A DNA stretch of 63,286 bases, filler included, from Hyphochytrium catenoides (GCA_900088475.1; 12 parts of 12 records of this genome joined end to end with filler, not necessarily neighbours in it), one strand, 5' to 3'; positions 1 to 63,286 are shown, counted from the whole stretch's first letter. Program-made: numbers and translations. The notes: generated from the letters alone by a model not told the origin.

Positions 1-3000
1 AAAAGCCTTTTTTCAAGTAAAGAAGATCAACCTGGAGCCAGGACGATATCCCTACTCATGCTTATTAACTGCCGAAGCACGCAGCTTGCTGCCTGCAGAC
101 AACATAACCGGCCCTTTCCTAGCCAGGCAGTAGAGAGGTTGATGATACAGAAAATAGTTTGCACTCACATATGGTAGTTTAATCACCAGGAGGGGCGGAG
201 GAGGGGGCCGTAGTCTTCTTTCGATGGTGATGTCGCCAGAGCGGCGGTCACCACTACCACGATTATCGTATAAAAAAGCACCTACACTTTCTCTATAGAG
301 AGTTTCTATTATGCTGTCTTTCTCTTGCAAGGGTAACTCCCCACTCCTCATGAGTAAACTCCCTAGTAAGCCGAGGCCCAGGATCCTTCTAAGTCTCAAT
401 CTTCCCTTCTCTCCCCTCAGCAACGTTTGATGATATCGAGAGAACCAATAACGCTAAAAAACAGTCAAACGGGGAGTGAGAACTCTGCCTACAAAGCAAG
501 CTGTCTTGGCTTTTGAAGTGCTGATCCAAGAGGCAACTTCTATAACAGGCTTGTTTGTAGCCTACCTGTGGCTTTTCCTATCCGTACGCCTTGTTGCAGT
601 TGATGTGGTTCTAAACAGAATCCCATCCATCCTATTGGCCACCTTGAGAGCAATTTACGTTCTGATTGGTCAATCATCAAGCACAATCTTCCAAATAGAC
701 CGTCTAGGGATTCGCCTCCTGTGTAAAGAAAGAACTTATTAGCACCTGCTCCTATCGATTATTTAGGAGAAGCACCGCCCTTCTTCTCAGCTTTCACTAG
801 TAGGAAAAAAGGTTCTAGTTCTAAAACCTCTAACTCTCTCTACTACGACTAGTAGGACAACAGCTAGGACAACTGTGTTTGTATGTACCAGTATCGAAAG
901 CCAAGAAGCTTCATACTCTATTCCTCGTCCATACGGTAAACAGTAGTCTACTAGTCACTCCTTAATTTTTTCTAGTAATAAAGGCCACATTAACCGAAAA
1001 GTATTAAATAAGTGGAAAAATAGACTGGTTCTTGGTTCTGTCCGCCGTGTGTCCGAAAGTGGCGCCTCTGTGCTCCTTCGGGCAGTGCATCCTGAAGGGC
1101 TTTGGTCATCTTTAATAACGGTGACTGTGGACTTATTTGTGGCAGGCAACCAGAGTTGGCCTTGTGGTGGCCTGTTGTCGTGCCGCTGCTGGCCTTCCTA
1201 GAAGAGATGATGTGGTGCATCGTGATGGAGGAGCAGAAGTAACGAAATCACCGCTATGGACTACGCAGCATCCGTCCAAGGTGCTTGTGTAAGACTATTC
1301 CTCGTCGTTAGGAAATGATGCGGATGCGGACGTTGTTGCTTATCCCATTCTGCTATAGGTTTGGGATCAGTTTGTCTTCGCTGAGTCTTTTAATTGCAGG
1401 TTCTTCTTGGTACTTTTAGCTTTTTTGGTCCAAAAGGATAGAACAAGCTAATATCAGGCAATTATCTCTTCTACTTGTAGACTGCTGTTGCGATTGATGA
1501 GCTGGAGCATCTCATCTTGCGGATCAATGAAGACACGTGATAAGGACACATTTCCTTCATTCTTGCTAAATAAAAGTTCAGTCCTCCTCACTTCGAGACG
1601 TGAATTTGGAAGCAAGTGCACCCTGTGAAGTGTGATTTATAATGTACAGGTAGCCAGGTTGGAACTCCTCGAGTTCTAAGTTCTATCCATAGGCAATTGT
1701 GAAGAAGTCTCAAATTTATAATTCTACGATCTCTGCCAAGTTTTCTGACGTTGCTACGGTTAATTAATAAGGGGATCTTAGCCTTGCTTCTGCTTGGTTC
1801 TTTTTTGGTCATGAGAACTGTTAGAACGGCGGCTAAGAACAAGTACCTGTACAAGAGTGTCCTGGGGGCTTCGTAAGAAAGAGGATAGAAAAAGTTATCA
1901 CGTTCATTGATAGCTTTTTCTCACTAACCTTCATAGTTCCTAGTGGTCGCAGTTGATGTAGACCAAGTAATAGGGAAGCTTGCCAGCTGCTGGTATATTG
2001 TCAGCCATGCTTCTCAGTCGAGGTGACGAGCCACTGAACTCATATCATTCGCCATCTAGATTCGGCGTAGGGACTTTTGATGCCATGAATGTGATACCGC
2101 AAGCTCTAGCTTGTGAACCCAAGAGGCCGAGGTCTATGAGCCTCTTTTATTGTCTGTATTATTACTCGTAACATTGAGGATTATGTTCCTTGTAAGCAGC
2201 ACCTGAAGCCCATTGCCTCTGGTTCTTATTTGAAAGGGGAGGATGGCTGCTTGTCGTGAAGAACGTCACTAACCTCCGTGTACAAAAAGACCCTAGAAGT
2301 AACTGTGCTGTCTTACCTTGAATGATACTTAAAGAGGCAGCTCTCTTACTATCAGAGCAAAAAGCATCATCAGAGACCAAGGGACAAGACCAAAAACTCT
2401 CCATACCACCCGTCGGCGGTTGCAGCTGCTCTTCTTCTAAGATCACTGTGAACAGCGCTCTGTACCCATGCCTTAGCGCCGCCCAAGCTCTTGCATTGTC
2501 TGTCTGTTCTTTCCTCTCGCTCTGAGTGCGATCAGTGCCCACTGTCGCCGATCATCATTCTTCCAAGATGTCCCACCTTGGACAAAGACAGGTTTCCGAG
2601 GTAAGAATTGGTTGGTGGCGGGCCAGGGGTGGGATGGTTGGCGCCTTTTTTCCCGACCTTTCAGAGTCATTGCTCATAGCTTCGCCGATCGCCGCGAAGA
2701 GATAGCTGTGGTGTCCTTTGAAAAGCGGAAGCTTTCATGTCAGAAGATAGCGTCCATTGAGTATAACTGCATTCATGGAAACATTTCCGCTTGATATTTT
2801 ATCCGCATCTTTCAGTACAAGTTAGTTGGGCTCTACTAGGGATTAAGCGTCAATGTGAGGAATTCTCCGGCTTCAAGATCATAGCTCTTAGGTAGCAGGG
2901 CATAAAGCAAGGGCAACCGGGTAAAGAAGGAATCGTGGTAGGGCATTACGATATGCCATTGCGACAATATCTGGTTGCCACCTTTCACATCTTTCTGTGC

Positions 3001-4698
3001 AGGGCTGGATGTTTTGTGGCAGGATCTTAGTCCGTCTGCCCTCCTCTCCCGCCTTGTTGAAGCATGGAACCTTGATGAGGGAAGGGAGGAGTGAGAGAGG
3101 AGGAAAAAGAACCCCTTCGGTCACGTTTCCTACCCGAACTTTATCCGTCAGTCGAGGATCTCAACCTTTTAGGACAAGGACAGCATCATGGACCATCCAA
3201 ATCTGGCACTACCTCCCACAGAGAAGGGAGGAAAGCCTATGCTTTATTATGTAAAGTACAAAAAGATGGAGAGAAAGCTCTCTAAAGGTTAACTTACCCC
3301 TGCTGTGCTTATTTTTACAGTTGAGGGGCTATTTTATTGACAAGACCATATTATCCATAGACCAGTTTATTTACTTTCTTTATTAAAAGGTTTGTTAAAC
3401 TATTAGACCTCCTCAACTCTTGCTCTGTCCTCTAACGAGTGAGTATATGGTATAAAGTATGAAGAGGGATTCGAGCTTTACTAAGAAGGCTCTTTCAAAC
3501 TCATTTCTCTTTGATTAGTTTTATGATATTCACTACGGACAGCATACAATGAAACGCTTTGATGACCTGATCTTCCGCCGGTCTCGCTGGAGTCAGTCGA
3601 GCTCACGGGACGGCCTAAGTGCAGTGATGGACGGCTGTTGCTCTGTTCCCTCCATCGCCCTTTCCGACTCGAAAATTTACCGCCTCGAAGAGGCTCCTTT
3701 TTCTCGTTCTCTAAGGTCTGTTCCTGTCATTTCGTACTGTCCCTCTCTTCTACTCCTTGAATATCTCGTCAGGCTTTACTGTGGTTCAATGTATTAGGTA
3801 TGGCGATCTGTGTTGCGATGTATCACTCTTTTTCCCCCTTTTGCAGTCAGCGACTGCAAGAGAGAATGTCTGCCCTCTGTCCACACAGTCACACGGATGC
3901 TCCATNNNNNNNNNNNNNNNNNNNNNNNNNNNNNNNNNNNNNNNNNNNNNNNNNNNNNNNNNNNNNNNNNNNNNNNNNNNNNNNNNNNNNNNNNNNNNNN
4001 NNNNNNNNNNNNNNATCCTTTTCTCTCAGAAGCTCCTGAATCTTCGGCTCCATCAACTCTGGTTCGCCTCTCTCTTGCCCTCTCTCTTCTCTCTCTTTTC
4101 TCTTCTCTCTCTCGCTCTCTCCTTCCTCATCTCTCCGGCCTTTACAGTTGTACCATTTCCCTCCGCATACTCCTCCAAGTTCAATGTCCGTAGCCTCACA
4201 CTAGAGAACAGAGAGACTTCTAGAGGTCTCGTTTCTCCACCTTTCACTTCCCTATCCAGACTTTTTCTCTCCTTTCAGTGGCCGCTGCTCTTCTTCCTGC
4301 ACCACCTCTATCCGCTCCCTTCATCTCTCTCTCTCTTCTTTCTCTTTCTCTCTCTCTCATCATAGTCCGACGATGAACCCTTGGGTCCTCATCCTCTCTT
4401 TGGACATTCAAATAGAACTTTGACTTCGAGGTGCCGTGACCTCACAGGAATCCTTAGGATTGCCGCTCGGCCAAGGCCCTGCCCCCGCGCGCTCTTTCCC
4501 TTTTGAGTTGCCCTCTTTCTCTCTCTTCTCTCTATTCTACCTTGCGCCTCTCTGTTTCCCTCAGTATCCAAGTTGCTGTGTGGCCACGACGATATCGTTC
4601 TTCACTGCCGAGCGCTAGCGCTTGTTTGCCGCCTTTTGCCACGGAAGAAGAGAGATTGGAAAAGAAGGAGTGCTCATCCAAGAAAACAGGGAAGAAGA

Positions 4699-6122
4699 AT
4701 GGACCGCATACTATCGGGCCGGACCTTTGTCAAGCCTCCAAAGATCCAGACCGAGGACTATTATCTAGGTCCTCGGGACTATGGGGAAAGAGCGGGAGAA
4801 GGCGGTATGGGAGACGTCCTGGATGCGAGCTCTGTGCTGGTAAAGCTAGGGAAAGAAGAAAGCGAGGGGAACGAGTCTTCCTCGTCTTCAGTCTCTTTCT
4901 CTTCTGGTCCAGGATACTCTTCTATCACGCCCATGTCAATGTCATCACACAGAGGAGAGAATGCGCCTCCAATGTCTCCCTCTCCGTCTTCGCCAAGAAA
5001 GACTCGCGCTCACGAAATCAGAAGAACAATCTCAAGGAGGCAGCTCGAGGAAAGATTTGATCGCCCTCTTCAGGATGTGGCCAAAGTGAGTAGATCTCTC
5101 TCTCTCTCTCTCTCCGCTTGTATCTTTCTCTTGTGCTAAGTCTCTCTCTCTCTCTTTGTCAATAGGAGTTTGGCATTTGCATCACACTTCTCAAGAAGAT
5201 CTGCCGGGCGCATAACATCCCCAAGTGGCCGCACAGACAGATCCGTAGCGTCAATACCACGATTGCCTTGTTGGAGAAAGAAGTAGAGACGGGCATTCTT
5301 CCTTGCGAGAGAGAGAGACTTGAAGCAAAGATATCCTTCCTGAAGAGCCTCCGCTCGTCCATTATCAGAAACCCTAACGGACGGCATGGGTCACTGAAGA
5401 GAAATGCTCTGATGGGCCGAAGCGAGGGGAAGAGTCCAAGAGCCAACAATCACTCTTCTCTCTCTCCTGTCTCTTCTCTCTCCTTCATCTCTTCTCAGCG
5501 ATCGGGACTAGAACTATCTTCCCATCTGCAGGGCTACCATCATCAACCACAAGGTTCTCCTACCGCCAACACCCCTCGCCTTCCCTCGGTTGCCTATGCT
5601 ACGGGAGGAGTTGTGCCTTCCCTCTCTTCATCTTGCTCTTTCTCTCAGTACGAGGTTGCGCCTTTTCCTCGGTCAATCTCCCCTCAAGCCTACGCGGCCG
5701 CAGATGCGGCTGGAAGAAGCTTCTTCTCTGGTCGAGAGCTGCTCTATTCCCCAAGAGTAGGACAGGATTCAGCTGTTGCTCTCCCGTCTTTCAAAGGTCC
5801 TTCTCCTACTACTAGTTTCTCGTCTCTCCCTTCTCCCACAGCTTGTATGGAGCCCTGTGTTAGCAATTCTTCCTCTCAGTCTCCCGTTGCCCCTCCTTTC
5901 TCCTCGCCGGCTCCTTCTCTTTATCGTCAACGCTTGGAGCAGTTCAAACGACAAGCGCAGATGCAGGAAATCGATGTTTGGAGAGTCAGCGGCCAGAGCG
6001 GAGCTGGATCACCAAAGGGCTCTCCTCTCCCCGTCCTGCCCAGCCTGAAGGACACGCTCAGCAATGGAGGAAGAGCCACTTTCCGATCTGGGTCGTCTCT
6101 CTGCTCAATACTCTGTCAGTGA
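4699..6122 (+). CDS. RWP-RK domain transcription factor (~447 aa, 2 exons: 4699-5085, 5166-6122)
   Basis: Removing intron 5086-5165 (GTGAGT...GCTAAG...TAG) gives ISRRQLEERFDRPLQDVAKEFGICITLLKKICRAHNIPKWPHRQIRS, an RWP-RK signature, followed by an S/P-rich tail. Start ATG is inferred. Confidence 0.88.
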
Positions 6123-8999
6123 GCTGTGGGAAGTGCCGAACAAATCAGAGCAAAACGCTAAAAGGAGGCTTCAATAGAGCCAACGACGGGACCAGATCTC
6201 GCTTCAAAGGGAGAGTAAGAGCTAAAGAATAAGGTTTCTTCCCCCACTTCCTCCCTGGCAGGGAAGACCTTCCTGCAAGGCGTGGAGAATCCTCTCAGGC
6301 TTATGTGCAGTCAAGAGCTTCTGCTATGTAGAAGTATACAGCGAAGATCTCTCTCTCCCTCTCTGTTCCTATATCAGGATCACTCCTCTTGCTTATGGAA
6401 GAGCAAGCTTATTGAGAGATGAGTACCGGTCCTGTCGATTGAAAATGCTTGGGACAGCTCTCAGCCCGATGTCATCGCTCTTCCCCGCGCTCCATTGTTG
6501 ATGTTAATAGTGTTACCTTTGTAAAAGTCAATAATACTTTTGATGTTTGATGTCCTAAGAAGCCACGGTCGAGTGTACTGGTTGGAGCTCTTGTGCATGA
6601 TAGTCCCACATAAAGAGGGAGACTGTCCTCTCAGGGTCGCGCAGGAGACGTCTCTGCTGCCAACAATGTCAATAGTTTGGTTGCACCGTGGATGGGAAAA
6701 GGAGTTTCTCTTTCCGATGTCATTGAGAGCTTCAGATCTTTCTTGTCAAAGCCAAGGAGAGAGAAGTGCTCTGAGCAATAACATCTTGAAGAGCTGATTA
6801 GAGGAAGAGATCGCTAATAAGGGAAATACAGGAAAAGAGCAAGAGAGAGAGAGCTGTGATGTGTGGGCCATTCTATGAAGAGAAGTAAGCAGCCGCAGAG
6901 GGTGGGCACCATTTCCTGATGGTTATGCAAATGCTGAAAGGCAGCAGGAGCAGCGTAGCCCACAAGAGTTACATGGCATGATCTTCAACTTGGCGATGGC
7001 TCTGTGTGGCTCCAAGCCTATGAAGGCAAAGAATTTGACGGGGCTCCAAATGTGAGCACAAGCTGCTATGGTCAAAGCCATCAATGATGAATAGCAGCAT
7101 GAGAGACATCGCAGCCCTTGGTGACCACAGAGCAAGACTCAAGATCCAGCACTAACCACTGTGTCTTTTGCCTGTGAGCCGTCGATTGATGGCGGCACAG
7201 ATCTCTATTTATCGCATAATAGCAGCGCTCTTTGAGCTTGATCAGGATATATCGAGGTTGGCCCAACCGCGACAGAGCGTTGGAGGCTAAGGTCACCCTG
7301 CCTTCCTTTCTCTATTCGCACCGTCTTCTTTCACATTGACTGATTATTGTCAGCCCAGACTTCTTTCTCTCTCTTTATGCCTCTTGTGCTATTCTCTCTT
7401 TCTCTCTCCCTCTCTGGGACTCCCCCTCTCTGTCTGTCTCTCACTCATACATACAAGAGTAGGTACGCCCTCTCTCTCTTTTCTGTCTATCTCGCTATCT
7501 ACTGTCAGCACCAAGGCCATCAATCATCATGGCCAGCTTCTTTCTTTCCTGCATGAGTCTCTTTCCTCTTATTCTCTTCTCTATTCCCACCCCATCATCT
7601 TCACTGCTAGTACCAGAGGCAGATTGAGATAGTGGAGAGCGAGGAAGAGAGATAGGAGAGCGAGGAGGAGATCTTATCCCTTCTCTGTGTGCCAGGGAAG
7701 TGGGAGAAAGAGAGAGAAGTAAAGTCTGGCTGCCGTTCTCTCCTACGTGATTTTCTGCTTGTCTCTCTCCTGAGGCTGAGGGAGAGACGGGAGACGGCCG
7801 CGAAAGAGACATGCGAGCTAGAAAGGCCTTTTGATTCGGAGAGAGCCTGCTCTCCCCTCTCCTTTCTCCCTCTCTCTCCGTCTTGGTAGTGTCCTTTAGA
7901 ATCGCCTCTCTGCTTGGAGAGCGGGATGACGGAGATGTCCTTGGGGACTAGGGCACAGCGAGAAAACAGTTAGCAGTCTACTATCTGTACCTGACAGACC
8001 AGATACATCTACTTGAAGCAGAAAAGAAAACTCGAAGAGAAAGACAGAGAGGGAGCAGGCGACTGGTTGAAGGGGGAGCTGGGTGAAGAAGAACAGGCAG
8101 ACCTACAGCTCGGAAGAGCTTTGGGTGGAGCTGGCTCAATATAACCAAGTTACGCGGAGAAAAGCTGAAGAGATAGGTAGGCCCAAGGAAGCTCCAAAAA
8201 ACCGTGATGGCCTTGGGGAAATACAAAAAGAGAAGAGACAAAGAGAAAGAAAGAAAGAAAGCGAGAGAGAGAGAGAAAACGAGAGACAGACAGGGCGACA
8301 CACACGCACACAGAGAGAGAGAGAGAGAGAGAAAGAAAGAGAGAGAGAGAGTAGAGTAGTCTAGGACAAGATGGAACTAGTGAAACACCTACCAGTGGTA
8401 AAGCTCCTCTACTGATGACCTCAGCACTAACGTCAATCGTGAGGTTCATGGAGAGGTGCTTCCTGCGACTTGGAGACTGCGAGAGAAGAGATGCCTCTTC
8501 GTTTGCCGCCACTCTCTGTCCGTCGTCTCCTCTTCTTTTTGCCACATCTCGCGATTCTTCAACTCTGTCAGGCCTAAAGAAACCTGCTTTTCGGAGAATT
8601 GACGTCAAATTTTGATGGAAAGGGACAAGAGAAGAGAGGGAAAGACAGGAGAAGAGGAGGATGATAGAAGGACGACAGACAGAGAGAGAGAGAGAGAGAA
8701 TGACACACAGAGAACAGGCCAGTTGATAAACAAAGACGAGAGCAGCGAGGAGATGGAGAAGGAAATGAGGAGATATAGACAAAGGAGAAAGCCACGAGCG
8801 GGCACCCAATTTGCATTTCTCTTACGAGCGTCGCTGGTCCCAAGGGAGGAGAAGAAGGGAAAATGAAGCAGGTCAGCAAAACACGCTTGCGACGTTTCCG
8901 ATCTCTCCTTCTCCTTCAATTTCTGATATAGCTCCATCGCGTCGTGAGGGAGCGGAGGTGCTCCTCGGCTCAATCTCTCCTGTGAGAAGGAGTAACAGC

Positions 9000-9099
9000 N
9001 NNNNNNNNNNNNNNNNNNNNNNNNNNNNNNNNNNNNNNNNNNNTTAATTAATTAANNNNNNNNNNNNNNNNNNNNNNNNNNNNNNNNNNNNNNNNNNNN
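9000..9099. other. Artificial contig linker (44N-TTAATTAATTAA-44N), first of 11
   Basis: The same spacer recurs near 15583, 16846, 18105, 21954, 24694, 31955, 33410, 36249, 41136 and 61352. TTAATTAATTAA puts stops in all six frames. True gap sizes are unknown. Confidence 0.97.
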
Positions 9100-10336
9100 G
9101 AGAGAGAGAGAGAGAAAGAGAAAAAGGGAGGAGAGATTACAAACTAGAAAGGAGAGAGAACGGCAGAGACAGAGCAAGACAATAATGAGGAGAGAGAAGA
9201 AATAGAAGGAGAGACCGAGACAGACAGAGACAGAAGAATGAAGGGAGAGAGCTGGAGAGCGGGAGCGAGAGAGCACAGAGACGCACTAGATAGAAGGAGG
9301 AGGAGAGAGAGAGAGAGAGAGCTACCTGCATTGGAAGATCTGAGTGTCACGGCCTCCGAAGCTCGCCGCACAGCCATCAAAGAAGCTCGGAGAGTACTTG
9401 GACCTGTCCACTTGGAGAGAAAGAGAAGGAGAGACAGGACCAGGAGAGAGAGAGACCTCAGCAACTGAGGAGAAAGACCGCCAGGTAAGAGAGCGTCCTG
9501 CTAGTGCTCTCGGGTCACCGCTGCGGGAGAGAGAGAAAGAAGAAGAAGGAGAGAGAGAAGTGAAGAGTTTCCTTTTTCGCCTGCTCTGGCCGCGTAACGC
9601 GCCCACGGCGGCTCTTCCTCCTGCTGCTGCTTCACTCAGGAGAGGCTGCACCGCAAGCATGGTGGCAGCTTCTTCTCTTCTTGGCCTTTTCTCTTCCTTC
9701 TCTCACCCTCCCTTTCTCTGCTCCACCAGAGAGAAGAAGATCCCTTCTCTTTTCCGTTTCTCTCTCTCTCTCTCTCTTCCGATCTCCAGGTCTGCCCTAT
9801 TTTGATAACAAGTGCTGATGGACAAGCGCCTTCCCTCTGCTTTCTCTTGAAGAATTGATCTTCCCCAAGTCCTTTCCCCNNNNNNNNNNNNNNNNNNNNN
9901 NNNNNNNNNNNNNNNNNNNNNNNNNNNNNNNNNNNNNNNNNNNNNNNNNNNNNNNCTCTTTCTCTCTCTCTCTCTCTCTTCTCTCTCTCCGACTCCTCTC
10001 TCTCTCTCCTTGCTTCTGATGGACTGTGACCCAGGGTAGCCGTTAGCGTCCCCTTGGGGCCCTTACTGTCCATGTTTTCCAAGCTGCTCTCTCTCTCGAT
10101 ATCTTTGCATCTTCTCTATTTCTCTCTCTTTCTCTCTCTCTCTCTCTCTTTCACTGCCTGACTCTCTCCCTCTTTTCCCACCCTCTCCAGCAGCTTCTCC
10201 AGCACTCCCTCGCTCACTCTCTCCTTCTCTCTCTCAGCAGCGCACTGCCCAGCCCTTATAATCCTCGCCCTCTGTCTCCTCGATCGCTCCTACGACCATC
10301 TATCTCTCTACCTCTAGAGAAGCCACACGTCCCACT

Positions 10337-10564
10337 ATGAAGAAGAGACAGTCCACGCGGCAAAAAGAGGAGGAAGAGAGAGCTCGGCGAGAGAGAGACA
10401 GAGGACCCGCTCAGCTGCAGGACGAGCTGGGCCTGAGAAGCAGAGGAGAAGGACTTCACTATCTTCACATCGTGGTGGGCATCGTAGCCTGCGCTGTCTC
10501 TCTCTTCCTTGCAGAACTCGTCGTCCAGATGGTCAAGAAGCTCCTCTATCCCCAGACCTCGTAG
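10337..10564 (+). CDS. Possible small tail-anchored membrane protein or terminal exon
   Basis: 75-aa ORF with a charged N-terminus and one hydrophobic segment (LHIVVGIVACAVSLFLAELVV) near the C-terminus. No family recognised. Confidence 0.3.
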   Translation: MKKRQSTRQKEEEERARRERDRGPAQLQDELGLRSRGEGLHYLHIVVGIVACAVSLFLAELVVQMVKKLLYPQTS

Positions 10565-10744
10565 AGAGCAAGTGCAAGCAGGCAGAGAGAAAGAGAGAGA
10601 GAAAGAGAGAGCAAGCATGTGACGGGAACAAAGACTGCTTCTACGCTTAGTATAGACGAGGAAAAGAAGAGACTATTGCCCATCTACGGCTCGGCGTCTC
10701 CCTCGTCCTTCTTTCCTTCTTGCGTTCAGCCTTCACATTGTCTC

Positions 10745-10788
<44 letters not shown>

Positions 10789-10873
10789 TCTCATACGCTC
10801 ACTTTCACCACACACACATTCCATACCCTTGTACTACGTTGTCTCCCTCTCTGGAATCGCTCTGTTTCTCATA

Positions 10874-10905
<32 letters not shown>

Positions 10906-11411
10906 TCTCTCTCTTCGTTTAGAGAGTAGCGAGGGCATTGCCTCTTTCTCGTTCTGCTCCTCTCTCTTCTCATCTATAGTCTTAGCAGGGGACCTTCCTG
11001 CTGTGCTTCCAGGACAACGGAGTAGAATTGACAGAGCTGAGAAGGAAGAGAGAGACAGAGAGAGACAGAGAGAGAGAGAGAGAGAGTATGTAAGTCAGAC
11101 TACGGGGTCACACGGAACTAAAAGCTAGGGAAAGAGGCCGCTAAGCTGGCAAAGAACTCTTTGGCTCAACTTAGATCCGTTCTCTCTCTCTCTCTCCGCT
11201 TCTCTCTCTCTTTCTTTCTTGCTCTCTTCTCCTGTCTCTTTCCCTATTCTCAGGCATGGACAGTGCCTCCTTCTCCTCCTCTGCGAGGCCAAGGTTACCT
11301 TCATAGTCAGAGTCTGTCTCTCGGTGAATGATCTCTCAATAAATAGAATTGCCTAGTCAAAGAGAGAAGCTGAATGAGACTATGACAGGCAAAAGAGGAG
11401 GCGAGGGAGAG

Positions 11412-11458
<47 letters not shown>

Positions 11459-12199
11459 ACGTCCGGGAGAGGAAAAAAAGACAAAGTCTAGGAAAAAGCG
11501 GAAGGGCCCATTCTTAAGGTTTGCTGCCCTCAGTCAGAACACAGTCAGACGGAGAGACAGGGAAGAGAGAGAGAGAGAGAGAAGACAAGACGAGCGTCAC
11601 CTCTTTGCTGGCTCCTCTGGGGACGAAGAGGCGGCGTCCCACCGCAAGATAGTCTGAGTAGCTGACGGAGATCCGCTCGCTGTAAAGAAGAAGAGATGAA
11701 GAGGCGTCAATTCTCAAGCGTGGATCCTTGGAAGAAAGTATCCGCGACTCTAGTTGACGCTGTAAAGTAATGCAAGAGGAAAAGAGAGAGACACGAACAG
11801 AGCGGGAGAGAGAGAGAGAGAGAGTAGATTATCAGTGCTGAGGTGCGCATGCATCCTTTCTCTTTCCTTTTCACATTTCTCTTCCCTATGGGCCCATTCT
11901 TCTCTTTTTAGTTGCCTGCACATCGAGTCTCTCCCTCTACTCCGTCCCTTCTTCTCTCTATTGAAGAGAGAGAGTTGTTCCCTCTTAGCTCCGTTCCATG
12001 TTTCTCTCTCTCTTCAAGGTCTTCGTGGATGTCGTCTTCATTCTCTTTCTTTGCTTCCCTTCGTGGATAGAGCTAGTATTTGTCAAGATTCCATGTCTCT
12101 CTCTCTTTTTCCCTCTCTCTGTCTCTCTCTTTGCCTCTCTGTCTTGCCTTTTTTCTCGGTCAATCAATTTTGTTCTCTCCATAACTCTCTCTCTCCCTT

Positions 12200-13132
12200 A
12201 CTTGTCTACTGGCTGTACCTGCAAAGCCTGCCTCAGCTCTAGAAAGAGAATAACATCCTCCTTTCCCCCACACCTCCCACTCAGAAACTTGCCAAACCTC
12301 TCCACCTCGGGATGCTATGTGCCGTTGAGGAAATAGCCCAGAGAAAGAGAATGAGAGAGAGAGAGAAGCGAAGAAAGAAGAAGAGAGAAGAGTGAGGAAA
12401 GCGTTACAGTTTTGAAAACATAAGGGGAACACAGAGAAAGAGAGTGGCAGAGAGGCCCACGAGTGAGAGAGAGTGAGAGAGATAGAGAGACACACAGAGA
12501 GACAGAGAGAGAGACACAGAGAGACAGAGAGAGACCAGACAAAGTCGTGTGTGCTTGTGAGAGTATGAAAGCAGACAGAGAGAGACGAAATGATTTCTGC
12601 ATATTCTTCGGCGTGGTGTAGGAGAAAGAGAGAGCCAGACAGGCAGCCAGACAGATAGAGAAAGAGAGACAACGGGCGAAACAAAGACAGCAACAGGGAG
12701 AGAAAGAGAAAAGAGAATGCTGGGTTTTGCCTACCTCTTTCCATTTCTCAACAGCGCTAAGAAGTTCGTCAAAAGCGCGTGAGATCACCTCTCCCAGCCC
12801 GAACTTCTCCTGCAGATACCGCCGCGTCGCTGAGGGAAAGTCCAAGAGCTAGACAAGGAGAGAGAAGACAGACGGATGGTTAATGGGAAGAGCGTACGAC
12901 TCTGAACTTTGAGAGGAAAGAGGGAAAGAGAGACAGGAAGAGAGATTAGGAAGAGCTACAAGGGACACAACAACAGTGATGAGTGAGAGAAAAAAAGAGA
13001 AGACTATCTGCAAAGGTAAAGATGGAGAGGACGTTGAGAGAAAGTAAGAGAGCGGGTTGGGAGGTGGGATTGAGGTAGGGGAAAGAGAGCGAGACACAGA
13101 GAGACAGAGACAAAGACAGAGAGGAGAGAAAA

Positions 13133-13177
<45 letters not shown>

Positions 13178-13247
13178 AGAGAGAGAGAAAGGGAGAGAGA
13201 AAAAAGAGAGAGAGAGAGAGAGCGAGAAAGAGAGAGAGAGAGAAAGG

Positions 13248-13288
<41 letters not shown>

Positions 13289-14576
13289 AGAAAGGAGGAA
13301 GAGAGAAGGGACACAGCTGTCCCGATCATAAGAAAAGTCTACCCTTGTCCAAGAGGCAAAGCACTGCTCTTACGTAGACGTAGAGGTAAGAGACAGAGAG
13401 GAGAGAGACAGAGAGACGGAAAGATCGTGGCAGAACGAAGAAGTCTTTATCCCATCGTCTCATATTCTCCTTATTTCTCTCTCTTACCTCTCTCTCACCC
13501 AGCACGCAGTCTCCATAGAGTTCTCTCTCCAGCTGCTCTCTCTCCCTCGACTCAGCTGCTGCTTTGTATAGTGACTCATAGAATTCATAGACCTTAGATA
13601 TCCGACCAATTGTCCAGGAAAGACTGCGTCCTTCTTCCTTTCTTCTTCTTTCTCGTCTCGCTCTCAAGCGAGAAGCAGAGTCCTGTAGACAGCAAGGTCA
13701 ATCTGACTTTCTTCCTCTCCTCTTTCTCCAGTTCTTTCTCTCTTTTGCTCTCTCTCTCTCTCCTCCCCACCTTTCTTCCTCTCTCTCTCTCTCTCTCACA
13801 CACAATCTCATTTCCTACATGCCGCACTCCCTCTCCTTCCCCTTTTTCTCCAGCTCCCTCTCTCTTTCATGCGCCTTCCCTGCTTCCAGCCACCCACAGG
13901 GGTGAGGATGGAGATTATTCCTTCTCTCTCTCCCCCACTAGGTCTCTCACGCACTCGTGGCCATTCTCTCTTTATCTCTTCTTAGTTTTCTTCCCCTATC
14001 TATCCATCTCCCCCACTCTCTCTTATGTTAAGATTCTTGGTCCGTTCTCTCTCTTCTCTTCTCTCTTTCCAATCGGCAGACGTTACTCACCATTCCTCGA
14101 GGAGCTGACTTCTTCCCTCTTAACCTTTCCTTTTCTTGGTCCTTCTCTCTCTTGACTGTCTCTTCAGCGGCCGTCACGTCAGAAGGGAGAATCTCCGCAT
14201 CTCTCGTCTCCTCAGACTGAGGGAGAGACGGAGATTGAATCTCTATCTCCGCCACGTATTCCCCGGTCAAGAGCTTTGAGAACTGTGGGGAAAGGACCGC
14301 AGAGATCAGGTCAATGACGAGAAGGTTACGGGGAACAAGCAATAGGAAGAGATAGCAGCACAAAGAAACTAGAGAGAAAGAGACATCAAGACCGAGAAGG
14401 GAGAGAAAGAAGATGAGTAAGGAGAAGGTGGGAAAAGAGAGTGAAGAGTGTGAGATGAAGCCATCGGAAAGGAGAGAGAGAGTGTGAGCAGGCAGGAGAG
14501 CGAAAGGAGAGAGGAAAAAAGAGAGAGAGGGAGAGAGGGGAAGAGAGAGAGAGAGAGAGAGAGAGAAGAGAGAGAG

Positions 14577-14613
<37 letters not shown>

Positions 14614-14750
14614 GCGAGGAAGACCTTGACGTCATGCTTCAGCAGAAACTGGAAGTACTTCTCCTGTTCCATTGTCGACAGGCAGCGCAGGAGCACGTAG
14701 TTTGCCATAACTCCGGAGCCGCCTACACTGTTCCCATGCTATAGCTCTAG
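12200..14750 (-). CDS. Multi-exon hypothetical helical protein, partially resolved; weak resemblance to a TSNAXIP1-like protist domain
   Basis: Exon 12848-12735 (LLDFPSATRRYLQEKFGLGEVISRAFDELLSAVEKWKE) splices in phase 0 to an exon starting at 12314 (HPEVERFGKFLSGRCGGKEDVILFLELRQAL). Upstream coding-like pieces: LSWTIGRISKVYEFYESLYKAA (~13620-13560) and MANYVLLRCLSTMEQEKYFQFLLKHDVK (~14708-14625). Ends unresolved. Confidence 0.5.
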
Positions 14751-15743
14751 GCCCCCAAGCAGGGCTTCCTCCTCAAATGACTCTCCTCCCTCTTGCTATC
14801 TCTCTTCCTTTCTCTCTCTCTCTCTCTTCCGTGAGTGCAGTGTCTTATCCTGGTATACTCTCTCTCTCTCTCTCTCTCTGTGTCGTCTTTTCTCTTGTTC
14901 TCGCCTATTCACTGTTACTGTCTCTCTTCTCAGAAGACCTGCAGGATCGCTAGCAGACAGGTGGTGTGGCTCGTCTTCAATCTCTCTGCATCTAGCTGTT
15001 CTACCGAGGAGAAAGAGCGCTTTCTTCCTGCAGGAACCGCGCCACGACCAGCAGTCAGGAGAGTACCAAAGCAGAAGCAACGAAGAGAGAGAGAGAGAGA
15101 GACAGAGAGCAGAGAAGAAAGAGTGACGAAATGCTGGTCTTCCTAAGTTCCTATCAATTGGTCAGAAAGGCGGTAAAGCTCTCTCTCTACCTCCCGCAGA
15201 TGGCCAATTAACGCTTTGAGACGGACGACAAGCTACTTATCTTCCGCAGCAGAAACCGTTAGTCGCCACCTCTACGTAGCCATCGTCGCTCTGTCTCTCT
15301 CGCTCGCACCACCGCTCTTACCCCTTTTCTCCTTCTGTGTGCCATAGTGGGGCGATTCCCTCCTCTTGGCACCTCTCTCTCTCTCTCTTCTCTCTTCCAA
15401 ATTCCCTCTGTCTCGAGTGCAACTCGCCCTTGTCCTGTGCCTGTCTTCTTTTTGTCTTTGTCTCCACCTTTAGCCTCTCTCTCACAGTGTACTTTCGGTG
15501 ATAAGATACTTCCCCCTCTTTCTCTCTCTCTCTCTCTCTCCCTTCCTCTCTCTCTCTCTATATATATATATATTCACACTCTNNNNNNNNNNNNNNNNNN
15601 NNNNNNNNNNNNNNNNNNNNNNNNNNTTAATTAATTAANNNNNNNNNNNNNNNNNNNNNNNNNNNNNNNNNNNNNNNNNNNNTCCCAGCCCCTCCAGCTG
15701 CTGCACATAGTTTGACTTCTTCGCTCTCTCTTTCCTGTCTCTC

Positions 15744-15778
<35 letters not shown>

Positions 15779-16427
15779 TCCTTTAATCCTCCCAGCTTCG
15801 ATCCTTCTTTTCCTTTCCCTCTCTACCAGTCTTCCCCATTTCTACATCTCGCCTAGCCAGGGCAAGAGTCGAGGCGTACCATCGGAAGAGAAAGACCCTG
15901 ACTTCTCTTGGAGCGGTTCATCTTTCTGGGCACCTTTGAAATCCTAGAAAAGCAGTGAGAGAGAAATGCGCTGCGGGGAAGAGGAAGGGGGAATAGAGAG
16001 AGCAGAGAGTGCGCGCGCGCGAGAGAGAGAGAGAGAGAAAGAGAGAGAGGTGTGAATATCTGCACACTTGGGCTGGAAGAGGGCGATGGCAGTACCTTGA
16101 TGACGCTTCAGATCTCTCGCCTTGTCTCCTTGTGCTCCACTGTGAAGATTGTGAAGCTTTCTATGTGGACAAGGGATTGATGAAGGGCTGCTCGCAGCAG
16201 AAGAGCGAGAGATTGTTATAAGAGAAAAGCTCTGTCTTCCTTGATAGTGCTTCAACTAGGTCCTCCTTTCTCTCCCTCTCTCTCTCTCTCCTGTTCTCTG
16301 ATTCTCTGTTCTATCTGACCTGCAAAATCTTGTGAGCTTGGCTGCTTGGCCACACTTCCCCTTCCAACGCTTCTTCTACCTGGTGACTTTGGAGCTGGCT
16401 CTTTTTCTGTCTTTCTCTCTCTCTCCT

Positions 16428-16462
<35 letters not shown>

Positions 16463-17587
16463 GTTACCTATCCTGCATTCACAACAAAGCAAGTGTGCCT
16501 CGTCTGGCTGTGGCCGAGGTCTGGGAGGAGAGGGTGATACAGAGATGACGATGTGTGGGAGCTCCACTTCTCGTAGTCAAGCCAGACTGATGATGATGAT
16601 GATGATTCGCTGCGCTGTCGTGCTTTTCTTACCTTCCGCTCTCTTTCTTTCTTGCTCCCTCTCTCTCTCTTGCCTTTCTCTCTCTCTCTCTCTCTCTCTC
16701 TCCTTTCTTCCCCACATCGCCGTTCAGGTTCCTGCCCTTGCTCTTCCTATCATAGATTCTACTCTGTCTATCTCCCTCACCGGCTATGTTATTAGAGCTG
16801 AGTCCTCTTTCTCTCGCTCTCTTTCTCTCTCTCTCTCTCTCTCTCNNNNNNNNNNNNNNNNNNNNNNNNNNNNNNNNNNNNNNNNNNNNTTAATTAATTA
16901 ANNNNNNNNNNNNNNNNNNNNNNNNNNNNNNNNNNNNNNNNNNNNCACATGCTACCATCATTTCCCAGCCGCCATCTTCGCTGTCCGTCAGTGTGTGTCA
17001 TGTGAGCTCATACGTGAGTGCACCTTCTCAGTTTGAAGAGCGTGTCCTTGGGGCGAGCGTCAACAACAGGTACACTAACGAAGCTTTGGTCTCTCTTCTG
17101 GTCTGTTGTCAGAACTCAGGCTGTTGAGGGAGGAAAGCCAGAAGGGCAGAGTGCATGATGAAGAAGGCTAAGGGAGGGCATAGCCCCTGCTGCCGCCCAT
17201 GGCTTGCTGCTTGGCCTGGAGCCTTTGATGGTAGATTGGAGACCTAAAGGTCATAGCGCGACGTTAGCGGCTACGGAAGTTGAAGTAGCTGGGAGGCCAG
17301 GCCTCCCCTTGGATTGTAGCAGCTATTGTAGCTGGCAGTGTCCACTTCTGTTCTTCTCTTGGTGTAGGGAAGAGAGCGCCATCCCGTACGCCGCCGTTAT
17401 GCTGTCTGTGCGGGAAGCACAACGTGTCCTGGACAAGTGATAGAGCGCGCGGCTGATGTGGTGCCGCCGCCGCCGCTCCAGCGCCACCTCCAACGCCGCA
17501 GACTCAGACAGCAGCCTTATCGCCTCTGCTCCTCCTCCCTCTGTGCATATCATCACCTTTAGACCAGCACCGTTATTATCAGACACA

Positions 17588-18104
17588 ATGGGACCCAAAC
17601 GGAAAGGCGAGGCTGCGGCAGTGAAAGGAGAGCAGAAAGAGAACAGCCAACAATCTGCCAAGAAGATGCGTTATAGAGAGGATAGGCAAGCCGGCGATGG
17701 GCCCGCCAAGTGCAAAGTAAACCGTCGCGCCCAGGGGCCGCCTGGCAGCTGTTACTCACATATTCTCTCTGCAGTGGTATCCGGGCATTGACCCAAAGGA
17801 GAGTCCGCACGGCCATCTCCCCTACCGACCTGCCGAACCTCAAATATGCTCAACGATCCTGGTACCCTTTTACGTTTATCTTCCACCCTCTGGCTCTCTC
17901 TCACCATTTATTGGGCCCTCGCTTAGGAGCACATTGGGAACACGCCGATGGTTCGTATCAACAAGATCTCGAAGAAAGCTGGGCTGCAGTGTGAACTTCT
18001 GGCGAAATGTGAATTTTTCAATGCTGGAGGTTCGGTGCGTTCCCGCAACGCGTCTGTCTTTCAATGCTCGCGTCCTGACCCTTTCGGCAGGTGAAGGATC
18101 GGAT
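17588..18104 (+). CDS. CBS: Cystathionine beta-synthase, 5' part, truncated by assembly gap
   Basis: Exons 17588-17716, 17775-17861, 17927-18034 and 18091-18104 join in frame to ...[17 protein letters not shown]...[42 protein letters not shown], including the PLP lysine motif SVKDR. Confidence 0.93.
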
Positions 18105-18962
18105 NNNNNNNNNNNNNNNNNNNNNNNNNNNNNNNNNNNNNNNNNNNNTTAATTAATTAANNNNNNNNNNNNNNNNNNNNNNNNNNNNNNNNNNNNNNNN
18201 NNNNGATTCTGACGGCAATGAGCTGCAGATCTTCACTTTGCAGACGCTCGCAGAGTAGCGAACCAAAAAACTATTGAAAGCTCCTGGAAGGAGAAAGATC
18301 TGAAAAGAGATATTCTAAGTACGCCACATGCAGGCTTATGTGCTAAATAAGATGAGACAGAGAGGGAGGAGATATCTGACTGCCTAAATCACGGTCCCAA
18401 AGGATCAATGGCTCACAGCCGCCAACCTCTACCAGCTCTCAGCGAATCCTTACCTCAGCAGGCCACTTACACGAAACAATCAGCAAGGAGATTAGCGGGA
18501 ATTTACTACAAAATGCATAATAATAAATTTCTGGGGTAAATTCCGGGGGGTCGGTCCGAGCTGGAAGTTTGATAGGTCACCTCCTGCCCAAATAGTTCTT
18601 GATCATAGGCTAGAGATGATACTCCGCAATCCTGCCACTCATTGAATATACTTCAATCCCTAAATAAAGCAGTTCTACAATATGGCTATTGAGTCACTAC
18701 TTTACGGAGGTCTCAGAGCTAAAGTAGAATGGCTGTGTTTGTCCATACAAGAGGCGGGTGGGAGGTTGGGTGGGCGGAGGCGGTAAGAGGAATGGCGTGC
18801 CGCTGGTGTTGGCGCCGTAGCCATTCGCTGCTGGCAGAGAAGAGAGACTGAGCGCGGAAGAGGAAGTCAAGAGAGGCTGAAGACTTGACGAAGCTCGTCT
18901 CTGATCTTGATCATCGTGGGCAATTCCAGTTCCAAGTCACCCTGGACCTATAGAGGAGAAAG

Positions 18963-19826
18963 ATGGTAAGGGACAAAAGGCCTGCGGAAGGCAGGGTTCG
19001 AGCTTGGGGTTTTGAGGGGGCTTACAGTTCAGGGGCTGTGTGATTGCAAACATAGGGGGCTGCGTGTCTGGTCTTTCCACTCGTTCGCCTGGCCCCACCT
19101 TTTGATCATCATCACTCAGGATAGAAATTGAGAGTAGACGTTATGGACAGCTCCTTTGGGGCATGAGCGCTGTGATGGTGCATAAGTGGCATGATTGCTC
19201 TATAATGGTGAACGGGAAGGGGTTATCTGAGGCCTTGGGACAGGATATAAGGGTAGCAGCGACGGGGTACTGCCTTTTCAAAGAGCTTTGACTCACTGTC
19301 TTCTGGCCGTATATGCAGACTTTCACACGCTTTGTCGAGGTCGGCCGTGTTGCCCTCATCAGCTACGGCCCTGAGGCTGGAAAGCTCACCACCATCATCG
19401 ATGTCCTTGATGGTAACAAGGTGAGGTTAAGGCGTAATTCTGCTGTGGTTTGCGCTTTAGCTAAAAGAGCACTTTCGTAAGAGTTGAGTGGTGAGCGATC
19501 TCTATTACTAACTGCTATGACAGGTCCTTGTAGATGGTCCTGCTGACAGGGGAGTCAGCCGTCAGCTCATCTCTTTGAGATGGCTGGCTCTTACCGACCT
19601 CAAGGTCAAGATCCCACGTCAGCCTCGCGTTAAGACTCTTACCAAGGCCTGGGAGGCTGCGGAGGTTCTTAAGAAATGGGAATCGAGCAGCTGGGCAAAG
19701 AAGATCGCCGCTAAGTCCGCTCGCGCACAGACTACCGACTTCGATCGCTTCAAGATTATGGTCGCCAGAAAGCAGAAGAGCCGCATCATCAGAAAGAAGG
19801 TGGCAGAGCTCCGCAAGCAGGCTTAA
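18963..19826 (+). CDS. RPL14: 60S ribosomal protein L14 (eL14), 135 aa, 3 exons: 18963-18965, 19319-19420, 19524-19826
   Basis: [41 protein letters not shown]...[28 protein letters not shown]. Canonical introns; AATAAA just after the stop. Confidence 0.97.
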
Positions 19827-20442
19827 GCATGTCTCTTGTTATTCCTCCTCTAGTAATAAACCGCAATGGGTGGCCATCTTACTGCTGAGTTGAGCTGAAA
19901 GAGCAAAGAGGGCATTGTGGTATATTTGAAGTGCTGTAGGCATTCAATTATCGTTGTAGTGCACCCTTCGCTGTCCCCACAGTCACACCCTAATCCTTTT
20001 GAAACTTCTTCCACCCTCTCGGCACCCTCTAGTCATCTCTCGATCCGTGAAGGCTTCTCGCTGCTGCTCCCTACCTCTTCGGCTCCTCTTGTCCTTATAT
20101 AGTTTTCTTGGGGTGGGGCTCTCCACTCTGCCTTCACCTGTCGGGAGTAAAGCTTAGAAAGAGCTGAAGGCCCTTGATTGTAGGTAGTGGACTATCAGCC
20201 GTATTACACTTGCAGCCCAACGTCTTCTACTAGCAATCAACATTCTTCACTCAAGGACAAAGAAGACTACACGAGGAGAACAGCTAGACCTTGTACTGTT
20301 ACCATCTATTAGTAGTATTCCCTTATTTCTATTGACATAGTAATAGCCAGTCTCCAATCTCCAAGAGGCCACCGATTCGTTTTTAAGGGTTATCTGGCTC
20401 GGTTTCACTCCTCAACGCCGCTCTGCTGGGTCTTGACTACGA

Positions 20443-21720
20443 CTACCACTTGTCCGGTTCAACGTCGTAGTTCGGCTTCTCACCTACTCTTTTCTTCAGC
20501 ATATCAACAGCGCCCCAGCTTGTCTGCCATGCCTCCAACTGGAGCGTCAGAAGGAGCTGTGCCTCATTCCTACTTCCCTGGGAATGATAAGGAGGATCTG
20601 GGAGCCTAAGAAGCGGTTCGGGGTTCACTATGGCGCACCAAACGCGTTTGTTGATCTCCTCTGCAAGATCTAAGAGCTCCTGAAGATGAGCCCAAACAAC
20701 CTCTAAAACGCGAGATGCACCGCCCAACGCGCGTATCCGTGATCCTGAAGGCAAATGTCTCGCCTCAAGTTGTTCTGCCTCATTCGTTCTGATATCCAGA
20801 CGTTCCCTTTCCTGCGTAGATTTTTCATTGGTTTGCTTGGACAAACGGCTCTTACCCATTGTTCTCATTTCTTTCGTCTGACCTCGCCCGCGACGAGAGG
20901 ATGGTAGCAGGAACTCATAGATCAGCAGCAGTGGGCCAACCATTCCCGAAAGCTTTATAATAGGTGACTTCTCGCCTAGACGTGAGTGAAGTCCCAGAAG
21001 GAACCCTTCCTCCATTGCGGCGACTCGCTGCAGGCGCTCCCAAAGGCGATATTTTATCAAAGCAGCGATGGCCATGTGGTAGAGAGTGGTAGAGAAGGTG
21101 ACATTGAAACCTGCGGCTGTAGGGGTCTCCAGTAGATCTAGCCCATGATGGCATAAGTACGGGAGGGACATGTCTCCCCAGTCGTACCTGCTCTGCTGGG
21201 AAACATCAGTCCACCACCTGATAAAGTCGTAAGCCTCTTGGTCTTGTCCCAGTCGCAACATCAGGGTAGGGATACGATCTCGTAGGGCCAAGTTGTCTCC
21301 TCGACAAAGCCTCAAGCAGTCCATTTGGTGAGCGAGAGAGGTCCTGTAGGCTCTCTCCGTTGGGATCTCTTCTAGAGCTCTGGTCAGACTGGCCCTAGCT
21401 CTCATGTAGTCTCTAGTATGAAGTAAGCCCCAGAAGTGCCCTGCGTATTCTTCAAAAATCCCTGGGGACGCCTGACGTAGAGCTGCCTCCTCTGCAGCCA
21501 TCTCGCTCGCTTCATGCTTGACGGCATTACACTGCCGCTTGTGCATAGGGAAGTGCTCCGTTTGATGTTCTCTAGAGCAATAGGACGCGACATGACAGCG
21601 CCCGCAAAGAAGAAGTTTTGCACTGGAAGAAGTTCCTTGTTTCTTGGCGTAGCAAACAACGCAGCGTTTTTCAGGTGCCAACGGACAGCTGTACCGCTCC
21701 ACCGTCTTGACTCCGTCCAT
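20443..21720 (-). CDS. MYND zinc-finger protein with conserved helical domain (425 aa, intronless)
   Basis: MYND pattern CVVC...CGRC...YCSREHQTEHFPMHKRQC, followed by FWGLLHTRDYMRAR, LRLCRGDNLALRD, QEAYDFIRWW and YDWGDMSLPYL motifs. Confidence 0.9.
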   Translation of the reverse strand: MDGVKTVERYSCPLAPEKRCVVCYAKKQGTSSSAKLLLCGRCHVASYCSREHQTEHFPMHKRQCNAVKHEASEMAAEEAALRQASPGIFEEYAGHFWGLLHTRDYMRARASLTRALEEIPTERAYRTSLAHQMDCLRLCRGDNLALRDRIPTLMLRLGQDQEAYDFIRWWTDVSQQSRYDWGDMSLPYLCHHGLDLLETPTAAGFNVTFSTTLYHMAIAALIKYRLWERLQRVAAMEEGFLLGLHSRLGEKSPIIKLSGMVGPLLLIYEFLLPSSRRGRGQTKEMRTMGKSRLSKQTNEKSTQERERLDIRTNEAEQLEARHLPSGSRIRALGGASRVLEVVWAHLQELLDLAEEINKRVWCAIVNPEPLLRLPDPPYHSQGSRNEAQLLLTLQLEAWQTSWGAVDMLKKRVGEKPNYDVEPDKW

Positions 21721-22066
21721 CCTAACCCTGATTTCTTCAGAAAAGAGGGAGGATGGACTGCAAAGCGAAGGTGGGCTCAGAAAGGACTGAGACTATAGCC
21801 TGAAACGAAGGGAGTATCAGTCAATGCTATGTGCAAGCAGCTGTGCTCGTACCGGACCCAATCCTCTTCCTTTCTTGACCGTGTGGCAGGAAGATACAGA
21901 GAATAAATAGAGGAGCAGGGGAGAGACAAGAGACGACAGAGACAGGAGACAAANNNNNNNNNNNNNNNNNNNNNNNNNNNNNNNNNNNNNNNNNNNNTTA
22001 ATTAATTAANNNNNNNNNNNNNNNNNNNNNNNNNNNNNNNNNNNNNNNNNNNNCTGTCTCTCTCTC

Positions 22067-22108
<42 letters not shown>

Positions 22109-22886
22109 CCTCCGATCCTCTCAACTTCCTCTCTTTTACCCTTTCTTTCTTTCTTCGGCCTCGTTCCGCTCTGTCTCTTTCCCTGCGTGCCTCTCTCCAC
22201 TCTTTCTGTGAGCCCCTAGGCAGTCCGTAAGCCCTACTCTGTCTTGACCTCTGTCTCGGAGCTACGAGAACAATTGCATTTTGGCTCTTTCTCTTCCCAA
22301 TGGTTTAGAGCCATATTGCCTTCACTCTGTCTCAACGATCCAATTATCTGTCTCTTTATAAACCCTTATTAAGCTCTGGATTTGTCTACCTCATCAATTG
22401 ACAAACGTATATCGTCGTCGCTCTGACTGCCGCTCACAAGGATTATTCATAACCCCGAGCTAGCAGAGGACTAGCCTGTACCCGAACCTTCTCCCCCAAC
22501 ACTACAACAACACTCTCTAAGGTGCGAGTTTACTATGGTAAACCTATAAAACAAACGGGTACACACGGTTAACATAAAACTTTCCTGTTTATTAGCCTCC
22601 CTACCTTACCTTTGTCAATCAATAATTATCGTCAGTCCCAATTATTAGCCGCATGGCTGAGCTACTGCACCGATGTCTGTGTATAACCGTTCTTAAGATA
22701 ATTCTCATTGAGTTTGTCCTGTCGCCCGAATATTGGCCGCTGCCAACTCTAGAGGTCCCACCCATGATAGTAATACGTCGAGACGGTGGTGGTAGAGGTC
22801 TTTAATATTTGGGGCAAGGGATAGTAATACAGACCCAGACCGCAACGGGAAACAGAATCCTAGAAGAGTCAGTGTCTTCCCCTATT

Positions 22887-22944
<58 letters not shown>

Positions 22945-23637
22945 GCCTCTCTCTCTCTCTCTCTCTCTCCTCTGATCAAGGTTCTAAGTAGGATACTCCA
23001 CTTTCCACCCGTTGATCTGCCTCTCCGTCTCTCACTGTGTAGTTGCGCGCTGTGAGCCAAAGATCTCTCTCTCTCAGTCAGTGCTGTTGCACAATAAAAC
23101 GCTTCTCTCTTCTCTCTCTCTCTCTCTCACACACTCTCTCTCTCTCACGCTCTCTCTCACACTCTGTCTGTTCCTCTCGGACTCAAAATGCGAGACACAC
23201 TGATGGCGGCAGTTGAAGTGACAAACTGTGGCGCTCACTCCTCTCTCCTCCCGCGCCGTCAACAATCCAATCCGCAGATTTCTCGTCAAGAGAAAAAAGG
23301 AGGGGGAGATAGGTGACAAAGAAAAGAAAGAGAAAAGACGAGGGGGAGAGAGAGGGGGAATAGTTCTAAAGAGAGAGAGAGAGAAGATCACCCAGAAGTT
23401 TCTGGCAGACAATGGGAAAGCGGAAGCGATAAGGGCCACCGCGCCATTTGTTTTGGCTCTGATGTAAGGTCTGGGACTCCTTGTTTGATGGGATAAGAGA
23501 GAGAGGATAGGTAGTAAAGAGGAGGAAAGAGAGAGAGAGAGACACGGACAGCGGGTCGTGGGAGATGGCACAGAGGGAAAGGGACACACTTTTCACAGAC
23601 CTTGAGGGAGAGAGAAGCGCGCACGGATTGAGAGAGT

Positions 23638-23687
<50 letters not shown>

Positions 23688-25083
23688 CCCTGACGGCCAA
23701 CGTAGGAAGAACCGAACTTCAGGGCCGTCTTTCTTCTGGGCTGGCGCTGCTTCTACAATCAGTGCTGCCTTGTCAGGTCCTAATAGCTAGAGAACTTTGC
23801 CTGTCCAGGGAAAGGACCCATGGCCTTGCCTCTTCAGCGCCTTCAAAACATCAGAGCACCGTCTGCGGGCATCTCCTCAGCGGCTGAAAGCCTCGACATC
23901 AGGTCTTCCCAGCTTTAGACCACTGATCTCTGGCGATGAAGAGCATGAAAGTGCTTAGAGTTAACACTCAGCTGCCGTGTCTGGAGCTCTGTCTTTCTAT
24001 TTCTATCACTAGGGCACCATAATGGATCTCTCTTCCTGCTTCATTGACCATCTGCCCAACCTTGAGGTGATGTCTTACTGCCTTTCCTCTGGCGGAGGAT
24101 GTAGGAGAAAAGAGAGAAGAGAAGCGCGCTGAGTAACGTTTGGCGCCTGATGAAGAGAGAGAGAAGAAATTCTGAGAGAAGAGAGGATAGTCCACGGCTC
24201 ATGCCCCAGGCAGATGAGAAGAGAGGGACGAATGGGAAGAGAGAGAGAGAGAGAGAGAAAGAAGAAAGACGAGCAGACCTCGTAGATTTTACCTCTATTT
24301 ATCACTTTTTATAAGAAGGGAAGACGGCCTGTGGAGCTTTAGAAACGGTGAGCCTTCCTGCCACCTCTAACATGGGCAGACTCAGACCGAAAGACAGAGA
24401 GAGAGAGAAAGAAAGAGAGACATTTCTACTGGCAGCCTACTCCTTACACGGAGAAGAGAGAGGACATGGCAGACAGCATAGCAGTCTGTATGCCTCAGGT
24501 CAGCTGTTGGAAAGTGTGTGTGTGTGAGAGAGAGAGAGAGAAGAGATGTCAGAGTCTCTCCTCTTCCTGTTCTGCTCCCGCGTGAGAACCCTCACTTAGA
24601 CGGAGGATCTCACGCTTCATTGGAGCCACGTGCACAGGAGAGACACTCTCTTCCGCCATCGCTGCGGGAAGAGACGGAGATGAAGAGAGAGACNNNNNNN
24701 NNNNNNNNNNNNNNNNNNNNNNNNNNNNNNNNNNNNNTTAATTAATTAANNNNNNNNNNNNNNNNNNNNNNNNNNNNNNNNNNNNNNNNNNNNCTCTCTC
24801 TCGCTCTCTCTCTCGCTCTCTCTCATTCCTTCCCTTGTCTTCTCTGTCTTCCTCTTTCTTCCCTGTCCCTTCTGACTCTTTTGCTCCTGGCAACTCGGTT
24901 CCTGTCTCCCTTTCAGTCGCTCTCGCATTCCTCCTCTCTCTCTTCCTCTCTCTCTCTCCCTCTCTCACAAACACACTGCCTTCCCTCTCATACTCTAGGG
25001 TCCGACTGTCCCAATCTTCATCTGTGCATCATCAGAGCTTGTATCGCTGGAGCTCGGAGGTCAGATCGTGTTTATTTCTGGTC

Positions 25084-25691
25084 TCACTCAGCAGCTGTCT
25101 CCAGCGGCGCCACGGGGACAGCTGGAGATGCTGATGAAGAGGATGAAGGGAGAGAAAGCTGTCCTTCGTCTTCATTCTCTCTCTCTTTCTCTTCGGGTGG
25201 GCTCTCCTCTACCACATTCTCCAACGGCACTGCCGCCGCTTCTGTTCTATCTGAAGCTTCTTGCCGAAGAAGATTAGCTTTTGAGGCTGCACCGAGATCT
25301 TCGTCTTGTTTCTCTGCTTCGTCTGAAGAGATAAGGATGGCCTCTCTCTCTTCTTTTCTTTGATCGGCTAGCCGTTCTTCCCGTGTCTGTTCTTTCTCCT
25401 GCTTTGACGCTGAGTTCGATGAGGAAGGACGAGAAGAGGGACTTGGAGAGACGGAAGAAGAGAGAAGAGAAAGAGTCTTGTCCTCGCTCTCTTTTCCTTT
25501 CTCTTTCTTTTCAGAAGCTGATGGTGGTCGTTGTGCGGCTCTGGGTCGAGGAGGTGGTGGGAGAGGCTTCTGCTCTGGAGCCTTCTCTTTCTCTGCCAAC
25601 GAAGATATAGAGCAGCAGAGATTAGGTAAGGAGAGAGACAACGAGACGAGGAGCATTTCATACTGAAAGGGGGAGAGAGAACTACAGCGAT

Positions 25692-25749
<58 letters not shown>

Positions 25750-26387
25750 AAGAGAGGAAGAGAGAAAGAGTGAGAAAAGAGAAAGAGAGAAACAGACAGA
25801 GAGAGAGAGGGGGGAAATGCCTTGGCATACATCTTCCTGTATGTTCTTTGTAGGTGAAAGAGAGACAGAGAGACGGTTGTTACCCCTCACCTTTCACTTT
25901 GCCTGTTAACTCTTTGGACTCCTCTTTTTCGGCTTGGCGGGCACGTGCTGAGTGAGTAGGAGGGAAGCATAGATGAGGACAAAGAGACGAGCGAGCTGTC
26001 AGTATGGCAGGGAAGAGAGAAAGGAATGACGATGCACGAGAGAGAGAGAGAGAGTATAATAGGGACAGCTCTCCGCGCGGGAGTGGGGGGCGGTGCGTGC
26101 GCTTGTTAGAGAAAGGTTAGGGGAAAGAAAGAGAAAGGGTGTGTGCCTGTATGTTTGTGAGTGTGAGAGAGAGAGAAACACGGACAGAGACAGAGAGAAG
26201 AAGGATTTGAGGGAGATCTCAAAAAGACGGATAGGAAGATAACTCTATAGATTAGAGCGAGAGAGAGGCAGATAGACAGACAAGAGAGAATGGGGGGATT
26301 GAGGTAGAAAAGAAAGCGACACGATAGGAGAATAACCTTATAGAAGAGGGAGACAGAGAGAGAAAGAGAGAGGGAGAGAGAGAGAGG

Positions 26388-26419
<32 letters not shown>

Positions 26420-28943
26420 GAAAGAGAGAGACAGAGAGAGAGAGAGACAGAGAGAAGTTGATCACGGTTACCTCTTCGGAGAAGCTCCCTTCTGTGTACT
26501 GCTTCATCACTGGTGCAAAGGTTGTTCTCATGATTCTTGAGGTTAAACGCTTGCACCAGCTGATGGCAGCCGTGATTCTTGCACTTGATCAAGCGGTTCG
26601 GGCAGTGATGGACCTGACGAAGGATGGAAAAGAGAGCCGTAGCGAAGAGGAAGGAGAGGGAGGTCATTCTCTCTCTCTTATTAAAAGCACGAGGAGCAAC
26701 TGATGGAGCTAGGATGATCCGGGAGGGAGAGTTAGACTGAGATCTGCCAGGGCAGTGGGCGTAAAAGACAGAGAAAGAGAGAGAGAGAGAGCGAGAGAGA
26801 GAGCGATGGAGGAGGCCACTGCAGGTTCAGCAATGGAAAGAGAGTAGAAAGAAAGACAGAGCTGAAGAGAGCACCTGATGTACAGCCTGTGCCCTGGCAG
26901 GCCCGTAGTATCCACAGCCAAGATAACAATCTGCCATTGCTGTCCGGGCCTTTCTTCCCGCCTCTGCCATCTTCTCTCTTTCCTGGCGGTAGACGCAGAC
27001 CGCTTGGTGGGAGGAAGACTCCCAAGCTCGGTAAGTCATTCCACAGACGGGGAAACTGGGCAAGTGAATGATGGGAGGGAGGAAGTTAGAAGCAGAAAGA
27101 GCAGCGTCCCGTGGGACAAAGAAAGAAGAGACACAAAGAAAGGAGAATGGACACAGAGAGAGGAAAAGAAAAGGAGAGAAAGGAAGTAAGCAATAAGACA
27201 AAAGAGAAAACGGAAAATTTATAATAGAGAAAGACTAGAGATGAGACAAAGAGAGAGACAGACAGAGAGGGACTGGGAAAGAGAAAGCGACAAGAGACAC
27301 AGAGAGAGAGAGAGAGTGTTAGGAAAAGACCAGAGTATGTGCCAAGGGGCAGAGAGGATAAACAGTAGGGATGAAGCCAGGAGGAGCAAAAGCTTCTCTG
27401 TTTCCGAGTCTCTCTCTAATTAAAGTCTCTCTTACGGGCAGACTATCTCCCTCAGAGAGCACTCGAACTTTAGATGAAGCTCAATTCCACGCTTGTTAGA
27501 CAGCTTCCCACAGGCGAGAGGGCAGGGAACTTCGCATTCTTCCCTCAGACGTGCCTGCTGTGCCATGGCGAAGCGCTGCATAGCGATCTACATGGAGATG
27601 GAAGGCAACGTAGGAAAGAGAAAGAGAGAGAGAAAGAGAGAAAAGCTGGATCAGTCTGGTGTTGCAGATGTTGTTGGAGGTGGCGTCAGATCTTTTTAGA
27701 AGGGAGAGGGTGCGAACAGCAAAAGACTGTACTTGCAGAAGGAGAGAGTGAGACAGAGATGACGAGAGAGAGAGAGAAAGAGAGAGAAAAATGCTAAGGG
27801 CGAGCTTCATGACGTTGCAAAGCACAAGATGTTGAGAGAGAGAGAAGTAAGAAAGGGAAAAGAGATACAGAGGGAGAGATGTAACAGCAGTGTGTCACTC
27901 AGGGAGACAAAAAAATTGCAAGAGATGCGGAGGAAAGATACACAGGGGCGCATGCGGGTGGAGAGACACACAGAGAGAGAGAGAAGAGAGACACGGAGAG
28001 ATGGAGAGAGAGAGAGAGAGACAGATAGATATCTAAAGAGAGAGAATGTGCTTTTTGGACAGAAAAGGACGCAGGAGAGAGCTGGTACTCGAGAGGCCAA
28101 GATATATGGCTGGCGAGGTGTCCCACTTTGCAAATGTTCCTGGTGCGAAAGGCCACTGTGGGAGCGATGCCGAGGCGGCCCGAGGAGTGCATCAGATCCC
28201 ACTCTCCCCCTACCAGACGGTGCCGTGAGGGGCTAAGGTAGATTAGTCAGAGAGTAAGGAAGTGTCAGGCGCACGAGCGAGAGAGAAGTGTTAGAGAGAG
28301 AGATGAAGTGAAGAGAGAGAGAGGAAGTGATACCAATCAAAAAAGACACCAAGAGTTTACTATCGTCGAAGTCACAGCTTCTCAGCTCGCCTTATAAACA
28401 TATGGAACAGCGTAACAAAGAGAAAGAGAGAGAGAGAGAGAAAGTGATGAAAGCATGAAGAAACATCGGAAAAGAGTAGATGCCTTCTGGAAGGGCGCAA
28501 AGGTCTTAAGCAGTTGCAGTAGATCCTTCTTCGGTACATACACTGAGGCCGCAAGATTCGAGGTCACAGGTCCAGATCCCTCCTCCAGGGTTAGATAAAC
28601 TGTTAGCCGCCCCAAGAGAGAGAGAGAGAGAGAGTTTGAGAGAAACCAGCAGTAGCAGTTAAAGAAGAGACAGAGAAGAGTATTAGCTGCACTGGTGAGA
28701 CCGAGACGGAGAGTAGCATGAACCAACGGAGACTGATGAGAGGCCAGGCCCTGATGACAGAGATCACAGCGGAAAAGACAGAAGCTCTGAAAATGTGGGA
28801 GAAAGAGGGAGAGAGAGAGGGGGGCGGGGAGTGGGAGAAGGAGACGAAGAGAGAGAGAGAGAAAAGGGGGAGGACTGGGGAGAGGGAGAGAGAAGAGAGA
28901 GGGAGAGAGAGACAAAGAAAGAAAGAGAGAGAGCGAGAGAAGC

Positions 28944-28976
<33 letters not shown>

Positions 28977-29373
28977 GAGAGCGCGAGAAAGAGCACAAGG
29001 GACAAAAAATGGGAACCTTTAAGGCCTTGGGTCCCTTCTGACAGCGCTTCTGTCATCAGCTGTCGCAGCTGATCCTCGCTGCGCGCCTCTGACCAAACTC
29101 GAACTTCCTATGTTATCGCCGCCAACAGCAAGGGAGAAAGAGAGACGAAAGGCATGTGAATGGGAGAATAGAAGGAAGCCACTGGGAAGCAAGACCTCCA
29201 AAAAAGACCAAGGACTAGAGAAAAGGTCAGGAGAGGACAACAGGGACAGAGAGAGAGGGAAGAACTGAGGGAGACAAACAAAGGGAGAGAGCATGAGAGA
29301 AGCAAGTAGAGATAGCGGGTGTGTGGTGCGCATGGGTGCTTGTGTGTGTTGGAAGAGAGTTAAAGAGACAGGC

Positions 29374-29404
<31 letters not shown>

Positions 29405-30864
29405 AAGGAGAGCCCTGCAAGAGAGAGAGAACGGGAGAGAGCGAGAGAGAGCGAAAGACCACCGGAGCAAGAGCATCTTTAAGTGGTAAAGAGCCCAAGA
29501 GCGAGAGGAGAGAGAGACACAAGACACCGAAGAGCAACGTGAGAACCTGCAGGTATCCTGTGAAGGATGACCGCTTGGCTCCTACAAAGTCCACTGGCAA
29601 TAGAAGAGGAACAGCCACGTCGCCTAGTTTGTCACCATCAGCGTAGAGACTAACGCAGCTCCTACATGGTGATCGCGGTGCCCCACGAGGTGAGAGACGA
29701 GTAGCTGCTTGAAGAGAGAGAGAGAAGGCAGCTTGGATGGGAGCAACGCTTTTTATTATGGAGCAAGAACGAGAAAGCGAAGGCAAAGAAGACTAGACGG
29801 AGAGAAAAAGTGAGAGCGAGAGCGAGAGCGAGAGAGAAAGAGAGAAAGAGAGAGAGAGCCTCACTCTGGTTCGGCTGTGGCCACTAGCGCGATATGGACC
29901 CATCTATCCCTGGGCACCTTGTAGGAAAAGCGGTGAGCGCAGACGCCGAGCTCCGACAAGGTAACACTATCTTCTTCTCCTTCCTGTCAGGCACGGGACA
30001 TCAACCGCAAGAGAGTGAGGGGAAAAGAGAATGAGAGAAAGTGTTTGTGTGAGAGAGGGACAGAGATGGAGAGGGAGAAACAGGATTCCTCAAATATAGA
30101 GGGAAGAGCGAGAGACGTCTACCTCGAGGTGCAAGGCCCAGTATCGCGACGACAGGATAGTTTCTTCTCCATCCAGACCGGGCAGGTCCAGATCTAGGAC
30201 TCCGTTCTCATAGTCTAGCGCCCGTTAACTTTAGTCCAGAGCTTCTCAGGCGCATTGGTTCTCTGCTCTTCACTCCTCCTCTATCTTCTCTCCCTCTCTT
30301 TCCCCCTCATCCCTCCTCTTCTCCCTCCCTCTCTTTCGCTTTCTCTCTTTCTTCCCAGAGCCCGGAGGCCCTATCTTTCTCTTCGCAATGTTTTCTTCTC
30401 TTCTGCCTCTATCGAACCTTTCTCGTTGTCAGTTCCTCTTTTTCTCTCTCTCTTTCTCTCTCTTTCTGTCTCTGTCTCTCTCTGTCTCTGTCTCTCTGTC
30501 TCTGTCTCTGTCTCTCTCCCGCTCTCTTTGTGTCTTCCTCTCTCTCTCTGTCTCTCCTCTCTCTCTGTCTCTTTCTATCTCGTTCTCTTTCACTCTCTCT
30601 CTGTCTCTCCCTCAGTGTGTGCGTCTGTTTGTGTTTGTGCTCCTCTCTCCAAGGTCACAATAGCGCTCGTTCCTTACCGTCCAGGATCTTATCGAACTCT
30701 TCCTGTTGTCGCTTTGCCTTGCCATTGAGAGCTCTCTTCGACTCTCCACCTACGCCTCGACTGCTCTCTTGCTTCAAGAGCCGTTGAGTTCCTCGTTTAC
30801 GACTTTCTGCTAACTTTTTCGCGCCATCAGACTACAGATGTAGAGGAAAGCACGTTAGAGCAAG

Positions 30865-30901
<37 letters not shown>

Positions 30902-31954
30902 AAGGAATGGTATTGTCGTGTGAGGAGGAAGAAAATCATGTGTAGCATTCGCTAGAGCAAAGACTTTGAAGATGAAAGAGGGACACGAAGAGACACAGGT
31001 TGCGGAGGGATCAGGAAGGGGCAAGAAGGAGGGACGAGAGAAAGGGAGAGAGAGAGAGAACAGAGAGAGGGGAAAAGAGGAGGGGAAGGGAACAAAGAGA
31101 GGGAGGGGCGCTTGAGCAAACAGAGCGAACCAGAAGTGCCGCAAAGCTCTAGGAGAAGAATCCTCTCCTAGCTCTTTCTCCCTTACCTGCCTCTTATCTT
31201 GACTCACTCTCAATTTCTCTTCCTCAGCCAGCAACTGTCTCTCCCAGCCTTCGAGGTCAACAACCAGCACTGGCGCATCTGCAGCGGGAGGAACGGTCAC
31301 TGCAGAAGTTTTCTCTTTCTTCTTCTTCCTCTGTTTCCTCTTTTGAACGCCAGCGTGTTCTTTCTCTTCCTCTTTTGCACCCTCCTCTAGCTCGTTCCCT
31401 GCGCTGCTGTCTCCTGAGGAGAATGAGTCATCAGAGGATGAGTACCAAGTAACCATAAAAGAGAGAGAAAGAGAGAGATTGAATGAGTAAACGAGAGAGG
31501 GAGAGAGAGAGGAAGAGCAAGAGCGAGAAAGAGAGAGGGAAAAAGAAAGAGGAAGATAACCGTAGTCATAGCGACGTGGTACCTTCGTTTACTTGATCTC
31601 CGTCTTCCTGCTCCGTCTCTTCCTCCTCAGGCAACTCGCTCTCTTCTGGTGCCATTCCCGCGTTTGCTGGTTGAAAAAGAGAGAGAGTGAGAAATTGATA
31701 GAAAGAAGAGAGGGAAAGGGGACACAGGGGGAGAAGAGATCACCTTAGAGAAAACGGAGTGGCGAGGAACACCCCTCGAGAGGAAGGCACCGAGATTGAC
31801 GGAAAGAGAAGTAGAAGGAAAGAGAAGAAAGCCTTCACCTTCATCTTCCTTGGAATCTGACGCATTCACGACGACGAGAGGAAGATCCGTGAGGTCATAG
31901 CCTAGAGAGTCATCCACTGTCGTGGCGTAAAGAACCTAGAAGAGGTCGTGGCCA
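25084..31954 (-). CDS. Multi-exon protein: acidic N-terminal region, LamG/concanavalin A-like domain, tandem TRAF-type zinc fingers, P/E/K-rich tail; 5' end runs into gap
   Basis: Phase-consistent exons 29983-29865, 29661-29547, 29107-29017 and 28599-~28530 give VPRDRWVHIALV...VSLYADG...FTGYLQEVRVWSEARSEDQL...GLKVYLTLEEGSG (LamG pattern). Exons near 27590-27435, 27055-26877 and 26613-26473 give CPLACG...HLKFECSLREIVCPFPVCG...HQAVC...CYLGCG...HHCPNRLIKCKNHGC...HENNLC. One upstream junction (~31190 to 30830) is unresolved. Confidence 0.8.
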
Positions 31955-32054
31955 NNNNNNNNNNNNNNNNNNNNNNNNNNNNNNNNNNNNNNNNNNNNTT
32001 AATTAATTAANNNNNNNNNNNNNNNNNNNNNNNNNNNNNNNNNNNNNNNNNNNN

Positions 32055-32324
32055 TGGTCTTTCCAGCCATCATTCGAAGGGATATGGACTTGTCCTTCCT
32101 CTACACTGGCCTTTGGGGATCGGGAAGGAGGTCGAACCGTGGACGACGGGCGATATATCTTGTCCAGTGCACTGTCGGAGCAGAAGAGCGCAGAGTGAGC
32201 ACCTAGCACCGGACCAGCTCCCCAGCTTCGTGCTGAACATGGGCTTATATCGCGCGGCAGGAGGAGGAGGAGAGACGGGCGAATCCTTGATGTTCAACCT
32301 TTCAGAAGGGAGCCCAATCATCAT
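32055..32324 (-). CDS. Possible 5' exons of a proline-rich hypothetical protein running into the gap
   Basis: MMIGLPSERLNIKDSPVSPPPPAARYKPMFSTKLGS joins via a short GT-AG intron to ALDKIYRPSSTVRPPSRSP...; could be the start of the LamG-TRAF gene if the contigs are ordered. Confidence 0.3.
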
Positions 32325-33738
32325 TCAAAGCTTCCACTGGAGATAGCCGTTAGCGACCCTCCTACATTTCTACGAGAACAAGTTCTTAGTAGCTGCGCAC
32401 AAGCCAGAGCCCCCTTGCCTCATCCTTCTCTCATCATCACCATTGTCTTTCTTTCCCTCTCCTCCTCCTTCATTGGCTCATGGCTCATGGCCATCATCCG
32501 TGCCCTGACTTCAGCGGACAAGAGTAGCAGAGGCATATAATATAACCAGGGCTGGTGAGCATGACCAGGCTTAATGATTTACCGCGCTGGCAGTGGTACG
32601 TAGCCCGGGGTGCTTCACACACTGAGGGCAACAAGCATGACGACGGTCACCTGTTCTTTTCGCTAAGGCCTTCGTCATGTGATCTCTGATGGGCCCGGCC
32701 GAGGACTGGATAAGTGCTTGCTGTTCTATTATCATCACCACTGTCCGCGAGGGTTCTGACGGCCACGCAGGGAGGAGTAGATCAATGATACTTTAAGTGT
32801 TTGATAGAAGTTGCTCTGACCACGTAGACCCTGGAACAATCACAGGATAAGCGAGACGATCTCTTCTCATCCGCCATATTCCGCATATCACGGGAAACAA
32901 AGGCATAGGCTTCTTGCAAGTCAGCAGCAGAAGCGTGCCAGCGAAGGTCGCGGGGCCCTCCTGCTGTCGCTTAGTCTTGTGAGCCATAATATTCCTCTCC
33001 TTAGCTCAGCATACTGCCTGATGGACAGCTCCCACCTTCAGACCTGACAGCAGGAGCGGAGTGCTATTCTTTCCATGGCCTCCTCCACAGGCTCTTGGCA
33101 AGTTAGCAAGCCTAGAGGTTCCCACTGCTATGTAAGATGGGCCAAGTAGGGGTGCTATATCGCGGGATCACACGGCGGACCATTGAGAACATAGGTTATG
33201 AGATTAGGGTGCGGGTAAAAGGAGCTAAGACATACAGCGGCCTACTCGACAGGGCAATGCACTGAATGAAGAATGTTAAAACCCCTTATTCTCAGTGTTT
33301 TAATTCCGCTGGGATTCCCTCAGCTCCTTGAAGATTGTACTACTTCTCCCTTCCCTTTCTCTGGCCTTTCTACTCAGTGATCTTGGTCTGCATGACGTCC
33401 GGATGGATANNNNNNNNNNNNNNNNNNNNNNNNNNNNNNNNNNNNNNNNNNNNTTAATTAATTAANNNNNNNNNNNNNNNNNNNNNNNNNNNNNNNNNNN
33501 NNNNNNNNNGAAGGGAGGGATAAGACAGAGAGGGACGTAGACAGAGTTCGTGCTAAGGATCCGAGGGATATCGTCTCATCTTAGAGTGAGTCAAGTTGGC
33601 CACTTGCAAGATTATGAACCGTCAACTTTTCTTCAAGCGAAGAGTGACAAAGACGAAGGACACTGAGTGTCGTTGCCTGTTTAACCCCTCTACGCGTCTT
33701 CCGCTTTTCCTTGTCTCTGCTCCAGGACCCAAGAAGAC

Positions 33739-36248
33739 ATGCTCCATCTATCTTCTCCCATCTCTTCCTCTGCGGAGGAGAAGAAACGGGGGAGTAAGAC
33801 TTCAAGAGATGGCGACACTAGTGGTGGTGAAGCGGAGGACCACGAGGCTAGATCAGGGTTTCAGTCCTTTTACTCTTCTATGATGGAGACCTCAAAAATG
33901 GAACATACGCTTGAAAGAGAGGGTGAAGCCCACGAGCAAGACGATCAAGAGCGAAAGGGCAGCGATTGGAAGGAGAAAGAGACTTTCTCCGGCTGGTCAG
34001 GGGCGAAAAGGGTGCTGGAGACCTTCAAGCCCTTGACAGAGCACAAGCTGCAGCGTACGCGGTCCCAAATTGCGTTTGAGGTTGTCCCTCTTGGCTGCCC
34101 TTCAGCCCTTCCCACTCGAACATGTTTTTCTGCTGGATGAATTAGCTGCCATATTTTATAACCCTCCTCTCGGTAATCCTCCCTAACTTCGGACATAAAC
34201 TCACTCTTGCGTCTCGCCGTCCTCGTTCCTATCTCTGCCTGATATAGCACTTACTAATCCGCCCTAACGTAGATCGGCTGGGAGATTGAGCGGGTGGTCG
34301 AAGAATGCAAGGTGGTGCCTGGTAAGTGTGCTACTGCGCCTAGTGCCAAGCAAGCTGTCCGGGGGCCCCGTTTTCTCTCTTCTTCGTAGGCAGTCATAGG
34401 TTCAAGGTCTTACCGGTTCCCTTTCGACTCCTGACTGTATTATGACACTAATCTAACCCTACCCGGCGCTGTGGCGCTTGCAGCTGTGGCGTACAACCGT
34501 TCAACGCTTCTAGCTGATATCATCAAAGCGGGCCTCGCGCGCATCTGCCACATTCTTTTCCCTGAATGGTCAGCGGATGTGGAGAGCTACAGCCAAAGAA
34601 TAATCTCCGAAGCCATGACCTTGAAGGGAGGTCGATATGATATGAAGTTGCGCTCTCTTTTAAGGAGAAAGTTTATCAATGACTTGACCACCAGTAAGGT
34701 TAGTTTACGCTCCGACTAAATAGGTTTTAGCTAGCTACCGTCCGCTTCATCTGAGCCTCTCTCTTGAGTATTGACCGTCTGTCTCGTGGTTAGTGATGCC
34801 ACAGCCAGCGCTGGGTCCTGGAGTTGTCTCTTTTCATCTCCTCCTTCATTTCCCCGCTCTGCTCTCTGTTCCAAAATCTATCGGCAAGCATCCAGTCAGA
34901 CGTTGCTTGCATAGGCCTTCAGACACAGAAGCTCCACACTTCAACAATCAGGAGCAAACTGCAAAAAGGAACGGAGCGTTTCCATGGTGGAAGCCAACAT
35001 TGTGCTGGAAGACCAACAGGTGGAGGGAAGAGCCAGAGGCGGTGAAACTGTGAAGCATCAAAGGAAGAGGAGCGGAAGCCTTCAAACTTTTCTGCGCGGA
35101 GGACTCTCCCTTGGCGCTTCTGGCTCAACGAACTCCCCAGTCAATTTGGATGAAGAAGAGCAATTTCTTGAGGTTAGGTTGGCCGCTTTGTATTCTCACA
35201 CCTTCGATCGAGACTTTGTCGGCCTTGGGAGTGCTAAGTCCTACCAAAGCGGCCCCTTTTGCTGGCCTCGAGGGCTTATCTGTGCTTGCACTTACTTTGA
35301 GGGCTGATTTGACACAGATGGTTGAAATCCTAGTTCCGTAACTTGGTCGCCTTTCCGCGAACGCATGTCTCTTCAGTCCTTTAAGCTACCCCTTCTAGTG
35401 ACTACGTTCCTTAACCCCCTTTCTGTCTCTCTTTGCTCATCGATTCTATAACTTGTTTCGGGCTTCCCGTTACAGCGGATCTGCAACGCTGCATGCTACA
35501 ATCATGCCTCCTCATCGACGCCAGAGTGGAACCACAATCTTATTCCCCGTCTGCGAATCGTCATCATGCTTGTTGGATCCAGAGGAGACATTCAACCTTT
35601 TATTGCTTTCGCGAAGAAGCTGCAAGACGTATGTGGACATACTGTCAGGATAGCAACACACGAGACCTTCAGGTTGGAGAGAAAAACTCTTCGCTCGTGA
35701 CCACTTCTTGGGCTTAGCACTTTATCGGCCTGTGTGGCGATATCTCTTTCTATGCCCTACGGAAGTTGAAGTGAACAAAGCACCTCTACTCGTCGCCAGA
35801 GTGCTGCTGAGTTCTATGCCTTCGGATCAAGCTCGGTAGTCCTTTTCGCTTTGAGATCCGATGCTCAGCCCGCTTGACTCTTCTACTTGTTTAGTCCTAA
35901 AGCGGATGACCTCATTAAAGCATCCTCTGCGACTCTTGCCCTGTGTCGGTATCCTTCCTTTCCCTACGACCATCCTTCTCCCTTGTTACTTTCTCCTTAG
36001 GGATTGGATTCTATCCCATGGAATAGACTATTTCCCGCTAGCTGGCGATCCCAAGCTTCTGATGGACACGATGAGCAACACGACCTGGGGTTCACCTGCC
36101 TGGTGGAAAGACGTACTAGGAACGAAGAGAAAGTTTATTAAGGATCTACTCAGAACTGGAAAGCAAGCTTGTCTCTCACCTACCCCTCTTTCGATAGAGA
36201 GGACAGGAAGGACGGACTATCGCGCGGATGTGATTTTTGCTAATCCGC
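33739..36248 (+). CDS. Sterol 3-beta-glucosyltransferase-like (UGT80/UGT51 type), 5' part, truncated by gap
   Basis: Six phase-consistent exons (33739-34080, 34273-34321, 34484-34698, 34915-35172, 35476-35672, 36001-36248) reach IPRLRIVIMLVGSRGDIQPFIAFAKKLQ...[30 protein letters not shown]...ADVIFANP. Confidence 0.9.
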
Positions 36249-36347
36249 NNNNNNNNNNNNNNNNNNNNNNNNNNNNNNNNNNNNNNNNNNNNTTAATTAA
36301 TTAANNNNNNNNNNNNNNNNNNNNNNNNNNNNNNNNNNNNNNNNNNN

Positions 36348-36532
36348 NCCCTCGCTCTCACTCTCTGTCTCTCTCTGTCTCTGTCTCTCTTTCTCTTTCT
36401 TTCTCTCTCTTTCTCTCTTTCTCTCTTTCTCTCTCTCTCTTTCTCTTTCTTTCTCTCTCTTTCTCTCTTTCTCTCTTTCTCTCTCTCTCTTTCTCTCTCT
36501 CTCTCTTTCTCTCCTCTCTTTCTCTCTCTCTT

Positions 36533-36589
<57 letters not shown>

Positions 36590-36670
36590 TTCTCTCCCTC
36601 TCTTTCTCCCTCTCTTTCTCTCTCTCTTTTTCTCTCTCTCGTCCTCACTCTCTTTCTCTCTCTCTCTCTC
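36348..36670. repeat. Representative degenerate (CT)n microsatellite tract; similar tracts occur throughout the window
   Basis: About 320 nt of almost pure polypyrimidine. Comparable tracts at 13080-13310, 25695-25810, 30440-30610, 42140-42470 and 46350-46560. Confidence 0.95.
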
Positions 36671-37084
36671 CCCTTCTACGAAGAATGACTTGATCGCGGT
36701 GGTGTAGACTTTAGACCCATCTTTTTGTACTCTGTCTCCTCACTTCCTCCTCATTCTCTCAGTGTCTTTCTCTCCTAAATAATAAAAAACCAATTGTGGG
36801 CTCTTTTTCTCCTCTGCGTCGCGGCATTTTCCTCTCTCTGCCTCTCTTCTTATCACCGACTGTGCCCTCTCTCTCTTTATTCTGCAGTGTCTCTCTTCGC
36901 CGTCTCCCTCTTTCTGTCTCTCTCCCTTTCTTTCTTCAGTGTTTCCCTTTGTCTCTGTTGTTCTGGCTCTCTGCTGTCCTCTCCCACACGTCGTGCTTCC
37001 TCTCCTCTCTCTCCTCTTCTACCGATGCTGCCGCGATAATATTGGTCGCTCTTGACGACTGCGACGTCATCGGCCATCAAACAG

Positions 37085-37133
<49 letters not shown>

Positions 37134-37394
37134 CTCTCCCCTCTTGTTCATGTCATCTGTCTGCTGTCGTCTGCATTTGTTGAGATTAACGCCGTAAGAA
37201 ATACGCCGGCGAAGGGAGCAGTGCTGCTGCATCATCGTTACACAGACCAATTTACAGTCCTCTCTCTCTTTCTGTCTTGCTCCTCTCTTTCTCTCTCTTT
37301 CTCAACAAGCGCATCTCTCTTCTCACTCCCGCTCTCTCTTTCCTTCTCTCTCTTTCCTTTCCTCTCTCTCTCTTCTTTTTCTTCTTCTTTCTCT

Positions 37395-37437
<43 letters not shown>

Positions 37438-39217
37438 TCTTTCTCTCTCTTTCTTTCTCTCTCTCTCTCTCTCCTGCCCGTTATTTCTCCTCTCTTTCTG
37501 TCACTCACCTACATCATTATTTACCGAGAGGCCAGGGGTTTAAGGCCGTCCCACACTGCTCTCCCAGTGATGCGCCACCTGTGACTGAGAAGAAGACGGA
37601 GGACAACCTCTCGGGAACGTGACCCTTGGGCAGGCGATCAGAGGAGAGAATGGATTGGGGAGGAGCTCTCTCTCATCATGAGGAAAAGGACGTTAGATGG
37701 AAGAAGAAGGTAATAGACAAGAGGAAAAGAGAGAGAGGGGAGAGAGAGACAGAGAGAGCGAGCGAGCGAGACAGAGCGAGCGAGAGAGAGAAAGAGAAAG
37801 TGAGAGAGCAAAGGGGAAGGAAGGACAGGAGTGAGACTGTGAGAGAATAGAAGATTATAGCGAGGCAGCACGCATTGCAGGAGAGCGAGAGAAGTGAGAG
37901 GGAGAGAGAGAGAAGTAAGGAAGAGAGAGATTCAGGACGAGAGGGAAGCAAAGAGCTAAAAGAAGGGGTTAAAAGCACGGAAGGGAGGAAGAAGTGAGAT
38001 CATGCTGGTTGTCAATGTAGAAGGACCACCCGATACAAGTGAGAGAGAGAGAGGAGAGAGAGAAAAAGGTAGAAAGAAAGAAAGAAAAAAAAGAGAAAGG
38101 GATGGGGGGAGGAAGATAGAGAGAAAGAATGAGAGTGAAAGGGGAGATAGTTAGAGAGAGTGAGAGAGAGAAAGAGGGAGGAAGAGAGAAAAAACAAGAA
38201 AGAGACAGAGAAAGAGAAGGAGAGAGAAAGGAGATCGAGATAGATAGATAGATAGATATAGAGAGAGAGAGGGAGAGAGAGAGAGAAGGAGAGGTATTGG
38301 CAGGTGAGACGATGTCTAAGGAGATCCACACCTCTGGAGGTCACCGAGGAGGAAGCGGCGAACGCAGTGTTTCCCCGTAATAAAGGCTTCTTACCCTTTC
38401 CGTTCTTCTATAAAGAGAGAATCGTGACTCTCTCTCTCTCTTCTTCTCCTTCTTCTTCATTGGCTCCTATTTCTTCTTCTCCCTCTCACCGGACGTGCCT
38501 CTCTTCTTCTCAGCCCTTCTTTCCTCTTCTCTTCTTCTTTTCCAATGATGCTTTCCCCTCTATCTCCTCGCCTGTCTCTTCTACTCTCTCTTTCTCTCTT
38601 CTGAAGCTTCTGCCTCCTTCGTCTACCTGCAGACGATCAGGAGAAAAGCCTTCCTCTCTTGTTTATCTGACAGAGAAAAATCGATCATCTTCTCTCTCTC
38701 TTCCAGGAGCTGGGCCATAGCTTTTGACCCTCGTCTGACTGCTTCTTTCTCTTCTCCAATGTGGTCAGTCTTTGATCTTCATGTTCGGCGTAGCAAGCCT
38801 TAGGTCCTAAGCTATAAATGTTTTCGAAGGAGAGAGAAGGACAAGAAAAGTTAGCTCAAGCGTTGAGAGTCAGCATCACTGAAGAAGAAGAAAGTGTTTC
38901 TCTCTCCAGCCTCAATGTCTTGAGTCAGCTTCTCTGTCTCACTCTTTGGGATTAGATCTATAGAAACGCTTCCCTGTCTCTCTCTCTCTCTCTCTCTCTG
39001 CGTCTCTCCTTTTTGCCCCCTGGCAAGCAAGCTCTGCGGAGCCGCCCAAGTCAACGGAAGAGTGCGGTCTCTTTATCCTTTTGCAGGCTCTAGCAGTAGG
39101 TAGATCGGGCTCTCAAGGGATCGACAGGGCGAGACTCTAGAGATGAAGCGTCCAACTAACTGCTCTAGCCGCCGAGACAACACGGAAGGGCAAGGCAGTC
39201 GCGGAACACTCACACGC

Positions 39218-39250
<33 letters not shown>

Positions 39251-39808
39251 GAAAGAGAGGGAGAAAGAGTCAGTCAAAGTGTTTCTCCGGTAGCAGTCAG
39301 AGTAAGCTTTTGCTAGCCGCACAGGCAGCTGTGTGAGGCACTAGGGTTATCTAGTAGGAGAGATGACTATGCCAAGAAGGAGAGATCCCTCCTCTTTTGC
39401 TCGCTTCCCGCCTTTCTCTTCCCATCTCCTGCCCCTCGATGACCTCTGCCCCAGGCCAAGAGAACACAATCACTATCCGGTCCTTTCTCTAGCTATTGCA
39501 CGAATAAGATAGAAGCTAAGGCGTCCAACGGCGCTTTCAATGGCAGTTGATCGGAGAAGTAGCGAATGCTGGCGCTGGATAGCGGTCGCTTCGTGCAAAA
39601 GGCTAAGGTTAAAAAAAGCAATGCATTCACTTCTATGCACAGAGAAAGAAAGGAGAGAACGTGATAGAGCGCCTTCTACTACGAGTGTCCTCAGAGGAGA
39701 GCAGGACAAAGAGAGAGAGACGTAGTCCTGAGTAGCTTGTTCAGAGGGAGGAGAATGGGGAGAGAGAGAGAACACGAAGTACTCGAGCTTCTTCTCTTCA
39801 TCAGTAGG

Positions 39809-40333
39809 TCACACACTCTGTCTGTCCGTCATAGCTCGAACAATAGTCCCCAGCCCCACTTTCTCAACTACTTTGGAGTGCCATTTGAAGAGCTGTCCAC
39901 TGTTCTGAGCGAGCGCCAGGCCGCGGTAGATGTACCTGTTTTATAAAGGAACGAGGGTTAGACTCCCAGAGCTTTGCCTTTATAATCTTAGTCCAGTAGC
40001 AGGGCTTACTTCATGAGAATGTCGCACTCCTCGTCTGATAGAGCCTCCACAATGCTGGCAATGTCAGCTTCCGAGCAGGAGCTGAGAGCTCTGTTGACGG
40101 TCTCAGCGTTCAGGTTCTAGAAGAATGACGAGAGAGAGTTAACGGATACGTACTGTCATTGTAGATTAGGGATGAGACCTTACCTTGACGGAAAGATCCT
40201 TGGATGTGAGAGGAGGATTCTCAAGCGCTGCTCTCACGGCATCATGAACCTTTCTGCCAGTTATTAGGGCCGCAACTTGCTTTGCTCGAGCTGCCACTTG
40301 CGCTCTCGTAGCCTCCTCTGAAGGATCAGACAT
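39809..40333 (-). CDS. ARPC5: Arp2/3 complex subunit 5 (p16-Arc), 127 aa, 3 exons: 40333-40184, 40116-40010, 39935-39809
   Basis: Not in the ORF track. Spliced product includes AALENPPLTSKD, CDILMKYIYRGL, LFKWHSKVVEKVGLGTIVRAMTDRQSV*, all typical ARPC5 motifs. Canonical GTAAG...AG introns. Confidence 0.95.
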
Positions 40334-40761
40334 GGCTGGGACACTTCCTTATCCAAATATCCCTTTAGGCAGGCCTCTTCCTGTCCACGCTTTCCTTCTC
40401 GTTTATCGCTTTTGCAAGATGAGGATCTCTCCCACGTATAGTTGCAGCCGATATGCTCGTCTGTCTCCCTTGGCTTCGTGTTGCTCCTTTCTAACCTTAT
40501 CGAGGAGAGGAGAAGGCAAGATGCGAATCTCTTTGAAGATCTCGCATAATCTGCAGATTTCTCTATGTCCAAGTATACGGGCGTTACCGGCTAACCTTGA
40601 ATACCTACAATAGAAATTGTGGGCGCTCACTGTTAGCAGCTTTACTAGGAGGACACTTACTGGGTAAGGATTCTGGGTACCCTTAATAGCAAGTTGGGTG
40701 CAGCTTGGGCTGCGTCAGATCCTCGATGACAGAGATTATTGCGGCTCTCCATGGAGCTTCA

Positions 40762-41135
40762 TCACTGAGAACTGCCTTTCATGCACCTCCGCAGGCGTGT
40801 ATAGAAGGGCTTTGTCGTTGCACATAGGGTAGGCTGCCACGAAAGGCATAGGGCTCTTCTGTTAGAGGCATAGACTGTACGTGGTACTTACTTCGATAGA
40901 GGTACAGGATCGTGCCTCGAGTCGATCGGCGACTATTTCGCTCGTTATCTGCTTACAGCTGTCCTGCAGCCCGTATCGACGACTTTGTTTCTCCAAGAAG
41001 ATGGCTTTCAGGGGCAGGGTAGACAGAGTCCTGGTAAGAAAGCGTGAATGAGACTGGCGCTTGTGGCTCTAATCACCATTGATCCCTCTCTCTAATGTGG
41101 ACCGTGAAGGCTCTGCTGCGAACTGCCTATCAAGA
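40762..41135 (-). CDS. 3' exons of an unidentified spliced gene, 5' end in gap
   Basis: One frame stays open from the contig edge across two GT-AG introns (one is 40891-40834): LDRQFAAEPFTVHIRERDQWTLSTLPLKAIFLEKQ...CTSIEPTLCATTKPFYTRLRRCMKGSSQ*. Confidence 0.4.
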
Positions 41136-42226
41136 NNNNNNNNNNNNNNNNNNNNNNNNNNNNNNNNNNNNNNNNNNNNTTAATTAATTAANNNNNNNNN
41201 NNNNNNNNNNNNNNNNNNNNNNNNNNNNNNNNNNNAGCTTAGCTATCCCTTAGTGTTAGACAGCTGCCGGAGAGCCAGAGAGGGCATTCAGGATGAATCT
41301 CCAGTGTCAACTCTGCATAGCAAGGCCATTATGGGAATGTATCTGTTCCTGGGAAGCGCGTGGAAGCAGTTGATGCAGCTCTAACTCTTGATTACTAGCG
41401 GCGATCAGTAGGGCTGACGGCTGACGAGAGAGAGCTGAAGCGTACAGAAAGAGCGAGCAGCTTGAAGGACAGACTAACAAAGAGAGAGAGAGAGAGAGAG
41501 AGCACGCTGAATCGTCAGCAGATCTTTTTCCTCCATCAAAGATCTCGTGATCGTTTGTGGAGCTTTGTAAGGAGGACATCATCACTCTGTTTATTCAAGG
41601 AACCATCGATCTCCCTCGTAGATATATAGAGCTTGACCAGCGCCAAAAATCGAATCTAGGTCTAGGAAGAGCTCAATGGCGCTCCAAATGCTCCTACAGA
41701 ATCCTAAATAAATCAGTGGGTAATGTATGGAAGTTTAGGTAGATCAAAAAATGCATGGAGTGTTGTTTGGTCAGGATTGTTCTAGATTCCTCTGTCTAAA
41801 GCTGCCGTTATAAGCTCCCAATAAGTAGCCAACGGAATGTTTGACCTCCTCCTAAGATAAATTTTTAGAAAAGTAGAACAAGTCATCAAGGGTTCTACAG
41901 AGAGGAGCGAATCATTGCCTGTTTATCTGTAGGGCCATTTGGTCATCATGTCAAACAACTACCACTCTTTATGCTTCAAACACACATCGTCCGCATGGTA
42001 GTTCATAGGTACATTACCATGCCATCTCACTCATCGGAAGTATCTTCTCTCTCTGTGTCTGTGATTGTTCTAGAGTGTAGACGTTTATTACACTCTCATC
42101 ACACCACTCGCCATTCTTTCATAACCAGAATTATCCACTCTTTCTCTCTCTCTTTTTCACATCTGTCCACCCTCCTCTCTCTCTCTCTCTCTCTCCCTCT
42201 CTCTGTCTCTCTCTCCTTCTCTCACA

Positions 42227-42258
<32 letters not shown>

Positions 42259-42262
42259 ACAC

Positions 42263-42304
<42 letters not shown>

Positions 42305-42946
42305 GTCTCACTCTGTCTCTCTCTCTCTTTCTCCCTCTCTCTGTCTTTCTCTCTCTCTCTGTCTCTCTGTCTCTCTCTCGTACTCTTAACTCTGTTTACT
42401 CTCTCTTCCTATCTCCCTCCACTCTTCTCTCTCTCCCTCTTTCAAGCTCTCTCTCTCTTCTCCCCCATCTCTGTCTTCCTATGATTGCTCTTTCTTCTTC
42501 CTATGTCGCTTCTCTTCAGTTTTCCTGCAATGCGTCGTTTGTCTACGTGAAGAGAGAGAGAGAGAGCAGCTTGTGCCGCTTCTCTCTCCTGTGAGATATC
42601 TTCTGAGAAAGCAGAAGAGACAGACAAGAAGAGTTGGGAAGGAATCTAAGGAAATGGACGAGCAGGTCCTGGCAAACGAAAGGCCGACGAGTAAGAAGAA
42701 GGAAGAGCTCTCATGTGCTCCCCTTTCACCCTCTCTCTCTCTCTCCCTCCTCACTGACACTCGTCCCCTCCTTCATTTTCACTCTCTCCGCTCCCGTTGT
42801 GAGCTCTTTCTCCTCCTTTCACTTCGAAAGTTCCTACGGAGCTCTTAGCTACTCACCGGCCGGCCAGAGGAGAGCACGTCTTTCTCTCTGCTCTTTCTCT
42901 GTTTGTGCAGCCCTTTCTCTGTCTTTCTCTTGTCAGCAGTCAGAAG

Positions 42947-45296
42947 ATGAAGATCTTCCTCTTATCTTCTTTCTCCCTCTGCCTTATCTTCGCCTCAATC
43001 TGTGAAGGAGCATGGCAGGGCCCGCCGTCTTCTCCCTTCTTCGCTTATCTCAGCACGAAGACTCCTTACTGGCCGCAGCAGGATCCTGCAACTCTCACAC
43101 CTCCACCGCCCTCCTGCAAGCCCAAGCAGCTCAACTGGGTCATTAGACATGGAGCTCGGTGCGAGGCCGCCTTAGTCTCTTACTCTTCTTCCTTCTTCTA
43201 GACCCGATTGAGTTTCTCTTGCTTCATATTCTTCTATCTTCTTTCCTCCCTCGCTCGCGTTCTCCTCTCGAGTTCCTCTTCTTCTTTCTTCTAGACCCGA
43301 TTGAGTTTCTCTTGCTTCATATTCTTCTCTCTTCGTTCCTCCCTCGCCCGCGTTCTCCTCTCGAGTTCTCACACATCTACTGTTTCTCATACTTAGCGGC
43401 CCAGGCTCAGACGATGTGGAAGACCTTCAGAAATTTGTCCAGAAAGTAAAGAGTACGTCTTCCTCTCTCCCGTCCTGGCTAGTCAACTACAAAGTTCCCT
43501 TTGATCCGAAAGAGGACAAAGAGCTCTTTCCCTCTGGAATGAAGGAAATAGCAGGACTGGCAGAGAGACTGCGCTCCGTCTACGCCTCTCTCCTCTCCTC
43601 GCCATACAATCCGTCTGATGTAAGGATTAGACATACGGATGTACCGCGAACGGGCATGTCGGCTTCATCGTAAGAGCTTTCTCTCAATATCATCTTTGTC
43701 TCATCCTCTATGTTTAGTCTCCTTCACTGGCGGCGCATCTTCTTGCTTGACTGTGCCTCGTGTCCTCCACCCTGCTGGTTCTAGCCTCTATCTTAAGCTT
43801 CCTTCCCTCTATGAACCGGCGCGACTTACATTATGTTCTCTCAGCTTCTCGTATGCTCTATATCAAGGGACGGGAGTTCTTGGCTCCGATCGATTCCAAC
43901 CTGTCTTTTCACAAAGTATGCCAAAGAAGCAGGTACACATTCGATTGCTGCACCATCTTTCTCGTTCTTCTCTCTGTACGGGGACGATCAACTGGGAGAT
44001 CCACACACATGAGTTGGGAGACAACTGTCCAAAACGATAGCCCATCGCCTTGCTCTATAAGTTTTCCTAGTAAAGATACAGAGAAACAGCACGATAGCAG
44101 GAACACTGCCAGGAGAGACTGAGTGATGCTAAGTGATAGCAAGGCTCTAAAGCTAGCCCCCTGACTGGGCCCTTTCTAAGCTGCTCTCTCTCTCTCTCCA
44201 TATCTCTTTCTCAGGATGTTCTGCTACGGTTCTACGATAACTGCCCTCTGTACGAGTCCTCAGTGACTGAAAATGAGACGGCCTTGGCGGAGGTCTCGGC
44301 TTTTGCCAAAGGAGAGCTGATAGAGGCTCTACCTGGCAGACTGTCTCACTCGCTAGGGCTGAAGACAAATCTGACCGTCGAAGATCTCCAACTGGCTTAC
44401 ACAGCTTGCATGTAGGGATATTGCAATGCACTTTCTTCTTTCGCATTCTTCTACCGCTTACTTCCACGACTTTCGGCACCCTCGTCCTCTCTCCTTTTAG
44501 TTGCTACTGTTTTCCTGAAGGCGCTACCCGTCGCATTGTATGTCTGCTTATTTTAGCTCCAATCCCTTTGTGTTCCGACCTCTTCGTAGTTAGTCTCCCC
44601 TTCCTCTCCCCACAAAGCACATTCTTGCAGTCGCGGCTCTTTTTCTTATTTGGGAAGTCCTTGGGGCTTGATGTGCCAGCCAACCTGAAGCCATTCTCTC
44701 TCATCAACAGATACGAAGCCTCTCTCTATAACCAAACACAGTGGTGTGAGCTCCTAGGGGAGGAAACGCTGCAGGTGCTTGAGTACGCAGAGGACCTAGA
44801 AGAGTACTGGGAAGAAAGCTATGGCCATGATATCAACTTCCTGATGGCATCGCCTTTACTAAAGCACCTAATGGACAACATGGACGAGGCTTCAGGGAGG
44901 ACCAGTGAAGAGAAGAAAGGAGAAGAAGGAGGAAAAGTTGCCAGCTTTCTCTTTGCGCACTCGGAGACTGTTAGCCCGCTCGCTGCCCTTCTGAATCTAC
45001 CTTTTCGGGATCCGATGACGGCCAATCGCTCTCTGAAGGAAATAAACCAGAGGAACTTCAGAGCCGCAAAGGTTGCTCCCATGGGTGGCAACATAGGACT
45101 TGTACTTTATGAGTGTGACAAGATGAGCGCCAACGAAGAGAAGGGGGAACGATACAAGGTAAAGCTCCTACTGAACGAGAAGGAGTGGATAATCCCCGGT
45201 TGTTCGGAGCTCTACTGTGACTACGACCAGGCTAGGCAGGTATGGGCCAACCGCCTGGTGGGAGACTTCGACAAGCTCTGTGGCCGGAAGAAGTGA
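42947..45296 (+). CDS. MINPP1: Multiple inositol polyphosphate phosphatase / phytase-like histidine acid phosphatase (451 aa, 5 exons)
   Basis: Exons 42947-43158, 43397-43669, 43845-43932, 44215-44411, 44711-45296. Signal peptide, LSTKTPY, catalytic RHGARGP spanning intron 1, LLRFYDNC, LEYAEDLEEYW, FAHSET, and PMGGNIGLVLYEC. Confidence 0.93.
43183..43367 (+). repeat. 93-bp tandem duplication in MINPP1 intron 1
   Basis: CTAGACCCGATTGAGTTTCTCTTGCTTCATATTCTTCT... occurs at 43198 and 43291 with few mismatches. Confidence 0.92.
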
Positions 45297-46057
45297 TGAC
45301 ATAGAATGGAGTGAAGAGGAGAATGGCTGAACAACAAGGGCTGAAGGCTCTCTCTCACTTGTCCAAGCGTTTTCTGCTGAGAACTCCTAGGGCTTCCTAT
45401 TGCGACTCTAAATAAGTCCTATATTATCTTTTTCTGCTGGCTTCCATTGGCTATTCCTGTGCTCGCCCACTGAAAGGGAAGGTAGAGCGGAAACAGGAGG
45501 TCAGCGCTGATATCGAAAAGATTTGCACTGGAGAGTGTAGACTTTCCCCTCGAAGAGAGAGGGTGATGAAACAGAGGAATTGGAGAGATGAGGCATAGAA
45601 GGGAAGTGACCACAATATTCTAACTAGAGTATCAGTTGATGGCTAAAGGACGGAGGCCATGAAGAGGCGGACCTGCGTAGAAGTTGGAGAATGGAAAGGA
45701 AATGAAAGGTCAAGGAGAAAAGAACCAGTAGCATAGAGTAGTAGGTAGTAAGTATCGGAGAGTAGCTTATGTACTAAGGCGCCCTCGTTTCCTTGCCTGA
45801 CACCTTGGACCCAGCATATGGAAAGAAGACAATAAGGGATATGACACAGGGGTTGTGAGAACCCATAGCTCATCCTGTCTCTGGCAAGTATAGCAGAAGC
45901 CGCTGTGCCTTGCTGAAGGACATTGTGTTAGAAAAGACGACGGCGAGAGAGGCAAGAAGTGAGAAGGCAACAAGGAGAGAGAAAGAGAGGCACTAACGAC
46001 GGAGAGAGAGGGAAGAGAAAGTGAGAAGATGCAAGAGAGAGAGAGAGAGAGGAGCTC

Positions 46058-46875
46058 TCGCCATAGTGCAGGACTGAGAAATAAGTAGTGCAGCAGACGA
46101 TCCTATCCTCCAGGAAGATGGCTAGACACTATCTGACACCGTCGCAGACTTAGATTGATGAGGGAATGAAGGAGACGCCGGCAACGGAGAGAGTATCAAA
46201 CCAAACATATAGGAAGCTAGAGGAAAAAAGAGACGACGAGGCTTAACAATGTGGGACGACGAGGCTCAACAAGCCAGCACAGGGACCTGAGCTTAGAAAG
46301 TGAAAGTAAAGGTGAGAGATGTCATGGGGTGGCCGGGCAGGGGAAGGGGAGCGAGAGAGAGAGAGAGGAGAGAGAGAGAGAATGAGAGAGAGAGGAGAAG
46401 GGGAAGAGAGAGGAAAGGGGAGAGAGGAAGGGGGAGAGAGAAGAGGGAGAGAGAGGAAGGGGGAGAGAGAGAGGAAAGGAGGGGGTGGGAGAGAGAGCGA
46501 GAGAGGGAGAGAGAGCGAGAGAGGGAGAGCGAGAGAGGAGCCGAGAGAGCGAGGAGAGCGACCGAGGGGAAGATTGAGCGACCCGAGAGAAGATAACGAG
46601 GAGGCCACGGGTGAGATCGAAGGCGATCATGGAGAAGCAGGAGTCAAAATCCTAGTACTCAGCCTGTCTCCGGCAATTTTACCAGAAGGCGCTTTGCCTA
46701 GCTAGACGACATGTTTAGAAATGAGGACAGGGAGAGAGACAAGAGAAAATGAGATGATGAAGCAACGAAGAGAGAGGGGCACGGTCGCCTAGTGCAGGAC
46801 AGAGAACGGCAGACGGAGCAGAAGATCTTACCTTCCAGGGAGATGGCTAAACCTTCGACACCGTCGCTGCCTTAG
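46058..46875 (+). repeat. Diverged direct repeat, two copies ~725 bp apart
   Basis: TAGTGCAGGAC.GAGAA...CCAGG.AGATGGCTA...GACACCGTCGC...CTTAG at ~46064-46153 and ~46790-46875. Confidence 0.75.
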
Positions 46876-47862
46876 CACCTTTTAAGACAAGCAGGCCCAG
46901 GTGTTGAATTCAGCAACACACCAGAGGTGAAGGACGAGAGAGATGTTAGAGGAGAGAAAAGGGAATGCACCTTAGAGGTGAGACGGAAAGGCGGACGTAG
47001 GGTGCCACAACATAACAGGGGAAGCTTCCCATATTGTTTTGGATGAGGAAGTGCCGAGGGAGGCGGGAGGTATGTGAGTGAGACTGTGAGAGAGAGAGCG
47101 AGAGAGAGAGAGAAAGAAAGAAAAGGGAGAGAGCGGCCGAGGGAGAGAGCTCGAGCGAGTAGGTCGAAGAGGCCAGGTTTGAGAACGACGAGATTGTGAA
47201 GCATGAGTCAATCGTTTGGTGTCGGCCTAGGATAGGATGGCGGAGACTCGCTGCAATGTGTAAAGAGAGAGAGACGAAAGAAGTGCTTAACGCTCAAAGG
47301 ACTCTAGAGAAATATGCGCAGACGTTGAGAGCTGACAACTGTGAGAGAGAGGAAAGAGGAGAAGACTGTTTCAGGTACTAGTCATATTGACAAGAGACGG
47401 AGGTTACAGAACCAGAACAGCAAATGATGAAAAGCGGAAGAAGAGAGAGAGAGAGAGCACTTGCAGAGTCAGGAACAGAACCATCAGCTGCAAAATACTT
47501 TGAGAGATCAGAGAAGAGGAAAGTGCAGACCCGCGAGGATCGAGGAGCTAGAGAGACTGCGGAGTCTGTGAGGACGCAAGAGACAAAGTAAGAGCTTTGC
47601 ATAGTGGTAGACGAATCCCTTTCATTATAACCTAAATATGTAAGAAGTGAAGATAGCCCTCTGAGGGCTGAAAGGAACAGAGCAGCAGATATAAATACCT
47701 CTCACTTCTCTCCGAGATCCCTCTCTCAGTCTCTCTTCTCCTCTCTCAAAGCAGACACCGGTTTGAGAAGAGAGGGAGACAAGAGAGAGATAGAAAGAAG
47801 AGAGAGGCTTTTAGCTAAGTGCATCTGCATCGCCGTTCCTGGTGTCCTATAAGTCTAAAAGT

Positions 47863-50800
47863 CTACCGCATACGCCTAGAGGTACTAGGCGAAGACGCCT
47901 TGGCAACTTCGGTCACATCTGTCGCATTCTTCGACACCGCTACTGGAGTTGTTCCAGCTTCAGTTGGGAGAGGGGAAGCAGAGGTGTGAGCCACGCCTGT
48001 CGTAGGGACGGTCGTAGTCGTTGCAGACGTAGGAGCCAATGAAGGAGCCTCAGTCATTGGGAGTTCGGTTAGAGGGACATCTGGAGAGGCTTCCATTGTG
48101 CTGTTCTCTCCCATGTTGCTCAGCGCTGACCTCGCATCGTCGTCAACGTCTGCATCCTCCACAATGAAGTTCTCCGAGCGCGGTCTGACCTTGTTAGCAA
48201 GCGCATTCAGGAGGTTGCCTAGCCCAAACGGCAGTTTGATCTGTGTGTTTTGGAGAAGAGAGAGGATGACACCAAAGAGGTTGGGCAGGAGAGCATCTGG
48301 GAGAGAGTTGAGACACCTGTTGAGCCACTCAAAGTGTACACCATCGCGAACAGTGTCAAACTCTACGACGAACTTCCCTTTGTGCCAGATAAGATCGTTG
48401 ATGATGCCAAAGATGTTAAGAATGCCCTTGGAGAGACGCAGCTGAGCCTTGATCTTTGTCACGCCACCGTTGTTTCCGTTGGTGAGCTTCGTGTCACGGA
48501 TCATCACCTTTCCAAGCTCTCTGTCTTTGATCTTTAGGAAGCCCAAGACATCACCAACATTGATACCCAGAGCTCCAGGATTGTTAAATTGCACGTCCAG
48601 ATCAATGCCAAAGCCCTCCTTGAAGCTGATAGACGGCTTTACATGGAGAGGAGACCAGAGAATGAGCTCTGGGGCTTCAATAAGTCCGCGAGAGAAGAGC
48701 GTGAACGTCTGCTCAGGAGTAGCCTTTCTAGGGTCAGCTACAGTGTGGATTTTAGCGTATCCTAGAGACATCTCCTGCGCGAAATCCTCCCACTTTAGCA
48801 ACCTTGGAGCAGCCACCTGAAGTCCATCGATGATGGTCGGAGAGCCTTCAAACCGTGTGATAAGCACCAGGCGGAACTTAGGTGGGCCTCCAGGACCAAT
48901 CTTCAAGTCGGAGATGTATGCATCCACGATTGCACCGTTCTTGTAGACCACAGCGCCCGTGACAGAAGGAATGTTAACCTCCATGACCTGCAGCTTCTTA
49001 GGGAAAGGCGCAAGGGTTATCATGGCATCCATGCCTTCAGCAGTAATGTCACAGGCGATGTCTCCCAGTTCGACGGGGCGGTTTTTGTCCACAAACTTCC
49101 ACACAGCGTCTAGAGCATCATGCAGAGGAGCAGAGACCGCGACCTCTTCAAAGGTGTCCACTTGCGCAGCCTCAGTCCCAAAGTGGAGCTTTGTCAAAGT
49201 CATCGTCAGGTCAAAGTGGTTACCTGGAGGATAGTGGAAGACAACATCTCCTAGAGCCACTGCCATCCTGCTAGCCATCTCCATAGCCAGATCATTGCTC
49301 TCAAACCCGATCACGATGTCCACTGTGACTACACCGTCCTTGAAAGTAAAGCCCTTGGCCACAAATTGAGCAAACGGAGCGGCGTTGAGCAACATGGCCC
49401 CAGAAGCAAAAGGCACAAAGATGCTGAAGTTATTCAGGTCAATGCCCAGGATCTTTGCATCAACAGAGACAGAGAAGTGTCCATTGTCAGGCATTCCAAT
49501 CTTTGCCTTGCTGATATCCACATCATACTTGGAGGGCACCGTGCCATCAATGGCTCCAATGAGCTCCTTGTAAAGATCAGAGACGAACTTGCGGATGTCC
49601 GTGGCGATAGTATTCACGCTGATGGCAATGTCTGCAAGCTCCATGAGATCCACAAAGTCATCCGAAGAAAAACCAAATTGGGCGCCAGCGGCTCCAACCG
49701 TGGCCGTCACATTGCCACTACCCGCGATCTGCACTACCAGTTCCTTGCACGCGCTCTTGGCCTCAGGGGAGGATACAAAGGAGACCTTAGATTTGACAGC
49801 CAAATCCAACTGCTTCTGCGCAGACGGCTCAATGACCAGCCCGCCGTCCAACTTCGCATTGGCAATCTTTGCACCACTGACCGTCACCCCACTGTTGATG
49901 AAAGGCATAGAGACGTGAATGGAAGGGGCGAAGTCCTTGACAGAGATGGAACCATCCACCTTTATCTCTGGACTGGTGGAGGCATCCAGACCACCGTTGT
50001 TGATCGTGATCTTCTTCATCAGCTTGTCCACGGAGTCGAAGTCTTCAAGGTTGATACCAAGCCCTAAGAGAATCTGGTCTACAAGCTTTTTGTTGAGCAC
50101 AGAGGCCGATGGGATGCTGATCTTGGCCTGGCTGAAGGCCTTAATGAAGTCACTGTCGCTGTAACCAAACACCACGCCATTGACAGTAAATCGTTCCTTT
50201 GTGTTGCCCAGACCTTCCTTTAACACTTCCTTGAGCAGCTTTGCCACCATCTGCTTGGCTTCCAAGGAGGACTTACCAAAAACAAGCTCAGAGGCCACTG
50301 CCAACCCGTTCTTTCCAGGCACCAACTGCAGCTTTCCAAAGCGCGCATCCAGCATATGGATGAGTTCAATGCCGAGGTTCATAGACGAAAAGCCCACATC
50401 AAGAGTGACAGGGAAGGGAAGGGAGACTTGTGCATCCACGCCCAGCCTCACCGTCTGCTGTGGCGCTGCCCCAACATCAACCTTGCTCATACCGAACTCG
50501 AACTTCTTCAGGAGAGCAGCAATGTCCAGAGGCTTAGAGCCGTCACCGAGGATGGGCTTGAGCCTGTTGAGATGCAGAGAGAAGTACACGCCCTCCAGAG
50601 CACGAATATAGTCGTCCGCGCTAACTCCAATCCTGGCTCCGCCAAGCTTAAGGACCGAGGTGAACTCACTATTCTCAAAGAATTGCTGGGTGATGACACC
50701 AATCTTGCCTGCTAGGCTATCGCTGTCCATGACCTGTGTCCTTATTCCTAGGTCCAGAGTGGTGTTCCCGCTGGTCACTTTAACCCCTGAAATGTGGTTG

Positions 50801-53800
50801 TTCATAGCTGGGACATCGTCTAGCTTCAGTCCAGCGCTCAGATAAGGCAGGTCCGCTTCAAGGTTGAAGCCAAAGCGCAGCCCCAGGCCAACGGAGGAGT
50901 CAATGACAGCAGCAGGGGCCATAGCAACTGAAGCCTTCTTGACGGTGACGCCAGCACTGCTTCCCAGAGAGATCTCTCCACCGTTCTGCAGGTGGTCTAG
51001 CAAGTCCTCCTTCGCCAGCTTGTCCAGCACCTCGTCAACGAGCTTGCTTGTGAAGTTAGCAATAGGCTGGGCTATCTTGTCCAGATCAACTCCCAAATAG
51101 ACATTCTTGAGGCATTTGATGTGATCCTGCTGGCTGTATCCTACGCCTGCACCTCCCACCATCAGCTTACCAGGGAAAGCGCCGGCCTCTGCATAGCTGT
51201 CGAAGGTAAACTTCAATTTGTCGGCCAATACAGGCTCGTCCCATACTTTCATATTCACACCAAGGCTTAGAGAGCTCTTTCCCTTGCCTTGCAGCGCCAT
51301 ACCAGAGATCTCCTGAGTCGTGGCCATTACATCGTCGAGCTTGGCTCCAGCCGTGAGATAAGGAACAGATGCAAAGACGTTGAGAGGGAAGCGAAGGTCC
51401 ACATCAGCCTTGGCTAGCACCACGGCACCAGACTTCAGATTCATTGCGATCTTCTTCACTGCGACGCCGAAGTTCTTCCCGATGGAGATCACCTCCTTGC
51501 CCGCCAGCAAATCGTCCATGAACGAAGCGTCCCCGACCTTCTTCATCACGTCATCCACGACCTTTCTGATCTTCTTAGCAAAAGGCTGAAGAACTCTGTC
51601 CATGTCAATGCCTAGCTGGATCTGCTCAAGTGCACGAATCCTGTCGTCCTTAGAGACACCCATAGAGAGGCCAGCAGCATTGATCCTAGCACCAAAGACA
51701 TCATGAGCAAGATAGTTGTCGAAGACAGCCTGAAGCTTCCGACCCAGGACGTCGTTGTCGTTAACGTTTGCCTGAGCCTCCACCACCATTGAGTTGTTTC
51801 CCTTGCCGCCAATCTTCAACCCACTGATGTCATTCAGAGCAGCTAGAACGTCGTCGATGGCCAGTCCAGCACCCATGTAAGGAATATCCGCAGCGATGTT
51901 CCAGGGCATGACCAAGGTGGTGTCTAGCGCTGCACCCACAGCAGAGGCTGGCAAGAAAGAGACAGAAGCGTTATTCAGCGCCACACCCACGTCCTTGGTG
52001 ATCTGGATCACCTCCCCATTCTCTAGTTGCTCTAGTAAGTCATCAGAGGTGAGCTTGGTGATGATATCATCCACCAGCTTACGCGTGAGGTTGGCGATCG
52101 GCTGCGCTACTCTGTCCAGATCCACACCCAGGTAGACATTCTTGAGGCATTTGATGTGGTCTTCTTGGCTGTAGCCCACGCCCATACCTCCCAGCACCAG
52201 CTTGCTAGGGAACACGTTGGTCTGCATGTAGGAGTCAAAGACAGTCTTCAGCTTCGCTCCTAGAATAGGCTCGTCTGCTACTTTCACCAGCACGCCAAGG
52301 TTGAGAGAGCTCTTCCCCTTGCCCTGCAGCGCTATACCAGAGATGTCATTGAAAGCAGCAGGCACTTCATCCACCTTCACGCCAGCGGTCAGATATGGAA
52401 CAGTGGTAAAGACGTTAAGAGGGAAGCGAAGAGCGACGTCTGCACCTACGTCTACCACGGCGCCAGGCTTCATTCCTACTCGTACAGATGGCACAGCTAC
52501 GCCAAAGCTCTCGCCAATCGTAATGACCTCTTTGCCGGCAAGCAGGTCATCTATGAACGCAGCGTCTGAGACCTTCTTCATCATGTCATCCACCACCTTT
52601 CTGATCTTCTTAGCAAAAGGCTGAGCAATCTTGTCCATGTCAATGCCGACCGTGACTTTCTCCAGAGCGTGGATCCTGTCCTCCTTGGAGACACCCATGG
52701 AAAGACCAGCAGCAAAAATCTTAGCGCCAAAGACATCCTTAGCAAGATAGTTGTCAAAGACAGTCTGGAGCTTCTTGGCGAGCACTTCATTGTCCTGAAC
52801 ATTTACTAGAGCCTCCAGCGCCAGAGAGTTGTTGCCCTTGCCACCAATTTTCAACCCGTTGATGTCATTCTGGGCAGCTAGAACGTCATCTACGGCGAGA
52901 CCAGCGCCCATATATGGCACATCTAGGGCAATGTTCCAAGGCATAATCAGAGTAGAGTCCAGACCTGCGCCTACAACCGAGGCTGGGAGGAAAGACAAAG
53001 TCGCTTTGTTCAATGAGACGCCTACATCTTCAGTAATCTTGATCATCTCTCCGTTCTCCAGCTGAGTGAGGAAGTCATCAGAGGTCAGCTTATTTAGCGT
53101 CTTATCCACGAAATCTTCTCCCCAGTCGGCCACAGGCTGGGCAATGCTGTTCAGGTTAAGAGGGACAAAGACCTGCGAGAAAGCATTGACAGTGTCCTCA
53201 GCGCTAGAACCAAAGACCACACCGCCTGCAATGAGAGTCCCTGGGAACACGTCCTGCGTCTTATAGCTCTCGAACACATGTCCGAGCTTCTCCTGGAGGG
53301 CGGGAGTATCCTCCACCTTCACGTTGGCGTCCATGTTGACAACCTTTGTGTCGTCGTACTTTAGCCCATTAATGGACATGACAGCAGCAGTTAGTTGGTC
53401 CAGGCCCACGGCGCTCTGTACGTAGCCAAAGTCAGCAGTCAGAGGGAGAGAAATACCAGTGAGAGCAGAGATATCCACTCCAGCCTCTGCCTTTACACCG
53501 ATGTTGGCACCAGACTTGACCGCCACAGCCGCCGAAGAAAGGGAAAGGCCAGTACTGTTACCCTTAAGGATACCCTGCTCAATCTCTACCACCTTGCCAG
53601 TGAAGTCTATAGGCTTGCCAGTAGGCAGAAGGATCTTGTCTGGGTTGATGGCAAGCTCCATCTTTCTAAAGGCCCGGATGTAATCATCACTGCTGTACCC
53701 GGCCTTCAGACCAGAGATAAGAATAGAGCTGCCTAGAGGAGCGCCAGCAAAGAACTTCTCAGCCAGCTTGCCAATGATGACTGGGGTCCGGTCGTCATTC

Positions 53801-56800
53801 TGGAACTGCATTGCCAAGTTGAGCTTCAGGTCATTCTTTTCGCCTGATGGCTTGATAGACAGGCCTTGAGCCAGCTCGGTAGAGACAAACGGCACCTCAG
53901 ACACGCCAACATCTGCTGCTGCGTAGCCCATGGAAACCGCTAGAGAGAAAGGATTGACGAGAGAAGCTTCAGTGCTTACACCCAGCCGCTTGCCAGGCTG
54001 TGTAGCGACATTGAGATAGCCAACCTCCACCCCAAACTTCTTCTGCAGGTCATCAAGAGAGGCAGGTAGTCCTAAGGTCTTCAGCGCGTAGTCAACGACC
54101 GGGCCGACAACATCGTTAATGCGCAGAGAGGGAGAGATGAGGCTAAATGACTTGATAGAATCCTCAGGACTGACGCCAAAAATCATGCCTTGTACACCAG
54201 CCATTCCAGGGAAGTTGCCGGTGGCCGTGTATCCGCGAGTAATGGCGCCAAGCTTATCGGCCAAAGCGTCAGTGTCCTGCACAGCTACGTCTGCCTTAAT
54301 GGCAGCTGTCTGCTCCTCAGAGACCTTCATACCGGGAAGAGAGACATGGAAGCCATCAATGTCGTCTACAGTCATCTTCGCACCGGCATAGCCGATATCC
54401 AGGATGGCCTTGAAGCCTAGGTTGACTGAGGCTTGTGCGCTAGCATTAACAACGCTTCCGGGCTTGAAGCCCACTGCCGCACCCTTGAGAGAGACAAGGC
54501 CACTCTTGTCGCCATCGATCTACAAGGGGCAAAACGAAGATGAGAGAGGTAAGTCCTATTGCTGGGAAGGGTGAGGAACGTGAGAAAGAATAGAAAGAGA
54601 GCAAAAGGGCAAACTTCATCATGTCCCCTACCTGCTGCTTGACGATCTTCACTACCTCTTGAGAGAGATCGATAGGCTCCCTACCCGCCGCGATAACAGA
54701 GTCCATATTCACGTCCACCTTCACCTTGGATAGTGCTCTAATGGTATCCGATGAAGAGGCTCCTAGTCCGAGGTTGTACACGCCCATAGAGGAAGAGAGA
54801 GGACCCCCGGTAAGAAAGTTGTTGAAGAGAACAGCCACTGCCTTTGGTGTCGCTTCTGTCTCTATGAACTGCAGCCCCATCCCAAGCTTCATCATGTTTG
54901 TCTGAGTACTGGGAGAGATCTCAAGGCCAGGAAGCTGGAAGCCTACGAAAGGTGCACCGCTAATAGAGATATCAGAGGCCACATAGCCGATCTTCACACT
55001 GAGCTTCATCTTGTTCAGCATTCCGACGCTGGCACCAACATCCATTGCCTTGTTGGGCTTGGTGGAGGCTGAGACCTCGTACAATGTGAAGTTTGTCTCT
55101 TTCTGGATGGCATCCAGAGTGGTGGGCAGCTTTATAGGCAGGAAGGTCTTAGCTTGCTCAATGATAGACGTTGTGTCAAACTTCTCCAGCTGGATTGTGG
55201 CGTCAACCTTAGAAAGAAGGTCGTTTGTCTCTGTGGCAGACGTACCAAAGAATATCCTTGCAGCTCCCACAGCACCAGTCACGCTTCCATCAATAAACTG
55301 CGATACCAGGCTAGCAACAATGTCAGGGAGCTTCTCAGACTCTTGGTTGAACGCCATAGAAAGAGAAGGTGCCATCTGCCCGCTCTCTCTCTTCAAGTCC
55401 AGGCCTTCCATCTTCATTCCCATCAGCAGGGTCTTCTCAACCTTGACGTCGGTGGCAAAGTAAGGGATAGCAGCAGAGATAGCTAGTGGGCTCTTATAGC
55501 TGAAGTCCAGTGCAGCAGCCATAGACGCAGAAGGTAGGGTCTCCATAGAGACAGAATTAATTGCCGGGACCTGGAAGTTCTTGAGAGTATCCTTATTAGG
55601 GAGAATCTTGGAAAGGTTGATCGGGCTTTCTTTCTTCTCGGCTGCCTCCGTAACCTGCTTCACCATCTCGTTGGTGATAACGACCTTCACCTTGGAGAAC
55701 TGATCAATAGTAGCAGGGTCCTCTTCCGCAGCTCCCTTGGGCACCAGCTTCAATCCCGTGACTGACAACTCTGGAGTCAGATCCTTGCCATTGAGGACTT
55801 CATCAACAATCACGGCAACCTTTTCAGCCATCCCATCAGCACCGGTAGCTAGCTCCATGTGTGCACCAATAGAGAGAGGGGCCTTGCCCAGAGAGAGGCT
55901 GATAGGCTCAAGGGAGACACCAGTAAGCTGCTTGCCGTCTACATTGACCTTGGTCAGCACGGATCCAACGTTAGCTGTCACGTTCAGTGGGTTATTGACG
56001 GTAGAATCGACTGCAGCATCAAGCTTGGTCGCGCTCTTGAGTTGGACTCCAGCGCCGTCAACAACCACCATATCGGGCTTCATAGCGTTCTTCACCATCT
56101 TCTTAGCGATGTCCTTCATCTTGTCGGTGCTCAGCATGACTTGGACTTTGCTGAAGGTAATGAAGCTGTCCTCCTGGGACTGCCCAAACTTGATGCCGCT
56201 GACTCCTAGATGTGCGGCGGGGCTGTCCTCCTTCAGCAGAGCATCCACCAGCTGCTGAGCTACTTTAGGGATATCCTCATTCTTAGGGATGACGGCCTCT
56301 ACAGCTAGGTCGTTGCTTGGCTTGGAGGCATCATAGAGCATTCCCTTAGGGAATGCCACGCCCATAAGGTTGACAGGTTTGTCTTTGTCTCCTGCAAGGG
56401 CATCCATTCCCAGATAGCCAAAGTTCGCGGTGACCTTAGGGAAGTCCTGGACAGTGAGGCCGATTGAGCCTGCTGCTTCAAAGCCTGAAACCTTGGTCAT
56501 CTGCGTGACTGCCATCTGGTTGATGATAACTGGCACGGCTGTGTAGTTATCTGTCATGTTCCCTAAGATTCCTTCAATGTCAAAGCCAGGCAGCTGGAGC
56601 TGCAAGGTGGTGTCCTGGAAGAGATTCTTGCTCCATTGGAATTGGTGGTTAGTGCTTGGGTCAGTGATAGAGATGCCACCAATGCCCGCGGCTGACTCTT
56701 GGTTGGCCAAAATAGGGTTAGCAATCTGCGCCATAGCCTCCGCAGCTTCAAGCGTGTTCACCGGAATGATCACAATGTCTGCTTTGAAATGCAGTCCCGT

Positions 56801-58357
56801 AGGCTCGTCATAATGAAGAGAAATATTCCCTATTCTGATCGCCAAGACATCATCTCCTTTCTTTATGCCGGACACGGTGATATCGGCCTGATAGTTGAAC
56901 TGCAAATCGGGAAGAGGAAGCTTCAAGGGAAGAACAAGATTGACAGAGGTGCGGATCTCCTTGCTTGTGGCCTCAGCAGTGAAGTTCACTTTTCCCAGAA
57001 GAGACTTGATACCCTCAGGGGTAGTCAGATCGGCAACATCCTTCACCAGAGGGCTCTTGAGAATTTCATCCACGGGAAGAACAAGCTCCAGAGGGTCAGT
57101 GATTCTCTCAACGAACTCTGTGCCAGGGATAGTGAACGGCCCAACCAAACTGACTCGCAGAGAGGTTAGACCTTCGCCTAAGAACTTGCTGATAGTATCA
57201 CCAATCGCTTTAGAGGCAGCATTATAGTCAAGACCCGTCGCCGTAGCATCGTACTCAAGTGTCAGAGCCAGCTCATTCATGTCTTGAACCAGTGTGAACT
57301 CTGAGACAATGAACCTGCCCATAAAGGCATCTTCCAGCTTCAGACCAAGCGACATACCCTTCAGCTGCATCTGCAGAACCAGAGGGTTTTGTACTAGCGT
57401 TGTCGTCTTGATGGTCATTCCCTTGTCTGTCACATCCATCTCTAGCGTCTTGACCGCAAGAGAGAGAGGAAGAGATGAGAGAGGGCTAAACAGCTGGTAA
57501 GACTGGATGCCGTACTGCTTCAGAGCCACCGCCTGCTTCAAGTCCGTCAGTGAGCTCTTCAGCATAAACTTGGGAATACTCTGCACAAAGTTGCCCACAT
57601 TATTGGTCACATCCCCCACAGGCACCGTCCTAGTGACTGGCAGCTTCTTGTACCAGGTAATACCGAAGACGGTGATGTGCAGAGGGGCCCAGACGTAGAC
57701 ATTAAGGTCCTTGATTCCCTCCGTGGAGCTCAACTGCTTCACAACGTTGACTACTGCTGGGTAGTCCTGGGGAGGAATGCTGATTGCGCCTCCAGTCCTA
57801 AGAAGAAGAGGCTTTCCAAGGTTGGTCGTCACTTCTGGAAGGCCAAGTACAGCCAGTCTCTCGTCTGTTCCTTTTAGACGCAGTTCCGCGTCCATGGATC
57901 CCAGTGTCACTGAGATAGAGAAAGGAAGGAACTTCTGGTTCACTCCTGTCTCTGTGGCGAAGGAAAGAGAGTTCGCCGAAAAGTCAGAGAGGTTCAGATA
58001 TGCCATAGAGATCTGGCTAAGATCTGCCCCTTCGACCTGTGACTGGATGATGGCTGGAATGGCCCAGAAGTACATAATCGGCGTGGTGATGGCGAAGAGG
58101 ATAAAGTTGACAGCCAGAACGTGAAGCGTGATCCACTGCCATCTCTTCAACCGCCCGTTGAAGTACCGCGCCGTCCCCTTTCTCTCTTTCTCTGTCAATT
58201 CAGGGTTATCGTCGTACTGAGGGCGGTACCACGCTCGCACTCGCCCCATGATACCGCGAGGAGTCTCTTCTTCGCCTCTCTCTCCGCCTCGCGGCTCTTT
58301 GAAGGTGTCTTCGGACACTCGGATGATGCTCTCATTGGAGAACCTTTGCGCCACCAT
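47863..58357 (-). CDS. Giant single-pass membrane protein with tandem LEA_2/DUF3712/Tag1-like modules (~3,460 aa, 2 exons: 58357-54632, 54519-47863)
   Basis: The 1303-aa and 2203-aa ORFs are joined by phase-0 intron 54631-54520 (CAG|GTAGGG...TTGTAG|ATC). One hydrophobic helix at ~aa 73-103, then repeated modules ending in G.S..D.I.A(F/L)S.V.V, then an S/T/P-rich tail. Family assignment is from motif recognition only. Confidence 0.9.
51020..53100 (-). repeat. Intragenic tandem duplication, period 1,035 bp (345 aa, two modules)
   Basis: Matching anchors: GTCATCAGAGGT at 52039/53074, CTGATCTTCTTAGCAAAAGGCTGA at 51566/52601, CTTGAGGCATTTGATGTG at 51106/52141. Confidence 0.95.
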
Positions 58358-59285
58358 GATCTGCTTTTATGTTCAAGAGAGAGGGTGTCTCTCTCTTTCT
58401 CTTTATAAAAAAGGGAAGAAGAAGGGATAAGAGGAAGGATCTTTTGAAAAAAAAGAAGAGGGAAAATAGCGGTGAAGGAGCACAGGTAGCTCCTCCTGAT
58501 CCCTGCCTGCCTCTCTCTTTTTCTCTCTCTCTCTCCTTTCTGCTCGTTTCCTATAGCGATCTCCGTCTCTGACGTCGGCCCAAGGTTGCTAGTGATAGAG
58601 AACGGAGCTCCGAGCTCTGAACTCTGTCGACCGGCCAGGCGATCAGTCAAGTCGGAAAGTGAAGGTCGAGAAAAGAAAGGAAGAAAGACACGAAGTGCAG
58701 CTCCGCTGTACATCCAGTAGTAGAGGAAGAGAGGAGGCACTCTGCCCTGCTGCTGCATTCTTCTGTACGAAGAGGAAGGCATTCTTTCAGAAAAGAAGAA
58801 GCAAGCAAGGAGCTGGGGAGAAGGGAAAGCTAAGAGGGTGGGAGGAGAGAGAGAGACAGAGTGAGAAGAGAGAGAGAGAGAGAGGGAAGGAGAGACAAGA
58901 CGAGGAGACCAAAGTGAGGTTGGAAAAAGCACAAGGTAGGGGATTGGCTGCACAGAAGACTGAGAGAGAGAGAGAGCGGGTACGAATCATCCGCAGTCAC
59001 AGTTTTGACCAAGAAATGGAAAAGAACAGACACGAAGACGCCTGTAAGAAAGAGAACAGAGTGATGATGGATGAGATGAAGAGACATACTCAACGGAGGG
59101 AAACTTTCTTTCAAAGAGAAAGAAGTGAGAGCTTGACGATTAGAGGTGATTGGCAAAGCAATATAGAGAAGACGAGACGGGCGCTAGGGGAATAAACAAA
59201 GAACCCAAGAGAGAGCATAAAGATCTGGAGAAGAAACGGAGAGGAAACAGAGAGAACGCGAAAGAGCAGGAAAGGAGGAGANNNN

Positions 59286-59331
<46 letters not shown>

Positions 59332-60107
59332 CGGACGCTGCCTGACTTTTCGGAAGGCCATCAACCACACATTACGGCCGTAGTAATACCACAGTAGTCA
59401 TCAGCTAATCCATACATACTTTATTGGAACCAGATAGTAATACGTAAGCAGATGACCGAAACTAAGATGTAGGTCATCTAAACATTCAGTCCAGGATGGG
59501 TGGGGAGGGGCGACAAAAGCAAAGGTCTTCGCAAAGAAAAATGGGACTCCTAAGAGTCGGTTCTTCTTTTGAAATTGATAGCTTATCACCAGTCATTGTA
59601 CCGGTAATTTGGTCAACGTGGCGGGTGGGATGGAGGCAGCGTCATCTCGCCCTTGGTTCTTGATTGGGGTCATCCCTAGGGGCATGGTGCTGAGGTCACC
59701 CACCGTCATTATATACTGTGAGTGGGGGTTTGTACCCTGGGGTCTGAATGGGGGAAGTCTATGTCTGACGGGCGTGACGGGGTTGTGGGTAGGGTTTTAC
59801 ACTCTTTTTTGCCTATTCTACAGAGGGACAATGGCCTAAGGTTTTATTAGCAATCTACATTCTCCATCTTAGACCTGACATAAAAGAGAAAGAGAGAGGA
59901 GCCAGGGAGGAAAGATACTTCAAATCACCGAGAAAGAGTGTGCAAGAGATCTACATATAATCTCAGAAACTAGGTATATTAGAGAGTACTTGTGAAAATG
60001 AAAGGAGGGAAACAGAGTGAAAGAGAGAGAAAAGAGTTGTTCTTTCGGGTGCCCTCAAAATGCAGTAACATTCTACCTCAAGGTAGGAAAGCATCAAAAG
60101 TAAAGAG

Positions 60108-60150
<43 letters not shown>

Positions 60151-63100
60151 CTTCATACCGACTCTTTCCCCGTCTCTCTCTCTCCCTCTTATTCTGCGCC
60201 TTTTCTTTCCATCTGCATGACTAGGCATCTGTCTATCTTCCTCCTCTTCTTCTACACATTTCTGAATGATCTCTTCTTTCTCTTTCTCTCTTCTTTTCAT
60301 CATTCTTCCGTCGTCCTTTCATCAATTTGTCGTTGTCTCTCTCTTCTTTGTCTCTTCCCGTTCTCCCCCTCTTGCCCTTGAGCTTTGACCTCCACTGTCG
60401 TGCAAATAAGCTGCAAATCTTTCTGTGGCGTCGGTCGGACACACGCAGCGGCGGCATTGCAGAAACAGAGAAAGAGACAGAGACAGAGAGAGAGGCTCAC
60501 ACTTGACGAGAGAGAGAGAACTCACACTCAACAAGAGAGGAGAGAGAGAACTGGCGATTAGGAGGAGGAGAGAGAGTTCTATCTCTTTGGACAACTCTTG
60601 ACATGTCAAAGTGATGATGAAGATGATCAGTGATGATGGCTCCTCCATTCCTTACTTTTCCTATCAGTCACGTCCTATGCTTCGCGAGTCATGAACCCGC
60701 TCGATCAGTCTCTCGTTCCCTCTCTCTCTCTCTCTCTCTCTCTTTCCTGCCGATCGTGAGGGTTCTGAACTGGATAGTATCATTTGGCTCTCTCTTCTCT
60801 CTCCCTCTTTGTTCGGCGTCTTCTGCGCTCTCAATTCATAGAAAAAGTAAAAAATAAATAAGAACCTCATCAGCCCTGCTTGTCTCTCTTTCTCTCTGTC
60901 CTTTTCTTCCTCTCTCTCCTACTCTCTTTCTCTCTCTCTTGTCAGTGTCTTCCATCACGGGCCTGTGGAGGGCTACAAGTACTCTTTTTATAAAGTCTTT
61001 GACTGGGCGAGGCAAAGAAGGGCGGACAACAAACATATCGGCCAAAGCAAGAAGTGATAGGCACGTCATACATTTAGCTCCTTTAGGATCTACCTCTTCT
61101 TCCTTCATCTCTTTCTCTCTCGTCTCTCTCTCTCATCTCTCTCTCTCTCTCTCTTTTACTTGTTCCATCGCTCTGCTCTACAACTGTGTCAGGTCTGAGA
61201 CCGAGAAGCTGCTAGTAGCCAAATTTGACTGCAAGGACGAAGACTGGACGGACAACAGAAGTTTGGGACGGGTTCTTCATTGTCACTCTCTATCTCCTGC
61301 TTCTCTCTCTCTCTCTCTCTCTATCTCCTGCTTCTCTCTCTCTCTCTCTCTNNNNNNNNNNNNNNNNNNNNNNNNNNNNNNNNNNNNNNNNNNNNTTAAT
61401 TAATTAANNNNNNNNNNNNNNNNNNNNNNNNNNNNNNNNNNNNNNNNNNNNCAACTGCAGCAAGGCTTGTCAAGGTTGGACAACATCGTGGAGGAGGGCT
61501 GTGAGAAGAGACCAAGATTCTCACGTTTGATGATAGGTGACAGCCGGAGCAGCAAGGAGGACAGTGAGTAACGAAGCGATAGAGAGAGCAAGGTGGTAAG
61601 AGACAGAGAGAGAGAAGAGACGGCAGTGCGAGTCACCCCCACCTGGGGGTCGGGAGAGGGGGGGCTCTGTGATGAAGGGAGGAGTAATATATAGGATCTC
61701 AGGTAGTTTAAGGGGGTTCTGGGGGGGGCCAGGAGGTTTGTGATCCCTAAGGTGGAGAGGGTTGGGGGAGGCGACAAGAAATGCCTTGGTGACGAGAAGT
61801 GGTGATGAGATAGACATCACCTACATCCTCCTACTACTGTAACCAACGTGCTGTCTGTCATAGAGGCTGGCTGAGAATGGATTCAATCATGGCAAGGTGG
61901 CCATCATTAGCAACAGAAGCGCGCTAGAAACCACCACCAGAGATTAGTAGGACCCTTTGCCCCATCAATAATCTTCCTCTTATCCTGTTGGAGCCTCAAT
62001 AACAAGCATGCTCGCTGATGACAGCAGAAGGAGGAGAGGGACTGCTGTTCCTCAAGGGATTTTAGTTCTTCCAATTGCTGTTTATCCTGCCGCCGCGGCC
62101 AGCAGTCGCAAGGAGTTTGACGGGTCTGGTGTCGCCCGTCTGCTGCCTGATAAGTGGTTAGTGACGACCTCTCGGCTCCGTTGTAAGTTGTTTGGCATCC
62201 AGACGGGGAGCACTGCTGGTTTGACCGACCTCACGGTGGATGGTACTTTGAGTGCGGGTCGGTTAGGTGGGCGGCCTCTCTGATCCAAAAAGTGCTACTA
62301 GCAACAAACACGACACCTTCCTAACCTATCGTCAAAGAATAACAGCAGCTGCTGTTATGCAGGATTGGAAGCATGGGAGTCCCAATGTCTTGCTAACTGC
62401 TGCAGTGAAAGAAGCGTCTAGTGTCAGATCACAGAACCAATTCACCAGGAGGAAGGAGTCATCATCGTCTCTTCTCTGCTCTTCAGAGCTTGTGATGAAC
62501 TTGTCTAAGTAACTAAAGCTTCTTCTTGATGATGAAAAGTGATATGCGGTTCCCAGGTGGTTATGTGATGAATGGCTTTGCGTTACCGAAGCCCTCCTTG
62601 TGGTTGGACGTCCTACAGAGAAGAAGAAGTGCTGGAGAAAAGAACTCTATAAGTGAGAAGCAAGTTAGCAGAAGAGGAGGGGTGATGTAGGTAGGATGTG
62701 GCGTAAGTAGGACTTCCTTTATCCAACAGTCATTGGCAAGTCGCATCGATTGCTTATAATATTACTAGGAGGTTGGTGCTACGTTTAGCTAGAACTAGCT
62801 GCACTCGTCATTTTCTGTTCGCATTAGACTTAGTGGTTCTTCTGCGGCCCGCATAATGCTTCATAAACTCTTTGTATTGGTGGTAGATGGGGATACATAC
62901 AGCTGCTATAATATGATGAAAGAAGGTCAAGGATACCAGTGGACCTTCACCGCCTTCCTACTACGTCAAGCGCTCTGTTCAGACACTAATAGGAGTCTAA
63001 TTGCTGCTGTCTGCCCTCTTTCTCTGTACTTTGCTAGCTACCCTGTTAGCCAATTAGTCAGAGCAGCTTTTTTTGGGCGGTTACTAGTCCCAGTGTTCGT

Positions 63101-63286
63101 TTTTCTTGGAGCTTCATGTAGATACACCAGCGCTCCTCAGAAGATAGAACTCAAGAGAAAGCCAATGAGCTGTGTTTGGCAATACCAGCTCTGGTTACAG
63201 AGTCTTTGCGAGTAGAGAGACCAGGATCGTTCATGTGCGACCAGAAGAAGGGGTGAGAGGATCCGGCCAGACGGCTCATCCTTATA

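What the first reader, a model, noticed from the sequence alone, without database searches (positions are those of the whole stretch)
47863..58357. Giant ~3,460-aa membrane-anchored chain of ~20 LEA_2/Tag1-like modules: candidate extended lipid-handling or surface filament
Seen: two long ORFs are one gene with a single 112-nt intron. It has a short charged N-terminus, one TM helix, then about 3,200 aa of tandem ~165-175-aa modules (alternating hydrophobic beta-strands, NP(L/F)-type turns, a helix, and a G.S..D.I.AFS.V motif), and an S/T-rich tail with no GPI-like end. Known: yeast Tag1 and Vac7 and human TMEM106B are type II membrane proteins with lumenal LEA_2-family domains that have been predicted to carry lipid; DUF3712 proteins of fungi repeat such modules. 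Inference: this is a highly amplified member whose modules could stack into a long lumenal or extracellular conduit or rod. The module count is an estimate by eye.
Basis: partly seen in the sequence, partly recalled or inferred. Interest (0 to 1): 0.8.

Follow-up and report, generated by a model that had tools for sequence, protein, structure and literature searches.

The report
Giant membrane-anchored chain of LEA-2 modules
This is one fungal gene for a 3,460-residue membrane-anchored protein made of about 20 tandem LEA-2-type beta-sandwich modules that are predicted to pack into a stiff rod; it belongs to an unstudied family of early-diverging fungi, and its proposed lipid-handling role could not be tested.

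Summary
Two minus-strand ORFs join through a 112-nt GT..AG intron (54631-54520) into one 3,460-aa protein. It has a 74-aa cytosolic head, one TM segment (residues 75-104) and about 3,350 extracytoplasmic residues.

A self-built HMM finds 15 significant tandem modules of 152-173 aa. Profile comparison adds three diverged modules at the N-terminus and one or two at the C-terminus, giving 19-20.

A single module models at pLDDT 91 as seven strands with a helix between strands 5 and 6, which is the LEA-2 topology. [quoted passage not shown] LEA14, TMEM106A/B/C, NHL proteins and yeast Tag1 dominate the AlphaFold DB hits.

A three-module model (pLDDT 93, pTM 0.87) matches Tag1/DUF3712 clusters best (TM 0.52).

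The window protein hits no Pfam model, but three relatives pass the LEA_2 threshold.

The family is small (355 representatives) and found in Chytridiomycota, Blastocladiomycota and Mortierellomycota. All members are unnamed.

Giant fungal LEA-2 concatemers were already noted by Levine (2021), so this is a new member of a known kind.

Lipid binding, a conduit function, localisation and splicing at RNA level remain untested.

The parts
54632..58357 (-). Exon 1, codons 1-1242, starting at the ATG at 58357
   Evidence: tblastn with orthologue N-termini finds no upstream exon.
54520..54631 (-). Intron, 112 nt, GT..AG. It shifts the reading frame by one base.
   Evidence: Supported by module continuity and orthologue collinearity. 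There is no RNA evidence.
47863..54519 (-). Exon 2, codons 1243-3460 plus the stop codon
   Evidence: In a 94%-identical contig of run X4, all 11 listed differences fall on codon position 3 of this frame.
58136..58357 (-). Cytosolic N-terminus (residues 1-74), carrying the conserved juxtamembrane motif W-Y-x-P-x-Y-D ... R-Y-x-x-G-[RK]-x-K-R-W-Q
   Evidence: The motif is shared with orthologues such as WYKPVYDYKTPGLS..RYCGGRLKRWQF.
58046..58135 (-). Single transmembrane signal-anchor (residues 75-104), predicted N-in (type II)
   Evidence: This is the only stretch where 19-residue windows have mean Kyte-Doolittle hydropathy above 1.6. There are five basic residues (K/R) in the 15 residues before it and two acidic residues (net -2) in the 15 after it.
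56621..58045 (-). Conserved N-terminal lumenal region (residues 105-579) holding three diverged LEA-2-like modules
   Evidence: hhalign against the module profile gives residues about 113-210 (87%), 299-406 (96%) and 465-569 (90%). The region is collinear with more than 30 orthologues.
49117..56620 (-). Fifteen clear tandem modules (residues 580-3043, each 152-173 aa); the stretch is interrupted by the intron
   Evidence: Single-module model at pLDDT 91. Three-module model at pLDDT 92.9 and pTM 0.87.
51076..53145 (-). Duplicated two-module super-repeat (residues 1701-2045 and 2046-2390)
   Evidence: The two copies align without gaps at 70% amino-acid identity. Codon-position identities are 0.77, 0.86 and 0.54, which indicates purifying selection since the duplication.
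48226..49116 (-). Conserved C-terminal cap (residues 3044-3340) with one or two diverged modules and a terminal conserved helix (W-L..L...P...L.P..I...L)
   Evidence: No Pfam match in the window protein or in nine orthologues.
47866..48225 (-). S/T/P-rich tail (residues 3341-3460) ending in RRMR; not GPI-like
   Evidence: The tail is present in only some orthologues (Spizellomyces, Thoreauomyces, Gaertneriomyces, Geranomyces, Phlyctochytrium).

Best explanation
This is one gene encoding a type II membrane protein. A short cytosolic head with a conserved juxtamembrane motif and a single signal-anchor hold a chain of 19-20 LEA-2-superfamily beta-sandwich modules on the extracytoplasmic side. Each module has seven strands, one helix between strands 5 and 6, and two amphipathic linker helices.

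The chain is a greatly lengthened version of the Tag1/DUF3712 architecture. Neighbouring modules are predicted to pack in a fixed geometry, so the ectodomain should be a stiff rod tens of nanometres long rather than a floppy string (inferred).

The mechanism I consider most likely is also inferred. Like the characterised membrane-anchored LEA-2 proteins Tag1, Vac7 and TMEM106B, the protein would sit in an endolysosomal or vacuolar membrane (or, less likely, the plasma membrane). It would project the rod into the lumen. The modules would act as a scaffold or sensor that binds lumenal hydrophobic ligands or partners. The state would be passed to the cytosol through the anchor and the conserved cytosolic motif.

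The number below is for the whole statement. Taken separately, I put the gene structure and LEA-2/Tag1-like identity at about 0.9, and the localisation and ligand-sensing mechanism at about 0.3.
For: Gene structure.

Topology.

Module count.

Fold: seven strands plus a helix between strands 5 and 6, matching the LEA-2 description in Levine 2021. 3BUT is the top PDB hit by Foldseek (E 4.4e-4). It is also top in the Foldseek-independent VIA search of 48,161 chains (Z 6.8, 114 of 125 residues aligned, 1.7 Z above the next hit).

Other structure libraries: AFDB Swiss-Prot hits are LEA14s, TMEM106A/B/C, NHL proteins and YLR173W, which is Tag1. AFDB clusters are mostly LEA-2/WHy proteins. The first ESM Atlas row is a LEA_2 cluster.

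Multi-module shape: the best Atlas matches carry Tag1_C, LEA-2_1, DUF3712 and Tag1_N/M/C, at TM 0.52 over 375-381 residues.

Rigidity: pTM 0.87 for three modules, and the linker helices have a hydrophobic stripe.

Sequence link: relatives P0025, P0169 and P0176 pass the Pfam LEA_2 gathering score, and P0001 reaches E 3e-4.

Family conservation: 355 representatives with up to 26 modules; conserved N- and C-terminal caps; purifying selection.

Precedent for localisation: Tag1 and Vac7 are AP-3 cargoes of the vacuole (PMC8859911).
Against: The window protein matches no Pfam family at E below 1. The two DUF3712 matches among 54 modules, at E about 0.04, are at chance level.

Structural scores for a single module are middling (TM 0.37-0.47, Z 6.8), in a range where unrelated Ig-like sandwiches also appear.

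There is no transcript evidence for the splice.

Localisation, ligand binding and signalling are inferred by analogy only.

The S/T/P-rich tail and the variable module number fit a cell-surface protein at least as well.

No acidic di-leucine or conserved YxxPhi sorting signal was recognised by eye in the cytosolic head (no formal motif scan was run).
Confidence: 0.55

Rival explanations
1. It is a cell-surface filament. The protein reaches the plasma membrane, and the LEA-2 rod spans the cell coat or wall as a spacer, adhesin or wall-integrity sensor, with the O-glycosylated S/T/P tail at its distal tip embedded in the wall.
For: It has a type II extracytoplasmic topology. The distal tail is 44% S/T/P in the window and in several Spizellomycetales orthologues. 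Module number varies from about 10 to 26 among relatives. A two-module unit has been duplicated here, as is usual in surface repeat proteins. The closest multi-domain PDB matches are biofilm and surface proteins and integrin legs, although TM is only 0.1-0.16. Plant NDR1/NHL proteins appear among the fold hits; that they are LEA-2 proteins of the plasma membrane is from my own knowledge.
Against: The tail is missing from many orthologues, so it is not a core feature. There is no GPI signal, no recognisable wall-binding domain and only 5 Cys in 3,460 aa. N-glycosylation sequons occur at roughly the frequency expected by chance (21 observed in all, about 19 expected from composition). Tag1, Vac7 and TMEM106B are endolysosomal.
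Confidence: 0.3
2. It is a bridge-like lipid conduit. The hydrophobic grooves of successive LEA-2 modules line up into one continuous track that moves lipids from the anchoring membrane to a distant membrane or particle.
For: The best structural match, 3BUT, has a 27-angstrom hydrophobic groove with an unmodelled lipid-like ligand (Levine 2021). The next-best matches are the lipid-binding sandwiches UNC119 and PDE6D, at Z about 5. Inter-module packing is rigid. The protein is anchored at one end and has a conserved hydrophobic or amphipathic helix at the other.
Against: No groove or cavity could be examined. The strands show plain one-face hydrophobic alternation, as in closed sandwiches. Two searches of the PDB with the three-module model returned only generic multi-Ig-like chains or the single-domain 3BUT match. 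Module number is not conserved, which is unlike rulers of fixed length. No second membrane is evident on the extracytoplasmic side.
Confidence: 0.1
3. It is not one functional gene. Either these are two separate genes or a pseudogene split by a frameshift, or the repeats were mis-assembled.
For: No RNA run covering the junction was listed.
Against: There are canonical GT..AG ends exactly where the frame has to shift. The module across the junction is intact, and orthologues are collinear across it. Both exons are open for 3.7 and 6.7 kb. A single DNA contig covers 53719-56500. The repeats are only 54-86% identical at the DNA level, which is too diverged to collapse in assembly. Differences to a relative fall on third codon positions.
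Confidence: 0.03

Closest known systems
Saccharomyces cerevisiae Tag1 (YLR173W; Pfam Tag1_N, Tag1_M, Tag1_C)
   Same: Both have a type II topology with a short cytosolic N-terminus, one TM segment and tandem lumenal LEA-2-like domains. YLR173W is among the single-module fold hits. Tag1 clusters are the best shape matches for three modules, at TM 0.52 and 0.46 over 375 residues.
   Different: Tag1 has 3 domains against 19-20 here. The window protein hits no Tag1_N/M/C or DUF3712 Pfam model. This family has its own conserved N- and C-terminal caps, a cytosolic motif and, in some members, an S/T/P tail. The known function of Tag1 (terminating autophagy, AP-3 cargo) is untested here.
Giant fungal DUF3712 proteins, for example Ustilago maydis UM15053 with 15 gapless LEA-2 domains (Levine 2021, bioRxiv 10.1101/2021.03.12.435176)
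   Same: Both are fungal proteins built of many LEA-2 domains repeated without gaps, reaching thousands of residues.
   Different: The window protein, its modules and the relatives I scanned gave no significant DUF3712 match, and none is on record for the 76 relatives listed by the two protein searches. The sequence link is to PF03168 LEA_2 instead. The family was found in Chytridiomycota, Blastocladiomycota and Mortierellomycota, not in Dikarya.
Archaeal LEA-2 protein Af_0446 (PDB 3BUT)
   Same: It is the best solved-structure match for a module in two independent searches, covering 114 of 125 residues. It has the same order of seven strands and one helix.
   Different: Sequence identity is about 10% and Z is only 6.8. 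The archaeal protein has two domains. The fungal module adds two linker helices of about 30 residues in total. The 3BUT groove could not be checked in the model.
TMEM106B and Vac7 (endolysosomal type II proteins with a single LEA-2 domain)
   Same: They share the topology and the lumenal LEA-2 fold. 8B7D and TMEM106A/B/C appear among the hits.
   Different: They have one domain rather than twenty. The scores are lower than for 3BUT (Z 3.9).
Repeating beta-groove bridge-like lipid transfer proteins (VPS13, ATG2, BLTP1)
   Different: No structural match appeared in either PDB search. The units here are discrete sandwiches separated by helices, and they are predicted to lie on the lumenal rather than the cytosolic side.

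Membership tests
LEA_2 superfamily (PF03168 / WHy; prototypes 3BUT, 1XO8) | Beta-sandwich of seven strands with a single alpha-helix between strands 5 and 6 | tested here: met
   DSSP on the models gives five strands, then helix 120-136, then two strands. The pattern repeats three times in the three-module model. The definition is taken from Levine 2021.
LEA_2 superfamily (PF03168 / WHy; prototypes 3BUT, 1XO8) | The nearest solved or predicted structures are LEA-2 domains | tested here: met
   3BUT ranks first by Foldseek, by VIA on the Foldseek list and by the VIA wide search (Z 6.8). LEA14, WHy and NHL proteins and TMEM106 dominate, and the first row is a LEA_2 cluster. The absolute scores are middling.
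LEA_2 superfamily (PF03168 / WHy; prototypes 3BUT, 1XO8) | The window protein itself matches the PF03168 HMM at the gathering score | tested here: not met
   No Pfam family at E below 1 for either exon or for single modules.
LEA_2 superfamily (PF03168 / WHy; prototypes 3BUT, 1XO8) | Clear homologues of the window protein match PF03168 at the gathering score (transitive sequence link) | tested here: met
   P0025 scores 29.5 bits, P0169 29.6 bits and P0176 27.9 bits against a cut-off of 25.4. P0025 matches the module profile (E 6e-230). P0169 and P0176 are close relatives of P0007, which matches the window's exon 2 (E 6e-33).
LEA_2 superfamily (PF03168 / WHy; prototypes 3BUT, 1XO8) | [quoted passage not shown] | not testable with these tools
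   Model coordinates are not returned, so no cavity analysis was possible. Only a one-face hydrophobic alternation in the strands was seen.
Tag1 / DUF3712 family | Type II membrane protein: short cytosolic N-terminus, one TM segment, tandem lumenal LEA-2 domains | tested here: met
   One hydrophobic segment at residues 75-104, with a positive-inside charge bias. The modules follow directly after it. This is a prediction only.
Tag1 / DUF3712 family | Matches to Pfam DUF3712 (PF12505) or Tag1_N/M/C | tested here: not met
   Searches gave none. In one search, two of 54 modules matched at E about 0.04, which is chance level. No DUF3712 match is on record for the 76 relatives listed by the protein searches.
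Tag1 / DUF3712 family | The arrangement of consecutive domains resembles Tag1 | tested here: inconclusive
   The best Atlas shape matches are Tag1/DUF3712 clusters, but TM is only 0.52 (0.34-0.46 when normalised by the hit) at rmsd about 6 angstroms.
Tag1 / DUF3712 family | Vacuolar localisation through AP-3 and a role in autophagy termination | not testable with these tools
   This is known for yeast Tag1 (PMC8859911). It needs experiments in a zoosporic fungus.
Bridge-like lipid transfer proteins (RBG superfamily) | A continuous repeating beta-groove forming one long hydrophobic channel | tested here: not met
   The secondary structure shows discrete seven-strand sandwiches separated by helices of about 30 residues. 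Neither PDB search with the three-module model returned a multi-domain match beyond generic Ig-like chains.

The most novel reading that the evidence does not exclude
The grooves of about 20 rigidly stacked LEA-2 modules join into a continuous hydrophobic track. That would make this family a previously unrecognised class of extracytoplasmic (lumenal or periplasm-like) bridge-like lipid transporter, built from a fold unrelated to the repeating beta-groove proteins. It would be anchored by its N-terminal TM segment and would contact a second membrane or particle through the conserved C-terminal cap helix.
Probability: 0.1. Interest if true: 0.85.

Novelty: new member of a known kind. Interest (0 to 1): 0.42.

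Why it matters
Membrane-anchored LEA-2 proteins (TMEM106B, Vac7, Tag1) matter in lysosome and vacuole biology, but their molecular activity is unknown.

This family shows the same building block amplified about twenty-fold into a predicted rigid rod. It is conserved with its own end-caps across three early-diverging fungal phyla and is missed by the current Pfam Tag1 and DUF3712 models.

The family offers a natural multi-copy substrate for asking whether LEA-2 domains bind lipids and whether they can act in series. One orthologue is in Spizellomyces punctatus, a chytrid that can be transformed (my own knowledge).

For genome annotation, the result turns a set of 'hypothetical proteins' of 2,000-4,800 aa into a recognisable class.

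Tried and rejected
- Pfam on both exons, on 54 single modules and on the C-terminal cap of the window protein and nine orthologues gave nothing significant for the window protein.
- A sequence-profile search of the PDB with the module alignment gave only chance hits, E 0.3 or worse.
- The ESM Atlas search by language-model features gave a best score of 0.85 to unnamed clusters, below the tool's reliability line.
- A search of the 5.8-billion-protein set with the three-module alignment gave no hit among 8,000 prefiltered candidates. I read this as a failure of the word prefilter, not as absence, because the exhaustive HMM search found 355 proteins.
- RNA evidence: none was listed. Laying reads gave only DNA contigs plus one 236-nt contig from a relative.
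- The search for an upstream exon using orthologue N-termini found nothing.
- PDB searches with the three-module model for a known rod or conduit architecture gave no meaningful multi-domain match.
- I considered and rejected two separate genes or a pseudogene; mis-assembly of the repeats (they are too diverged); a cleavable signal peptide (the hydrophobic segment starts at residue 75); and a GPI anchor (the C-terminus is basic and not hydrophobic).
- A desiccation-protectant role like plant LEA14 cannot be excluded, but nothing here speaks for it.
Full report
**Observation**

The piece 41236-61351 holds two long minus-strand ORFs, 58357..54446 (1,303 aa) and 54474..47863 (2,203 aa). Between them lies a 112-nt stretch that begins with GT at 54631 and ends with AG at 54520. 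Because 112 is 3 x 37 + 1, removing it brings the two frames together. Joining 58357..54632 to 54519..47863 gives 3,460 codons and a stop, with no internal stop.

Without splicing, exon 1 reads into 61 unrelated residues and stops. The downstream ORF would have to begin in the middle of a repeat module. The module that crosses the junction (residues 1221-1378) is complete and scores like its neighbours (146.8 bits, HMM positions 5-162). BLAST alignments to orthologues cross the junction in single HSPs, for example residues 2-3119 against P0010.

No RNA run was listed, so 'one gene' rests on sequence logic and homology, not on transcripts. A DNA run that may be the source of the assembly confirms the genomic sequence, with one contig covering 53719-56500. 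A 2025 run holds a 236-nt contig from a close relative, and all 11 listed differences fall on codon position 3 of this frame.

**Anatomy**

There is a single hydrophobic segment, residues 75-104. Five basic residues lie in the 15 positions before it, and the sequence after it is acidic. This predicts an N-in, type II orientation.

The 74-residue head carries a juxtamembrane motif, W-Y-x-P-x-Y-D ... R-Y-x-x-G-[RK]-x-K-R-W-Q, that is conserved in orthologues. The longer N-termini of those orthologues are otherwise unconserved and of low complexity. tblastn found no upstream exon.

Self-BLAST of 180-aa windows gives offsets of 147-176 aa and their multiples from residue about 640 to 2930. A regular expression for the G.S..D.I..[FL]S.V motif hits 12 times at spacings of 154-173 aa. 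An HMM built from the modules and iterated once finds 15 tandem modules between residues 580 and 3043, with E-values from 1e-33 to 1e-59.

Both flanking regions are conserved as such in more than 20 relatives each. In profile-profile comparison against the module profile:
- The N-terminal region contains three module-like domains, at probabilities of 87%, 96% and 90%.
- The C-terminal region contains one at 90% and a possible second at 47%.

Residues 1701-2045 and 2046-2390 are a duplicated two-module unit. They align without gaps at 70% amino-acid identity, with codon-position identities of 0.77, 0.86 and 0.54, which indicates selection on the protein since the duplication.

The last 120 residues are rich in S, T and P and end in RRMR, with no hydrophobic terminus. 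The protein has 5 Cys, a net charge of -74 and 21 N-x-S/T sequons, which is about the number expected from its composition.

**Relatives**

A word-indexed search with exon 2 found seven proteins: six from chytrids and one from Mortierella. An exhaustive HMM search of 1.84 billion cluster representatives with a 54-module alignment found 355 proteins at E up to 1e-3. They carry up to 26 matched stretches, in a protein of 4,767 aa.

Named members come from:
- Chytridiomycota: Spizellomyces, Geranomyces, Gaertneriomyces, Thoreauomyces, Phlyctochytrium, Irineochytrium, Blyttiomyces, Dinochytrium, Globomyces, Boothiomyces, Entophlyctis and Quaeritorhiza.
- Blastocladiomycota: Blastocladiella, Sorochytrium and Catenaria.
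- Mortierellomycota: many genera.

All are annotated as hypothetical proteins. Several genomes have two paralogues, and in Mortierellaceae the locus tags are consecutive.

The window protein is only 22-30% identical to any of them. In a quick tree of the N-terminal region, for which no support values were examined, it falls next to the blastoclad sequences. Its own sequence was not in the collections searched.

**Fold**

The window protein hits no Pfam model, and the module profile hits no PDB sequence.

With the 54-module alignment, AlphaFold2 models module 1701-1872 at pLDDT 91. The model has two linker helices, five strands, a 17-residue helix, and then two more strands with the conserved G-x-S-x-x-D turn between them. 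[quoted passage not shown]

The structure searches agree on LEA-2:
[quoted passage not shown] The plant LEA14 structures 1XO8 and 1YYC and the TMEM106B lumenal domain 8B7D are in the top 20.
- VIA-align gives 3BUT a Z of 6.8 over 114 of 125 residues, ahead of the lipid-binding sandwiches UNC119 and PDE6D at Z about 5.
- The Foldseek-independent search of 48,161 chains returns the same order.
- AFDB Swiss-Prot returns MJ1138, five LEA14-type proteins, TMEM106A/B/C, NDR1/HIN1-like proteins and YLR173W, which is Tag1.
- AFDB clusters return a family member at TM 0.67 and then mostly LEA-2/WHy proteins.
- The first ESM Atlas row is a LEA_2 cluster.

The absolute scores are middling, so the argument rests on three things together: the consistency of the hits, the matching topology, and a sequence bridge. 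Relatives P0025, P0169 and P0176 pass the Pfam LEA_2 gathering score (29.5, 29.6 and 27.9 bits against 25.4), and P0001 reaches E 3e-4.

**Multi-module geometry**

Residues 1701-2217 (three modules), modelled with 73 in-register triples, give pLDDT 92.9 and pTM 0.87. A pTM this high for 517 residues implies a confident relative placement of the modules. The linker helices have an i, i+4 hydrophobic stripe, consistent with packing against the sandwiches.

The nearest shapes in the ESM Atlas are clusters carrying Tag1_C, LEA-2_1 and DUF3712, or Tag1_N/M/C (TM 0.52 over 375-381 residues). The PDB has no multi-domain counterpart. Foldseek returns generic chains of Ig-like domains at TM 0.1-0.16, and the wide VIA search returns only the single-domain 3BUT match.

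**Interpretation**

What is shown:
- one gene by sequence logic;
- a type II anchor by prediction;
- about 20 LEA-2-superfamily modules;
- a Tag1-like architecture amplified six- to seven-fold;
- a rigid predicted packing;
- a conserved family with its own end-caps in three early-diverging fungal phyla.

What is inferred:
- The ectodomain is a rod tens of nanometres long.
- It lies in the lumen of an endolysosomal or vacuolar compartment, by analogy with Tag1, Vac7 and TMEM106B, or at the cell surface.
- It binds hydrophobic ligands.

The surface reading gains weight from two things: the S/T/P tail, which is present in only part of the family, and the evolutionary variability of module number.

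**Novelty**

Levine (bioRxiv 10.1101/2021.03.12.435176; published in Proteins 2022 according to the reference list seen) already reported three relevant points:
- fungal DUF3712 proteins reach more than 4,000 aa;
- a Ustilago protein has 15 gapless LEA-2 domains;
- Tag1 is a three-domain concatemer.

That preprint is the only paper in the library that mentions DUF3712.

This protein is therefore a new, highly diverged member of a known kind. What is new is limited to three points: the recognition of this particular zoosporic-fungus and Mortierella family, its conserved caps and cytosolic motif, and the confident rigid-rod prediction.

Noticed in passing
window 43100-45296 (+): An upstream neighbour looks like a multi-exon histidine acid phosphatase gene. 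ORF 44406-45296 matches Pfam His_Phos_2 (E 2.4e-12, profile positions 205-354), and an RHGAR motif (RHGxR, the start of the RHGxRxP signature; the final Pro is not present) lies in ORF 42905-43201.
   Followed up: partly
window 42138-42462, 46349-46558, 59286-59326, 61286-61351: The intergenic DNA on both sides of the gene holds very long CT/GA dinucleotide microsatellites (up to about 163 copies). They produce strong GC and AT skew and spurious 'SLSLSL' or 'RERERE' ORFs.
   Followed up: partly
window 43183-43368: A 93-bp unit is repeated twice in tandem at 95% identity, inside or next to the phosphatase gene.
   Followed up: no
window 52924-53056: The DNA run X1 gives two alternative 133-nt contigs of about half depth each, differing at four positions (52954, 52984, 52999, 53026). 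This is probably allelic variation inside module 8.
   Followed up: no
window 53949-54180: Run X4 (2025, kind unknown) holds a 236-nt contig about 94% identical to the window. All 11 listed differences are at third codon positions, which points to a closely related organism with the same gene under purifying selection.
   Followed up: partly
window 58136-58250 (-); orthologues P0001-P0036: The cytosolic juxtamembrane motif W-Y-x-P-x-Y-D-[YF]-x-x-x-x-L-[ST] ... R-Y-x-x-G-[RK]-x-K-R-W-Q is conserved across the family, although the rest of the cytosolic head is not. It may be a sorting or partner-binding site.
   Followed up: partly
relatives (Linnemannia, Mortierella and others): In Mortierellaceae the family is present as two paralogues of about 2,040 and 2,380 aa with consecutive locus tags (for example KI688_012058/012059 and EC991_003747/003748), which suggests a tandem gene pair. 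Many carry a precomputed hit to PF26150, a model that my Pfam scan did not reproduce and whose name I could not determine.
   Followed up: no
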